Below, in pieces: positions 1-64,000 of a stretch of DNA of 64,000 nucleotides. Below the pieces are notes generated by a model. That model was given only the letters and a program-made list of their open reading frames with translations, searched no databases and was not told the DNA's origin. A program made the translations under genes and the position numbers. Position 1 is the stretch's first letter, and each line of letters starts with the position of its first letter. This stretch comes from Nageia nagi (lineage: Eukaryota; Plantae; Pinophyta), in the NCBI GenBank assembly GCA_050084985.1, contig JBITNC010000002.1, positions 23,622,001 to 23,686,000 on the forward strand. Direction: 5' to 3'.

Positions 1-1100
1 AACCATACTACATCATTCAAAAAGTTCCTATTACCTATCTCTGGTGAGCACTTGAAAGGTAAAACTTCTTGATAATAATTAACAAATACTTGAGCAATAC
101 ATATGTATTAATGACTCTAATAAGCCCATCATTGATGGATTTGAATTAAATAAAAGACCTTACAGGAAAAGGTCTCTAAAAACATTCTTTGGTGATCTTG
201 TCGCTAATTTTGATCTAGTGTAGACAAGCATATATTTTGGTCCATTTAGCCTCATAAACTTTAAATTTATGAATTTCATACCTAATAATGATATCATGTT
301 ATTGAAGGGGACACTTAAAGGATTGGTTTCTAGATAAACCAATGACATAGGAAATTCATCACAAAGAGAATGGTTGGCATGTTTGCAAAATTAAGAAAGC
401 TTGATACCAAGAACTCAAAGAATTAAATTAGTGTAACATAAGACATCATTCCACCATTATATTCAATTTTGTATTTCAAAAGGGCTAGGAGCAAGGTTCT
501 AAACCTAGTAGATATGCACCATAATGGTTAGATATTGTTAGAAAAAAAATATTAAACAAAAAAAAAGAATAAAATATTTTGAGGCATTAACAACTCTACT
601 AAATATAAAAAATAATAGGCATGTGTTTGGAAAAGTTTTTTTAGGAATGACAACAATAGGAGGAGTTGAGCTAGTAACTTTATAAAAAATGATTTGGGGT
701 TTCTCTAAAAGCATAGCATAATCCAACTAGTTAAGGACTATGTCCTCTCCTACCTTAAAGTTACACCAAGTATGCCAAATAAAATTGGTAAAGTCATTGG
801 TAGTATGACATGAAATAAAGCTACCTACCACCATAAAGAGGTTCTATCAAGGCCATGACTAGAAGCATAAATATTAGGGATTCCAAATGGTTTCCTATCA
901 ATATCAAAAAGGGTCCACACCACTTGATTTGAGGGATCCACTCCCTTGGAAATTAACATCATTTTCCAATTAGATGACACAATAGTGAATGCACCACCTC
1001 TACCATGGTAATGATTGGTAGCATACAATGAGGTAACCTAACATAGAAAAGAGCATACACATTCTAAATTAAATCAAAGATCTTAAGTTCTTGGAGACAC
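1..1100 (-). mobile_element. L1-like LINE fragment (endonuclease region and linker), decayed
   Basis: Minus-strand translation gives APE-endonuclease-like motifs: GGAFTIVSS..VWTLFDID..NIYASSH..RTSLW (ORF 825-1028), HTWCNF..LDYAM, and an SDH-position KHMPII. Many stops. Confidence 0.7.
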
Positions 1101-3198
1101 AAGTCATCGAATGTTTTGTACTGAGAAGAATTTTTTTTAATTTAATGTGAATTAAATATTTATGAATTAGATTTTTAAGTCCTATTACATTGCAATACAT
1201 AATAATCATTGAGTATCATCGAGGTGTATATCACCATTAAACTCATCTAGGTCAGCATTTTCCATTACAAGATCCTTAGTATCACCTAACTCTCCCAAAG
1301 AGAAGTAGGGATTCACAAGGAAGTTGACAGGGTTGAAACCAACAAACATATTGAATGAGCATTTTTCATGACATCCATTTTATATTTTTTATAACAACAT
1401 AACCTTTCATATATATCTTCTTTTCTTCATTCATGTGTACTCTTATTTTACTTTTCATTCCAATCAATGGATTTTCTCCTTTGCCAATCTATAAACCATA
1501 TTGAAATTAAGTAACTTTTATTCATCATGCAACGATCCTTTCCCTACTCCCATCCATTTTCTTATTTCTCTATACTTTTATTTTATATACTATATAAAAT
1601 TTTCAACTAAGTTTATTTGATGTTCCTTGGATTTGTAAGCAAAATATCTCTTTTAAAACTTAAATCTTCATTTTTCAATTTCAAATACTTTATTGTTAGT
1701 ATCCATGTCATAAAAAAAATATTATATTTATTATATTGTTATTTCTTATGATGTATTTAGTGTTATTATGTGCTTTTGTATTTCAGGTAATATCCACACT
1801 CTCATAATATTCCATGTATTTATGATATTTAGCATAGGAAACATATCACTTAGAAGAATTAAAATATTGATTGATATAGTATTTTAAGATAACCATTAAC
1901 TTTATTTTGATTATTTACCATAATCTGATTTTATGCTTGTAGGAACTCACAAATGCAGAGATTACTATGCGTAGGAATAAAAGGTGTTAAAGGCCTAAGA
2001 ATCATAGGTACATTATTATGTTAAATTGTATTAACTTATTTTGTTATTTTATTTCTCAATAGTTCTATTAAAGTTATTTTTTTATGAAAAATATATATGA
2101 TTTTTTACTACATAAAAATAGTATAATTGATTTGAAGGTTTTTTCATAGAGATTTTCATTTATACAATTCAAAAGAAAAATGTAGTTTTAAATGGTTATC
2201 AAAATATATATACATGCCATACAAAACATAAACATTAGAAATATTTATTAGTGCATATTGTTCATGATTTACTAAGTGGTTAAATGCTTTTTTATATATG
2301 GACAAGTAGATGATAAATATTTATTTTTATTGAGTTAGAAATATGATTAACATTCTTATGTATCTTATTAATGTTACTCAAAATAATTATCTTCATTTCT
2401 ATTAGGCTTTTTATGTATACCATCATTGAGTTTCCACTCTTTATTAGCTAGACTATTCTAGAGCTTTTTCACTATAACATTTTCTTGGCATAAACTTCAT
2501 TATTTAATAATGGTGATTTACCTTTCCATACCATAAAACATAATCATACATTAAGAGAGATTATAAATATTGAAGGATTAAACTTTTCAAATATGTAACC
2601 ATGAAGCTTCATTGATTTATATTTTCATTATTTATTTACCATGTACACAATATTTATTTATAATAGATAAATCTCTTTTAATTTAAAATTATCCTTTAAA
2701 AGTATTAGAGTGTTTGATTATCTAGTGCTTGTTAGTTGACTATAATTCAAATTCATATGCAAGTCAACCTTAAAACATTAAAGAATACCAAATAGATGTT
2801 TTATCAATTCATATTAGCATTAATCACCATCATATATACTCCCCATTTATTCACATTAGATACATATTTTTCAAATAAAAATTTACTACTATGTATGATC
2901 ATTCAATACTTATCATATTGCTCATTTAATATCTATAATGGTAGATTTTTACAAACCAATAATATACTACCATTAGTGATCCTAAAATAATAAAAATAAT
3001 AATAAAATGTAAGAAATAATTATTTTTTTGGAATAATATAATATTGATTAATGACAACATTATCCATATGTTAAACACCACTAGTGGGAAGAAAAAATTA
3101 TATATTTAGTTGAATATAATTAACAAAATAGAATTGGCTTACTATATGATAATTTTACTTCTAAATTTGTATTATAATGGTTATCTCATTCCAATCAT

Positions 3199-3305
3199 GC
3201 TAATTTATCATATATTTATAGAATAGTCCTAATTTATCAATTACTTAAAGAATATTCCTAATTTATTAAGCACTTAATGAATATTCCTAATTTATAAGTC
3301 ATTAT
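3199..3305. repeat. Degenerate ~29-bp tandem repeat, ~4 copies
   Basis: Recurring cctaatttat..acttaa.gaatatt unit. Confidence 0.7.
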
Positions 3306-3449
3306 CTAGATCTCAATCTTTCGTAGGAACATAAAAATCCTAGTAAGAAAAATCTATGTGGACCCAAATAACTTTATACAAAGAATTGATATAATGATCA
3401 ATAATCACCTATAAATAGCTTGAATCCATTACAAATTTATCCATTTGTA

Positions 3450-3848
3450 TGGATATCCTAAGCCAAGCATAAAACAATATTGCAAATTTATTAACTACTA
3501 AAAAAATCTTAGATGGAATATAGTATGATACAATAGCTTGATTGTGGGTGTTCAAAATATGGAATATAATGCTAATATAAAAGATGATATAATATTCAAC
3601 TATAGGAATGGAAAATATATGTTATTCCCTTTGAAGGACTTATTTCTATGAAAAATAATTGTGTATAAAAGATTAAAAAATGGTTCGATCCAAATTGAAG
3701 TAGACTTTGCTATTGGGAAAAGCCAAAAAAGTATGTAAAATATTTTAAGAATAAATGAATAAGAAACAAGTAAGATTCACAAATTCAATATTTTTAAGGC
3801 TTTTTTCCAATAGGATACTATGCGATAAAAGGACACCAAGAAAGAAAA
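3450..3848 (-). mobile_element. 3' part (zf-RVT region) of the LINE split by copia A
   Basis: FLGVLLSHSILLEKSLKNIEFVNLTCFL..NILHTFLAFPIAKS resembles zf-RVT and continues the reading KKI*ENYIEPK*GF that ends at 14731, on the other side of element A. Confidence 0.7.
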
Positions 3849-4205
3849 TGTAAATGGAACAAGGATCCAATGGATCATTCCATACATGCAAGAACAAAGA
3901 AGTCAAGATAATCATAGAAAATCCAAAGATATAATAGCTTGCATTGAAAAATATACAAGATAAACCTTGATTAAATAAGAAAGGATGAGTAATGTGGATA
4001 AATATCCACCATGCAACAAAAGGTGCTATAAGAGCCATGAATTATGGCTCGATACAATCAACTAAATCATAGCCCTCAAAACATACCTAACCGAGCTAGG
4101 TAATATCTCCCTTATATAGAAAATTGATAAATGAATTACCCTCATATATGGGTGAGAAATAAATCAAATAACTATACTATTGAATTTAATATAGCTACTC
4201 TAACA
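3849..4205 (-). repeat. 3' LTR of copia A
   Basis: TG..CA termini; colinear with 13995-14730 once the insertion there is removed; degraded PPT adjacent on the right. Confidence 0.85.
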
Positions 4206-4439
4206 TGCCCATTAAATGATATAAGGAATTAATATCAAAAACTTAACCACAAATAAGAAACTAGCAAGATTTATAAAGATTTAGTCTCGAAAATAAGGCT
4301 TGATAAGGTACACTCATGTACAATAGTTATAACATAAATATGAATAACTCATGTACATGATGAAAAATAACATAGAAAAAACCATCTAGTAGAAGAGGAA
4401 AAGGTGGAGAGGAAGGAGTCCTCATCAAACCCCCCTCAA

Positions 4440-5320
4440 TAAAAAACTTCCTTTATGCATACAAAGCCACACAAATCAAGAAAAAAAGGTAATGCAAAAG
4501 GTTTAGTGAAGATATCTGCAATTTACCATTGAGTAAAAATATGCTCAATGCTAAGTATACCATCATGTATGTGTTGGAGGATAAAATACATATGAACCTC
4601 AATGTTCTTGGTGTGTTAATGCTCAATAGGGTTATGAGAGATGTGGATGGCACTTTGGTTTTCACTCCAAAGAACTATAGCTTGATCGTGGGTAAAATCA
4701 AACTCCTTAAATAATTATCAAATTAAAAGAGCCTCATTAATAGTAGTAACAATTGCCTTGTACTCTACCTCTATAGAAGAAAGTGAAATCCAAGAAATGG
4801 GACAAGTGCTAAGATAAAACAGGTAGAGCAATGATCATTAGGAGAACCAACCTAATAAGAATCAATGTAGCCAACCAACACTAGATCACATCTAGTAAAG
4901 TGCAAACCAAAGTGTGTAGTGTCCATCATATAGCAAAGACTCCTCTTTGATGCATATCCATGAGAATCACTAGGGGACTAACCAAATCAAGAAATAAGCC
5001 CAATAATGTAAGAAATATCAAGTCATGTGGGAGAGATATAAATGAATCCCAACCAAATGATGATAAAAAGTAGCATCATGCAGAGGTGAAGTGCAAGAGG
5101 AAGTCAAAGTTACCCCCATTATTGAAGAAGATCCAAGGCATACTTCTGCTATGATATTGGAATCCTTGAATCTAATTGAGTCACTTTAAATATAAGAAAA
5201 TAATGATAAAATCAAAGGTTTACCATCTCAAAATGATAAAAGAGTGACTGCTGCATAGATTGAATGTGAGATATGGAGTTAACAGTGAGAAGCAAATCAT
5301 CAACATACAACACAAGTATT
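4440..5320 (-). pseudogene. Copia A RT C-terminus and RNase H remnant
   Basis: YVDD motif near 5300; RNase H-like HQEH*GSYVF..QIADIFTKP near 4500-4620. Confidence 0.8.
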
Positions 5321-8300
5321 TGTTATTTTTTGAGCCTAATTAGTTATATTTTATTATAAGTGAAAAGGTCCTATACTACTCCAAATAAGCTAAAATTTTG
5401 TATGCAGATTCTACACAACTAGAGCTTTCTAACGATCCAAATGATGTATAAAATAAAGCTCTAGATCAAAAGATATGAGTTATACATGTTGAATATATTT
5501 GGAGGACTACAATTATGTTTTTAACTAGGATATAATTGGAGAGGTTATATATGGGTGGTTTAACCAATGGTCTTTTAACCTATGTTACGATTTAGGGTTG
5601 TGTGAGTCTCTATATATATAATTTTAATAATATTATGTAGTAGTATTATCATTGTATGAGAGAGGAGGCAAGAGACATTAGAGTTTGATATTGGTGTATT
5701 GAAAAGGAAGTATAGCAAGGGTTTGTTGTCATATAAATCCCTTCATTGCTAGACTATATAGTCATTGGGGATGGACATTCTTTGAGGATGTAGCCCATAT
5801 TTGTTGAACCTCATTAAATATTTGTCTCTATTCTTGAATGGATGTAATTTTTGTTCTTACATTAGATCTATCTGTTATTTATTTCTTCTACATAAATTTT
5901 ATTTTTGCTATGAAGAGTAGGAAATATCTCATATCATTATTTCATAAATTCCTAACAATTGGTATCATAATAATATTTTGGTACATGGATCACTCACAGA
6001 AGGATTTTCTATTTGAGTAGGAGCAATGGTTGAAGAAGAAAAATTCAAGATTGAAAAATTCAATGACCATAATTTTTAGTGGTGGAAAGTACAATTTAAG
6101 GGCTATTTGTATCAAAAGGATCTTTATGAACCATTGGAAGAAAAGAAACCAAATTTCATGTCATATGAAGATTGTAAGATTATAGACATAAAAGCATTAA
6201 CTATAGTGAGATTGTGCATGACATCATAGGTATCCTTTACTATCTCAAAGGAGAAGACAACCATTGGATTTATGAAAATATTAGCTAAGTTATATAAAAA
6301 CCCTTGGCTTCTAATAAGATTTTTCTTATGAAGAAAATATTTAATATGAGAATATCTAAATATGGTTCTATTGTAGATCATTTGAATGAATTCAATATTT
6401 TCATTAGTGAGTTAAATTCTATTTATATAATCTTTGAATATGGAATTAGGTCTCTTCTATTCTTGTGTTATTTCCTAGAAGGTTGGAATAACTTGTTTAT
6501 GGCTATGAGAAATACTATTTATGTAACATTGGTATTTAATGATATTATGAGTTGCATAATAAATGATAAAATATGTAGGAAAATTATATGTGAAGGATAA
6601 TATAGTAATGCATTATCCATTGATATAAGGGGTGGACAAAAATAAAGAGGAAGGATTCCTATTAGAGGAAGATCGACATCTAGAGGTAGATCTAAATTCA
6701 AGGGTAAATGGAAGTTAGAGTTTTGGCACTATGGTAAGAAAGGATATATCAGAAGAGATTGTTTAGGTCACAACAAGAATAAATAAGGAGAGGGAAAATA
6801 ACAAAATGAACAAGGACCAAATGTTTCTAGTACAAATGATTAAGTGTACAATGATCTATGTCTTTTTGCACTAGTAGATGCTAAGTCTAAAGTATGGTTT
6901 TTAGACTCAGGTGCTTCTTATTATTGGACCTCTCATAGAGAACATTTTCATAAGTATATTCATGATGATTATGGGCATGCTACTATTACAAATGGACAAG
7001 TTCATAAAATATTTAGAAAGGTAAAATTCTATTAAGATTGACCAATGGTGGTTATTTATCATTATATGATGCTAGACACATATCATATTTGAAGAAAAAC
7101 CTCATTTCAATAAGTACTTTAGAATAAGGGCTAGTTTATGAGTTTTAGTGATATTTAATGGAAGGTGACTAAAGGGATATGGTAGTAACAAAAGGTAAGA
7201 AGGTTGGTATATTGTATATACTTACTAGTACATAGATGATGAAAAATCCATACTATGGCATCACATGTGTTCATTTAGAGTTTTTTTAGCATTGTGTCTA
7301 TGGAAAGTAAAAGAGAGTAATTTTTCAAAAAGATGTAAATGAGAAGAATAAAGAAAGATTGGAGCTAGTTTACATGGATGTTTAGGGACCTACCCAGGTA
7401 AACTATTTTAGTGGTAATTTTTATTTATGAATTTTATAAATGATGCAAGTAGGAAGACATGGATATTTTCTATTAAGATAAAGTCTAAAAATTTTTTTAT
7501 ATTTTTAAGAAGTGAAAAGATTTTTTTGAAAATGACACAAGATAAATATCTAAAGTCTAACAATGGTGGAGAGTATTGTAATGAGAATAAGAAGAAACAT
7601 GATTATAAATTACATAAGTATGCATTCATTGGGTATGGTGTTGATGATTTTGGTTATCATTTATAGGATTATGAACATAACAAGTCATTAGGATTAGAGA
7701 TATGATGTTAAATGAGAAATGCATGTAAAGTATTGGTTGTAGGAAAAGGAAATTGGAAAGAAAAATTCAAAGTATATAGTACTTAATGATATCAATGGTG
7801 GAAATAAACCTAGAGTGTAGGAAAATCCAAAAAATTCATATAAAAGTGGAGATGAATTTGTAAGTGAGAGTGATTATAATCTTCAACAATAGGTGCTAGA
7901 ATTTCTTATTCTTAGAAGACCCACATGAGTAAGTAGACCTCCAAATAGATACACCTTAGCTTTGCATTATGTTTTGTATATTGATTTTGGTGAACTAGAA
8001 AGTTATCAAGAAACAATGCAGCATGAATCTAGGTTGGAGTAGGAACAAGTCATGAATGAGAAGATGGTCTCATTGGAACAAAATCAATGATTTTTCTACT
8101 TAGAAAGAAAGCATTATACAACAAATGGGTATACATGGTGAAAGATAAAGTTGGAGGAACAAAGAGGTAAAAAGCAAGGCTTATGATGAAAGGATATGCA
8201 CAAAAGAAAGGTATTAATTTCTACAAAATATTTTCTTCTATTGTAAAAATAACTTAAATTCATCATATTTTGAGTATACTGGATGCATAGGATTTACATA

Positions 8301-10136
8301 TTGAACAATTAGATGTTAAAACAACATTTCTCCATGATGATTTGAATGGGGAAATATATATGTATCAACCTAAAGGTTTTGAAATCAAGGGGAAAGACAA
8401 GTTAGTTTTTATTTTGAAGAAGATATTATATGGCATCAAGCAATCTCAAAGGAAATGATAATTGGAATTTTATTGGTTTATACAAGATTTAAATTTTGTA
8501 AGATATCATTGTGATCATTATGTATATTTTCATAAATTTGAAAATAAAGATTTCATAATCTTGTCTTTGTATGTAGATGCCATGCTTGTTACAGGGTTAA
8601 ATATACAAAGGATCAATGAATTAAATAAAAAATATGGTAAGTACATTTACCATGAAGGATTTGGCTGAGGTAAAATAAATTCATCATATGCAAATAATGA
8701 GAAACAAAAGAAAAAAAAATAGTTATCTAGAGTTGTGTATGTTGAGAACATTTTGAAGAGATTCAATATAGATAAAGTTAAACCAATTGCTACTCCATTG
8801 GTAAATCATTTCAGGCTCTCAAGGGAGAAGTATTGTAAGACACATGAGGAGAGGAAGTACATATTTAGAGTTCCATATTCTTCAACTATTAAATGTTTGA
8901 TATATTCTATGGTGTGCACTAGATAATATATTTTAGGGGTAATAATATTTATGTGAAAGGCTATATTGATTCATATCATTAAGGTGCTATAGATAGTGTG
9001 AGGAGCACCAGATATGTGTTTACTATAGGATGAACTACAATAAGTTGAATTTCAAAATTATAACAGGTAGTTGCACTCATAATAATAGGGACTGCATATG
9101 TTTCTATCATTGAGGCTACCAAGGAGATTATATGGCTTTAAATATTTATGGAAGACTTGGGAAGAGGGAAAATGAACAACAAATTGTGGAGTAATAATCA
9201 AAGTACTATCAATATGAAAAGAAACATATTATTCCATTCTAGGACCAAGCATATTCAGTTGAGGTATCACTTCATATGGTCAATGTTAGAGAGTGATCAA
9301 ATGAAGTTGAATAAGATTAATGGTAGCAAGAATCATGTATGTATGTTAAAGAAGGTTGTTGATAGGGCAAAGTTGGGCCTTTACTAAGTTTTGGTTGTTC
9401 TTGGAGGATAAATCCAAGATTTGATAATATTCAATCATGTAGGTTGGATAATTTTTAATATGGTCTACCAATTATTCTCCAAATGGGAGATTATTATTTG
9501 TGTATCCTAATCAACTACATTTTATGATAGTTGAAAAACCAACAATTTATGCTTTTCAAAATGAGATGAAATTTTGTATGTGGACTCTACACATCTAGAT
9601 ATTTCCAATGGTTCAAAGAAAATGCAAAACAAAGATCTAGATCAAAATATATGAGTTGTACAAGTTAACTATTTTTGGAGGAATACAATTACATTTTTAA
9701 CTAAGAGATATTTGGAGAGGTTGTTGTATATAGGTGGTTTAACCAACAATATTTTAACTCATGTTATTGTTTAGAGTTAAGTGACTCTCTATATATATGA
9801 TTGTAATAATATTATATAGTATTATTATCATTGTATGAGAGAGGAGGTGATAGAGATTAGAGTTTGTAATTTTTGTATTTAAGAGGAAGTGTAGCAAGGG
9901 TTTCTTTCTTTGTAGATCCCTTCATGACTAAACTATATAATTTTTCTAGATATATATTCTCCAAGGATGTAGGCCACATTTGGTGAACATAATTAAATGT
10001 TTTTCTCTATTCTTGAATGGATGTGATTTGTGTTCTTACATTATATATTTTTATTATTTATTTATTTTGCATAAATTTTATTTCCATTACAAAGAGTAGG
10101 ATATTGCTCATATCTGTATTTCATAAATTCCTAATA
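5321..10136 (+). mobile_element. Ty1/copia element B (Tork/Tnt1-like), nested in the RT of A
   Basis: LTRs at 5321-5957 and 9492-10136; PBS tggtatca at 5960; PPT aaatgggagat before 9492; gag EEKFKIEKFN..WKVQ..YLYQKDL, WFLDSGAS, NNGGEYC, LYVDAML, FHSRTKHIQLRYHFI. No clean TSD. Confidence 0.9.
6026..9400 (+). pseudogene. Copia B gag-pol, heavily decayed, with an integrase deletion near 7580
   Basis: Fragmentary ORFs 6304-9387; the sequence jumps from GGEYC directly to the K..K.AFIGY segment. Confidence 0.8.
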
Positions 10137-13130
10137 TGAACATGATGTGGTCGCTATCTCTCTAGATGTAGATAGTAGGATCAAACTAACACAATACAAA
10201 ACCAATGCAAAGGAGAAAAGATTTTATCTTCTTATACCAAGATTGAGGTGCTTATTTGAGGTGATAGAGAGCCTTTCTAAGGTAAAAAACAAGTGAAGGA
10301 TCCTTGAGAAATGTAGCACATTGCTCCATATAAATACCCTCCTGCAAATCATTGTGTATAAAGGAAATCTTCACATCCATTAGATAAATAGGCTATCCCT
10401 AATATGTAGTTAGATAAAGAATAAGGAAAATAAAATTCATCTTAGCCACAAGGGAAAAGGTATTAGAGTAGTTAATCTCTTCAACCTAGGAAAATACGAT
10501 GGCATTGAGATGAACCTTAAACTTACCAACAAAATAATCAACATAAAATATAGTTCAATACACCCATTTAAATAAAATCAACTGCATTCCATTGGGAAGG
10601 GGAAAAAGATCCCAAGTCTCATTTTTCATCAAAGAAGAATATTTTGTTACAATGGTCTCATCCCACTCTAGAAGCATATAAGCCTTTAGAAAAGTTAGTG
10701 GGTCTCTTGAAATAGCCTAATCAACTAGTTTAGAACTAATAAAATAATGACAAGGGGGAGGTAGATCCTTAATAAATGGTATTGTATCCTTAATTATCAA
10801 ATGAGCCAATTTAGGCAAGGGAGGAGGAGTCTCAAGTGCAATGAGATGATCATAAACTATATAAGAAGAAACAATAGCTAGAATATCAACCACATCAATA
10901 GTCATGTCATGTTATTCATCATGTAAAACTAGAGATAAAGAGGAAGAAGAGTGAGAACAAGGATTAGGATGTTGCTTATTAAACTAAACATGAGTACAAA
11001 AGTAGATACCATGTGCATCTAAATTCAATAATTGATAAGCCTTTATATCCTCATTATAGCTAACACATATGAATGGCTTATAATTCCTATTCAAAGCCTT
11101 ATGTTGAGTCTTTAGAATATGATCCCAAGCATGACTACCAAAAACCCTGAAGAGAGATGCTTGACACTTGTGTCCAATACAAGCCTCTTTAGAATTTATG
11201 TATTCAAGTGCATGATGTGGAGTATGATTCTAAATGAAATTCACATAATTAACTACCTCTACCCAAAAAAATAGGAGATAAATCTTGAGAATGCATCATT
11301 CAGTTAGCAATCTCATTCTAAAAAGTTTTGTTCTATCTTTCTACAACCCCATTTTGATATGGAGTATGATGAATTGAATGTTGATGAATAATACTTGATG
11401 TCGTAAGGAAATTAGAGAACTCTTTGCTAAAATATTCCCCCATTATTTATATGAAGTTTCTTGATGCAATTAGAATCCTAGTTCTTGACCAAAGCCTTGA
11501 ATACCTTGAATTGAGAAAATACCTCACTCTTGTACTTGAGAAAGTATACCTAAGTACATCTCGAGAAATCATCAATGAATGTAAGTGCACACCCAATTCT
11601 AGTGAAGGATAGATGAGGAAATACGATCAAGTTATTATGAATAAGCTTTAAAGGTGAAGATGAATGATGAGATTTGCCTTTTAGAAATGGATCTTGATTT
11701 TGCCTAGCAAGTTCACAATAAGGAAAAATATTATCAACACAAGAAACTTTAGGCAAACTAGATACCATATCCTAAGTGCTCAACTATTATAAACACTTGT
11801 AGTTGAAATGGTCAAATCTCTCATGCCAAAATCTACTCACTAAATCTACATGAGTAATAAACCCAATACGAATAGTAATCTCATTAATGATTTCAAAATG
11901 ATAGAGTGTCAAAGAGTAATCAACAACACCCCATGCTATCAAGGACTGTGATTATAGAAAACTATGAATCTCAAAACCTTTTGGAGTAAACAAAATAGTT
12001 CACCTACTACCAAGATTATAAATATGATATACAAATACTAATTTGTTGATAATATTAGAAATAAAGAGTAAATCATTGATGTGACCATTGTGAAGTATAA
12101 TATCCCCCTTCCTCATAATAAAAATGAAAGAGGAATCACCACCTTTAATCCTAGAAATATAACTAAAACCAAGAGATGAAAAAGAATTCTTTCAAAAAGT
12201 AATATAGTGAGTGGCATCATAATTTATCACCCAAATCTCTAAAGTACAAATAGACCATCCATGAACATTCATTGCCTTACTTGAACCATGGGAATCAATA
12301 AAACTGTATTTCTTTTTTTGACATTATTAATCCTTTTTCAAAAAAAAATTAGTTAGGTGACCAACTCTTTCATAATAAGTATAAATAGGCTTCACCTTTG
12401 TTTGATAAGGAGTATCCTAACTGGGTTTGGAATCATTGGGTTTAGGATATTTTTATGGAGAAGGTGTAGTGGTATTAGGCTTAGACTTGTGCTTTGCCTT
12501 TACCTTTTCAATGTGATGTTGATAATGCCTTAGATGAAGAGGATGTCATCTTGAGAGTGGAAATTTTTGTTTCTTCCCTTATGAGATGCTCATAAAATTC
12601 TTCCAAATTAGGTATTATAAATTTGTCACTCATAACATACATTGTTTAGATAAATGTAGAAGAAAATACATGAAAAACACCTTTCAACTTTAACAAGATT
12701 AAGAATATACATTCATCCTCTTTCTCCTTTTTGCCATTACCCTTAAATTGTGTGTATAGCACCTTAAACTTAGTGATATAATCAACCATTGTGGGATAGT
12801 CATATGGATATAAAGCAATAAGTTTAGCATCAATTTGCATTGCCCTCATTGTATCAACTTTACCAAACAAAGATTCAAAATTATCCCATGCTTCATGTGG
12901 TGTAGTTATATTATCAAGATGAAACCACAAGCTCTCACTAACATTAGATTTGATTAACTCAAATGCTTTGCCAAGTGCCTTTGCAAAAGATCTATTTTCA
13001 TAATTTATCTTGAATGTACATTGTTTCTCCTTAATGACTGTGTTTAATCCTATTTGTACCAAGAGTACCAACACATGGATTTTATATGCGGTGTAAGATG
13101 CTTAATTCTGAATGTTGAGTCCATATATGT
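10137..13130 (-). pseudogene. Copia A gag, protease, integrase and RT N-terminal remnant
   Basis: ORF 12646-13074 (UBN2-type gag: TTPHEAWDNFESLFGK); ORF 11550-11768 (PLKLIHNNL..LTFIDDFSRCT). Confidence 0.85.
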
Positions 13131-13994
13131 CAAAGCACTAAGAAGAAACAAGGAACCAAACAAGCTAAAGATGCACTAAATCGGTACCAATACACTCTGC
13201 TTAAAAAATATTTTATTCACCAATTTATAAGATATAAGGCTAGAGCCAACAGATTCATGAGAAATAGGATAGAGTCACGATTCCAAGGCAAAAGGAACAG
13301 CGTAAAATCAACTTCGTATGTGGATTCTTCAAAATTAATTGTCTAAACCTAGGAGGGCTACGCACCACCTTTAGCTGATAACTGATACCGTTAAGGGTCC
13401 TCGTGTAGAGGAAGACATCAGAAAAGAACGCAAGGAACTACTATCACGGTCAAATCAGGTTAGGGGTGGCTGAGAGCAGTGAGATCTGTAGGTACAAGTG
13501 ATCCACAATTGTGGGCCACAACAATGCCATGAGTAGCTACCCACGATGTCCAACAACACACCATGAGCAAGTGATTTAAATGTTGGCTAGTGAATAAAGC
13601 TGTGTACTGGATTAGAACATGAAAACGCTGAGGATGGACCCATTAGCTACGTAGAATATCGAAACGTCGGGTGAGCCAATGATGGGTGGCTATTCACAGT
13701 GAAGCGGCTCACCATTATAAGCAAGGGAGGCTTGATAGGAGATGAAAATGATCTAGGCAACACGATTAGGTAAGAAGATGAACTTGTAGGCACAACATGA
13801 TTGATGGTGACATTAGTAGATCATGTGAGATGCCAGGCATAGGTGCATATGGAGGAACCAAAAAATATGTCAAGCAACGATCCACTGTTGGTAGGAAAAG
13901 ATGCTCCACAGGACGAAGACGTCGAGAAGAGCATCTTAAGAGAATGCAAATGGGCTCAGGGAAAATCTTCACTAGCTTAACTGCTTTGATACCA

Positions 13995-14730
13995 TGTAAG
14001 TGGAACCAGTATTCAATGGGTCATTCCACACATCCAAGAATAAAGGTTATAGTTAGCTGTTGGCTAGATAGGTGATTGATGGGATTCTTTGATAATCTCA
14101 TATAATTAGTTGTTTATTGCAAAGAAATAGTTGATTATGGTACAGAAATATTTGATTATCTCACAGAACAAAAATAGTGAAAGTGTATAGTCAAAAAATA
14201 TTCTAAGTGCTAGATTTTTTTAAAAGTAATTGCAAGGATTCAAAGCTAAGTCCATGTATTTTCAATACAATATTTTAACCACTATACAATCTTACCATTC
14301 ATCAAAACTACCCTTAATCGATAGTACTAATGGTTTGCATGTGGATTATTTATGTGAGATAGTCTACTATTTCTATGCAATAGTGAATGGGCCTACTCGT
14401 AAAACACAATATAGGCTACAGTTAACTCCACCGAAGAATAAAGCAATGAAGAGAATCATAAAAAAACCAAAGAGAAAATATCTTGCATTACTTGGTTAAA
14501 TAAGCAAGGATGAGTAATGTGGATAAATATCCATCATGCAAAGAGAGGTGCTATAAGAGCCATTGATTATGGGTAGGCACAACCAACTAAATCATACCCC
14601 TCAAAATATATCTAACCAAGCTAGGTAATATCTCTCTAGCATAGAAAATAGATAAATGAATTATCCTCACAAGTGGATGAGAAATAAATCAAATAATTAT
14701 ATTAGTTAGCTTAAGATAGCTACTCTAATA
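13995..14730 (-). repeat. 5' LTR of copia A, interrupted by a TIR element
   Basis: Adjacent to the PBS; matches 3849-4205 except for the 14045-14433 insert. Confidence 0.85.
14045..14433. mobile_element. Non-autonomous Mutator-like (MULE-MITE) insertion
   Basis: Absent from the sister LTR; flanked by the 9-bp direct repeat aagaataaa (14036-14044 and 14434-14442); degenerate TIR (17/25 by eye). Confidence 0.7.
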
Positions 14731-17100
14731 TAAAACCCTATTTAGGTTCAATATAATTCTCTTAGATTTTCTTAAAATGGAGGTTTCATCTAGGAGAAGA
14801 AATAAGATTCCAATTCTAATTAAGTTAAGGAAGCATTTACAAGTTCAAAGATAGCCAATAATATCCTTAATAATATTTGCACTTTAAAATAGACCTTTCT
14901 AATTCCATCCCCAATCTAACCTCCAAGGTTTCTAAAGTTACCTATGAATTATTGAATATAAATAAAAGAGCATATTATCAACCACAACATCATAGGTAAT
15001 TTTTTCTTCTAGCTTTACCTCATAGAATTATTTGAAAGTATCCATTAAATTCTTGATGCAATAAGAAAGAAAGTAAAAAATGCATAAATTCCCTTGCTAT
15101 AAATATAATCATGCTAGAATCCATTGAACTTGTTCTAGCAATTGACCATGATGGTAAATTATAAAAGCTCACAAATTGTTGGTGGTGGCAATGAAGGAAT
15201 TCTTATTTTTTTTAACTTCATTCTAATTAAACCAATACTTATGCAATTATCATTATTTCTATATAATTCGAATAATAAAATTTTCTTTGACCTTGATTTG
15301 TACAAGAGCAGTAATAAATATTTTAAGGCTAAGTCCTTTCCAAAATGTTTTGCTAAGTGGGAGGATAATGGAATTACAATAATGAATGAGACTCTTCAAA
15401 TCCTTGGAATTATGTAATTCATATAGAATCCACTTACCATAAATAATAGTTCCTTGATAATAGCAATCAACAAGCCTCATGCCTGTAATGTGCTTATGGA
15501 AATAAAAAAATAACATGCAACCCTATGAAAATTTTTTGTTTTAAAGAGAAGTGGTCCATAGAAATTATCTTATAAATATTTCAAGATTCTAATAATAGGA
15601 ATGAGATTATACCAATAAATAAAAACAAAACATGGGCTATCGATATTTTTTTGGAACAAATTTGAAACTTCCTTACTAGAGAAAACTATTTAGTGGTTTA
15701 GTAAGCCCTTTTATTTTTAACTTTTTGCATTTCATAATCTAACCACTATGCAAAAGAATCATAAGAAGAAAATAAAATACATATAAACTTAAAAATTTCT
15801 TCTAGCTAAATTTGATTCCATTGAAAGTGAGTTGGGCAGCTACATAGGGATAAAGAGGATTGTTAATAACAAGGTATATTTTTGCATTGAATATTTAAAC
15901 TTGGTGTCATGTCAAAAGTGTTTAACACCTCTACATCTTGAGTAAAATACTACTCTCTCTTTGGAATAGTGAGAAAAGAATCATAAAAAGTCATTACTAG
16001 TTAAAGATGAGAATGAAGGGAAATTCTATTAGTTGAGCCTTAAAAAACTTTTTATACCAAGGTATATATAGAAGAATTTTTAGGTAAAATTAAGATGGAA
16101 ATAACTCATAAATAATCTTGTTTGATATATCCAATAGATTATGAATCATCTCAATTTAACATTATCATACTAGAAGCATCCTTAAAGATCATATTGATAA
16201 ATATTAAAAAGGCAAGGCGAAACCCTAATTTATGTAACATGGTTAAAATAAAATACCATTCATTACAATCATAGAATTTTCCAAAATAAATTTTAATGAA
16301 TAAATAGTTCTATTTAGATGAATTAGCCCATGCTATTCATTTAAAAATTACCATGATATTAACAAGAAGATACCTCCTATGAATAAAACTAATGTACTTA
16401 GGCTTGTTAATAAGAAGCAAAAGATGTCAAAGGACATAAATCCAAGAATTTACTAATAATCTTGTAACATATATTAAGGAATGTAATAAATATCCAATTG
16501 TTAATCATCAATACATGAATTGGTTTGAGGATAAATTTAATATTACATTCATGGATTATATTGAAAAATGAACTCATTTTCAAAGATTTTCAATTACCGT
16601 GGAGTAGACTAGGACCATTCCATAATTATTTATAGAATTCATAGATAATTCCATCATGGCCTAGAGCTTTATCTTTGGTCATGTATTAAAAAACTTCAAT
16701 AAGATCATCAATAGTCAAATATTTAACATAAATATCTATTTGTGATGAGGATAGTTTTATAATTTTGTTAGTTACAAGAGGCATTGAGCTCCTAAAAGGA
16801 AAAGATAAAATGATAAAGTTGAACACTCCATGTGCACCTAAATCGATTTGAATTAGGTGGTATGATTTAGCTTCTAAAAAAATCCTTTCATACTCTATCT
16901 CAAATCTTAAGAGAATGTAATATGCCTCTTATTTTTACTCCTCTAGCTTTATATATTTCTAGTCATATCCTAAAGTGATGTAGGCCTTAAGAGATTGGCT
17001 AAATGAACAAACTTCAATTTGAACAAAGGTTCTTACTAGCTTAGCTTTATTGTAATGTTGGATTATTTCATACGCTTAGAAACTTCAATACCCATGTAAA
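14731..17100 (-). mobile_element. L1-like LINE reverse-transcriptase region, decayed
   Basis: KDKALGHDG (K.PGPDG motif) at ~16650-16680; SFIHRRYLLVNI at ~16360-16400; joins 3848 across element A. Confidence 0.75.
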
Positions 17101-18115
17101 GAAAAAAAAGGTTAATGTAAGAAATAACATTAGTCGATCATTAAAAAAATACAAGGGACTAAATTCTAAATATGATGAATTTGTAGAATAATCACCAACT
17201 ACTTGAGAAGATAAGTATTCAAGTGAAATTGAAATCATAATTGTTAAGGTGGAGGTGGAGTAAAAATAATATAAAAATCATAGAGGTATGATTAAAATAT
17301 AATAAATAGAAGAAACGAAACATGTAGAAAAAAAAAAGGCAAAAATGTTAAAATTAGAGTTCTTATTGCAATCATTTCCTATGGACTAACCTTTAGTTGA
17401 AGTATCAACATTTGTTTTTATTTTTCTTTTATTTTCTTCTTTAATATGAGAGAAAACACTCCCAAAATAAAATTATTCTTCCTTTATTGCTTCTTATTAC
17501 CCTTATTATAGTGTTTTTCTCATGCTATTTTTTTTTCTATCTTTGCAACTTGTTCAAAACTTTTCTTTTAGGTCACTAAACCTTTCAAATGGATTTTGTT
17601 TATTTGTATTTATGGTACCTACTAACTAGCATTGGTTTTCTTTTGGAAAAAATCATTCCTAATTTCTTCATTGTCAATTTCAATAATCAAGGATACATCC
17701 TCTTTAGTTAATATTTTCCTTTTTGATCCTTTCAAATATTTCAAACCATTAAATAAACAATATTCAAGGATACATCTTTTTTAGTTAATATATATTTAAA
17801 ATATAAAAGAAAAATCTTCAAAAGAAACTCAAAATATTTCAACATTCTATTTTTTTTTAGTTCTTTATGCTATCTTCTAGTATTTTTCCAACTAAATTAT
17901 GTTTAATTACTTCAAAATCTAGTTCACTAAGAAAAATAGTAAGATTTTCACAACTATAAATCTTGTTTCTTTTCATATTACTACAATTTTGATGGATAAA
18001 TTTATATGATGACCACAACATCTTTATGAGAATTACTTAAAATTACCAGTATACATATTAATACCAAATGAACCCATTTTATTTATACTTCTTTAATTTA
18101 TCATATCTGTTCTCT

Positions 18116-18201
18116 CAAAATCATCCCCAATACTATAAATTATCCCTTGATCTAATCCCAAAATCATCCCCAATACTATAAATTATCCCTTGATCTAATC
18201 C
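18116..18201. repeat. Perfect 43-bp tandem duplication
   Basis: caaaatcatccccaatactataaattatcccttgatctaatcc occurs twice. Confidence 0.95.
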
Positions 18202-18974
18202 CTATTGAGACTCAATTATATAAACTTGAATACCCCTTATCCATTCTAGTTTTTAGTCATTTCAAAGTTAAGACTTGAATTTAAGGAAATGCACAATGTT
18301 CCTTACACTTATGAATACACTCTAGTACAGATGTTGATATCATTTTACTTTATTACAATATTACATGAAGGATATGATATGCATTTTAGCAATTGTACCA
18401 GATTTTGTCATTATTTATATCAACGTTTACTCTCTTTATTGGTTGATGGGATACATTAATGCCATTCTACTTCCAATCAATTCTACGTATAGATTATTTT
18501 AACTCTTTCATTATTTATTCAATACCTATTTTACTTAATTATTATCTTTGATTAGTCATCATTAATCAAAATTTATTTAATTTCAGTTTTTGGGTCGCTT
18601 CCTCTCCTATTTGAAGGTAAATTTGAATAAATATTTTAAATGATATTTAAATCTATGATTTCATTTATGTTTTTGTTTTAGTTTTTAAAAATTCTCCTAC
18701 TGATATATCTTTGAATTATTCAATATAAATGGAAAGGAATATAAGCATAAAATTTATTTAAGAGTTTATTATATAATAATCCCTTCTGTCATTACATTAA
18801 CATTTTTTTAAAAGTTTTTGCTTGGATTTAATTTAAATTCATTTCCTTTCGTGATTTCTTTTAAATTGTATTGAGAGATGTTACCAAATTGTAGGAAATT
18901 CGATTCTATATGTAAAAAAAATATAGACTCAAGATGATATCAAGATCAAAACTTATAACCTTTGCAAGGTACAT

Positions 18975-19120
18975 CATAAGGAAAGGAAGATCCACTTTAG
19001 GATATACCACATTTCTATGAAAGTCTCCAATTTCATAGAGATCCAAAAGGTAGAAAATAGTGTCAGATTCACCAACCAAGGCAGAATATGTTGAAGCATT
19101 AGAAATGTGAATTGGTTTAC
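18975..19120 (+). pseudogene. Isolated copia RNase H remnant
   Basis: GRSTLGYTTFL*KSPIS*RSKR*KIVSDSPTKAEYVEA. Confidence 0.75.
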
Positions 19121-22100
19121 AATGGTACACTTCAACTGATACATTATCCTATATAAGATCAAGTTGTTGTTATCTTCACTAAGCCTCTTAGTAATGTGAA
19201 GTTTGAATAGTTTAGATACATGTTAGGCCTCAATCTCTTTCTAAAGGTGGAGGAAGTATATGTACATAGAGATTAATACATTTTTATAAAACCACCTTGT
19301 GGGCATGATATGTTTTAGTTAGTCTTATTCTTTCCTCTTCATGAAAACCCCTTATGGGCTTGGGAGGATAAGGGTTGTACTTGTTTTAGAAAATTAGAAC
19401 CTATGAAAACATGAAAGAGCATGGGGGACAATCAAATGATATATGGAGACCTAGCAGAATTATAACTGCATCTTTAATATTTTTCAATAAAGTGGGAGTT
19501 TTCCTCTGAGCACTCTAGTTTCTCCTTTCTAACGTGAAAATAAGGCTATTCTTCCCTTATTCATTAAGGAGGGAATTGAAAGTAATTATGTCTTTATATT
19601 AATGAATAGTGTTGTTTTGGAAAATTTAATTATCCCACATGCATTGATGTAACATGAACACTCCTCTCCTGGTACTATAAAAAGGAAGTAATGGGTAAAG
19701 AAAAATGTTGTTATCTTTTCCTCTTTCCTTCCATATTTATTTTTATACTCTTCTTATAATCTATATGCATGTGATTTATTATTTCTTTCATTACTCCATG
19801 TTAAAATTGAAGTCACCACACTTAAATGTTACACAATTCAAATACACACTTGAAATTCTAAGGTTACTATATCGAGGAACAAATGAGAAGTATAAAAAAT
19901 CAAGTTCAATGCCAACCTTTATTATATTTATAGATAATTTTTTGAACTAAAAAATTTATAATTTAATATTAAAAAATGCTTCTTGGAATATGCATGAATA
20001 GTACCTTGATGTCTTAGAACTCATATGATACCTCTATAGGATATGAAGATAGCCAATACCATCTAGAGAATAATACATAAATGATTTTTAATGATATAAA
20101 TATTTTTCTCTAAATTGTAATGAAGATTGATCTAAAATATCTCATCTTTCATTTTAGAAGTGTGGATTTGTTTTTGTTTCCACAAGCCAAGTGTCATTTC
20201 ATATTACTCAATTTTAGTCCTCATCTCAAAGAACATGAAATATTATGAATTCACAAGTTATTCAATCATTTAGACCTTACCTTTGGTGTCACATGCCTAT
20301 TTCACTCATTCTTTGATTTGACTAATAGTGGGTATAGAACCAATTATTTTTCCAATCAAGGTAGTTTTTGTGTTTTTTTTTTTAATTCCTTCACATTAAT
20401 TATTTATTTTGGGACTATGATTATTGACATTTCCTATTTCCTTTTCAAAAGAAGCCTTTTGTATTTATGTGTTTCTTTGTCCTTCTCTTTGTCTTTTATT
20501 AGAATAGAAAGTTTCGGGGCTTTTCTTCAAAATTTCTTTACTTTCCTTTATTTTATATTAGATAAAAGGAATAATAGATAAAAGGAATAATGAAGATTTT
20601 CTTGAAGTTCTTTATTTTACCTATCAGTTCATTGAAGCATTCATTTTTAATGGTCATTTCTATGAGTGTTATTTTATAATGTGAAACAATGTCCTTGTAG
20701 AATTTACATTTCTTAAATATTAGTTGGATATAACTTTTTATTTAATTGAAATCAAAAGCAAAAAAAATAAAATAATATTAGTGAATGAAAAAACTCCTTT
20801 CAAGACTAAGATGGCTCGAGAAGGTATAGCTCAAATGGTGTCTATTCCTTCAAAGATTTAGATGAGAATCCTTCTTTGAAGCATTCTTGACATTTCTTAA
20901 ACTAGCTTAAAGGAAACTTATATTAAAAAAGAAATTGATTACATTGTTATAGAGTAGAATAGGTATTTTTATGATGATGATATATATGTTTTTATCACGA
21001 TGAATAAGAAAAAATATATTTTAATTGTTATTGTAAACCAACTCCAAACATTTGATTTAGTAAAACAATCAATATATTTTATGTATGAAATATTAATTAT
21101 ATAAATAATTTTTAATTACCACCTTTTTATTTATTTTATGGAAAAATATTTTCTTATACTTACTATTTAGAACTAAACTTATATAATATCTTCTCCACAA
21201 AGAAAATTGACCATATGATAATCGAATTTGTTGGATTACATAATTCTTATAAAAATATATAAAAATAATTTTATGCAAATATTCATCAAGAAAGAATTAG
21301 AAAATTAAGAAGTATTGAGTTATGTTAGATATTTTTATATTATTTATATCAAAATATTAATTATTAAAATTGCATGAGATGTGTTCCTTCTTAACATGAA
21401 GTTATGATTACATTTAGTAAATCTAAAACCTATAATATTTGAATGATATAAAATTATTTTTTATGCATTAAAAAATCATTGATAATAATTATCTAAAAGT
21501 AATATTTAAATATAATTATTTAATAAAAAATAATGAATATATTTTAATTTCTAAAATTATGGTGTATTCAATAGTAGCAAAGTTATAATCTATTTAATTT
21601 GATTTGAATTTAGTTTATTTTTATTTTGTTACTGGACTTGTTATGAGTACTTTGAGATATTTTATGAATGAATTAAATTACTTTATACTGATGAAAAATT
21701 TTCATATTTACTTGCAGGAAATAAGATATTTGACGATGAGTTTTTTGAACTTTTGAGAGATAACAACATTTTCAAATAATAAAATTTCAGTTTGATTTTT
21801 TATTATATGGATTGAAAAGTTAATTCTGATTTTTATTTTGCAATTTTAATAGATATTTACAACTATTACTATTTAAAAAGTATTTAATGATGTTATTTTT
21901 TAATTAAAATTGGTATAATATACTTAAAAATTCATTCTATATTATTCAATTAAACATTGTACAAATATCATATGTATGAGATCTTTTTTGTTGTTTAACT
22001 TGATATGCTATCTATAGGATCTTTTGTATTTGTTAAAACTTTAAAGACTTTTTTTTTTATAATTTTAAATACATGATTTTTATTAAATATAATTTGTTTT

Positions 22101-22642
22101 AGATGTTTTTTTCAAAAAATATATTTTATGGTAAAAAGATGTAGCTTTGCCTCTACCTATTATTAAATTGCTTTTCTGTTTGATGTAATCTTTTGCATAA
22201 TTATGTTTATTCCCTTTATTCTATTGCTAACTTTATGATTACTTGATTTTAGAAGTTGTTTTGAAAAATCATTTATTTTTATCTGTATAAAAATTATAAT
22301 ATTTTTTTGAAAATTAATCAATTTTATTTGTTCTTAGTGATTAAGTAGTTGAAAAGAAAATAATTATTTTCTCCATTATATAAAATATATTATATCATTT
22401 AAATAAATTTTTTAAATTAAATGTTAATTATTTCAAATTGAAAATTGTTATATCATCTTGAATTTTATGAGAAGTTTCTATTTAATTATATTTATATTTT
22501 GGCATCATTGAGCTTATGATTATAAAATACTGTAGCTTTATTATGTTGGTGCTTGAAGTTTTAACCATTGATCTGGGTTATTTTTTTAAGGATTTAACAT
22601 TACATATATTTTATTATTATCAGTGGAATAAATGATAATTGA

Positions 22643-24450
22643 AGTACGAATTTGTTGTACTTGGCAATTGAATTGAGTTTGAACCATAGCACAAAAAGAA
22701 ATTAATATATGATAAGTTTCAGACTTATGGCGCATCAAGTAAACCCATAAACAATGAGAATGATCATTGATAACATTAAGAAAATAATGTGCACCGGTGT
22801 TGTTGGGAGCAGAATGTTTCCCCCAAATGTCACAATGAAGAAGAGTAAAAGGACGTAGACTTTTATTATTACTCAACGAAAAAGGTAAACATGATTGTTT
22901 TGCTAAATGACAAGCATCATAATGGAGATCCATAACATGAAAGTTGTGAGAAAATGCAGAAACAACAGTTGACAGATGATGATTGGATGGATGACCGAGG
23001 CATTGATGCCATAGATGGAAAGAAGAGTCGCGAGTAGCTGGAAACGTTGTGGTATTAGTGGAAGGAGAATGAAAATAGTAGAGGCCATCGTGCGCATCTC
23101 CCCAACTCCAGTCAGCCTCCTCGTCGACAGGTCCTGAAAAACATAAAAGGAAGGAAAGAAAGTGACAGCATAATTCATGGAATGAGTTATTTTGCTTACA
23201 GATAACAAATTAAAATGAAAAGATGGGACATGTAGTACGTTAGATACAGAGATACGAGAAGTAATAGAAGTGGTGCCTTGGTGCGTTATAGGAAGGGTAT
23301 TACCGTTGGGAAGCTGTACTAGTCTAGAGTGAGGGGTGGGAGCGGGGTTTTGTAATGATGCGAGAGAGGGTGTCATGTGGTCGGAGGCACCACTATCTAT
23401 TATTCATGAATCAGAAGCTAAAGGGAGGTTGAGTGACAAGTTACGTTACTTGCTAGATTGACAGTGTAGGTGGAGTGCTCAACACGAAGCAAAGATAGAA
23501 GTTAATGGTACTCCTCCACAGTGAGAGATGGCAATGGAGGTGTACTTGTAGGTGACAAGGCAGACACCTGAGGAGGGCTAGCATTGGCTTGTGGCTGACC
23601 TAATGCTCCTCAACGATTTTGGAGTTGATATCCCGGTGGATAACCATGTAAGGGCCAGCATGTATCTTCGGTGTGACCATAAACATTACAATGGTCACAG
23701 TAGGGTCTGTTACGACCACGCCCAGCAGGTTGAGTTCCATTGTTTCCTTTGTGCCTTGTTGAATGGTAACAAGGGCTCGCTTGAGGTGAAAGATCCGTGG
23801 AGCATTGCTATGAGAAAATCATTCTTCAAGTTCAGTCCACACTGATTGAGTTGTGTCAGCATAAATGACACTATCGGTTCTGATAAGAACGTTGAGAATC
23901 CATGATAAAACCATGAAATTACATCTCTCCCGAGCTTGGACATCAGAAGGAGGAGAGCTGGGTTTGAACAAAGTGCCATCAACAAAACCCATTTTGTTCT
24001 TAGCATACAAAGCCATCCGGATGGTTCGACCCCAAGTGGAATAATTGTCGCCATTGAGGGGAGTAGAAACCAGAATCATTCTTGGGTTGTCAGAGTGATG
24101 GAGGTAATACAGTGAGGAAGAATCATTATTGGTAGAAGCAGTAGGAGACTGTGAAGCATTGGTGGTGGAGGATGAATTTGTTGCCATGATAGATCTAGTC
24201 AAATAAATGGAATGTTTGCCCAGGAAGCATGGTAAAGTTCTGATACCATGTAAAGTTTTGAAAACTTAATGCATTCTATTAACAAGGAAATGAATATACA
24301 AACAAGGTTACAATGAATCGCATCCCTGATTGATAGGGATGAATAAAGAAACAGCTACGGTGAGACAGATCCCTGATTTATAGGTACAAATAAAGGAAAC
24401 AATGTAATGAAAATAGAAGAAACTCATATTACTCTGCTTCCTTTCTAACG
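22643..24450 (-). mobile_element. 3'-truncated Ty1/copia element C (Ale/RE1-like): 5' LTR, PBS, gag, protease, start of integrase
   Basis: ~200-bp LTR at 24249-~24450; PBS revcomp TGGTATCAGAAC ending at 24248; YYLHHSDNP.MILVSTPLNGDNYSTW..AKNKMGFVDG, IIDSGASDHM, CHLAKQ..LLHCDIWG; breaks off at QQIRT. Confidence 0.9.
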
Positions 24451-24474
24451 AGATTTCCCAAACTAACATAGCAG

Positions 24475-25403
24475 GGGTAGTTCTTCCTGTTAAGAAGAAT
24501 CAAGCTGCAGTGATAGACCCCATTCTGCCAGGAGTCACCCATGAGACTCTAAAGTAAGAAGACGTCCCATAGAGAGAGACTGTAAGAACAATGTAGAAAG
24601 AGATGAGAGCTCAACTTTTTTGACTATTCAGAATACACATTTGAGAGAACCTTGCTACCCATATTTCTTTCACTACTCTTCATTGGTTTACCAAGAGTCA
24701 TCTATGAAACGATTGTGAGGAGTAAATTGTATCATTCTTGGTAGGATTTGAACATGAGACACTTTGTGAAACAGAGTCACAAAGTGATGGACTCAACCAA
24801 TAAACTGTGAGATTTGAGTTCCATTGACCTATTTTTTATCACTTATTGACATTAAAATATATTTCTGTTTCTATTTATTTCTACTTTTTCTTTAGAGTGA
24901 CCATATTATATTTTCAAGCGTGTCATCTTCGTTTAGTGTGTAGATAGATAAAAATGTCTCATATCTTTAGCTTCCTTGGAGAGATATGCTTGTAAGGGGG
25001 AGTTCTTTCCATTTTTAAACCTGCCTTCCAGCCTCTACTATCCAAGACCAGTAGGCTTCTACCTTTTCCCCCCATTCCACGGCAAGACGTTGGTGCAAAT
25101 TGGACAATAAGTTTTGTGGATGAAAGAGATTCTCCGTAAATATATGGTTTATGCGAAGAAATCAACATTGGTCCCATTCCCAATTTTCTATTTGATAAAA
25201 TGAAGAACAAATTTCCAAGCCTTCCCCAAGCTGTTCTAGATCAATGTGCCTGAAGGTGTATCAAATGAACCGAAGATTCATTCAGCTTCTTTACTTTCAA
25301 GATATTAAGGCCTTACCCACAGAGAATAATAGTTGAAGTATATTCTCCAGATTTCCTTGCCCAACAATATTTTTTTCATGGTTTGGGGACTTCTTTTGCT
25401 TAG
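24475..25403 (+). pseudogene. Two-exon fragment of an unidentified gene (exons 24475-24553 and 24944-25403)
   Basis: ctaac..cag acceptor and aa|gtaaga donor; the phase-consistent join gives VVLPVKKNQAAVIDPILPGVTHETLK*IKMSHIF...IIVEVYSPDFLAQQYFFHG, with five internal stops each one C>T from Gln or Arg. Confidence 0.45.
24735..24812 (-). mobile_element. Possible tRNA-derived SINE head
   Basis: Minus-strand B-box gttcaaatcc (~24744-24753), weak A-box, and a perfect 10-bp stem with 7-nt loop at 24760-24786. Confidence 0.4.
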
Positions 25404-25877
25404 GGTCTTTGTAGCCTTTCTTGTTAAAAATATTGTTAGAAATATGTATTGTGTAGTATAATGTGAGTTTTCAGTGTGTTTTATAACAATTTGGTTAAAT
25501 TGTTATCTATTTTTTATTTTATATTTTTTTATTTATATGAAATAATACAATATGATTATACTAAATAATACAACTCGTCGAAAATCCATTCCTTGCTGTC
25601 GATAACTTCTGAAAGTGTTTTTCTAACCCAGTTTTTATGAATATACATAATTTGTTGGATTAAGTTAAAAATAAAAAAAATAGAAATCTAAGAGACAATG
25701 TGAGACGGTGAGACCTACTGTTATTGATAGAGCACGTTGTACAAATACTGACAAAAGTATTCACCATGGAATTCTGCGTCTGAGTTGCTTGTAATTTTGT
25801 TATGCGTCTTTTGATCTGCGCGTATTGTGCTGCTGTGTGACTTTTTTGGGCGGAGTTTGTTAGTTCTCATAGCACAG

Positions 25878-26850
25878 GACGCTCATTGGTCAAACATGTT
25901 GCATGACGTGCTTGTCAAAGGAGTAGACGTCAGTGAAGTTTTAGGAGACTTAGAGGAGATATTCATCTGGGCAATACAATCTCCCTTAGACCTGATGGAT
26001 AGCACCCAAAGGTTGTGTTGTATTCATGAGATCGAGAAGGAAATCGCTATCCTGCCATTGGTGAAGTTGTTTGCAGAGATAGAAACATCCTACAACTATA
26101 GAACGACGTGCAAGTGTAGTAGTTTGAGGGAGAAATCTCAGAGCATGATAATTATAAAGTATTTGTTTATGCATACTCTTATGCAATGGAAAATAAAATA
26201 GATGAAATTCATGGAGAGGAATATGAGTTTGATGCTGTTGTGTGGTGGGTAAAATTGTAAGAGAAATACATGACTAAAGATTATAAGATTGACTTCTATT
26301 TTGTCTACTATATCTAACACTCCATTCAATAGTTCAAGGATGAAATTGATGGATACTTGATGGTTATAATTGACAAAGATAAAGAACAATGTTTCTTTCC
26401 AGAACAGATCTTCCATATGAGGATGTTGAGGAAGAACTTATTAAATTATGAATGCTAAAAAAAAATGTTAATAAGTATGAATAGATATTTTTTATTCCCA
26501 TTCATATATGGATTGCAGATTCTCAAGAATTTGATGGTCATTTGTGATTGATGTGTTATCCCCAATATCCTTTGCAGTTTTGATATGTGTTATTTGGATA
26601 GATGTGTTTGTTTCTATCCTTTCTTGGTTTGGACAATGCCTAGACATTGTTATAGAAGTTGCATTTCAAGGATAGAAGTTTCCGAAATTTTGTTTGTTGT
26701 ATGTGATAGTAGATTCCCACAAAGTACCACATATGAAGAATAAGGATGGCAAGTTCCCAAACATTACCTACTCAAATTTTAGTGAGCCCATTGTTGTTGA
26801 AAATAGTTTGATTATTAGTAAGCCCATTACCACTAAGAAACAATAATGTA
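25878..26850 (+). pseudogene. Decayed unidentified gene, about 2 exons
   Basis: cag acceptors ending at 25877 and 26518; protein-like frames DAHWSNMLHDVLVKG..AEIETSY, FEGEISEHDNYKVF..EYEFDAVVWWVKL, DSQEFDGHL.. with deamination-type stops and one frameshift. Confidence 0.4.
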
Positions 26851-26859
26851 TGACATGGA

Positions 26860-28153
26860 ATAATAAATAATATTGTTAATTAGGTATCAAAGATAAAATA
26901 ATGCTTTATAAGCATTTACTTAAGGTCACTTAATATTTATGGTTGTCTTCTAAAATTGTATGCTCAAAACCATGTTCTCAAACCATGGTATTCATTAAGG
27001 TCATTTAATGTTTACGGTTATCTTGTAAAACCATGTCCTCAATACCATGTTCTCAAAAATAGTACATACATAAGTTTGCATAAACATTATCGACTAAAGA
27101 GTCTCACTCCTTACATGGTCTCGAATGGTTGGGACTTGGAGGCATCCTAGTTTCATCCCCTCCCTTTATCAAATTCCTTGATGAGATTGCTCCTACTTCA
27201 GGTTGCCCCACTAATTGAGGTGATCCAAAAGTCCTCTAGACCACCTAAGTAACCTGGGATATTGCCCTACACATGGGTCCCCCCTATGTCAGCTATCTCA
27301 TAGAATGTTCCTCACTCTTGTACGAGGTAACCATGGTCTTGGATTGGTTGAACATTATGGATTCAATCTTGTATGTCATTAGGTCCACCATTGTCAGCCC
27401 AACCTCCATGAGTTACCTTATGTAATCTAATTCCTTGATGATCTCTCAATGTAGTTCACCTAGTACCCTCTACATCCTCTATTGATACTCTACTTTGCTA
27501 ATGGTGGGATTTTTATTAGAGATGATGCCCTTCTTGTCCTACAATCACATCCATCCTTATCTCTAGCAATGATTGCTAATATCATCAGCAATATCCTTAT
27601 CTCCCCTTGCATGGCTTGAGTTGTATCTAGCTATTGTTGTAGGGTATCCCACTCACTCTAGTACTGCATGATGCACAAATCTAATCATTTCTATGATCGA
27701 GGTGTTCTCAACTCTTCAACATCCCATTGTGGGATCCTCAATCTTGTTGGCACATCATCCTATGCCACCTCCCTTGCTTAGGGCTCTCCCTCCTTTGATA
27801 TGTTTAAGTAAAAATCCATAATAATATTTATAAGGACTATAGGTATGTTTTTTAAGGGGAGACAATTGGACAAAATGTAATGGATGTTCATCATCATCTT
27901 CTAATTACTACTTAGCAATTCATCCTCCATTCCGATGGTTGGAAGGAATGATAAATAATAATAAATAATATTGTTAATTAGGTATCAATGATAAAATAAT
28001 GCTTTTAAGCAATTAGTTAAGGTCATTTAATTTTTATGGTTATCTTGTAAAATTGTATCCTCAATACCATATTCTCAAACCATAGTATTCATTATGTCAT
28101 TTGATATTTATGATGGTCTTCTAAAATCATGTCCTTAATACCATGTTATCAAA
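26860..28153. repeat. Pair of ~200-bp direct repeats (26860-~27057, 27957-~28153), each containing an internal ~74-bp dimer
   Basis: aataataaataatattgttaattaggtatcaa..ttaaggtca..aaaccat..tattcatta occurs twice. Confidence 0.8.
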
Positions 28154-28449
28154 CTATGGTATCCATTCTTGTAAATACTTATTTATAGACTTCTCTATGT
28201 AATAAAATGTATTCTGGATTTTAATTTCATACCAATGTGTATGATGATAAATGTAAGGATTTCTCATAAATGGGATGTTAGATATATTTGTTGTGTAGCA
28301 TATGTTATTTTTTAGTATGTTTGTCTATTATAACAACTTGATTAAGTTGTTATGTACTCTTTTCTTATATCTACCTATATATATGAAGTAATACAATGTG
28401 ATTGTATGTTGCATACTTAATCATTTTCAATATTTTTTAAAAAAACTAT

Positions 28450-31400
28450 GTTCAATACATCTAAGTGAATTTTCATAATTTCTTCCATTTTTCTTACAAC
28501 TTGCTAAGGTCACTAGAATTTCCCTATCTAAATAATAGGGATATCCCTATAATTGGATTAATCTTAATGATTCTTTGTATAGAGCATAGTTTTCTAGCTT
28601 CCCAAATGATCATTTTAGATCCCAACCTTGATATACTTCAATTCCAATAATCACCCAAGTTACCTCCTTGAGAAATATGTATTCCCATGTCAGAGCTACA
28701 AAGAGAATATCCTATCACATATGTAACAATTGAGATAATGTTGAGTACGATGTAGCGGTGTTGTCATTATTTTCAACATGATAATGTCAGTGCGCATATA
28801 GTACCCATGGTTGCACATTTCAAAGGAATGACATCGATAAGATTCACAAAGTTGTCAAATGCAAAAACAACAAAGGGACCAAAAGTTGTCATAAGGTACC
28901 AAAAGCTATCAAGGGGGCCAAAACATAAATGGAAAATGAAATATGATTAGAGATGGTTTGGATAGGTTTTTGGGGTGATGACAAAGTTTTGTGCAACATT
29001 GGAATGGTCAGATTCCATGTCAATTTGATTCATGCACTCTTGTGGATTTTGGAGTAGTCAAAAATCTAGGTGAAATTGGCTTCATGAAAGTAAAATTACA
29101 AGCAAATAGTGATGATTCAATGGCTAAAATTTAAATCAAATATAGTACTATATACCACAAATATGTGGCCCAAATTTTGAATCAAGAAGGTGATCGAGGT
29201 GAAAATGGTACAAGCTGCAAAATGCAACTTTGTAACTTTTTATAGTTCTGAGCATGATTTTTGGCCATCATGGAAATACTTAGATGGCTATTTTGGGCTC
29301 TTGACATCTTCAAATTTAGAATTTAAAATTTTGTACACATATAACATGGTGAGATGAGCAACTTTTTCCTTTTAAATTTTTTTCAAAAATGCCCCAAAGT
29401 ATAAGAAATATAAATATGCACAAAACTAAGCATGTGAAGTGTTTGAAAAAATGCCTATGAAATCTTCATCGAAGGACACTTTATGAGAAGTGTTGTGTGC
29501 AAACTATGAGGAGTTAGACCTTAAAATATGAAAAAAAATATAATCTAAATTTCATGTTAAACCATGCACCTAGTAAGAAGTTATAACTCATCAAAATGCC
29601 TCCAGAGCTCTTTTTTCCTATTTCCTAGCTTTGGCATATGCATTGTTTGACAAAATACCTTTGGAGTTTTTATGATAAAATTTAATTAAGTATTGCACTA
29701 CACAGGAGTGCAATGTGTTTGATGAAATGTCCAAATGGATTTTAGTGGCAAGAAAGAAGGAATATTAGGTATTGTTTGATGAAATGCTCCTCCTCTTATT
29801 TTATGACATGTGGCATATTAAATTAGCTATTACACAAATGAAAAATATATGGAATGTATAGTGGAGAAATAAAAAAATACAAAAAATAATTATTTCCAAG
29901 GAATTTTTTAGAGAACCCATGAGTGGTGTGAAGAGAAAAATTGAAGATATATTTCCCAACAACATAAAAGAAGTGAGAGCTATGTAATTTTTATTTTTGG
30001 ATGTGCAGCAAGGAAATGAATAGATGATACATTCTTGGAATACCTAGAAAAAGATGTTTCATATTGAAGTCTCTTCATATTCAAAATCATGACAATGCTT
30101 GAAAGGTTTTTTAATGTGCACAGTTTGGTAGTCAGTTTACTTGTGTACATGGTATTGGATCTCATCTTCACGGAGTAGCATATGCAATGAGTCAAGAGCA
30201 TCTTATCAGTAATGAGTTTTAGTTTTTCTTTGTGATAAGACAATGATTAATATTCTAAGTGTTATAAATCCATTTTATCTATTTATTTTTGGACAAGTGT
30301 GAGAAGTGTGTGTGTGTAGAAATAATTGAGAGTGTGTGTGGAGTATTGATGAGAAAAAGTGAGTAAATAAAAGAGTGGACAAAGGCAGTATTTTGAGTTG
30401 GATCATTTATAATCTTGTGTGAACTGTAATCAATCATTTATCTTCTTTGTTTGAGTTCATCAAGTGGGTGCTTAGCGAGAAGAGTCGATGCTCCTAGCAG
30501 TTGGTGTGCTCCTTGCAATTGGTGCTGTAGAATGATAAAGTAGTTGATGCTATTCCTTGCAATGGGCACTACAAAATATTGTAACATGTTTATGGTTGGA
30601 TTTTGATTAGAGTCCAAGAATTCATTTTTAGGGATGTAGCCAAACTGGTGAACCTCGTTACATCTTATATTATGTATTATTTTTGATGTACTTGCTCATT
30701 TTATTTCAATTTTGCATCTCCTTGATTTCAAAAGTGAAAAATTTGTATTTAGTTTTTACACACACTGATTCACCCCCCTTTTAGTGTCAAACAAAGTTCA
30801 ACAAATAATTCTTAGAAGTAGGTTGGAAATGTTAATACCAAATATTTTGGATTTAAATTATATAATAGATTTCCTTAACACCAATTAAAAAGAGAATAGA
30901 ATCCCTTTGATTCTTATTATTTTTTGACATATCAAAAAGGTAGATAGCAAGTGTCAACACCAAACTAAGAGTATGTAATAGGCTTAAATCTTTTGTTGAT
31001 GATGATGTATTTAAACTTACCTTGTAATTGCATACGTTTTTATACACCTCCTTGATGAATCATTAGAATGAAAAATGAAATAGTAGGGGCATAGATGGTC
31101 CCTTTGTCTTATTCCTTGAGTAGTTTTAAAATATCCCTTAGAGAATCCATTCATATGAATGGAAAAGTGGTGATCATTAAAAAGTGAGGAAATCCACTAA
31201 ATCTAGGCTTTATCAAAGCCAAATTTATGAAAGAATTAGAGAAGAAACTATTAATTTAGTTTATCAAAAGGACACTCATATCTTGTTTAATATAGAGGTC
31301 TATAATCTATTATTTATTAATTAAATGGATCAATTCATTGATAAATGCAACACCATTCAATAGGCATCTCCCATTGAAAAATGATCTTTGCTCTTCTGAG

Positions 31401-32000
31401 ATGATTATTGAAAGAACAACCTTGAGAGTATCTAATGCAACTTTAGAAATGATTTTATAGAATGCATTGTAAAAGGAGATGGACATTCTAAAAGAGTTAA
31501 TAGTTTTTACACATTCCAATTTAGGTATCATATCAAGGAAGTTGATGTTTACTTTCCTTAGCATTTTTTTTAGAAATAAATAATTCACTTTCTACCACTA
31601 CAATCTCATTTTTTAAAAGCTACCAAAAATGTTTAAAGAATTGAAGGGATGAAGCCTTTCAAACATAGAGATCCAAAAACTTTGATTTGAAAGAGGGCTT
31701 GTTAAACTTTCTCCTCTTTAACATGATTGGTAGGGACCTAATTTTGAGTATGAGAGATAAGCTTAGGAATGTAAATATCCATTATTTCTTAGGTTATCCA
31801 ACACTCTATCTCCTATTTAACAAATGTTTAATGAAAGGAAGAGATAACATATTCTTTCGAGACCTCTTCAAAAGAAATAATTACTCCCTCTTGAGTATCC
31901 ACTGATGTGATTCTTTTATGTTTCCTCTAAGGAATAGTAGCAAAATGGAATAACTTTTTATTCTTGATGTAGAAGCATTTATTGAAATCCAGTATTCAAT
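28450..32000 (-). mobile_element. L1-like LINE RT fragment split by a solo LTR
   Basis: ORF 31310-31588 (IPK..SFR.SISFYNAFYKIISK..IISEEQRSFFNGR); SQGIRQRDHLCPYYF (RGLRQGDPLSP motif) at ~31080-31120. Confidence 0.8.
28739..30803 (+). mobile_element. ~2.07-kb solo LTR, Sirevirus/SIRE-like
   Basis: TGTTG...CAACA termini; TSD gataa/aataa; C-rich attcacccccct motif near the 3' end; no flanking PBS or PPT. Confidence 0.75.
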
Positions 32001-32394
32001 CCATAAGTGCTATGAAAAATCCTATGTCACTTCACTTTTTCTAGAGAGAGTAGGTTTTTAAGTATGTAGGTGGTCTTTAGGCAAGCACTATAGTTCATCA
32101 ATGTTCAAGCATTTATTTTATCTAATAGTTAGAATTTATGACATCATCAACAGTTGAAACCACTTTGTAAAATAACAAGAAATCTATATGGAAATCAATG
32201 TGGAGGTCGCTATAAGGAGGAGGGAGAAAAATAGTAAATGTAGGAAAACCACAAATAGGTATAAGTTATAGATAATAATAAGTGATAGAACTCAACATTA
32301 GGATGAGGTATCACAAGGTGGAATTTTGAAATAAATAATGCATGGGAGGCCAACAAGATAGATTAAAAAATACAAAATGACTAAAAATCATCTT

Positions 32395-35250
32395 ACTAGA
32401 GGGGCCATCGATTCATGCAATTTTTTCCTTTGGGTGTATATTTTTTCCCTAAATAATGTCAATGAATAGAATTTGAAGATTAATGCATTTTATAAAAAGA
32501 GAAGAGATGGCTCTTTATTGTTGTAAATCCTTTATATCCTACATAATAAGAGATTAGCATGCAATCCCAAATTAAACCTCAAGATCTAGATTTCTTATTC
32601 ATTTAGATGTTTGCTAGAGTTCATTTTGTGCTCAAATGACCATGTTGTGGATGGATTATGGAGTGTATTTGATGTTCTTAATAGTTAGATATATAGGGAA
32701 ATACCTCCAAAATAGATCATGCTAAAATCATATTTAAGCTAAAATCATCCTATAGTTTCATGTATACATGTTCTACACAAATGATATAAATAAGCAAATC
32801 TATACTAATTGATAGGTGGATACAAATGCTCTACTTGTTCTCCAAGACTTGGAAAACCCTCATACAAGCTACAAGATCCATGTATACATGTTCATAATTG
32901 ATAAGAGATAAACCTCCATTCCACTCAATGTGGGGTGAGATAACCTTGAAAGGGTTATTTCATGGTGGGTTTCTTATAAAAAAATTATGGTTATATGTGC
33001 TTAATGTTGTTTATGGATGCTTGATTTTAAAACTATAAATTATGGTTATAAATGTTATATGTTTCTTATGGATGCTCAATGTTTTCCTGTAAGTGCTCTA
33101 TAAAAACTCAAAAAACTTGTATGATAATGATTATGAGTCCCAAAATGATGTCCTAAATGTCCTTTCATAAGAAAAGATAGTCAGAATCATTTGAATGAGT
33201 AGAAAAATCATCCATATGATGAGGTGCTTTGTGAGTTTTATGCTATGTTATATTTTTTATGTTTAAGCTTATTTTTGATGTTTTCTACCAAGTTGTATTT
33301 TTGGGGTGTTTACAGTTGCCCCATTTTATGCTGAATCTTGCAAGCATGCAAGGCTTAGTATAAAAGCTAAACATAAATGTTTATATTTAATGTTTTGATG
33401 CTTTAATTTATGAATAATGTTTGTATGATAATTCTCAATGATATTTGCTAACTCAAATGGTGGATATATGTAGGCATGCAAACCTACCTAATGTTGGGAG
33501 ACAAGTGCTAAATGATCTCAAATATATGATCAATGTAGGATGGCCCAGTTTATAGAAATATGTGAAAATTCTTAACTTATAACATTATATGCTTAACGAT
33601 GTGACTATGATAAGGCTTATTTTTCCCTAGTTTAATGGTAATCAAAGGGATCTTACCCCAAGTTAAATAAAAAAAAAAAAGATGATGTTACTTTTCCCCA
33701 TGTTTAATGGAAAGCAAAAAAATATTGCCATATTAAATGGAAAGTGAGAGATAATGTTACTTTACCCCATGTTGAATGAAAACCAAAATGATCTTGGCCA
33801 TGTTTAATAGAAAGATAATATCATTTTCCCCACATTTAATGGAAGGCAAAGATGACAATGCCCATGATATGATCATAAGGTCCTAGAATGATAATGTTTC
33901 CTTGATGTAATGGTAAGAAAATGGATATTCTCAAAGTTAATACTATAATACAAGGATACATGATGTATTACCAATATAATAGGATTTAATGGTATTGACC
34001 TTAACTCAAGATATTGGATACCTTACCTCTCAAACAATGGAATATGGGTGAGAAAAGTGAATTCAAAAAAATATCATTATTTATTGTTAAGTGCTCATTG
34101 ATCATGGATATACCTATATCAAAAATCATATTTCATTGTTATGCCAAGTTTTCTCTCTATTTTTTTTTATGTTATTTTTATTTTCTTTTTTTATACTTGA
34201 AGGAAAACACCATGGTTAGATACAATAGATATGATAGAAGGATATGATTATGTACAATGGTTATGGTGGGCTATGTATAATGACTATGTTACAACTATTA
34301 TACACACAACTATATACAAGGATATATGTACAAGGTGGACTACAACTAGACTATATGTAAAATATATGTGCACAGATAAGGGTATGATTTAAAATGATAA
34401 GATCACAAGATTACACATAATCTAAACTTGATGAGATATGATTATTGCTCATTGATGAAGATAAAATTTGATCAAAGAAATTTACCCATGGATCTCAATT
34501 TCAATATCACTTATTCCATAAGACTATGTTTCCCTCAAAAACCATGATAGTCAATAATCCATGATCAATCCAAAAGGAATGAGTTTAAGGTAACTCAATT
34601 TTGATTATAACCAAGTGGTTATTTCATCATGGGGAATGAGGTCTATATATAATGATAATGAAAAATAGTTAAATAGAAATCAACTATGCATGCTTATGAT
34701 TATGTAAAAAAGAAAGGCACACTCAATGAAAACAAATGATCAAGGATCATGATGAGGTACAAGGGAACAAGATTAAAAAATATAAGAGAAAAAGATAAAC
34801 AATGAAGACATGATAAAAGATAAAGGCTCACAAAGTGGTATATATAATGAAAAGATAAAATGGTATGATAATATGAAAAAGATGCATGCCACACAATGAT
34901 ACCATACAAAGATGGTGCTACCAATGGATGATGATAAAGAAGCACATGATAAGTCTAAGAGATGAGTGACATTTTCCTACCCAAAAGTTTTCACTAGTGA
35001 AAATTGCAAAAGTGAAGTAGGCTCTAGTATGAACTCCTATGATCTCAATATGATAATAATCCAAGTTAATGAAATAACTAAAGTGATAATGTTCAAATAT
35101 CAAGATAAATTATAGCACTAGTGATGACATAAACACAAGAAAGAAAATGAAATTCAAAGAATTGGCTCAACCAACAAAATCATAAGACGATGGTGGATCC
35201 ACATTATGATAATCTTGATCTATGTTCGTAGAAGAACTCACTTGATTTGC
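32395..35250 (-). mobile_element. Ty3/gypsy (Tat/Ogre-like) 3' LTR (~32395-33314) plus 3' UTR remnant
   Basis: Minus-strand PPT aaaatggggcaac followed by TGTAAACACCCC at 33314; repeat-rich non-coding region to the right. Outer limits approximate. Confidence 0.55.
33618..33860. repeat. Degenerate ~33-bp-unit tandem array in the gypsy 3' UTR
   Basis: Recurrent ttttccccatgtttaatggaaag. Confidence 0.7.
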
Positions 35251-35935
35251 ATTGTAACTAGACAAATATTTATTAAAATTATCCAAATGTTGATTAGGTT
35301 ATGCAATTGCATTTACTATTGAGAATTTCCCATTATCAATAATATCTTGGGTTTCATGTTTCAATCACATGCAATTGCATTTACATAGTTTATGCAATAA
35401 TAAAAATCTCATATCTTAATAGACATTACCAAGAAATACCAATAATGAAAAGTGTATATAAGAGAGAGATAAAGTTTTAATAGTCATCTCATATATTATC
35501 TCCTTGCATAATAAGAAAAGGAATTCATATAAAATAATAATATATATCATAGATATTACAAATAAAGCATATATATCATTATTTATTTTAATATTTCTAA
35601 AGTAGAAAAGTATTTATATTTTAGGAATCATTAAGATGTCCATACATTGGGTTGTATGATTAGCTAACACTCACTATCAAACTTTCACATGGTATTACAA
35701 GGTTTTACCACATCATTGATACATTCATCCAATCAATGCATAATAATTCAATGATATTATGGTAACATCACCCTCAACTAAAGCATTGTTAACATCATAT
35801 TATCATTAATATGAAAAATATATCCCTCCCCTTTAATGATTAGTTTTCAAATTTTAAATTTTAATAAAATACTTGTAATTTACTAGGGTGATTTTTGATG
35901 TCAAAATATGTAAACTTAAATAGTTTGTAAAATGA

Positions 35936-37064
35936 GGGTATGTGCAATAAGATGAGTCCCACTTTGGAGAAAGTCTTAAGAACTTCTAGGCTTTTGTATT
36001 TGCTTAATAACTTTTTATTCTTTTAGAATTATGAAAAAAAAATATTTTACAATCTGTATATAATTCTTCAAAAGTTTAAAAAAAAAATAAAAATGATAAG
36101 TTTAAGTCAAATTATGCTTGCCATACATGAACACTTTTCGAAACAATAATTAGGGCTAATAACAAAATAAATATTGATGAAAAAATTACAAAAAAATATC
36201 CTGCACAATCTTTAGTGTCTTACATATCTTTTCCCAAAAGAATTTAGAAACATATTTTAATTTAGGTCTAATTATTCTTACTGGACATATCTTTTCCCAA
36301 AATAATTTAGAAACATATTTTAATTTAGGTCTAATTATTCTTACCAGACACAGTGGGGTATGGTCTTGAAATTATATTTTTTAAACAGTGGGTTTCATAT
36401 TTATTTAATACCTTTTTATTTTTTTAGAATTATGGACAAAATAATATGTGTACAATTTACATGCAATTTTTTAGAATTTTAAAAAAATAAAAAATGATAA
36501 GTTTAGATCAAATTATACTTATCGACATGAGCACTTTACAAAATGACAATCAAGGTTAATAAAAAAATAAGTATTCATGAAAAAATTGTATAAAATATCT
36601 ACATAATATTTAGTGTCTTAGGTATCTTCACCTAAAAGGAAATGACAATCAAGGCTAATAAAAAATTAATAAAAAAGTAAGTATTCATGAAAAAATTGTA
36701 TAAAATATCTACACAATATTTAGTGTCTTAGGTATCATCACCTAAAAGAATTTAAAAAAAAAAATTTAATTTAGGTCCAATTATATGCTTGTAGGACAAG
36801 ATGGAGTATGAACTTGAAATTTTATTTTTTAAATAGTGATTTCTAAACATGCCTATCAAATATTAATTTGTATCATCTAGGTATTAGAATAAATTACATA
36901 TTTGAAAACTAGACTTTGAGATTTACATTTTTATCTAAGTTACCTTTTTCAATATTTGTACTCTAAGTTCTTCAAATTTTGAGATCAAATTTGACCAAAC
37001 CTAAAAAATTAAGGAAAACACTTATTGTTTTTGGCCAAAAGTGGGACTCATCTTGCACTTATCC
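35936..37064. mobile_element. Non-autonomous TIR DNA transposon (1.13 kb) with internal duplications
   Basis: TIR gggtatgtgca(ata)agatgagtcccactttgg versus ccaaaagtgggactcatcttgcacttatcc; flanks atga/atga; internal ~400-bp duplication plus smaller ones. Confidence 0.8.
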
Positions 37065-38716
37065 ATGAAAACCTTAGTTAACTTTTTTTATAGATTTTGA
37101 ATGTATAATTATAATTAAAAAATTCATCATGGATCTTCAAAATTATATAATTTCTCTAAACAAAAAGTAGTTTTATATCTTATTTTATTCATAAAAAATG
37201 GTTAAGTTTTGGAACACACATTAAAAACTCTCTTTTTAAGCCCCTCTAAATATAATTCTAACATAATATCCTAGACTTCATAATTTATAGAATTATTTTT
37301 AACCTTCATTGAAAATCTTAGCTCTTCCATTCTGTTTAATAAAATTTCAAACTATCTCTATGACATATAGAATTATTCAGTAATGGGATCAATAAGCATG
37401 GGAATTTCACATAAGTAAATTGAAATATAAGAGCTTAATGCTTGAATAAATAAAGCATATAATAATTATATAGGGTATATAATTAATCCCTTTTAGATTA
37501 TCACCATAGTATGGTTCTCAAATAAGCTACAATGATAGATAAGATATATGAAAATGTTATATAGTATAAATACTCTCATCAATTCATTTTACTTAATAAT
37601 AGAAGAATTTCATAGCCACTTTTTAAATATTGACTTCCTCCTAGAAAATCCCTATAGAATCTTCAAATATTTCCCATAGAAGAAATAGTTTAATAATTTG
37701 TTTAAAACCTTTTAATCTTAAGATTTTGTTTTATAATAAGGGTAAATTATATTATCAAAAAATGATAGAGGGGTTTTTTTTGGACCTAAAATAAAATTAG
37801 CCACAAAATGGTTCCAAAATAGGAAACTATATTAAGAACCCACTATTCCATAATAACTAGATTATTCACAAATACACATAAAACACTTCAATATGAAAAT
37901 ACCAAATACAAATACCACTTACTAAAGTAACTAAATTGCTTGCACCAATTTGAAGGGGGAACCTCCTAAAGTATAAGTTCTCTTCTCAAATGAAACTATA
38001 TTTCTTGCTTACCCATTACAATAGGGAAGATCTCATATAAATAGTCTTTTGTGACCTTTCACCTTTCAAACCTATTACATGTGGAATAGATACTAATATA
38101 ACATAAATAACATGTTATGGGTTCATAACATTACCATATCCTTAAGCAACCTTTATCCTCAAAGCTTGTACATACCATACATCAAAACATAATAGCCTAC
38201 ACACATTAACATAATCCCACCACATAACACCACAAAATAGCCTATTCATATACTAAGGAGGATCATTACATAGTCGACCTATGTGAAAAGCTTTATCCTC
38301 AAAGCTTTCCAAAATATAAAGTATAATGCCTCCATAAACAATAGAGAGAGAGAGCAAAGAGCCAAGGAATTCAACTCATCTAAAGAAGCCAACAATACGC
38401 TAAATCTAAGTAGGAGCCCATATGAGTATCAAAATCCCACCAAGGTAATGATAATTTTGCTATTAAGGATTGAAAAATAATAAGAATGATCCAAAAGAGT
38501 CAACAAAGAAACCAACATGATGTTGTTACACTCTAAATCCCTTCTATGATGCTCTAAAGTATGTCTGCTATACTCTCAAATCCTGGCATGAATACTCCAT
38601 GAAATCCTACTATTCTACCATGTCCATAGGAATATAAGTGAGAGGGATATCCTCAAACTCTATAACATGCCCCTATAAACTTGAAGAAACTAGATCCACC
38701 TCATATGAACTAATAT

Positions 38717-39210
38717 TGTTAGAATTTGTAATGAAATATTGTGAATATCTAAACTCCTTGTAAGTTCAATTAATCACTTAAAGGATATGTAGATACCTTA
38801 AGGGATTAATTGAATTCTTTATTATGTGTGGACTTTGACCTAACCATGGGGTTAGTTGGTAGGTTAAAGTTAGGTCACACATTTATTGTAACCCTAACCT
38901 AACCCTTGGGTTAAAGGGAGGTTAGGGAGGTGCTCTCAAGCTATAAATAGAGGGCCTCTCCTCTTGTAAACACATCTAAGTTTTGGAGTAAGATTACTCT
39001 ACTAGGTTGTGTAGGAGAGAGCAAGAGAATAGTTGTAAGAGAGGCATAGATTAAGAATAGAGAACTAGTTGTGGATGTACTCCCAAGGAGGGAGGAACCA
39101 CATTATATTGGTGTCATATTGTGTGAATGATGTTCTTAGAATTGTAGATGATGAATGATTTAGCTTCCTAGTCTTGGACCTTGGGAATTAGATCTAGGCT
39201 AATTCCATTA
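38717..39210 (+). repeat. 5' LTR of D (TATA box ctataaata at 38941)
   Basis: Direct repeat of 47180-47673. Confidence 0.98.
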
Positions 39211-39713
39211 AGTGGTATCAGAGCTTGGTGTGGAAGCTCTTCTTCTACATTTTGGAGGTTCTTCATCCTTCTCAAATTTAGAGATCTTAATCCTAATCTT
39301 CTTGGTGAGGTAAATTCAAGAGAAGGTATAACCTCCTTCATATAATCTCCTTCATTTTTTTTAATTTTTGGCTTATGCACTAATGATACTAACATTATTT
39401 GCTATGTGTTGAGCTCATTTTTTTTATTTGGGCAATACATGGCTAACAAAATTGTAATATGATGTTCCTTGTTTGTTATTATTACTTATACTAATCTTTT
39501 TTTTACTTGCAATTTTTACAAATTGCTTAAATTGCTACATTTAAAAAAAAAAGGTTAGTATACAACATTTGAGAAATATTACAATTTTTTTTACTACTCA
39601 AAAGAATAAAAGGAGGACTTTACTTTATTTACAAGTTTTTGAAATACTTACATAGTATTTTTTATATAAGGAGGATTTTTAAATTATCAATTTGTATATA
39701 AATAAAAAAAAGG

Positions 39714-40323
39714 GGATATGCACAAATCGGATATATTGAAAGGGTCTGGGAACTGTTTGACAAAATGTACTCAATTTAATATTTCAGACTCGAGAACTCA
39801 ATTAATAGATAATATGCATATAGAATGTTGAAGCTGTGTTCCTGGAATACATTTTTTTGGCATACATGCATTAGAAAGTTAGTCTAAAATGTAAGCTTGC
39901 AGGACCAGCATTTGGTAATGTGCCTTGTGTATCACATTAAAAAAAACTAGTTTCACTTTTAAGTGATCGCACGGTGACCAGCCTTATTTGATGAGATGCC
40001 TGCGAAGTTTTTCGACTGTATGACTGAACGAGACATCTTCTCATGGAAGTTGAAGACATGGCTTTCCTCGATAGGTAATGACACTATTTCACCAAATGCA
40101 ACAAACACCAGCAGTAGTCCAACCAGATCATTTCACCTTTTCCATCGTCGTCAAAGCATGCACAAAACTGGGAGATTTGGAACAGGGTTTATACATACAT
40201 GAAAGACTCTTTAAAACCGGATTTCTGTCACATGTTGTAGTTTTGAATGCCATGGTAGACATGTATGCAAAACTTGGAAGCGTAGGGAAGTCACGTGAAT
40301 TATTTCATGGACTGCAAGATCGC
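39714..40323 (+). pseudogene. Captured PLS-class PPR gene fragments inside the D leader
   Basis: GYAQIGYIERVWELFDKM (from 39714); LFDEMP; FFDCMTERDIFSW; TLFHQMQQ..VQPDHFTFSIVVKACTKLGDLEQGLYIH..VVVLNAMVDMYAKLGSVGKSRELF. Confidence 0.92.
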
Positions 40324-40474
40324 ATGATGGCCTCCTCCCTCGCCAACTGCGACCTGGTCTCCCTCACGTGCATTGACTAACTCCTCCCTCACCAGCAACC
40401 TCACCTCCCTCTGCCTACTTCTCCCTCGCATGCAGTAGCCTCCTCCCAACCTGCGACCTCTCCTCTACAGGTGA

Positions 40475-40596
40475 GAAGACAGAGTTACATGGCAGACATT
40501 GTTATAGTAACTGGGCCTCCATGTATCGGATAGGTGGAAATGATGGCTCTTGTGTTCTCAAGAGCTGCATGGCGCTATGCATGGTACATGATCCAG
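40475..40596 (+). pseudogene. Captured DUF707-family gene fragment inside the D leader
   Basis: TGPPCIG*VEMMALVFSRAAWRYAWYMIQ matches the plant DUF707 signature PPCTGWVEMMAPVFSRAAWRC.WYMIQ as I recall it. Confidence 0.85.
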
Positions 40597-41452
40597 GCCA
40601 AACTTGGTAACTCTAGGCTCCACTGGATAGATAGAGCTGCATGGCATCGTGCACCTTGCTTGGTCGCCCTTGCATGCCAGCCTTCTGCCCACACCTCCTC
40701 TTCCTCCCTTGCCGACTGCACCTCTCCCTCCTCCCTCACCATCTCATCTACTCTTACGAATGGCCACCATCACCTCCATTGCTGACCTTGGACTCCCTCC
40801 ATTAGCTGTCTTCTAGTGCCTCCATGAAGGTCCTCCTCCTTCCCATGGTCAAGTGTGATGGCTGCCAAACATTTGCAAGTCCTCCTTGTCATTTAATTCA
40901 CTTAGATGCATTAAGTTTGTTTTGTTGACCACCTACATTTTTGCACTTCCAAAAAGCAACGTATGCTCTTCTTGAAGAAAAAGGGGGGTCATAATTTTAC
41001 AACTACAAAGCATTTAATTTTTTTTTTGACTTAAGAGTATTTTTAGTGGTTAAGGTAGACAAAGCATTAAAATTGCATGAAGTAGGGGTATGGGTCTCCT
41101 ATTACAACTTGCACACATATACCTCTTAGGTATTTAATTTTTTTTTAACTTACTTGCTTACAAGTCAAATTGCTCCCATTAAATGCACTTAGGAGTACTT
41201 AGAATAATTCTAATATTTTACTCAAAATTGCATGTTTAAAATTACTAAAAGTGCACATGCAATTTTTTAATGCTAACCTCTTAGCATTTTTTGTAAGCAT
41301 ATTAATTTAGCCTAAGCATGCTATTTTTTAAGTAAATAAGGGAAAATGTTTACTTAAAATGCATACTTATAAGACAAGTCTTAGCATACAATTTTTTTTA
41401 GGGATAAAACTTTAAGTGAAAAGGGGGAAATTGGTATAATTTTTACTTAAAT

Positions 41453-41606
41453 TTTATCTAGATGCTATACTTGTGATGCATGTCTCTTTATCTTGTAAAC
41501 CTTATCTAGATATTGCATGCTAGACTTATGATGCATGTCTCTTTATCTTATAAACTTTATCTAGATGTTGCATGCTAGACTTATGATGCATGTATCTTTA
41601 TCTTGT
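41453..41606. repeat. ~55-bp tandem repeat x3 in the D leader
   Basis: ttatctagat.ttgcatgctagacttatgatgcatgtctctttatctt unit. Confidence 0.9.
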
Positions 41607-41930
41607 TAATGCATAATGCATGATTACTTAATTTTTTTTTAAGTCATGGAATAATGCATGTTATGAATTAAATACTAAGTAGGACTTAGGTCTTTTGTTT
41701 AATTCATTAAGTGCTTGAATATATTGAGCAAAATATACGAAATATAAAAATCCTTTAGGGGTTAGTACAAAACCCATTGGATTTTTTAAGGTTTTTTCAA
41801 GCTTGTGTGGATGATGCAATTTTACTTTACTTTATATTTTTGCACAATTTGCTTATACTTGCAAAAATGCAAATATTGAAAAGTAACCCCTAAAATGAAC
41901 ACATCCGCACGTATTCTTCCACAACATGAC

Positions 41931-42326
41931 TTGTTTGGGGAGCCACAAGGTGAGGACAGGGTAGACTGGAGCCCTTTTAGTCTGAAGAACCGAGTGGTGG
42001 TAAGTCCATCTTAATTGCCCCTAAGACCTCTGTTGGATTGGACATAACTCTATTAGGTGGACAGGCATGTGTGTAGTGATACCACATGTCCGCACGTCCA
42101 TTCAGGGATTATCCTGATAACCTAGGAGGAAAACTGAAAACCTTAATCAAGATAATTAAAATGGTCGGTCCAAGATACGTTGGATCCTTGGAAAATAGTT
42201 GGTACTTCTCCTTGTGAGAGTATATTACTAACCAAGGTGAGCTGGTTGAGGACTGGTAGTACCTGGGCTCCACCTTGCAGGCATCCAGGTGAAGGCCTAA
42301 TTCTATACAAGAAAACAACCCCAACA
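41931..42326 (+). other. Candidate structured RNA domain in the D leader
   Basis: Many complementary segments found by eye (listed under findings). Confidence 0.55.
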
Positions 42327-42451
42327 TTATTCATCTACGGATCATGGTTATAAGTTTGCACATGTGGGACATGTTTACTTATGTTTGATTTGTATAGATG
42401 AAAACTTGTAAAATTTGCATTCTTATTGCATATTTATTTTTTATACAGACA

Positions 42452-45400
42452 ATGGTTGAAACCTTCATACCCAAGCACATACTCGATGGTTCTAACTATG
42501 GCATATGGGAACCTCGTATGAGAGTTGAGTTATAGGTAAGGAAGCTATGGCAGATAGTGCATGAAGATCTAGTTGCTCCTACAGATGAGAAGGCCCTTGA
42601 AATTTACAACTCAAAGAATGAGTTAGCAACCTCAATGATCTATCGTGCAGTTTCAGATGACATCCTTCTCATGATTTCTTCCTTGACATCAGCAAAAGAA
42701 GCTTGGGACAGACTAAAGAAAATTTACCTTGGGTCCAAATTTTCAAGAAGGTTCACCATTCTACAAAATTTGTTGCAGTATCATCAAGGAGAAGATGAAA
42801 ATGCCTCAATCTACTTGAAAAAAATCATTGACCTCAGGACACAACTGGTTGGCTGTGGGTGCAATTAGATCAATGATGAGTTCATGGTCTTCATTATTCT
42901 TCAAAGCCTCTCTATAAAGTTCAGTAACTTTGTCATAGTTATGGAGAATAGGCTTGATGATGAAGAAGATGTTATCTCCCTTAACAATCTTTCTAGACTC
43001 CTTATGAAACATGAGGAAACTTTGAACAAGAAAATGTTGAACATTTCTCCAAAGGATAATAGCATTGCTCTAGGAGCAACCAAAACTCCTTTCAAGAAGA
43101 TGTTCAAACATTATAAATTCAAAGATAACAAATCCTCATCTACCATCAGGAAGCACAGCAACTTCAAGCAAAGGAATAACAAAGCTGGATCAAGTAAACC
43201 AACACCGTAGGAAAAGTTTGATGGGAATTGTAACTTCTATGGCATCTTTAGGCACAAAGAGTATGATTGTCGCAAAAAGAAATTTGCTCAAAAAGGAAAG
43301 GGAAATGCAAATGTGAGAAATTTCAATAATAAAAAGAAGAACAAGCATGCTGCTTCTGTTGCCTACTACTCAATGACTCAAACTATTTCAAATGATTGGA
43401 TTATTGATTCAGGATGCACTAATCACATGTGTTATGAAAAGGATAAGTTTGAAAATTTTCATAAGTACAACAAGGATACAGTTGTGATAGGTGATAATAC
43501 AATCCTTGATGTTCAAGGAATAGGGAATGTGAAGATTCATGGAAAGGCACTTGATAATGTCTTTTATGTGCCTAAGCTAAGGATGAATCTTATCTCTGTA
43601 ATTCAGATTACAAGGACAGGATGCTCATTTGAGTTTACCTCACACTCCTGGTGTGTTAAGAAAGGACTTGCCACTTTGATGAAAGGATCAGTAAAGAATG
43701 ACCTTTATATTGTGGATCAAGTACCTTCAAAAATTTGTCTTGCTACAAATGTGTGTTCAAAAGGTAATCTTTGGCATCAACGATTAGGGCACCTTAACCA
43801 CAAGAGTATTCAAGATATGAAAAATCAAGAACTTGTGGAAGGTTTACCTAATATTTCACCCAAAATTGGTCTTTGTGAAAGGTGCATTCTTGGAAAGATG
43901 AATAGGCAAAAGTTTGAAAAGGATAAGGCAACTCGGGCTACTCATCCTCTTCAGCTTGTGCATTCAGATTTGATGGGTCCATTTCAGACTAAGTCCTTAA
44001 GGGGAGCTTCTTATGTTCTGACCTTCATTGATGACTTCAGTAGGATGACATTTGGTTATCTACTTGAGCACAAGGATCAAACTTTTGATTGATTTAAAGA
44101 CTTCAAGGCACTTGTTGAAAATCAAACTGATTTTAAGATCAAAATGCTAAGATCTGACAATGGGGGTGAATATAATAGCAATGAGTTTAACGATTATTGT
44201 GTTAAACATGGGATCAAGCAGCAATTCACAATCCCATACACCCCTCAGCAAAATGGAGTTGCTGAAAGAAAGAATCGCACCATTATGGAAATGGCAAGAT
44301 GCATGTTGGGTAACCTTCCTAGTTTCTTATGGGGAGAAGCTGTTCATACTGCTATTCACACCCTAAATAGGTGTCCTACTAAAGCAGTTGAAGGAAAAAC
44401 TCCATATGAAGCCTGGACAGGAAAGAAACCTAACATCTCACACTTTAGGGTCTTTGGATGTGATGCATTTGCCTTCATTACCTCAGAGAAAAGAAAGAAG
44501 CTAGATAAAAGATTAGAAAAATGCATCTTTGTGGGGTATGATAATTAGCATAGAGGTTATAGGCTCTACTTCTCATCCCATAAAACAGTCTTTGTTTCTA
44601 GGGATGTCAAGTTCAATGAACTTCCTGAGGATACGACTTCTCATGCTGAGGTGTCTGATTTAAAAGATTCTATGCCTGCACCTAACTGGTTGGATGATCA
44701 TGTAGGGAAGTCACCATAAGAGCAAAATTCTCCAGCTCAGAGAATTACTAGAAGTATGACCTTGAATAAATCCTTATTTGCCAAAATTGATAATATAAAT
44801 GAGCCATCAACATTCAAGGAAGCTTCCAAGCAAGAATGTTGGATGGAAGCTATGAAAGTTGAGTATGAGACACTCATGAAAAATGAAACTTGGGATTTGG
44901 TTCCTTATCCCAATGAGAAAAATGTGATTGGAAATAAATGGATTTACAAGGTCAAGTACAATTTTGATGGAGAAGTTGAAAAATACAAAGCAAGGTTAGT
45001 GGCCAAAGGATTCGCTCAGAAATATGGTATTGATTATAAGGAAACCTTTGCTCCTATGGCCAAAATGCCTACTGTTAGGATAATCCTTGCTCTTTCTGCA
45101 GCTCAAGGTTGGAAAGTTTTTCAACTTGATGTCAAGAGTGCATTTCTCAATGGTGACTTAGATGTTGAAATCTACATGAATCAACCAGAAGGATTTATTC
45201 CAGAAGGAAAAGATTCTCTTGTGTGCAAGCTAAAGAAGTCTTTGTATGGACTTAAACAAGCACCTAGAGCATGGTACAAGAAAATTTTAGGATTCTTTGC
45301 AGATATTGGTTTTTCTAAGTGCTTCTCTGACTCAGATCTCTATGTACTCAATCAAGGAAAAGATGTGGTCTTAATTCTCCTTTATGTGGATGATCTTCTC

Positions 45401-46348
45401 ATAACAGGCAACAATATTGAAATCATCCAAGAGTGCATATCCAAACTGAAGGCAACATTTGAAATGACTGATCTAGGTCTATTGCATTACTATCTTGGAA
45501 TGCAAGTATACCAACACAAAGATTGTACTTATCTTAGTCAATCTAATTATATATCAGACATCTTGAAAAAATTTGGAATGGAGGAGTGTAGATATGCTGC
45601 AATACCTATTTCTCCTAGAATTGTTGTATCACTGAGCTCAAATTCTCAATTGGCTGATGCTACAGCTTATAGGAAATTGATCGATAGTCTTCTGTATCTG
45701 ACTATCTCTCGTCTTGATATTACCTTTGTAGTGAATCTGATGGCACGATTCATGCAAAAACCATATGTTGAACACCTCAATGTTGTGAAGCAAATCTTGA
45801 GGTATGTGGCAGGGACAAAGGATCTTGCTCTTAAGTATTCCAAAGTGCCTTCAATTGTTCTCTCAGGGTTCTCAGATTCTGATTATGGGGGAGATAGAGA
45901 TGATAGAAAATCAACCTCTGCATATGTGTTCAGCATTGGTTCAGGTGCTATCTCTTGGGCTTCCAAGAAGTAACCTACTGTGACTCTTTCTACCATCGAA
46001 GCTGAATATCAAGCCCTATCTATTGCTGCCCAAGAAGCTATTTAGCTAAGACATCTTCTGAATGAAATTGGGTATAAGCAAAATGGCCCATCTCTTATTT
46101 CTTCAGACAATCAATCGGCTATCTCTTTGGCTAAGAATCTTGTGTTCCATAAAAGAACCAAACATGTGGAAATCCAAGCCCATTTTATCAGGGAGAAGGT
46201 TCTAGATGACATCATACACTTGGAGTATTGTCCATCTACTGAAAACTCCACTGATCTATTCACCAAGCCCCTTCCTGAAGCTCAGTTCAGCAAGCTTAGG
46301 GATTCTCTCGGGTTGGTGAAGTTACCCTCAAGGGGGAGTGAAGTTTGA
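42452..46348 (+). pseudogene. Copia D gag-pol polyprotein (~1298 codons, one frame, 8 premature stops)
   Basis: All main ORF-track pieces from 42557 to 46348 share the frame of ATG 42452; [52 protein letters not shown]. Confidence 0.97.
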
Positions 46349-46408
46349 ACCTTTGTTAATGATGACAACTTCACCTCTAAGAGGCTCTTTTGTTGTTGTA
46401 TAGCATGT

Positions 46409-46710
46409 GTTGTACATTCTATACCTCCGTGGTGAGTTTGCTCTGCGTGAGAAACTCGTTGTACAATTTTTATGCTCTATACCTCCGTGGTGAGTTTGCT
46501 CTACGTGAGAAACTCGTTGTACAATTTTTATGCTCTATACCTCCATGGTGAGTTTGCTCTGTGTGAGAAACTCATTGTACAATATTTGAGCATATAATTA
46601 ATATACCTCCGTGGTAAGTTCGCTCTGTGTGACAAACTTGTTGTACATTTATACCTCCGTGGTGAGTTTGCTCTGCATGAGAAATTCATTGTACAATTTT
46701 TATGCTCTAT
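46409..46710. repeat. 58-bp tandem array (~5 copies) in the D 3' UTR
   Basis: ctatacctccgtggtgagtttgctctgcgtgagaaactcgttgtacaatttttatgct unit. Confidence 0.95.
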
Positions 46711-47179
46711 TAATAATCAACACATGTCTATATACAACAGGTGACTATGAGTGATGGCTTGGCATCTCCGTGATGACTTATAGTGCACCATTAATCAGTT
46801 AGTTATAAGATAGCATTATTTGATTCTCTTATTTGAATATATGATGCATCTAACTGATTTTGTTCATGAGTTGCTTGTAGCATGCAGGATCTTCTTCAGA
46901 AATGCAAGTTACTCACCTTGTGAAAGCAAGCTCATGGAGACTCACATGTCAGCTTAAAGTTGATCGACTACTATGTACAGTGAAACCAGTTGTGGTTAAT
47001 GATTGTATTGTAAACCATTTTGTCAAATGGTAATGTAGTGAGTCTCATACTAGTTCTCAAAAAGATTCTCAAATATGTAAATGTTCTCATCTCCACTTGT
47101 ATCTCTATGGAGAGAAACTCTCTCTTACTCTCTCTCTTCTTTCTTCTACGCTCTATCCCAATATTGCATTAAGGGGGAG

Positions 47180-47673
47180 TGTTAGAATTTGTAATGAAAT
47201 ATTGTGAATATCTAAACTCCTTGTAAGTTCAATTAATCACTTAAAGGATATGTAGATACCTTAAGGGATTAATTGAATTCTTTATTATGTGTGGACTTTG
47301 ACCTAACCATGGGGTTAGTTGGTAGGTTAAAGTTAGGTCACACATTTATTGTAACCCTAACCTAACCCTTGGGTTAAAGGGAGGTTAGGGAGGTGCTCTC
47401 AAGCTATAAATAGAGGGCCTCTCCTCTTGTAAACACATCTAAGTTTTGGAGTAAGATTACTCTACTAGGTTGTGTAGGAGAGAGCAAGAGAATAGTTGTA
47501 AGAGAGGCATAGATTGAGAATAGAGAACTAGTTGTGGATGTACTCCCAAGGAGGGAGGAACCACATTATATTGGTGTCATATTGTGTGAATGATGTTCTT
47601 AGAATTGTAGATGATGAATGATTTAGCTTCCTAGTCTTGGACCTTGGGAATTAGATCTAGGCTAATTCCATCA
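47180..47673 (+). repeat. 3' LTR of D
   Basis: TG..CA termini, followed by the TSD aatat. Confidence 0.98.
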
Positions 47674-49099
47674 AATATAAGTGAGATGAAGAGCCTCACA
47701 CTCTACATTATGATCCCTTAAACTCGAAGAGACTAGGTCTTCAAATTCCACAAGAAGAATTTCATCAACAATTGGTTAGTATTATAAGGAATGTTTGAGA
47801 GTTTCCATAATGGTAAAAGTCACAATGGTAGGAGTCACAATATTTGAATGCTCAAATATCTTCTTCTTAGGTTTCCACCAAGGTACATAAGTATGTGGCA
47901 ATCAATTTTCACTTTGAAGATGAAGTTCCATAAGAAATGCTAACCGATATGCCAAATCTAATGTTTGAATATTCTATTTAATTATATCTTTATTGAGTTC
48001 TTCATACAACCCATCAATAAAAAAATCCAAGGATGCCTCCTCATCCAACCCATATTTAACACAAAATTCAACAAATTCAATCTTATATTGTTTATAGGAA
48101 TATCTTTATCGATATGAAATAAAAGTATCTAATTTTAAAAAATTGAAATGAACACCAAATCAATTGTAAAAATTTTAAAAATTTTACTGTATATAGGTAC
48201 CATGAATGACCATCCATATCTAAAATTTTATCCCAAACTGCTATCATATGTAAAAGTTATGAATATTTCACCTTTTCCCCTTTTTATCATAATCTTAATC
48301 ACTAATTCTATCATAAATTAGCCAAAATAATTTGATATGATATGAAATTTTTTTTGAACATGTTTGATACTAATATCTAAAAATTTTATTAAGCCTTATT
48401 GAAATGATTATCCATAAACCTTCAAATTTCAAAAGAAAATTCATTCAAATGTGTGATATATGAACAATTCATTTCAAGCCATCTAAAATAAAATCCTTCA
48501 ACTTTTTAAAACCCACAAGTGCCAGATGTTAAGAATCCACTATTTCATAATAATTAGATTATTCACAAATACACATAAACAACATCAATATGAAAATACC
48601 ATTCAACTATGCAAAACCATTACAAATACCATTTACTAAAGCAACTGAATTGCTTGCACCACTTCGAAGGGGGCACCTCCTAGAGAACAAGTTCTCTCCT
48701 CAAATGAAATTATATTTCTTGCTTGACCATTACAATAGAGAGGGCTTCATATAAATGGCCCTTTGTGACCCTTCACCTTCCAAACCTATTACATGTGGGA
48801 TAAATACTAATAAAATATAAATAACATGCTATGGGATCATAACAATGTTACCCAACTAAAATTGGTAGTAGCTAACATAATTTACCAACAAAATAATTAC
48901 TAACAAAATAAGATCAAATGCTACCCAACTATAACATATTGGTAGCTTGATGCAGCTTGCTCTATCGATTTTTATTACTACAAAATCATCAAATTGTTAT
49001 TGAAATGCATCTGAATTACAACTAAGATGCAACCCAATTGCATCTATATTTTCAAAAAATTATGAGTTTAGGAATCATTTGTTTGGACCAAAGGTGGAT

Positions 49100-50500
49100 T
49101 GAGTCTTATTTATTTGATGTAGAGTTAGTTTCTTTCCATTTGTTATTTCTTATTCATTGAATTTTTCTCTAGTCTCTTCCTCGAATGGTCTCCCCATATG
49201 TCCCTATTTGATATTTATAGTCTTTATATAGTTCATTATATATTTTTATAGGATTATTTCTCTATATAGGGCTTCTTGTTGTTGTTTTGTTGTTGCTTAA
49301 CTATCAACAATACTTATTTTTTATCACTCCCCTAATTTTTTCTCATTCTTCCCCTACCACAACTTCTATATCTATCATCTCATTGTATAAGAATTTGATT
49401 GGTAATTTGTTTCTTCTTTTTCCTTTCCTTCTAAAATTGCTAACACTACATAGGGGTTTGTTGTGGTTATTTTCTTCTATTGGAATTTATTTACAATTGA
49501 CTATTTTTCTATTGTGGTTCAATTTGTCTACAATTTGATAATTTTTCTATGCTTTTTATTTTTAGAACATCTTCCACACTTGTTCTTCCTATTTTTCTTG
49601 TGTATCCTTTTCTTGTTTTTCATTTTCCCCTTTTCTTCATCCATCTTCTTCTTCTTTGGGTCATCCATTGCATAGTGTTCATAACTCTTACAATTTTGCA
49701 TTATGCTAACAAGTTTTCATATGCAATTAGTTGCATCCATTCTCTTTCATCCTCTATTTTTAATTTTATCTCCTTCTTAAAGGGTTTGTAAATATATAAA
49801 TTGACCAAAAATATTACATCTATAAATTTAAGTTTCAATCTTTTTGCTCTCTCAATTTTGGCAAGGGGTCCAATTGCTTTCATAATTCTAGCTATTACAC
49901 ATGGGTGCCAGCATGACAGGTGAAGTTCGAGTAATGAGACCTATGTTGGAATGAGATTGAAGTTTTTAGATTCTAAGGAGAAACTTTTCTCCCATCGCTT
50001 GATAAATAATCCTTTCTTCCTAAGAAACTATGAACCCATTTCTATTACATTTTGAAGGTCTTCATCGAATTGAAATTTGAATAACAAGAATTCTCTTAGT
50101 AGCGTAATTAAGATAACTAACCCTTTTTTGCACCATCTTACCTTTATCCAACTTTGAATCATATCCAGAGGGGGTCATATCCTAACAAAGCAATCAATAA
50201 GGGCTATTTTTAGCCTATCCTCTTCCTTCTTTGTTATACATTTTGAAATTGTTATACTAACCTCATCTTCGAAGAATTCTAGTTCTAATACCATCCCAAT
50301 TGCTTCATCTATGAATGGTTTTTCTTGCATTAATACTTTTCCATTCCTGGGGGGCTTTGGTTCAAGTCGTAATCTTTATTTGTTTATCATGTTTTGGATG
50401 TTATTTGACTATATTTTGACAAAATTAGAGCTTCACTAACCTATAATTTCCTTAATAACAGGCTCCCATGCTTTTGAAATAGTTAACTCATGTTTTTGTT
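49100..50500 (-). mobile_element. LINE ORF1 (DUF4283-like) remnant
   Basis: PPLDMIQSWIKVRW..FLLFKFQFDEDLQNVIEMGS*FLRKKGLFIKRWEKSF..IPT* at ~49940-50210. Confidence 0.75.
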
Positions 50501-51739
50501 CTCCTCACTCCCACTTTTGTTACGCTTCGCTCGCATCTAGTCACATCACCTTTGTAGTATTACAACATATTGTTTTAATCTTGAGGTTTTTTTATCTAAG
50601 AAAATAATTTTGAATAATGAATATATCTTTCTAAAGGATATTTGTGATTATAGGGATAGGTCATTAATGGGTGTGTATCAATACTTAGTTACATAGAATC
50701 TCAATATGTTACTTATCTCCTTTGACTTGTGAAAATTTTAGTTAGATTTGAACTCTTCAAATTTTTTGAACCAATTCACGTGAATAACGTATGTTTGAAA
50801 GAAATCCATGGGTAATATGGTATGATAATGTATCTTCATTTTTCCTAATTAACTACCATTCTTACACAATTTATAATTTATGGTTTCATCAAGACTTTTT
50901 ACAAGAAAAATAGCAAAACAGGAGTTGATCCCCTACTCTTATGGTTTTTAAATCATATCTAATAACCATCAAATTATCATAGAGGCAAAGTCGTTAACTA
51001 TGTTTAATAGAATGAATTTCATATCTATTAAATCAAAATAAAATTAGTACCTCTCAAATTTATAGGAGATTATCTTTATATTTTTAAGTTCTTTGAGAGG
51101 CCAATTATGTAGTTGATTAGAGGTGAATAATGTAACGGATTGAGTAATAAAGTAGCCTTTTAATGAAAAATATTTGAAGTCTTACGAAGATATCCTAAGT
51201 TGATGAAGTCCAACATTTTGAAAGGCATTCTTTGTTGACTTTCATTGTTTTCAATGTATAATGTTTCATAGCTATCATCTTGACAGTGATAAAGATTTGA
51301 AAAAGGATTAAATAGATGATAACAGTTTTTCAGAAAAACGTTTGTCTTCCTTTAATAACATGAAAACATAGCAGGTTGAAAAGAAATCTTTTACACTATA
51401 AATATATTTCCTTTATAAAAATATATTGAATCTAAACTCTTAAGCTGAGAAAGATGCAACCAATGCATGCAAAGCCAGAAGTTTTATCTTCCACAAAAAT
51501 TTTATAACTATTCATGCCATGTTATGTCGGCTTTAACTTCCACAACGTTTACCAGCATTTTTTTCAATTAATATTCGATTCTCTTTCTCTATCATTTCAA
51601 TGAATATAATTACTAAGAAAGAGGCTTCCTGGTATGAATATCAGGCATCCGAATAATCAAGCAAAAATTTTGGTTACAGATAAAATCCTTCTTATTCTAA
51701 GTCGACATAACTCTAAACATGGAGTATGTCATGGATACA

Positions 51740-52249
51740 TCAGTTCAGTTTGTAGGTGACATTAAACTTGATAATACCATTCAAGCCATCGATTTCGACA
51801 ATCTCAACACCGGCGTACCCACGGGCATATCTAAATTTTCTGGTTCCTCCAACTACAGCCACCTCTCTGGGAGTGCCCTTATAGAAGACATCTGTGCCCA
51901 GAATTTCAAGGGTGCTTCCATTACATAGCTTGTTCTCAAAGTTTACTGTGAAAGACATATGAATAGCTCCTCCATTAACATCTGCGTTCTCATATATTCC
52001 TTTGGCCCTTCCCACATAGGGTGAGGTGACATTAACACCTTCTGTTAAAACGTCATCTATAACAAGCACGGTTCCAGAGCCTAACACATGTGACGACGAG
52101 CCATTCACTCCCGCAACCGTCATGGCTGTGATGTTAGAACCAATTACATTATCATGCATGTAGAACACCATATGTTCTTCCATTGCAGAAGAACATGTTA
52201 CAGCTATGATGAGGATAAGGAAGACTGAAAATGAATGCTTTAAAGCCAT
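51740..52249 (-). CDS. DIR: Dirigent(-like) protein, 169 aa, secreted, intronless (DIR-f-like)
   Basis: Signal-peptide-like MALKHSFSVFLILIIAVTCSS; motifs FYMHD, GTVLVIDDVLT, VGRAKG.Y, NGSTLEILG, REVAVVGGT.KFRYARGYA; five N-x-S/T sites. The likely start is the ATG at 52249, not 52372. Confidence 0.95.
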   Translation of the reverse strand: MALKHSFSVFLILIIAVTCSSAMEEHMVFYMHDNVIGSNITAMTVAGVNGSSSHVLGSGTVLVIDDVLTEGVNVTSPYVGRAKGIYENADVNGGAIHMSFTVNFENKLCNGSTLEILGTDVFYKGTPREVAVVGGTRKFRYARGYAGVEIVEIDGLNGIIKFNVTYKLN

Positions 52250-52279
52250 TGCATCAAATGACAGGTTGAGTAGAATATG

Positions 52280-52290
52280 GTTTATAAATG
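52280..52290 (-). promoter_or_regulatory. Putative TATA box of the dirigent gene
   Basis: atttataaac ~35 bp upstream of the ATG; an alternative tatttata lies at ~52322-52329. Confidence 0.4.
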
Positions 52291-53019
52291 GTGGAGTAAA
52301 ATTGTAAAATCTTTTGGGATGTATAAATAGGTAAAGGTAAAGATAAATTATATTAATGTTTAGGGAGATCAATTGATTTATGGGATAAACAAATCACATA
52401 ATATGTATGTTTCAAAATGAAATACAGAACATACAGGTTAAAATAAAGTTAATATATGATCAACCTAATCAACAATGAAAACATACTTTATTTTTTATTT
52501 TTGTATCTTACAAACTTAACCAGAATAAACCTAAACATGTAATAATAATATTTTTAATGAAGTTAGGTAGAGGCAAGTAAGAGAACTTCATTCAATTTTC
52601 AAACCAAATCCTTAAAATGCGCTGCTGGATCTCCCTTAATCACAATTAAATTAATTATGATCTATCGTGCAGACAAAGACTACCTAATATCAAATAATAC
52701 TATTCCTTAGCTTTAGTTATAGCTTGAGGTCTTGATGTTACGCATACCAAGCTTTTTTGTAAGTGATAGCATGGCGAAAGATACCTTGATGACGTAGCTT
52801 GTTCGTTCTCAATGTATCCCCGTAGATGGTCGTGACAGCTATAAGTGCTTTTTAGGGTTTCTTTATTTACATATTGAGTGTCCTAGTTACAGCTATACCT
52901 ATGATACGAAACAAAATCTTGGTAGTTAATTCAATCTATTATGATAGTGAGATTAGAGAAGGTAGAGTAGACATAAAGGCTACTTATAAGAATCTATTGA
53001 AGTATCAATAGTAACAATC

Positions 53020-54170
53020 TGGAATGGGAATCTTTAGTTTATTAAAGTTTTTGGGTACCAAGATACTTCAAAGCATGATTGAAGCTTAAGTTGTTTGAAC
53101 TTGGGACACAAGATGTAAGGTAATTTTTAGTGAATTTTTGAAGGGTTACTACCTAGTTTTATTTGTTTCATAAATAGATATGAATTTCATCTTTTAGGGA
53201 GGTATGTGGCTCAATGGGAGGGTGGGGTTCTTCATAAAGATGTAGCATATAGGATTTAAACTTCATAAAAGATACCCCATCATCAACTCTTTTATGTGTT
53301 TGAATGCCTTATTTACCTTTGAAATTCTACAATGAAACTATTTTTGAAATAGTTGAAATTTTATTAGGTACTTTCATATGTGCATGAGATATAACCTAAA
53401 TTTTATATTCATATCATATGCTAGAATATCATGCTTACAATTGTACCTAGACTCTCTATTTCTTACTTTATTTCAAATCAACCTTACATCTTATGGTCTT
53501 ATCTATGAATAATTTTTGGACTATAAGAATTTACCATTCCAGTGTATAATCTACTTGAAGTATGGGTATCTTGTCAAGTCATGCCCCCATTCCCAATATT
53601 TCACAATCATGTTAAAGGCTTTTAAGTTACAAAACATAAATCCCCTCTAGTTATATGAGCTAACCATGGTAAGGTAACTTATGAGTCTAATAGAATAGGA
53701 ACTTACTCTTCAAGTAATGGATATGAATATGGAGGAAGCCTTAATGATGAATGTAGGTATTACAAATTTAGATTCTACCCCTCAAAAATATAAATCATGG
53801 TTTCTTCAAAATAATACTTTTAAAGATATTGTGATTAAGCAATCTCATAATGAATGAAAAGCTTCCCCTAGTAGTATTCAAAAAGGGAGGGGTTAAGTGA
53901 CTAAACAAGAAAAGTTTCTATAGATGATACTTGATGGTATTGAGGGAGGAAGCCAAACATGATGGGATGAGCTATTAGCTTCTATAAAACTTTAGGTAAC
54001 CCCATGTTGATTCCTTCATAAAATATAAGGGATCTTTATAATTCCTAAAAATATAAAAATCCAATTCTATGATTCACTTTGTCAATCCTTTAGTCCTCTC
54101 CATTTAAAAATCTAGAATATTAGTAGTAGATGTAGACAAATATACAAAATTTAAAATAAAATATCTTTCA
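53020..54170 (+). mobile_element. LINE ORF1 remnant and start of the ORF2 endonuclease, cut by copia E
   Basis: GGMWLNGRVGFFIK.., PYLPLKFY, SYARI; MLIPS*NIRDL (SWNxRGL motif) at 54004. Confidence 0.65.
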
Positions 54171-55469
54171 TGAAAGTTCTTAGACCCAAGATCACCTTGA
54201 AGTGTTTCTCTACTCTTTAAAAACAACTCAAGAATGCTCTCAAATAATCATACACACAAGTGACATAAGCAAGTATTGTAGTTCCTCTTTATCAAGAGAG
54301 TACTCTACTTTAAGCTAAATTCTATTACTTCTCAAGATACAAGACTCTCTTACGACAACTCTTCCTCCTTCTCCTAACAACCCTAGAGCATAATAATACT
54401 ACAAACTTGAGTGAGTAATCTTAAGGAGAGGGCCCTCTATTTATAGGCCAAAATGCTCCCTTGGATCACTCTTTTAAGCATTATACAAAATCATGTCATG
54501 CATCACCCTTTTACCCAAGGGGGGTGCTCATGAGATGGAGTGTAGAAAAAGTTATATGTGGACAAGTTTGCATATTTAATTCACTAAATACTTAAAAGGT
54601 ATTTAAGAATACTTTTAAGTATCTAGTGGATTAAGTAATAAATTACATAAAGAATGGAGATATTATTATTTAGATACCTCCCAAAAGAAAAATATTTACA
54701 ATAGTGTATTATTAATTCTAATACTCTTAATGCAATATTGGGGTAGAAAGAAGAAAATATAAAAAGAGAGTGTACGAGAGTTCTCCTCTTTAAGAAATAC
54801 AATCTAAGATAAGAACTTGACATCTTGAGAAATAATGCAATCTTCCCAAGGCTCGTCTACATAACTATTTTTTAAAATAAAATGGTTTATAATACATCAA
54901 TCATAAACTATAAATGGTTTCAATTTAGTAGTAGTGATTGACATGATGAGCCTTCATGAGCCTGCATACCTGAAGTAACCTACAATTTCTAAAAGAAACC
55001 TACAAACTACAAGTAGGTCATAAACAAGATTAATTATATACATTATATATACATTCATATCAACATAAGACAAATGAATCAAATAATACCATCTAAAATT
55101 TGATCAAATGGTGCATTATAAATCATCACAAGGATACTAAGAAACCATATAGTCACTTATTGTATAAAATATATGTTGATCATCATCAAAGCATATGATA
55201 CAAAATATGCACATACTATTTCATTACAGATGGATAACTAAAGAGTACTCATAATAATCCATCATACGCATAAAGTGTACTAACAAGTTCATCACACATG
55301 AATAACTAAGCATAAAATGTACACACCAAGATGAAGCAAAGTGCACAAACAAGCTCCTCATGCATGGAGGACTAAGTATAAAAAGTGCATAATCAATATC
55401 AACACTATACAACCAAAAATCCTTCTATAGGTGAAGGTGATGTCATAAACAATTATTCATCAAGAATTC

Positions 55470-58400
55470 AAACTTCACTCCCCCTTGAGGAAAACTTCAC
55501 CAACCCAATAGACTCCCTAAGCTTGTATAACTGATCCTTGGGGAGAGGTTTGGTGAATAAATTAATGGATTTTAAGTTCAATGGATAATATTGTAGCTAC
55601 AGAGTCCCATCTAGAACTTTCTCCCTAATGAAATGAGCTTGGATTTCAACATGCTTTGTTCTCTTATGGTAAAGAGGATTCTTGGCTATTTAAGCAATGG
55701 CTAATTGACTATCTAAAGAAATTTGGGTGGAACTAGATTGTTTAGACCCAATTTTTTTCATAATATTTCTCAACCAAATAACATCCTAGGTTGCAACTAT
55801 CATAGCTCTATATTCTACCTCTATAGTGGGAAGAGTGATGGTGGGCTGCTTCTTGGAAGTCCAAGAGATAGCATCTAAAGCAATGTTGAACACATAAGCT
55901 AAAGTAGATATGTTGCATCTTTTTCATCTCCATAGTCATAGTATAAGAATCTTAAAATAACAAAGAAAGGTAACTTGGTATATTTGAGGGAAAGATCCTT
56001 AGTTCTTGCAATATATTTCAAGATATTTTTAGTTGTAGAGAAATGCTCAACATAAGGTTTCTACATAAACCTTGCCATCAAATAAACTACATAATAAATA
56101 TTTGATTGATATATAGTCAAATAAAGTAGACTACTAATAAGTTGCCTATATGTTGTAGTATCTACTAACCGAGAGTTAGAGTCGATCTCTAACTTCATTT
56201 CAGGAGACACCGAGATATCCAAAGGCTTGCATTCTTCCATTCCAAACTTTTGTAAAATATGTTAGATATATTTGGATTTACTAAGGTAAGTACAATTCTT
56301 ATATTGATACACTTACATACCAAGATAGTATTTTAAGGGACCAAAATTCATCATCTCATATTCTAACTTGAGCTTGGATATTCAAATTCATTGAGCACAT
56401 AGGGATCTAAATATGTGTAGTATTTAGAGAACCCAAAAGCTTTAAAGTATCCTAAAATCTTCTCATGCCAAGCTCTTGGTGCTTTGTTAAGTCCATACAA
56501 GGACTTCTTCAGCTTGCACCATGTGATTCTTTTCTAGAACAATAAACCCCTCAGGCTAACTCAAGTAGATCTCAACATCCAAGTCTCCATTGAGAAAGGC
56601 ACTTTTCACATCAAGTTGGAATATCTTCCAACTTTGGGCTACTGAAAGGGAAAGGATAATTCTAACTATAGACATATTTGCAATTAGAGCAAAGATTTCC
56701 TCATAGTTAACTCCATATTTTTTAGCAAAACCTTTAACCACCAACCTTGCCTTATATTTCTCAATCTCTCCTTTTGATTTTAACTTGACTTTGTAAACCC
56801 ATTTATTTCCAATAACATTTCTCATGGTCAGATATCAAACTAAGTGTCAAGTTCAATTTTTCATGAGAGCTTCATATTCCACCTTCATAACATCCATCTA
56901 ACAAGAGTATTTAGAAGCCTCTAGGTTGGATATAAAACTAAGTGTCCAGTTCCATTTTTCATAAGAGCTTCATATTCCACCTTCACAACATCCATCCAAC
57001 AAGAGTATTTAGAAGCCTCCTTAAAGTTGGAAGGTTCATTATGACCTTTAAGCATAGAAACAAGAGACCTATGTAAAGTCATACTTCTAGTTATTCTTTG
57101 ATTTGGAGAATTTTGCTCTTTTGGTGACTTATCTAAATTCTGATCCAACCACATAGGTAATTATTAAGGGTCATAAAGGATTTCACTTGGATATGAATCA
57201 CTAATATCTTCATTGAACTTCACATCCCTTGAAACAAACATAATTTTTTAAGGAGAGTAAATCCTATACCCTCTATGTTGACTATAATATCCCACAAAGA
57301 TGCATTTCTTATTAAATTTAAAATCTAACTTCTTCCTCTTTTCTAAAATTATTGGGGAAATACTTCACAACCAAAAATCCTTAGATTAGATATGTTAGGT
57401 TTCTTACCTACCCATACCTCATAAGGAGTTTTTTCCTTCAACTACTTTTGTGCTTACTACTTCATCCCATCCATATGGATCTATTCTTCCTTTCTGTAAA
57501 TCCATTTTGTTATCAGGTATAAGGGATGGTGAAATATCTTTTGATTCCTTAGAATCTTAATTATTAGGTTGGTTTGATTTTCAACAAAGGCTATGAACTC
57601 TTTGAACATCTAAATTTTTTTATCTTTGTACTCAAGTAGATAACCAAAGGTCATCCTACTTAAGTCATCTATGAAGGTGAGTACATAGGAAGCACTTTCA
57701 AGAGACTTAACTTGAAATGGATCTGTCAAATCTAAATGAATTAGTTGGATAAGTTGAGTAGCCCTTGTTGCATTATCCTTCTCAAAATTTTACCTTTTCA
57801 TCTTTCCTAAGATCCAACTCTCACAAATGCCAATGGTAGGTGAGATTGTAGGAAATCCTTACATAAGATTTTGACTTTTCATGAGTTGAATACTTTTGTG
57901 ATTGATATGGACCAACTTTTGATGCAAAATATTTCCTTAAAGTAAACATTTGTAGGTAGGAACATTTTTGTAGGCTCTTTATTAATTATGCAGAGATCAT
58001 TTTTGAGAGAATATTTACCAAAGTGGCCAAATCCTTCCTTATACTCCAAGAGTTAGAAGTAAAATTAAAGGAGTATCCTTTTCTTTCTACTTGAATGACT
58101 AAAATTAGATTCAATTTTAATTAAGGGACATAAAGCACATTCTCAATCACTTTACCATGTATCAAAGTGCTCCCAATTCCATGCACTTCAAGCATAGAGT
58201 TTTCACTAATCACAACCACATCCTTCTTATGTTTGTGAAAATTTTGAAACTTGTCTTTTTCAAAACACATATAGTTAGTGCATCTAGAATCTACTATCCA
58301 ATCATTTGAAGAAAAGTGAGACATGGAATAAAGGCCACAAACATAAGCACTTTTAATATTTCTCTTTCTTTTCTTTGATTTCACTTTCCCTTTTCCATTT

Positions 58401-59218
58401 TTATCTTTCTTCTTCTTGAAGCAATGAGATTCTTTGTGACTATAAATACCACAAATGTTATAATTCCCATCAAAATTCGCCTTGCCATTATTTGATTTTC
58501 CATTTTCCTCATGATATATGCTACCACTTTTCCTACTAGTCTTATGATCATGAGAATACCTCTTATAATTTTTCTTCTTAAAGTGAGTCTTACTTTTTCC
58601 TAAAGAAATGTTGTTATCCTTTGGAGTGGATCCCAACACATTCTTGTTGATGATCTCTACATGCTTTAAGAGGATCCTAGAGAGATTATCCAAAGAGAAT
58701 GATTCCTCTTCATCATCAATCCTAGTCTCAATAATAGTCACAAAGTGACTGAATTTGGATGAGAAGCTTTGAAGGATGATAAATACCATAAATTTGTCAT
58801 TGATCCAATTACAACTGTAACCCATAAGTTGGGTCCTAAGATCAATGATCTTTTTAAAGAATATTGTAACACTCTCATCCTCCCCTTGATGAGTCTACAA
58901 AAGTTGTTGGAGTATGATGAACCTTCTTGAAAACTTTTACCCAAGATATATTTGCTTGAGTTAACCCCAATCTTTTTTGTAGAAGTTGCATTTGAGAGTA
59001 TAAGTAAGATCTCATCAGAAATAGCATAAAAATCATCAAGGTAGCCAACTCATTCTTGTAGTTGTAAATCTCTAAGGTTTTACTTCCATTAGAGCTACTT
59101 GATCTTCACTGATAGTTTGCCAAAGCTTGCAATCCTAAAGCTTCACCTTCATCCTAGGTTCCCAGATTCCATAATTGGAACCATCAAGGATGTGCTTTGG
59201 TGCAAAAGATTCATCCAT
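55470..59218 (-). pseudogene. Copia E gag-pol, with frameshifts, an integrase deletion and a ~100-bp duplication at 56820-57020
   Basis: ORFs 58121-58825, 56921-57154 and 56556-56825 are homologous to the D polyprotein. Confidence 0.9.
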
Positions 59219-59229
59219 TTCCTACATAG

Positions 59230-59410
59230 GAAGATCAATTTATATTAAGAAAGCATTACACTTTTTCAAAAAAATACATAAGAAGATCAATTTAGATTAA
59301 GAAAGCATTACACTTTTTCAAAAACAATGCATAAAAGATCATTTGAGATTAAGAAAGCGTTACAAAATTGCAAGTTGATCAATCACTAGATCAAGATATT
59401 AAGGAAGCAT
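59230..59410. repeat. ~51-bp tandem repeat x3-4 in the E leader
   Basis: aagatcaattta.attaagaaagcattacactttttcaaaa unit. Confidence 0.85.
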
Positions 59411-61988
59411 CACAAAAGTATCAATATTATACTTTAAAAAAATGCATATTTGTAACAACAAATTGCAAGTTGATCAAGTTATTAACCAAACCAAGTAACT
59501 AATAAAATTACTTAATCAACATTGTAGTATTAACTAAAGTAATCAAATATGTTAAATTGAACTAATTTGTATTTAAAGTTAACCAACTTGTTTATCATTT
59601 TTGCAATTGTAAGAAACTTGTATAAATTTATGCAAGTACTTTTAATAGCATAGCAATTTGTAGTTTATGTTAGTAGTTTATAGGTTAGTAACTTAGTTTG
59701 TAGTTTCAAGTTAGTAACTTTGTAGGTTAGTAAATTTTCAATTTAATAACTTTGTAAGTTCATTATGTTAGTAGCTTGTAAGTGCATTTATTACCAAATT
59801 AGTTGTATATTAGAATATCTAATCTACTATTATTGGTTAGTGAACTTTACCTTAAGCTTGATCATATGTCTATTTTTAAAGAGCCACTAAAAAACAACAA
59901 CCACACAACAAAGGATTAGTAGTTTCCTTGGTTAGTGGTTAGTTTACATTGCAATACTTTGACAAGCTTATTCAACATGCTCTAACACAAGAGTCCTAAT
60001 AGCTCAAGAAGTAACAAATACAAACTATCTTAAGGAAAAATACAACTCTAGAGGATGAACCATCTCTATGACCATCAACTTATTTGGTTGAGTTGTGTGA
60101 TGATTTTGAAGAAGTCTCATAGTATGGTTTATTTACTTTGTAATTATGGACCACTTCTTTTACTTGACTTATTCTTCTCTCTTCTTTGCCTTCTTCCAAA
60201 TTCGATCCTTTATTTTCTCAATTTCCTTTATTCTCGCAATAAGATGCCTTATTTTCCTATGATTAGAAAACATTGTAAGATAATCCTATTTGTAATTATA
60301 AAAACAAGGTTAGAACAACTTTCTCAAATAAATTAATAACTCACTTAAGGTAAAATTCCTTCTTTTAATTTTTTAGAAAGAAAAAATAATAACTTTGCTT
60401 AAATTTCCTCCTTAGAAAAAAATTCACCCCTTTCAAAAAATATTTAACTCCCCCTTTTTTCAAAAAAAAACAAGGAATCACCCCCACTTTTTTAAAAAAG
60501 AATAACTCCCAAGAAATTAATTTAAATTCCCCTTGAAAATTTTAAGAAAACTCCCTTTTATTTTTTAAAAAAATTACTTAAAAGTCTTCTTTAGAATTCC
60601 CCCTTTAAATTTTTTTAATTAAAGTCAATAGCTTCTAACTATTTAATAAGTTCTCTAAAAAAGAGCTCCCCACATTTAAAAATAATTTTCCACTTTCAAA
60701 AATAATATAATAAATTAACTTTAAAAAGTTATCTCAAAAATATCACAAGTTTAGTAATTGCATTTTAAAAAAAATTTATTATTTCAAGGAGTAAGGCAAA
60801 GTCCCACCAATTCCTTTATTGACTTACAAATCGCTCTTTCATTTATTTCACTTAGCACATTAGATTTTAATAAAATGCAGGTTTCACCAAAATAGAAATC
60901 AAACATAATAAATGCTACACGCACAAGGACAAAAAAATTCTATAAAAAAGAACCCTTGAAGTAAAAAAAGGAAGGGGATAAGATCATATTATTACATATT
61001 GTCATATTCATTTATATAATGTTGGGCCGTTGTGCCACATCTGCTCAACTATTTGGTAGATAATTGAGAAAAAAATGAATCCTCGATATGATCAACTTTG
61101 TTGTTTAGTTACAATATCGAAACCCATGTAAATAAACACAAATATTTCTGCTAAATATTTTTTTATTATTATTCAAACAATAATATTTTAAAAAATAATA
61201 CATATTATTTTAAGAATATAACAACAATTTTGTAAAAACTAATTGTATTAGTTTTTTTAATATATATACAAAAGCATATATATATTATCAAAAAATATTG
61301 TACAATGATGTATAGTAAAAAATTTGCAAATTTTTTAAAAAAATCAATATTAAAAGAAATGCAAATTTGTATTATTATTATATATTAGCAATTTTTTTAA
61401 AAATGCTAAAAAAATGTTGGATTTAAAAAAAAATACTAATCTAACATAAAATATATTAGTATAAAAAGTGCATAACAAAGTAATTTAAAAAAAAAAAAAA
61501 ATGTAACTAACAAGTAGAAGATTGTTAGTATAAACTTGTATGTCAACATGTTATCACACCTTAGGTTATTCTTATACAAAAGGAGCTATTTTATAATAAA
61601 TTTAAGCTTATATGCAAAAAGAATGTTAAAATTAAATTTAGTAAAAATAGCTTGTGTAAGAAAAAAATGGCTTAAAGAAGCTAATTTTACCCCAAAAAAA
61701 ATTGCAAAATTAGCAAGAAATAGGCAAAATTAACCTTCAAAATAAGAGAGAAAAAAAAAAAAAAGAGAAATTATACCTTAATATAATTTTACCTCTCTCA
61801 AGATTGAAATAAGAGTAGAAAAAAGACTCCAACGATGGCTATGATACCACTTGAAAGCTCCTACATCCAAGATCACCTTAGATTGTTCATCTCTATCAAG
61901 AGAGTACTTCACTATTTAGGATCTCATATCTTAGTATTTTACTTATGATTATAGTAGTTCATTAATTAGAATATCAAATTATATTAAA

Positions 61989-64000
61989 TGTAAGAGGATT
62001 GACATATTTGTAGGATGAATCGCCATTTTGTATTCAACGACCAATTAGGGTTAGGGTAGGTAGACTATAAATATGTGTGGGAATAGAATAGTTGCCATCT
62101 TGAAAAATATATCATTTGAGTTGTAAGGAGGTAGCCCCTGAAAGTGGCCTATAATTCTTTATGGTTATTCATTGAAGTGATTTTGTTACTATCTTGTTCT
62201 ATTCATATTCATGTTGTTTATGTTGTGAGATTGGGATACATTTTGCTATTGTTTTACTATTATTGGATGGGAATCTTATTTAGGAACTTGCAGGTTCTTA
62301 ACATCTAGTATCAAAGCTTCAATTTTGGCAACTATGAGCTGGTTAAGGATTGAGATTGTATGTTTCTAGCTGAAACACTACCAAAATTTTGCTAAAACAT
62401 CAAAGTTGCATCAAGTTGGAACTCTAGCTTTTGCCCATTTTATGACTAAAACTCTACCCAAAAAAAATTTAGAATTTTGGCTAATTTTTTCCACGATAGT
62501 TCATGACCCTCATTCACACCTTGCCATTCATGTATCACACCCTTCCACTTGCCCTTCTCTTCCCTATGCATCAACCTTCATACTGCAAGTTGTCATCATT
62601 TCTAAAATAGCCATTTTTCCTTGGGGAATCATAAATTTCTTTATCATAAATAGCGACTGCTAAAATAGGAAAAAACTTCAAAGATCATTATCCTTCAAAC
62701 TATGAGGAATTAGGTGATTATGAAAAAGATAGTTTATCAAAAAATAATGACTACTAAAATAAGAAAATAATCATCATTTTGGGACCTATAAGAAATAATC
62801 ATCAGTTTCCAAAAATTGTAGTTTCTAAAAATAGTAGTTTTTAAAATAGTAAGATGGATGATGGTTGTATATACTTGGATATGGATAAATTATCATATAG
62901 AATAGACTAGATATCATACCTAATAAGTGATTCTCATCTCCCTACTACTCTTGATGAACTCAAAAATCAATAGAAGCAATATCTTCCTCATATGATACTA
63001 TAGATTGAAAGATTCAACTCCTGGAGAAAATCATAGTTCATAACACATCATCAGCTACAAGTGGATCAAGTCAATTTCAATTGTATATTAGGAAAGGCTT
63101 TCATAACTTTCAAGGATCACAACAATCCTTTATTCTTTTGATTTTTCAAGATTTGATGGTGATGACCGCACTAGCTAGTTGTATCAAGCTGAGCAATATT
63201 TCTCCTTAAATCAAATACCTAACACTCAAGAGGTCAACCTCGCCTCTTTTCACATAGAGCATGAAACCATCCAATGGTACTAATGGTTTGAAATGAAAAT
63301 GGCACCTCATCTTGAGGGGGTTTCACCCATAACCTCCTTACTAGATTTTTTCCCATTGATTTTAAAGATTCCATCAATTCCCTCACCAAATTATGCCATA
63401 TAACTACAGTGAGAGAATACCAAACTAAATTTGAAAAGCTTCCTATTTATACTAAATGATTAGATTAGGCATTCTTTCATAGTTGTTTTATCAGCAAGTA
63501 AAGGAAGAAATCTAAGTCGAAGTCAAAATGTTCAATCCTAGCAACATGATAGCAACAATAGGGCTTGTCAAATTGATGGAGGATAAGTTTAGTGTACAAC
63601 ACAAAATAACAAAGTAAACTTCTTGGAAACCACAAACTTCTCACAGCAATCACAAACCATAACACTCCTTATTGGTTAAGATATTGACTCCTACTAAGAT
63701 GGAGGAGAGTAAGAAAAAAGGGCTTTGTTATAATTGTGATGAAACCTTTGCATCGAGCCATCATTGTGTAACTCAAAAACTATATATCTTGGATGCAGAT
63801 TGCCCTATGGAACCACTTGAAGAGGATTTTGAGGATGCCATGATGGATATTGAAGAAGAATTAGACCAACCGGCTAAAGTTGTTCTTGAAATTTCTTGCA
63901 ATGCCCTCTATGGGCTTACATCTCCAAAAACCATGAAATTTCGAGGATATTTCAAGGGGAAACTATTGATAATATTGCTTGACTTAGGAAGACCTCATAA
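61989..64000 (+). mobile_element. Ty3/gypsy chromovirus (Reina-like) 5' part, running off the window
   Basis: LTR ~61989-62303; PBS tagtatcaaagc at 62306; gag FSRFDGDD..YQAEQYF..VNLASFHIE..QWY; KKGLCYNCDE..HHC; protease start IILLDLG. Confidence 0.85.

Follow-up and report, generated by a model that had tools for sequence, protein, structure and literature searches.

The long 5′ leader of the retrotransposon Copia D is probably an intron that contains a packaging-type RNA, judging from its sequence and from those of its relatives, and the pieces of host genes inside it look like one recent, passive insertion of approximately 1.26 kb (39716-40977) rather than a working device. D lies in a 64-kb window, by which we mean the whole stretch of DNA that was analyzed, and its features are collected in Table 1. 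Taken together, the explanation that we favor overall (a leader intron with a packaging-type RNA, and recent passive cargo acquired by template switching, in a young and non-autonomous D) has in our judgment an even chance of being correct. A more tentative proposal, with somewhat less than an even chance, is that a genuine, conserved spliceosomal intron of 2-3 kb fills the 5′ leader and, in the D clade, includes the packaging RNA; it would sort mRNA from genome, and its middle would act as a landing zone for foreign sequence, including pieces of host PPR mRNA.

Copia D is a young element, most likely defective when it inserted

D is a Ty1/copia LTR retrotransposon. It has a pair of LTRs, a target-site duplication (TSD), a primer binding site (PBS), a polypurine tract and the Copia domain order, which Pfam resolved as Retrotran_gag_2, Pol_BBD, gag_pre-integrs, rve, SH3_retrovirus and RVT_2, placing integrase before reverse transcriptase (RT). 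The 5′ LTR contains neither CG nor CHG sites. The PBS motif recurs at the same location in E, a relative encoded on the minus strand of the same window, and in L003, L004 and L005, which belong to an L-series of relatives found as degenerate copies on metagenome contigs from other plants. In-frame stops occur at eight positions of gag-pol in D (42533, 42866, 43208, 44090, 44546, 44717, 45971 and 46043), so that it lacks the intact gag-pol open reading frame (ORF) of an autonomous element. Since eight stops had accumulated in gag-pol while the LTRs differ at only 2 of 494 positions, we reasoned that D was defective at insertion; it is most likely a young copy that was already non-autonomous at that time.

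Table 1. Coordinates, strand and supporting remarks for the features of Copia D and for the leader of its relative E.
Feature	Position	Strand	Remarks
TSD AATAT, left copy	38712..38716	.	Identical 5-mer at 47674-47678, immediately outside the LTRs
5′ LTR, Copia D, TG...CA, 494 nt	38717..39210	+	Pairs with 47180-47673, 2 transitions
PBS TGGTATCAGAGC, initiator tRNA-Met type	39213..39224	+	Exact match
Donor-like site 1, GAG/GTAAAT, GT at 39310-39311	39307..39315	+	
Donor-like site 2, AAG/GTATAAC, GT at 39326-39327	39323..39332	+	
AT-rich leader part 1, 23-25% GC, no CG/CHG	39333..39706	+	
AAAAAGGGG, left copy of bracketing 9-mer, polypurine-tract-like	39707..39715	+	
PPR piece A, ~21 codons, sense	39714..39776	+	Pfam PPR E 0.0036, under gathering score (weak match, 39705-39776)
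PPR pieces B and C, one ~350-nt PLS-type PPR gene fragment, frameshifted, sense	39978..40332	+	
C/T-rich, GC-rich stretch, 52-60% GC	40333..40482	+	No Pfam match, no homology to relatives
DUF707 fragment, sense, in-frame stop; Pfam-supported core 40534-40605	40483..40608	+	
C/T-rich, GC-rich stretch, then 33%-GC tail; right part of inserted block	40609..40977	+	
AAAAAGGGG, right copy of bracketing 9-mer	40978..40986	+	
AT-rich leader part 2, ~100-nt direct repeat at 41448-41609	40987..41741	+	
Family-conserved structured RNA domain, ~600 nt	41742..42340	+	Predicted pairing and compensatory changes
Branch-point-like CTTAT (42422-42426), pyrimidine tract, acceptor-like AG (42447-42448, tttttatacAG)	42422..42448	+	
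gag-pol, single frame, 1299 codons, no frameshift	42452..46348	+	
Tandem array, five copies, ~58-nt unit, between pol and polypurine tract	46408..46710	+	
Polypurine tract AAGGGGGAG	47171..47179	+	Adjoins 3′ LTR directly
3′ LTR, Copia D	47180..47673	+	
TSD AATAT, right copy	47674..47678	.	
Leader of E, 2619 nt, 24% GC, 36 ATGs	59219..61837	-	

Intron-like signals bound the leader throughout the lineage

The D leader, which extends from the end of the PBS to the gag ATG (42452-42454), measures 3227 nt (39225-42451), in agreement with the approximately 3.2 kb given by an earlier sequence-only reading. It contains 88 ATG triplets, and the leaders of relatives contain 36-68. That reading had also placed two splice donors just after the PBS and an acceptor, tttttatacag, 3 nt before the gag ATG. 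Both donor-like sites are present, the first with its GT at 39310; the GT of the second, which had been put at about 39324, lies 2 nt further on. The AG was found exactly where it had been placed, 3 nt upstream of the ATG, with a branch-point-like CTTAT 23 nt from it. Directly past the donor-like sites the GC content drops from approximately 37-40% to approximately 23%, and the AT-rich portions of the leader have 23-29% GC. The leader thereby displays the attributes of a U2-type plant intron: an AG/GT 5′ context and a 3′ AG, a YTNAY branch motif 18-40 nt before the AG, a pyrimidine-rich tract and a U/A-rich interior.

Comparison with relatives revealed intron-like signals at fixed places in elements that are merely 70-80% identical. 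The donor-like pair lies 45-100 nt downstream of the primer site across the elements. L004 has lost GAG/GTAAA, which D, E, L003 and L005 retain, and GGTATAA is invariant in all five elements with a readable PBS region (the donor comparison comprises these five only), where mean column identity is 61%. At the other end, the acceptor AG is invariant in the seven aligned elements, in a region with a mean column identity of 62%. CTTAY occurs 22-35 nt upstream of a YAG in seven of seven elements (D, E, L003, L004, L007, L012 and L021), each of which has this YAG 2-3 nt ahead of the gag ATG; an eighth element outside the alignment, L016, likewise has the YAG. As measured on these alignments, conservation of the donor and acceptor signals exceeds chance, which bears out the earlier expectation that they would be shared across copies. 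The layout that had been claimed for E was also located in full (PBS, 61849-61838; GAG/GT, 61792-61791; AAG/GTATAA, 61776-61775; tatgtAG, 59223-59222; ATG, 59218). The leaders of relatives measure 1.9, 2.29, 2.34 and 2.62 kb, and that of D, at 3.23 kb, would be approximately 1.97 kb without the inserted block. These comparisons support the view that a long leader bounded by signals resembling a 5′ splice site, a branch point, a pyrimidine tract and a YAG characterizes the whole lineage. No processed (intron-less) DNA copies were found among the family loci that extend to the gag start.

The middle of the leader is hypervariable in the lineage, and relatives hold differing, unrelated GC-rich inserts there. 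The inserts of D, L003, L004 and L005 showed no homology to one another, and those of L003, L004 and L005 gave no Pfam match. A weak similarity of the family type links leader part 1 of D with the leaders of E, L003 and L005 and stops at 39710-39711; the leader of L021 can be aligned with D from 41262 onward. The idea of a conserved leader intron that carries variable host sequence was thus upheld as regards the conserved signals and the hypervariable middle, but recognizable host pieces are confined to D.

The leader contains a conserved, base-paired domain

The structured domain of D is 75-81% identical in L003, L004, L005, L007, L008, L020/21 and L025/26. It has 118 predicted pairs, with 95.4% of cells paired. 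Both sides had changed in 15 of these pairs, as compared with 6.0 +/- 1.9 in shuffled controls (0/500), and a second control in which the partners were slid gave 0-6 such pairs. We found no third-codon-position excess, which argues that the domain is non-coding. An antisense ORF within it, which measures 73 aa in D and is also open in L003, L005 and L021, was rejected as coding since its third codon positions vary least. On the strength of these compensatory changes and codon-position patterns, we showed the leader domain of the D clade to be conserved, base-paired and non-coding. A scan of 38000-48500 with Rfam returned no family for the domain, the sole hit being a far-sub-threshold MIR7993 on the LTR palindrome. 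When a 16-mer from the domain was compared with viral contigs, the 10 phage matches were chance ones and no homology was apparent. A homolog was not detectable in E.

A conserved base-paired domain approximately 110 nt upstream of an ATG could also serve as a platform for internal ribosome entry or shunting in a leader that is never spliced, with the GT and YAG motifs acting as RNA-RNA contacts or protein sites. GTATAA, the best conserved donor-like motif, matches the U1-complementary consensus only weakly and would make a weak 5′ splice site; its conservation may therefore have another reason, as this alternative would have it. We nevertheless regard an unspliced leader as quite unlikely, because four distinct canonical intron signals are conserved with the spacings that an intron should have, and because borders of plant introns typically show a change in composition like the one at the donor-like sites. 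Moreover, what is conserved ahead of the ATG is a YAG at variable spacing (2-3 nt) and not a fixed frame or distance. The splice signals of E, which stand without the structured domain, weigh on both sides: they argue against an unspliced platform, and they also count against the explanation that we favor.

The host-gene cargo looks like a single recent insertion

Sequence derived from host genes lies between the LTRs of D, as in elements that have captured genes. Pfam matches on the + strand confirmed the PPR and DUF707 pieces that had been reported in the leader, and all four recognizable pieces are in sense orientation. A PPR match covers 40075-40377 (E 1.3e-7). The preceding piece, 39978-40076, gave no Pfam match; since D 40009-40215 is 78% identical to, and colinear with, a PPR fragment in L004 (L004:2029-2252), we consider this piece continuous with the PPR piece. 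The DUF707 match is above the gathering score (E 6.8e-6) and comprises the first 24 residues of 40534-40782, at profile positions 197-220 of 299. Searched against representative proteins, the PPR piece gave 12,895 PLS-PPR matches at E<=0.001, the best ones listed matching in 5-15 stretches each, and no near-identical PPR donor was found among these proteins. A 101-aa ORF across the junction of the PPR and GC-rich sequences had no match within the length band searched, which is uninformative.

The cargo was not found in E, where tblastn detected neither PPR nor DUF707, in agreement with the sequence-only reading, or in any other relative retrieved, including the leaders of L003, L004, L005 and L021; D-specific here means that relatives with 70-88% identity lack the cargo. 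For the right part of the block (40609..40977), too, no counterpart was found in any retrieved relative. The observed/expected ratio of CpG in the cargo is 0.61 (PPR fragment) and 0.30; gag-pol has a ratio of 0.12 and the AT-rich leader one of 0-0.11. This high retention of CpG in the cargo suggests a recent arrival. Copies of AAAAAGGGG on the + strand number just two in the window, at 39707 and 40978. Since the retrieved relatives are without the cargo, its CpG content is high and it forms one block bracketed by AAAAAGGGG, the PPR and DUF707 pieces look like a single recent insertion into a portion of the leader that is free of constraint. Such an acquisition of cargo is nothing out of the ordinary.

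The sequence-only reading had envisaged an intronic cargo bay of captured host exons, and had named as its own refutation a later insertion bounded by a TSD or by terminal inverted repeats (TIRs). A single bracketed block leans toward the latter scenario and away from a bay that is filled time and again: a 9-bp direct repeat does flank it, while no TIRs were found at 39716/40977 by a repeat search or by word-7 self-BLAST. The same reading held that the intron keeps the cargo from harming gag-pol translation. With eight in-frame stops the D copy has no translation to protect, and its tolerance of the cargo therefore needs no intron. A candidate MITE at 40877-41687, with a 37-nt inverted repeat (81%, E 0.003), was rejected because the L021 leader shares homology with D from 41262 on and no TSD was seen.

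Template switching is not the only conceivable source of the block. It might be a secondary insertion, such as a chimeric processed transcript inserted by a LINE, a fragment of a non-TIR transposon or repair filler, which landed in D or its immediate progenitor and is unrelated to the Copia life cycle or to the intron. A TSD from a DNA-level or LINE-mediated event would fit the 9-bp repeat, which lies exactly at the left border and approximately 100 nt past the GC-rich part at the right; the absence of the block from all retrieved relatives and its CpG-based recency also suit this explanation. We consider it unlikely because there is no poly(A) tail other than the repeat's own five A's, TIRs were not found and Helitron-type ends were not seen by inspection, and all the pieces share the sense orientation that capture templated by RNA predicts. 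Furthermore, a Pack-MULE TSD check revealed that AAAAAGGGG, although it flanks the block, is also a typical motif of the family's leaders, with similar motifs mid-leader in E, L003 and L005. It may accordingly mark a site at which re-entry is favored, and not a duplication.

A further suggestion was that the intronic cargo acts on PPR genes, whether by giving rise to siRNAs or as a decoy, and is retained in that role. Nothing in the sequence points there, and we regard this as very unlikely: the retrieved relatives do not share the cargo, it is frameshifted and bears a stop, and it has no inverted PPR duplication or hairpin. PPR genes are so numerous, judging by the number of library proteins matched, that frequent passive capture is to be expected.

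Discussion

All members of the lineage have an AT-rich leader of 1.9-3.2 kb between PBS and gag, and according to the explanation that we favor this leader would be an intron. Spliced RNA, rid of 36-88 upstream ATGs, would serve as the translatable gag-pol message, and the role of genome would fall to the unspliced form, whose packaging or dimerization signal would be the intronic structured domain. The block of approximately 1.26 kb would have entered where the leader is unconstrained, at an internal motif that resembles a polypurine tract, most likely when RT switched templates to co-packaged host RNAs and re-entered at the AAAAAGGGG motif. The cargo would be recent, restricted to the sub-lineage of D and passively tolerated, any function being only hypothetical.

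In retroviruses, Psi is placed downstream of the major splice donor; Gag is translated from unspliced RNA, and the donor serves the env and accessory mRNAs. The leader of the D lineage would have the same order of PBS, splice donor, structured RNA domain and gag, and the logic would be shared, in that a structured element lost on splicing marks unspliced RNA alone as genome. Unlike in retroviruses, splicing in the D lineage would be required for Gag itself, and the comparison is an analogy only.

Among plant elements, the Ty1/copia shGAG of EVD and BARE1 arises by partial splicing that yields RNAs of different fates, with a conserved 5′ splice site as the regulatory node (PMC5580714). Ogre is cited as a further intron-bearing plant LTR retrotransposon (PMC6317226). 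As we propose for D, one primary transcript is sorted by partial splicing. However, these introns lie inside coding regions, that of Copia shGAG in the protease and while that of Ogre separates the gag-protease ORF from the RT-RNase H-integrase ORF, whereas the candidate of the D lineage would span 2-3 kb of wholly 5′ untranslated leader and end 2-3 nt before the gag ATG. In a non-exhaustive search of the literature, we found no description of a leader-spanning intron in Copia.

Capture of host genes has better known precedents. Maize Bs1 carries pieces of three genes, and aberrant template switching within the particle is the accepted mechanism of capture (PMC13317346). Like Bs1 and other captures in maize, rice and sorghum, D is a non-autonomous element with unrelated host gene fragments between its LTRs in sense orientation; in contrast to them, it carries short, broken and non-coding fragments within the leader, and these form no hybrid ORF. 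In a survey of maize, none of the intact elements combined pieces from two or more standard genes (PMC2774510), whereas at least two genes, PPR and DUF707, are represented in D.

If the leader is indeed spliced, plant LTR retrotransposons would have a third site of regulated splicing, besides the introns of the Copia protease region and of Ogre. Splicing would explain how Gag is translated despite dozens of upstream ATGs and how mRNA is distinguished from genomic RNA, a retrovirus-like sorting of mRNA and genome that is not known to have been described for plant Ty1/copia elements. The cargo, CpG-rich within a CpG-free element, would be a clean and datable example of the capture of host RNA, and it may be relevant to the spread of intronless PPR genes through retroposition.

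Structure and coding state of element D

Element D, on the plus strand, was assigned to Ty1/copia by the order of its Pfam domains (Retrotran_gag_2, Pol_BBD, gag_pre-integrs, rve, SH3_retrovirus and RVT_2). Its two LTRs differ by two transitions over 494 nt, and a 5-bp duplication, AATAT, is present on both outer sides of the LTRs. The distance from the primer binding site (PBS) to gag, which the sequence-only reading had put at about 3.2 kb, measured 3227 nt. The gag-pol region comprises 1299 codons in one frame with zero frameshifts and eight in-frame stops. At most of these stops relatives have sense codons, the differences being mostly transitions. LTRs this similar predict only a few substitutions over 3.9 kb after insertion, so D most likely carried its defects before it inserted and depended for its movement on proteins provided in trans. 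CG and CHG sites are both absent from the two LTRs and from the first AT-rich leader part, against an expectation of roughly 10-15 of each per LTR; because of this, LTR identity may understate the age of D if methyl-cytosine decay dominates mutation. The CHG observed/expected ratio in gag-pol is 0.78. Codon 28 of gag (D 42533) reads as a stop in D, E, L003 and L016, which share just 70-80% identity, and as a sense codon in four further elements; transitions seem to have struck this one site repeatedly and in parallel.

Features of D and of related loci (window positions unless a locus is named)
Feature	Position	Strand	Remarks
5' LTR of D	38717-39210	+	494 nt, pairs with 3' LTR
3' LTR of D	47180-47673	+	494 nt
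PBS of D	39213-39224		TGGTATCAGAGC
Polypurine tract of D	ends 47179		AAGGGGGAG
Leader of D	39225-42451		AT-rich first part, 39225-39710
gag start of D	42452
In-frame stops in D gag-pol	42533, 42866, 43208, 44090, 44546, 44717, 45971, 46043
Cargo block in D leader	39716-40977
Third short piece	39714-39776		weak PPR match (Pfam, E 0.0036)
PPR	40075-40377	sense	Pfam, E 1.3e-7
DUF707	40534-40605	sense	Pfam, E 6.8e-6; profile positions 197-220 of 299
D stretch colinear with L004:2029-2252	40009-40215		78% identity
Decayed PPR fragment	L004:1949-2252	antisense	78-83% nucleotide identity to D 40009-40215
PPR-like internally repeated region	L021:14303-17576
AAAAAGGGG, two copies	39707, 40978	+	9-mer
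Structured domain	41742-42340
Duplicated domain-start hairpin	L003:4970-5022, L004:6770-6824, L008:73-124
GC-rich leader inserts			L003, 210-nt GC-rich minisatellite; L004, ~350 nt; L005, ~900 nt
Tandem array	46408-46710		five copies, ~58-nt unit
Direct repeats beside D	37829-38130, 48526-48844		87-91% identity
Palindrome in each D LTR	38763-38816, 47226-47279		50 nt
Further PBS-like sites	24248, 13994	-	tRNA-Met type, 1 mismatch each

Several further features were observed. The tandem array between pol and the polypurine tract is an example of the hypervariable 3' regions known from plant LTR retrotransposons. Direct repeats about 10.7 kb apart lie on either side of D; D apparently lies within a repeated structure that predates it, which could be a duplication or an older element's LTRs. 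The LTR palindrome gave a far-sub-threshold match to Rfam MIR7993 (30 bits; gathering score 100) that is probably due to chance.

Conserved intron-like signals in the leader

The relative E, on the minus strand of the same window, is about 70% identical to D over gag-pol, and relatives of the D RT ORF in ENA and JGI assemblies show 76-92% protein identity. A scan of metagenome contigs yielded 51 related loci, of which L003, L004, L005, L007, L008, L012, L016, L020/L021 and L025/L026 reach the leader; all of these are degenerate copies, with no close sister of D among them. On the donor side, GGTATAA is invariant, 60-110 nt past the PBS, in all five elements whose PBS region is readable (D, E, L003, L004 and L005), and four of them also have GAG/GTAAA about 15 nt further upstream. 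Mean column identity in the surrounding alignment is 61%; the sample is small, five elements, and the relatives in it are without exception dead copies. The GTATAA motif agrees poorly with the U1-complementary consensus. Directly past the donor-like sites of D, GC content falls from ~37-40% to ~23%.

On the acceptor side, YAG lies 2 or 3 nt ahead of the gag ATG in D (as CAG) and in E, L003, L004, L007, L012 and L021 (as TAG), preceded by a pyrimidine-rich run and by CTTAC or CTTAT 22-35 nt upstream. The AG is invariant across these aligned elements, whose mean identity is 62%; outside the alignment, L016 too has YAG before its gag ATG. The varying distance from YAG to ATG makes it unlikely that the motif reflects a fixed-frame stop codon or a fixed context of the start codon. 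Comparison within the family lends good support to a conserved, intron-like leader, and the leader of the D family is a candidate for the intron proposed in the sequence-only reading, with a variable length (1.9 kb in L021, 2.29 in L003, 2.34 in L004, 2.62 in E and 3.23 kb in D).

Regulated splicing is known for the Copia shGAG RNA (PMC5580714) and, by a citation within PMC6317226, for Ogre. Those introns lie in the coding region, whereas the candidate intron of the D family fills the leader and ends just before gag, an arrangement of which a limited literature search found no description in Ty1/copia. The two further PBS-like sites in the window lie in other elements. At the one at 24248 an ATG, a candidate gag start, follows within ~20 nt; with an ATG so near, the long leader may be a trait of the D/E lineage alone.

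A predicted RNA structure near the end of the leader

One stretch of the D leader, the structured domain, is 75-81% identical to the matching stretch in nine relative loci, a conservation at least equal to that of the coding region. RNAalifold predicted 118 pairs, with standard pairs in 95.4% of cells. Changes on both sides were found in 15 pairs. Shuffling the columns gave 6.0 +/- 1.9 such pairs (none of 500 shuffles reached 15), and sliding the partners by 1-3 columns gave 0-6. Rfam gave no match for the domain, and nhmmer (E<=10) detected no homolog in E. An opposite-strand open frame of 71-94 codons was rejected as coding, as third codon positions are the least variable (0.155 vs 0.194 and 0.217). 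In three relatives, the first ~55 nt of the domain (a hairpin around GGGGTTG...AAAACCC) are duplicated ~80 nt upstream.

If the leader is an intron, the structured domain would be present in unspliced RNA only. Retroviruses limit packaging to genomic RNA by such an arrangement, and we propose that the domain may act in packaging or dimerisation. The main rival is that the domain serves as an internal ribosome entry or shunting platform on a leader that stays unspliced. Leaders contain 36-88 ATG triplets (88 in D), which makes cap-to-gag scanning on unspliced RNA implausible; the splice-like signals at both leader ends argue for the candidate intron.

Composition and origin of the cargo

The sense-strand PPR and DUF707 pieces noticed in the D leader from sequence alone were recovered by Pfam. 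The 86-residue PPR piece matched 12,895 library proteins, in 5-15 stretches each among the best ones listed, as is typical of PLS-class repeats, and no near-identical donor stood out among these matches. Colinearity with the decayed fragment in L004 indicates that PPR pieces B and C are one gene fragment with a small deletion and a frameshift, not two captures. The recognisable pieces are separated and followed by C/T-rich stretches of 52-60% GC. The L004 fragment itself, which lacks a long ORF, is set in AT-rich DNA ~2.6 kb upstream of another Copia family member's 5' LTR. The PPR-like region in L021, ~1.5 kb downstream of the 3' LTR of a family copy, may represent either a PPR gene or a further PPR cassette.

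The block was not found in E, in line with the sequence-only reading, nor at the matching leader place in any relative. The weak family-type similarity of the AT-rich leader ends at 39710-39711, where PPR piece A starts, and homology of the L021 leader to D resumes from 41262. In gag-pol the CpG observed/expected ratio is 0.12 and in the AT-rich leader 0-0.11; the PPR part has 0.61 and the GC-rich part 0.30, so the block has been in D's mutational regime for far less long.

The only plus-strand copies of AAAAAGGGG in the 64-kb window lie on both sides of the block, and the simplest reading is a single insertion of ~1.26 kb at this motif. The mid-leader of E, L003 and L005 holds one or a few similar A-run/G-run motifs, which are reminiscent of the polypurine tract of the element itself. 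Reverse transcriptase could have switched template to co-packaged host RNAs and re-entered at the motif, a mechanism reviewed in PMC13317346; the sense orientation of all pieces and their mosaic make-up would fit. The repeat is possibly instead a target-site duplication left by some other insertion mechanism; the block showed neither terminal inverted repeats nor a poly(A) tail, and Helitron-type ends were not seen. LTR retrotransposons are well known to capture gene fragments: Bs1 carries pieces of three genes (PMC13317346), and 425 intact maize elements hold gene fragments, none in that survey with more than one standard gene (PMC2774510).

The original observation was confirmed, and its interpretation was partly supported. 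A role of the cargo as siRNA source or decoy found no support, as the cargo is unconserved, broken and without an inverted copy, and passive capture is expected given how numerous PPR genes are. Nor is an intron needed to explain tolerance of the cargo, since the gag-pol of D was already dead. Of the proposed "cargo bay" for host exons, the host part holds for D only, where recognisable gene pieces were found. The AT-rich leader middles of L003, L004 and L005 hold non-homologous GC-rich inserts, with no Pfam match and no beyond-chance similarity to the D block or to each other. The cargo of D is best described as a single, recent, lineage-specific and probably passive insertion, in a family whose leader middle tolerates foreign or expanded sequence repeatedly.
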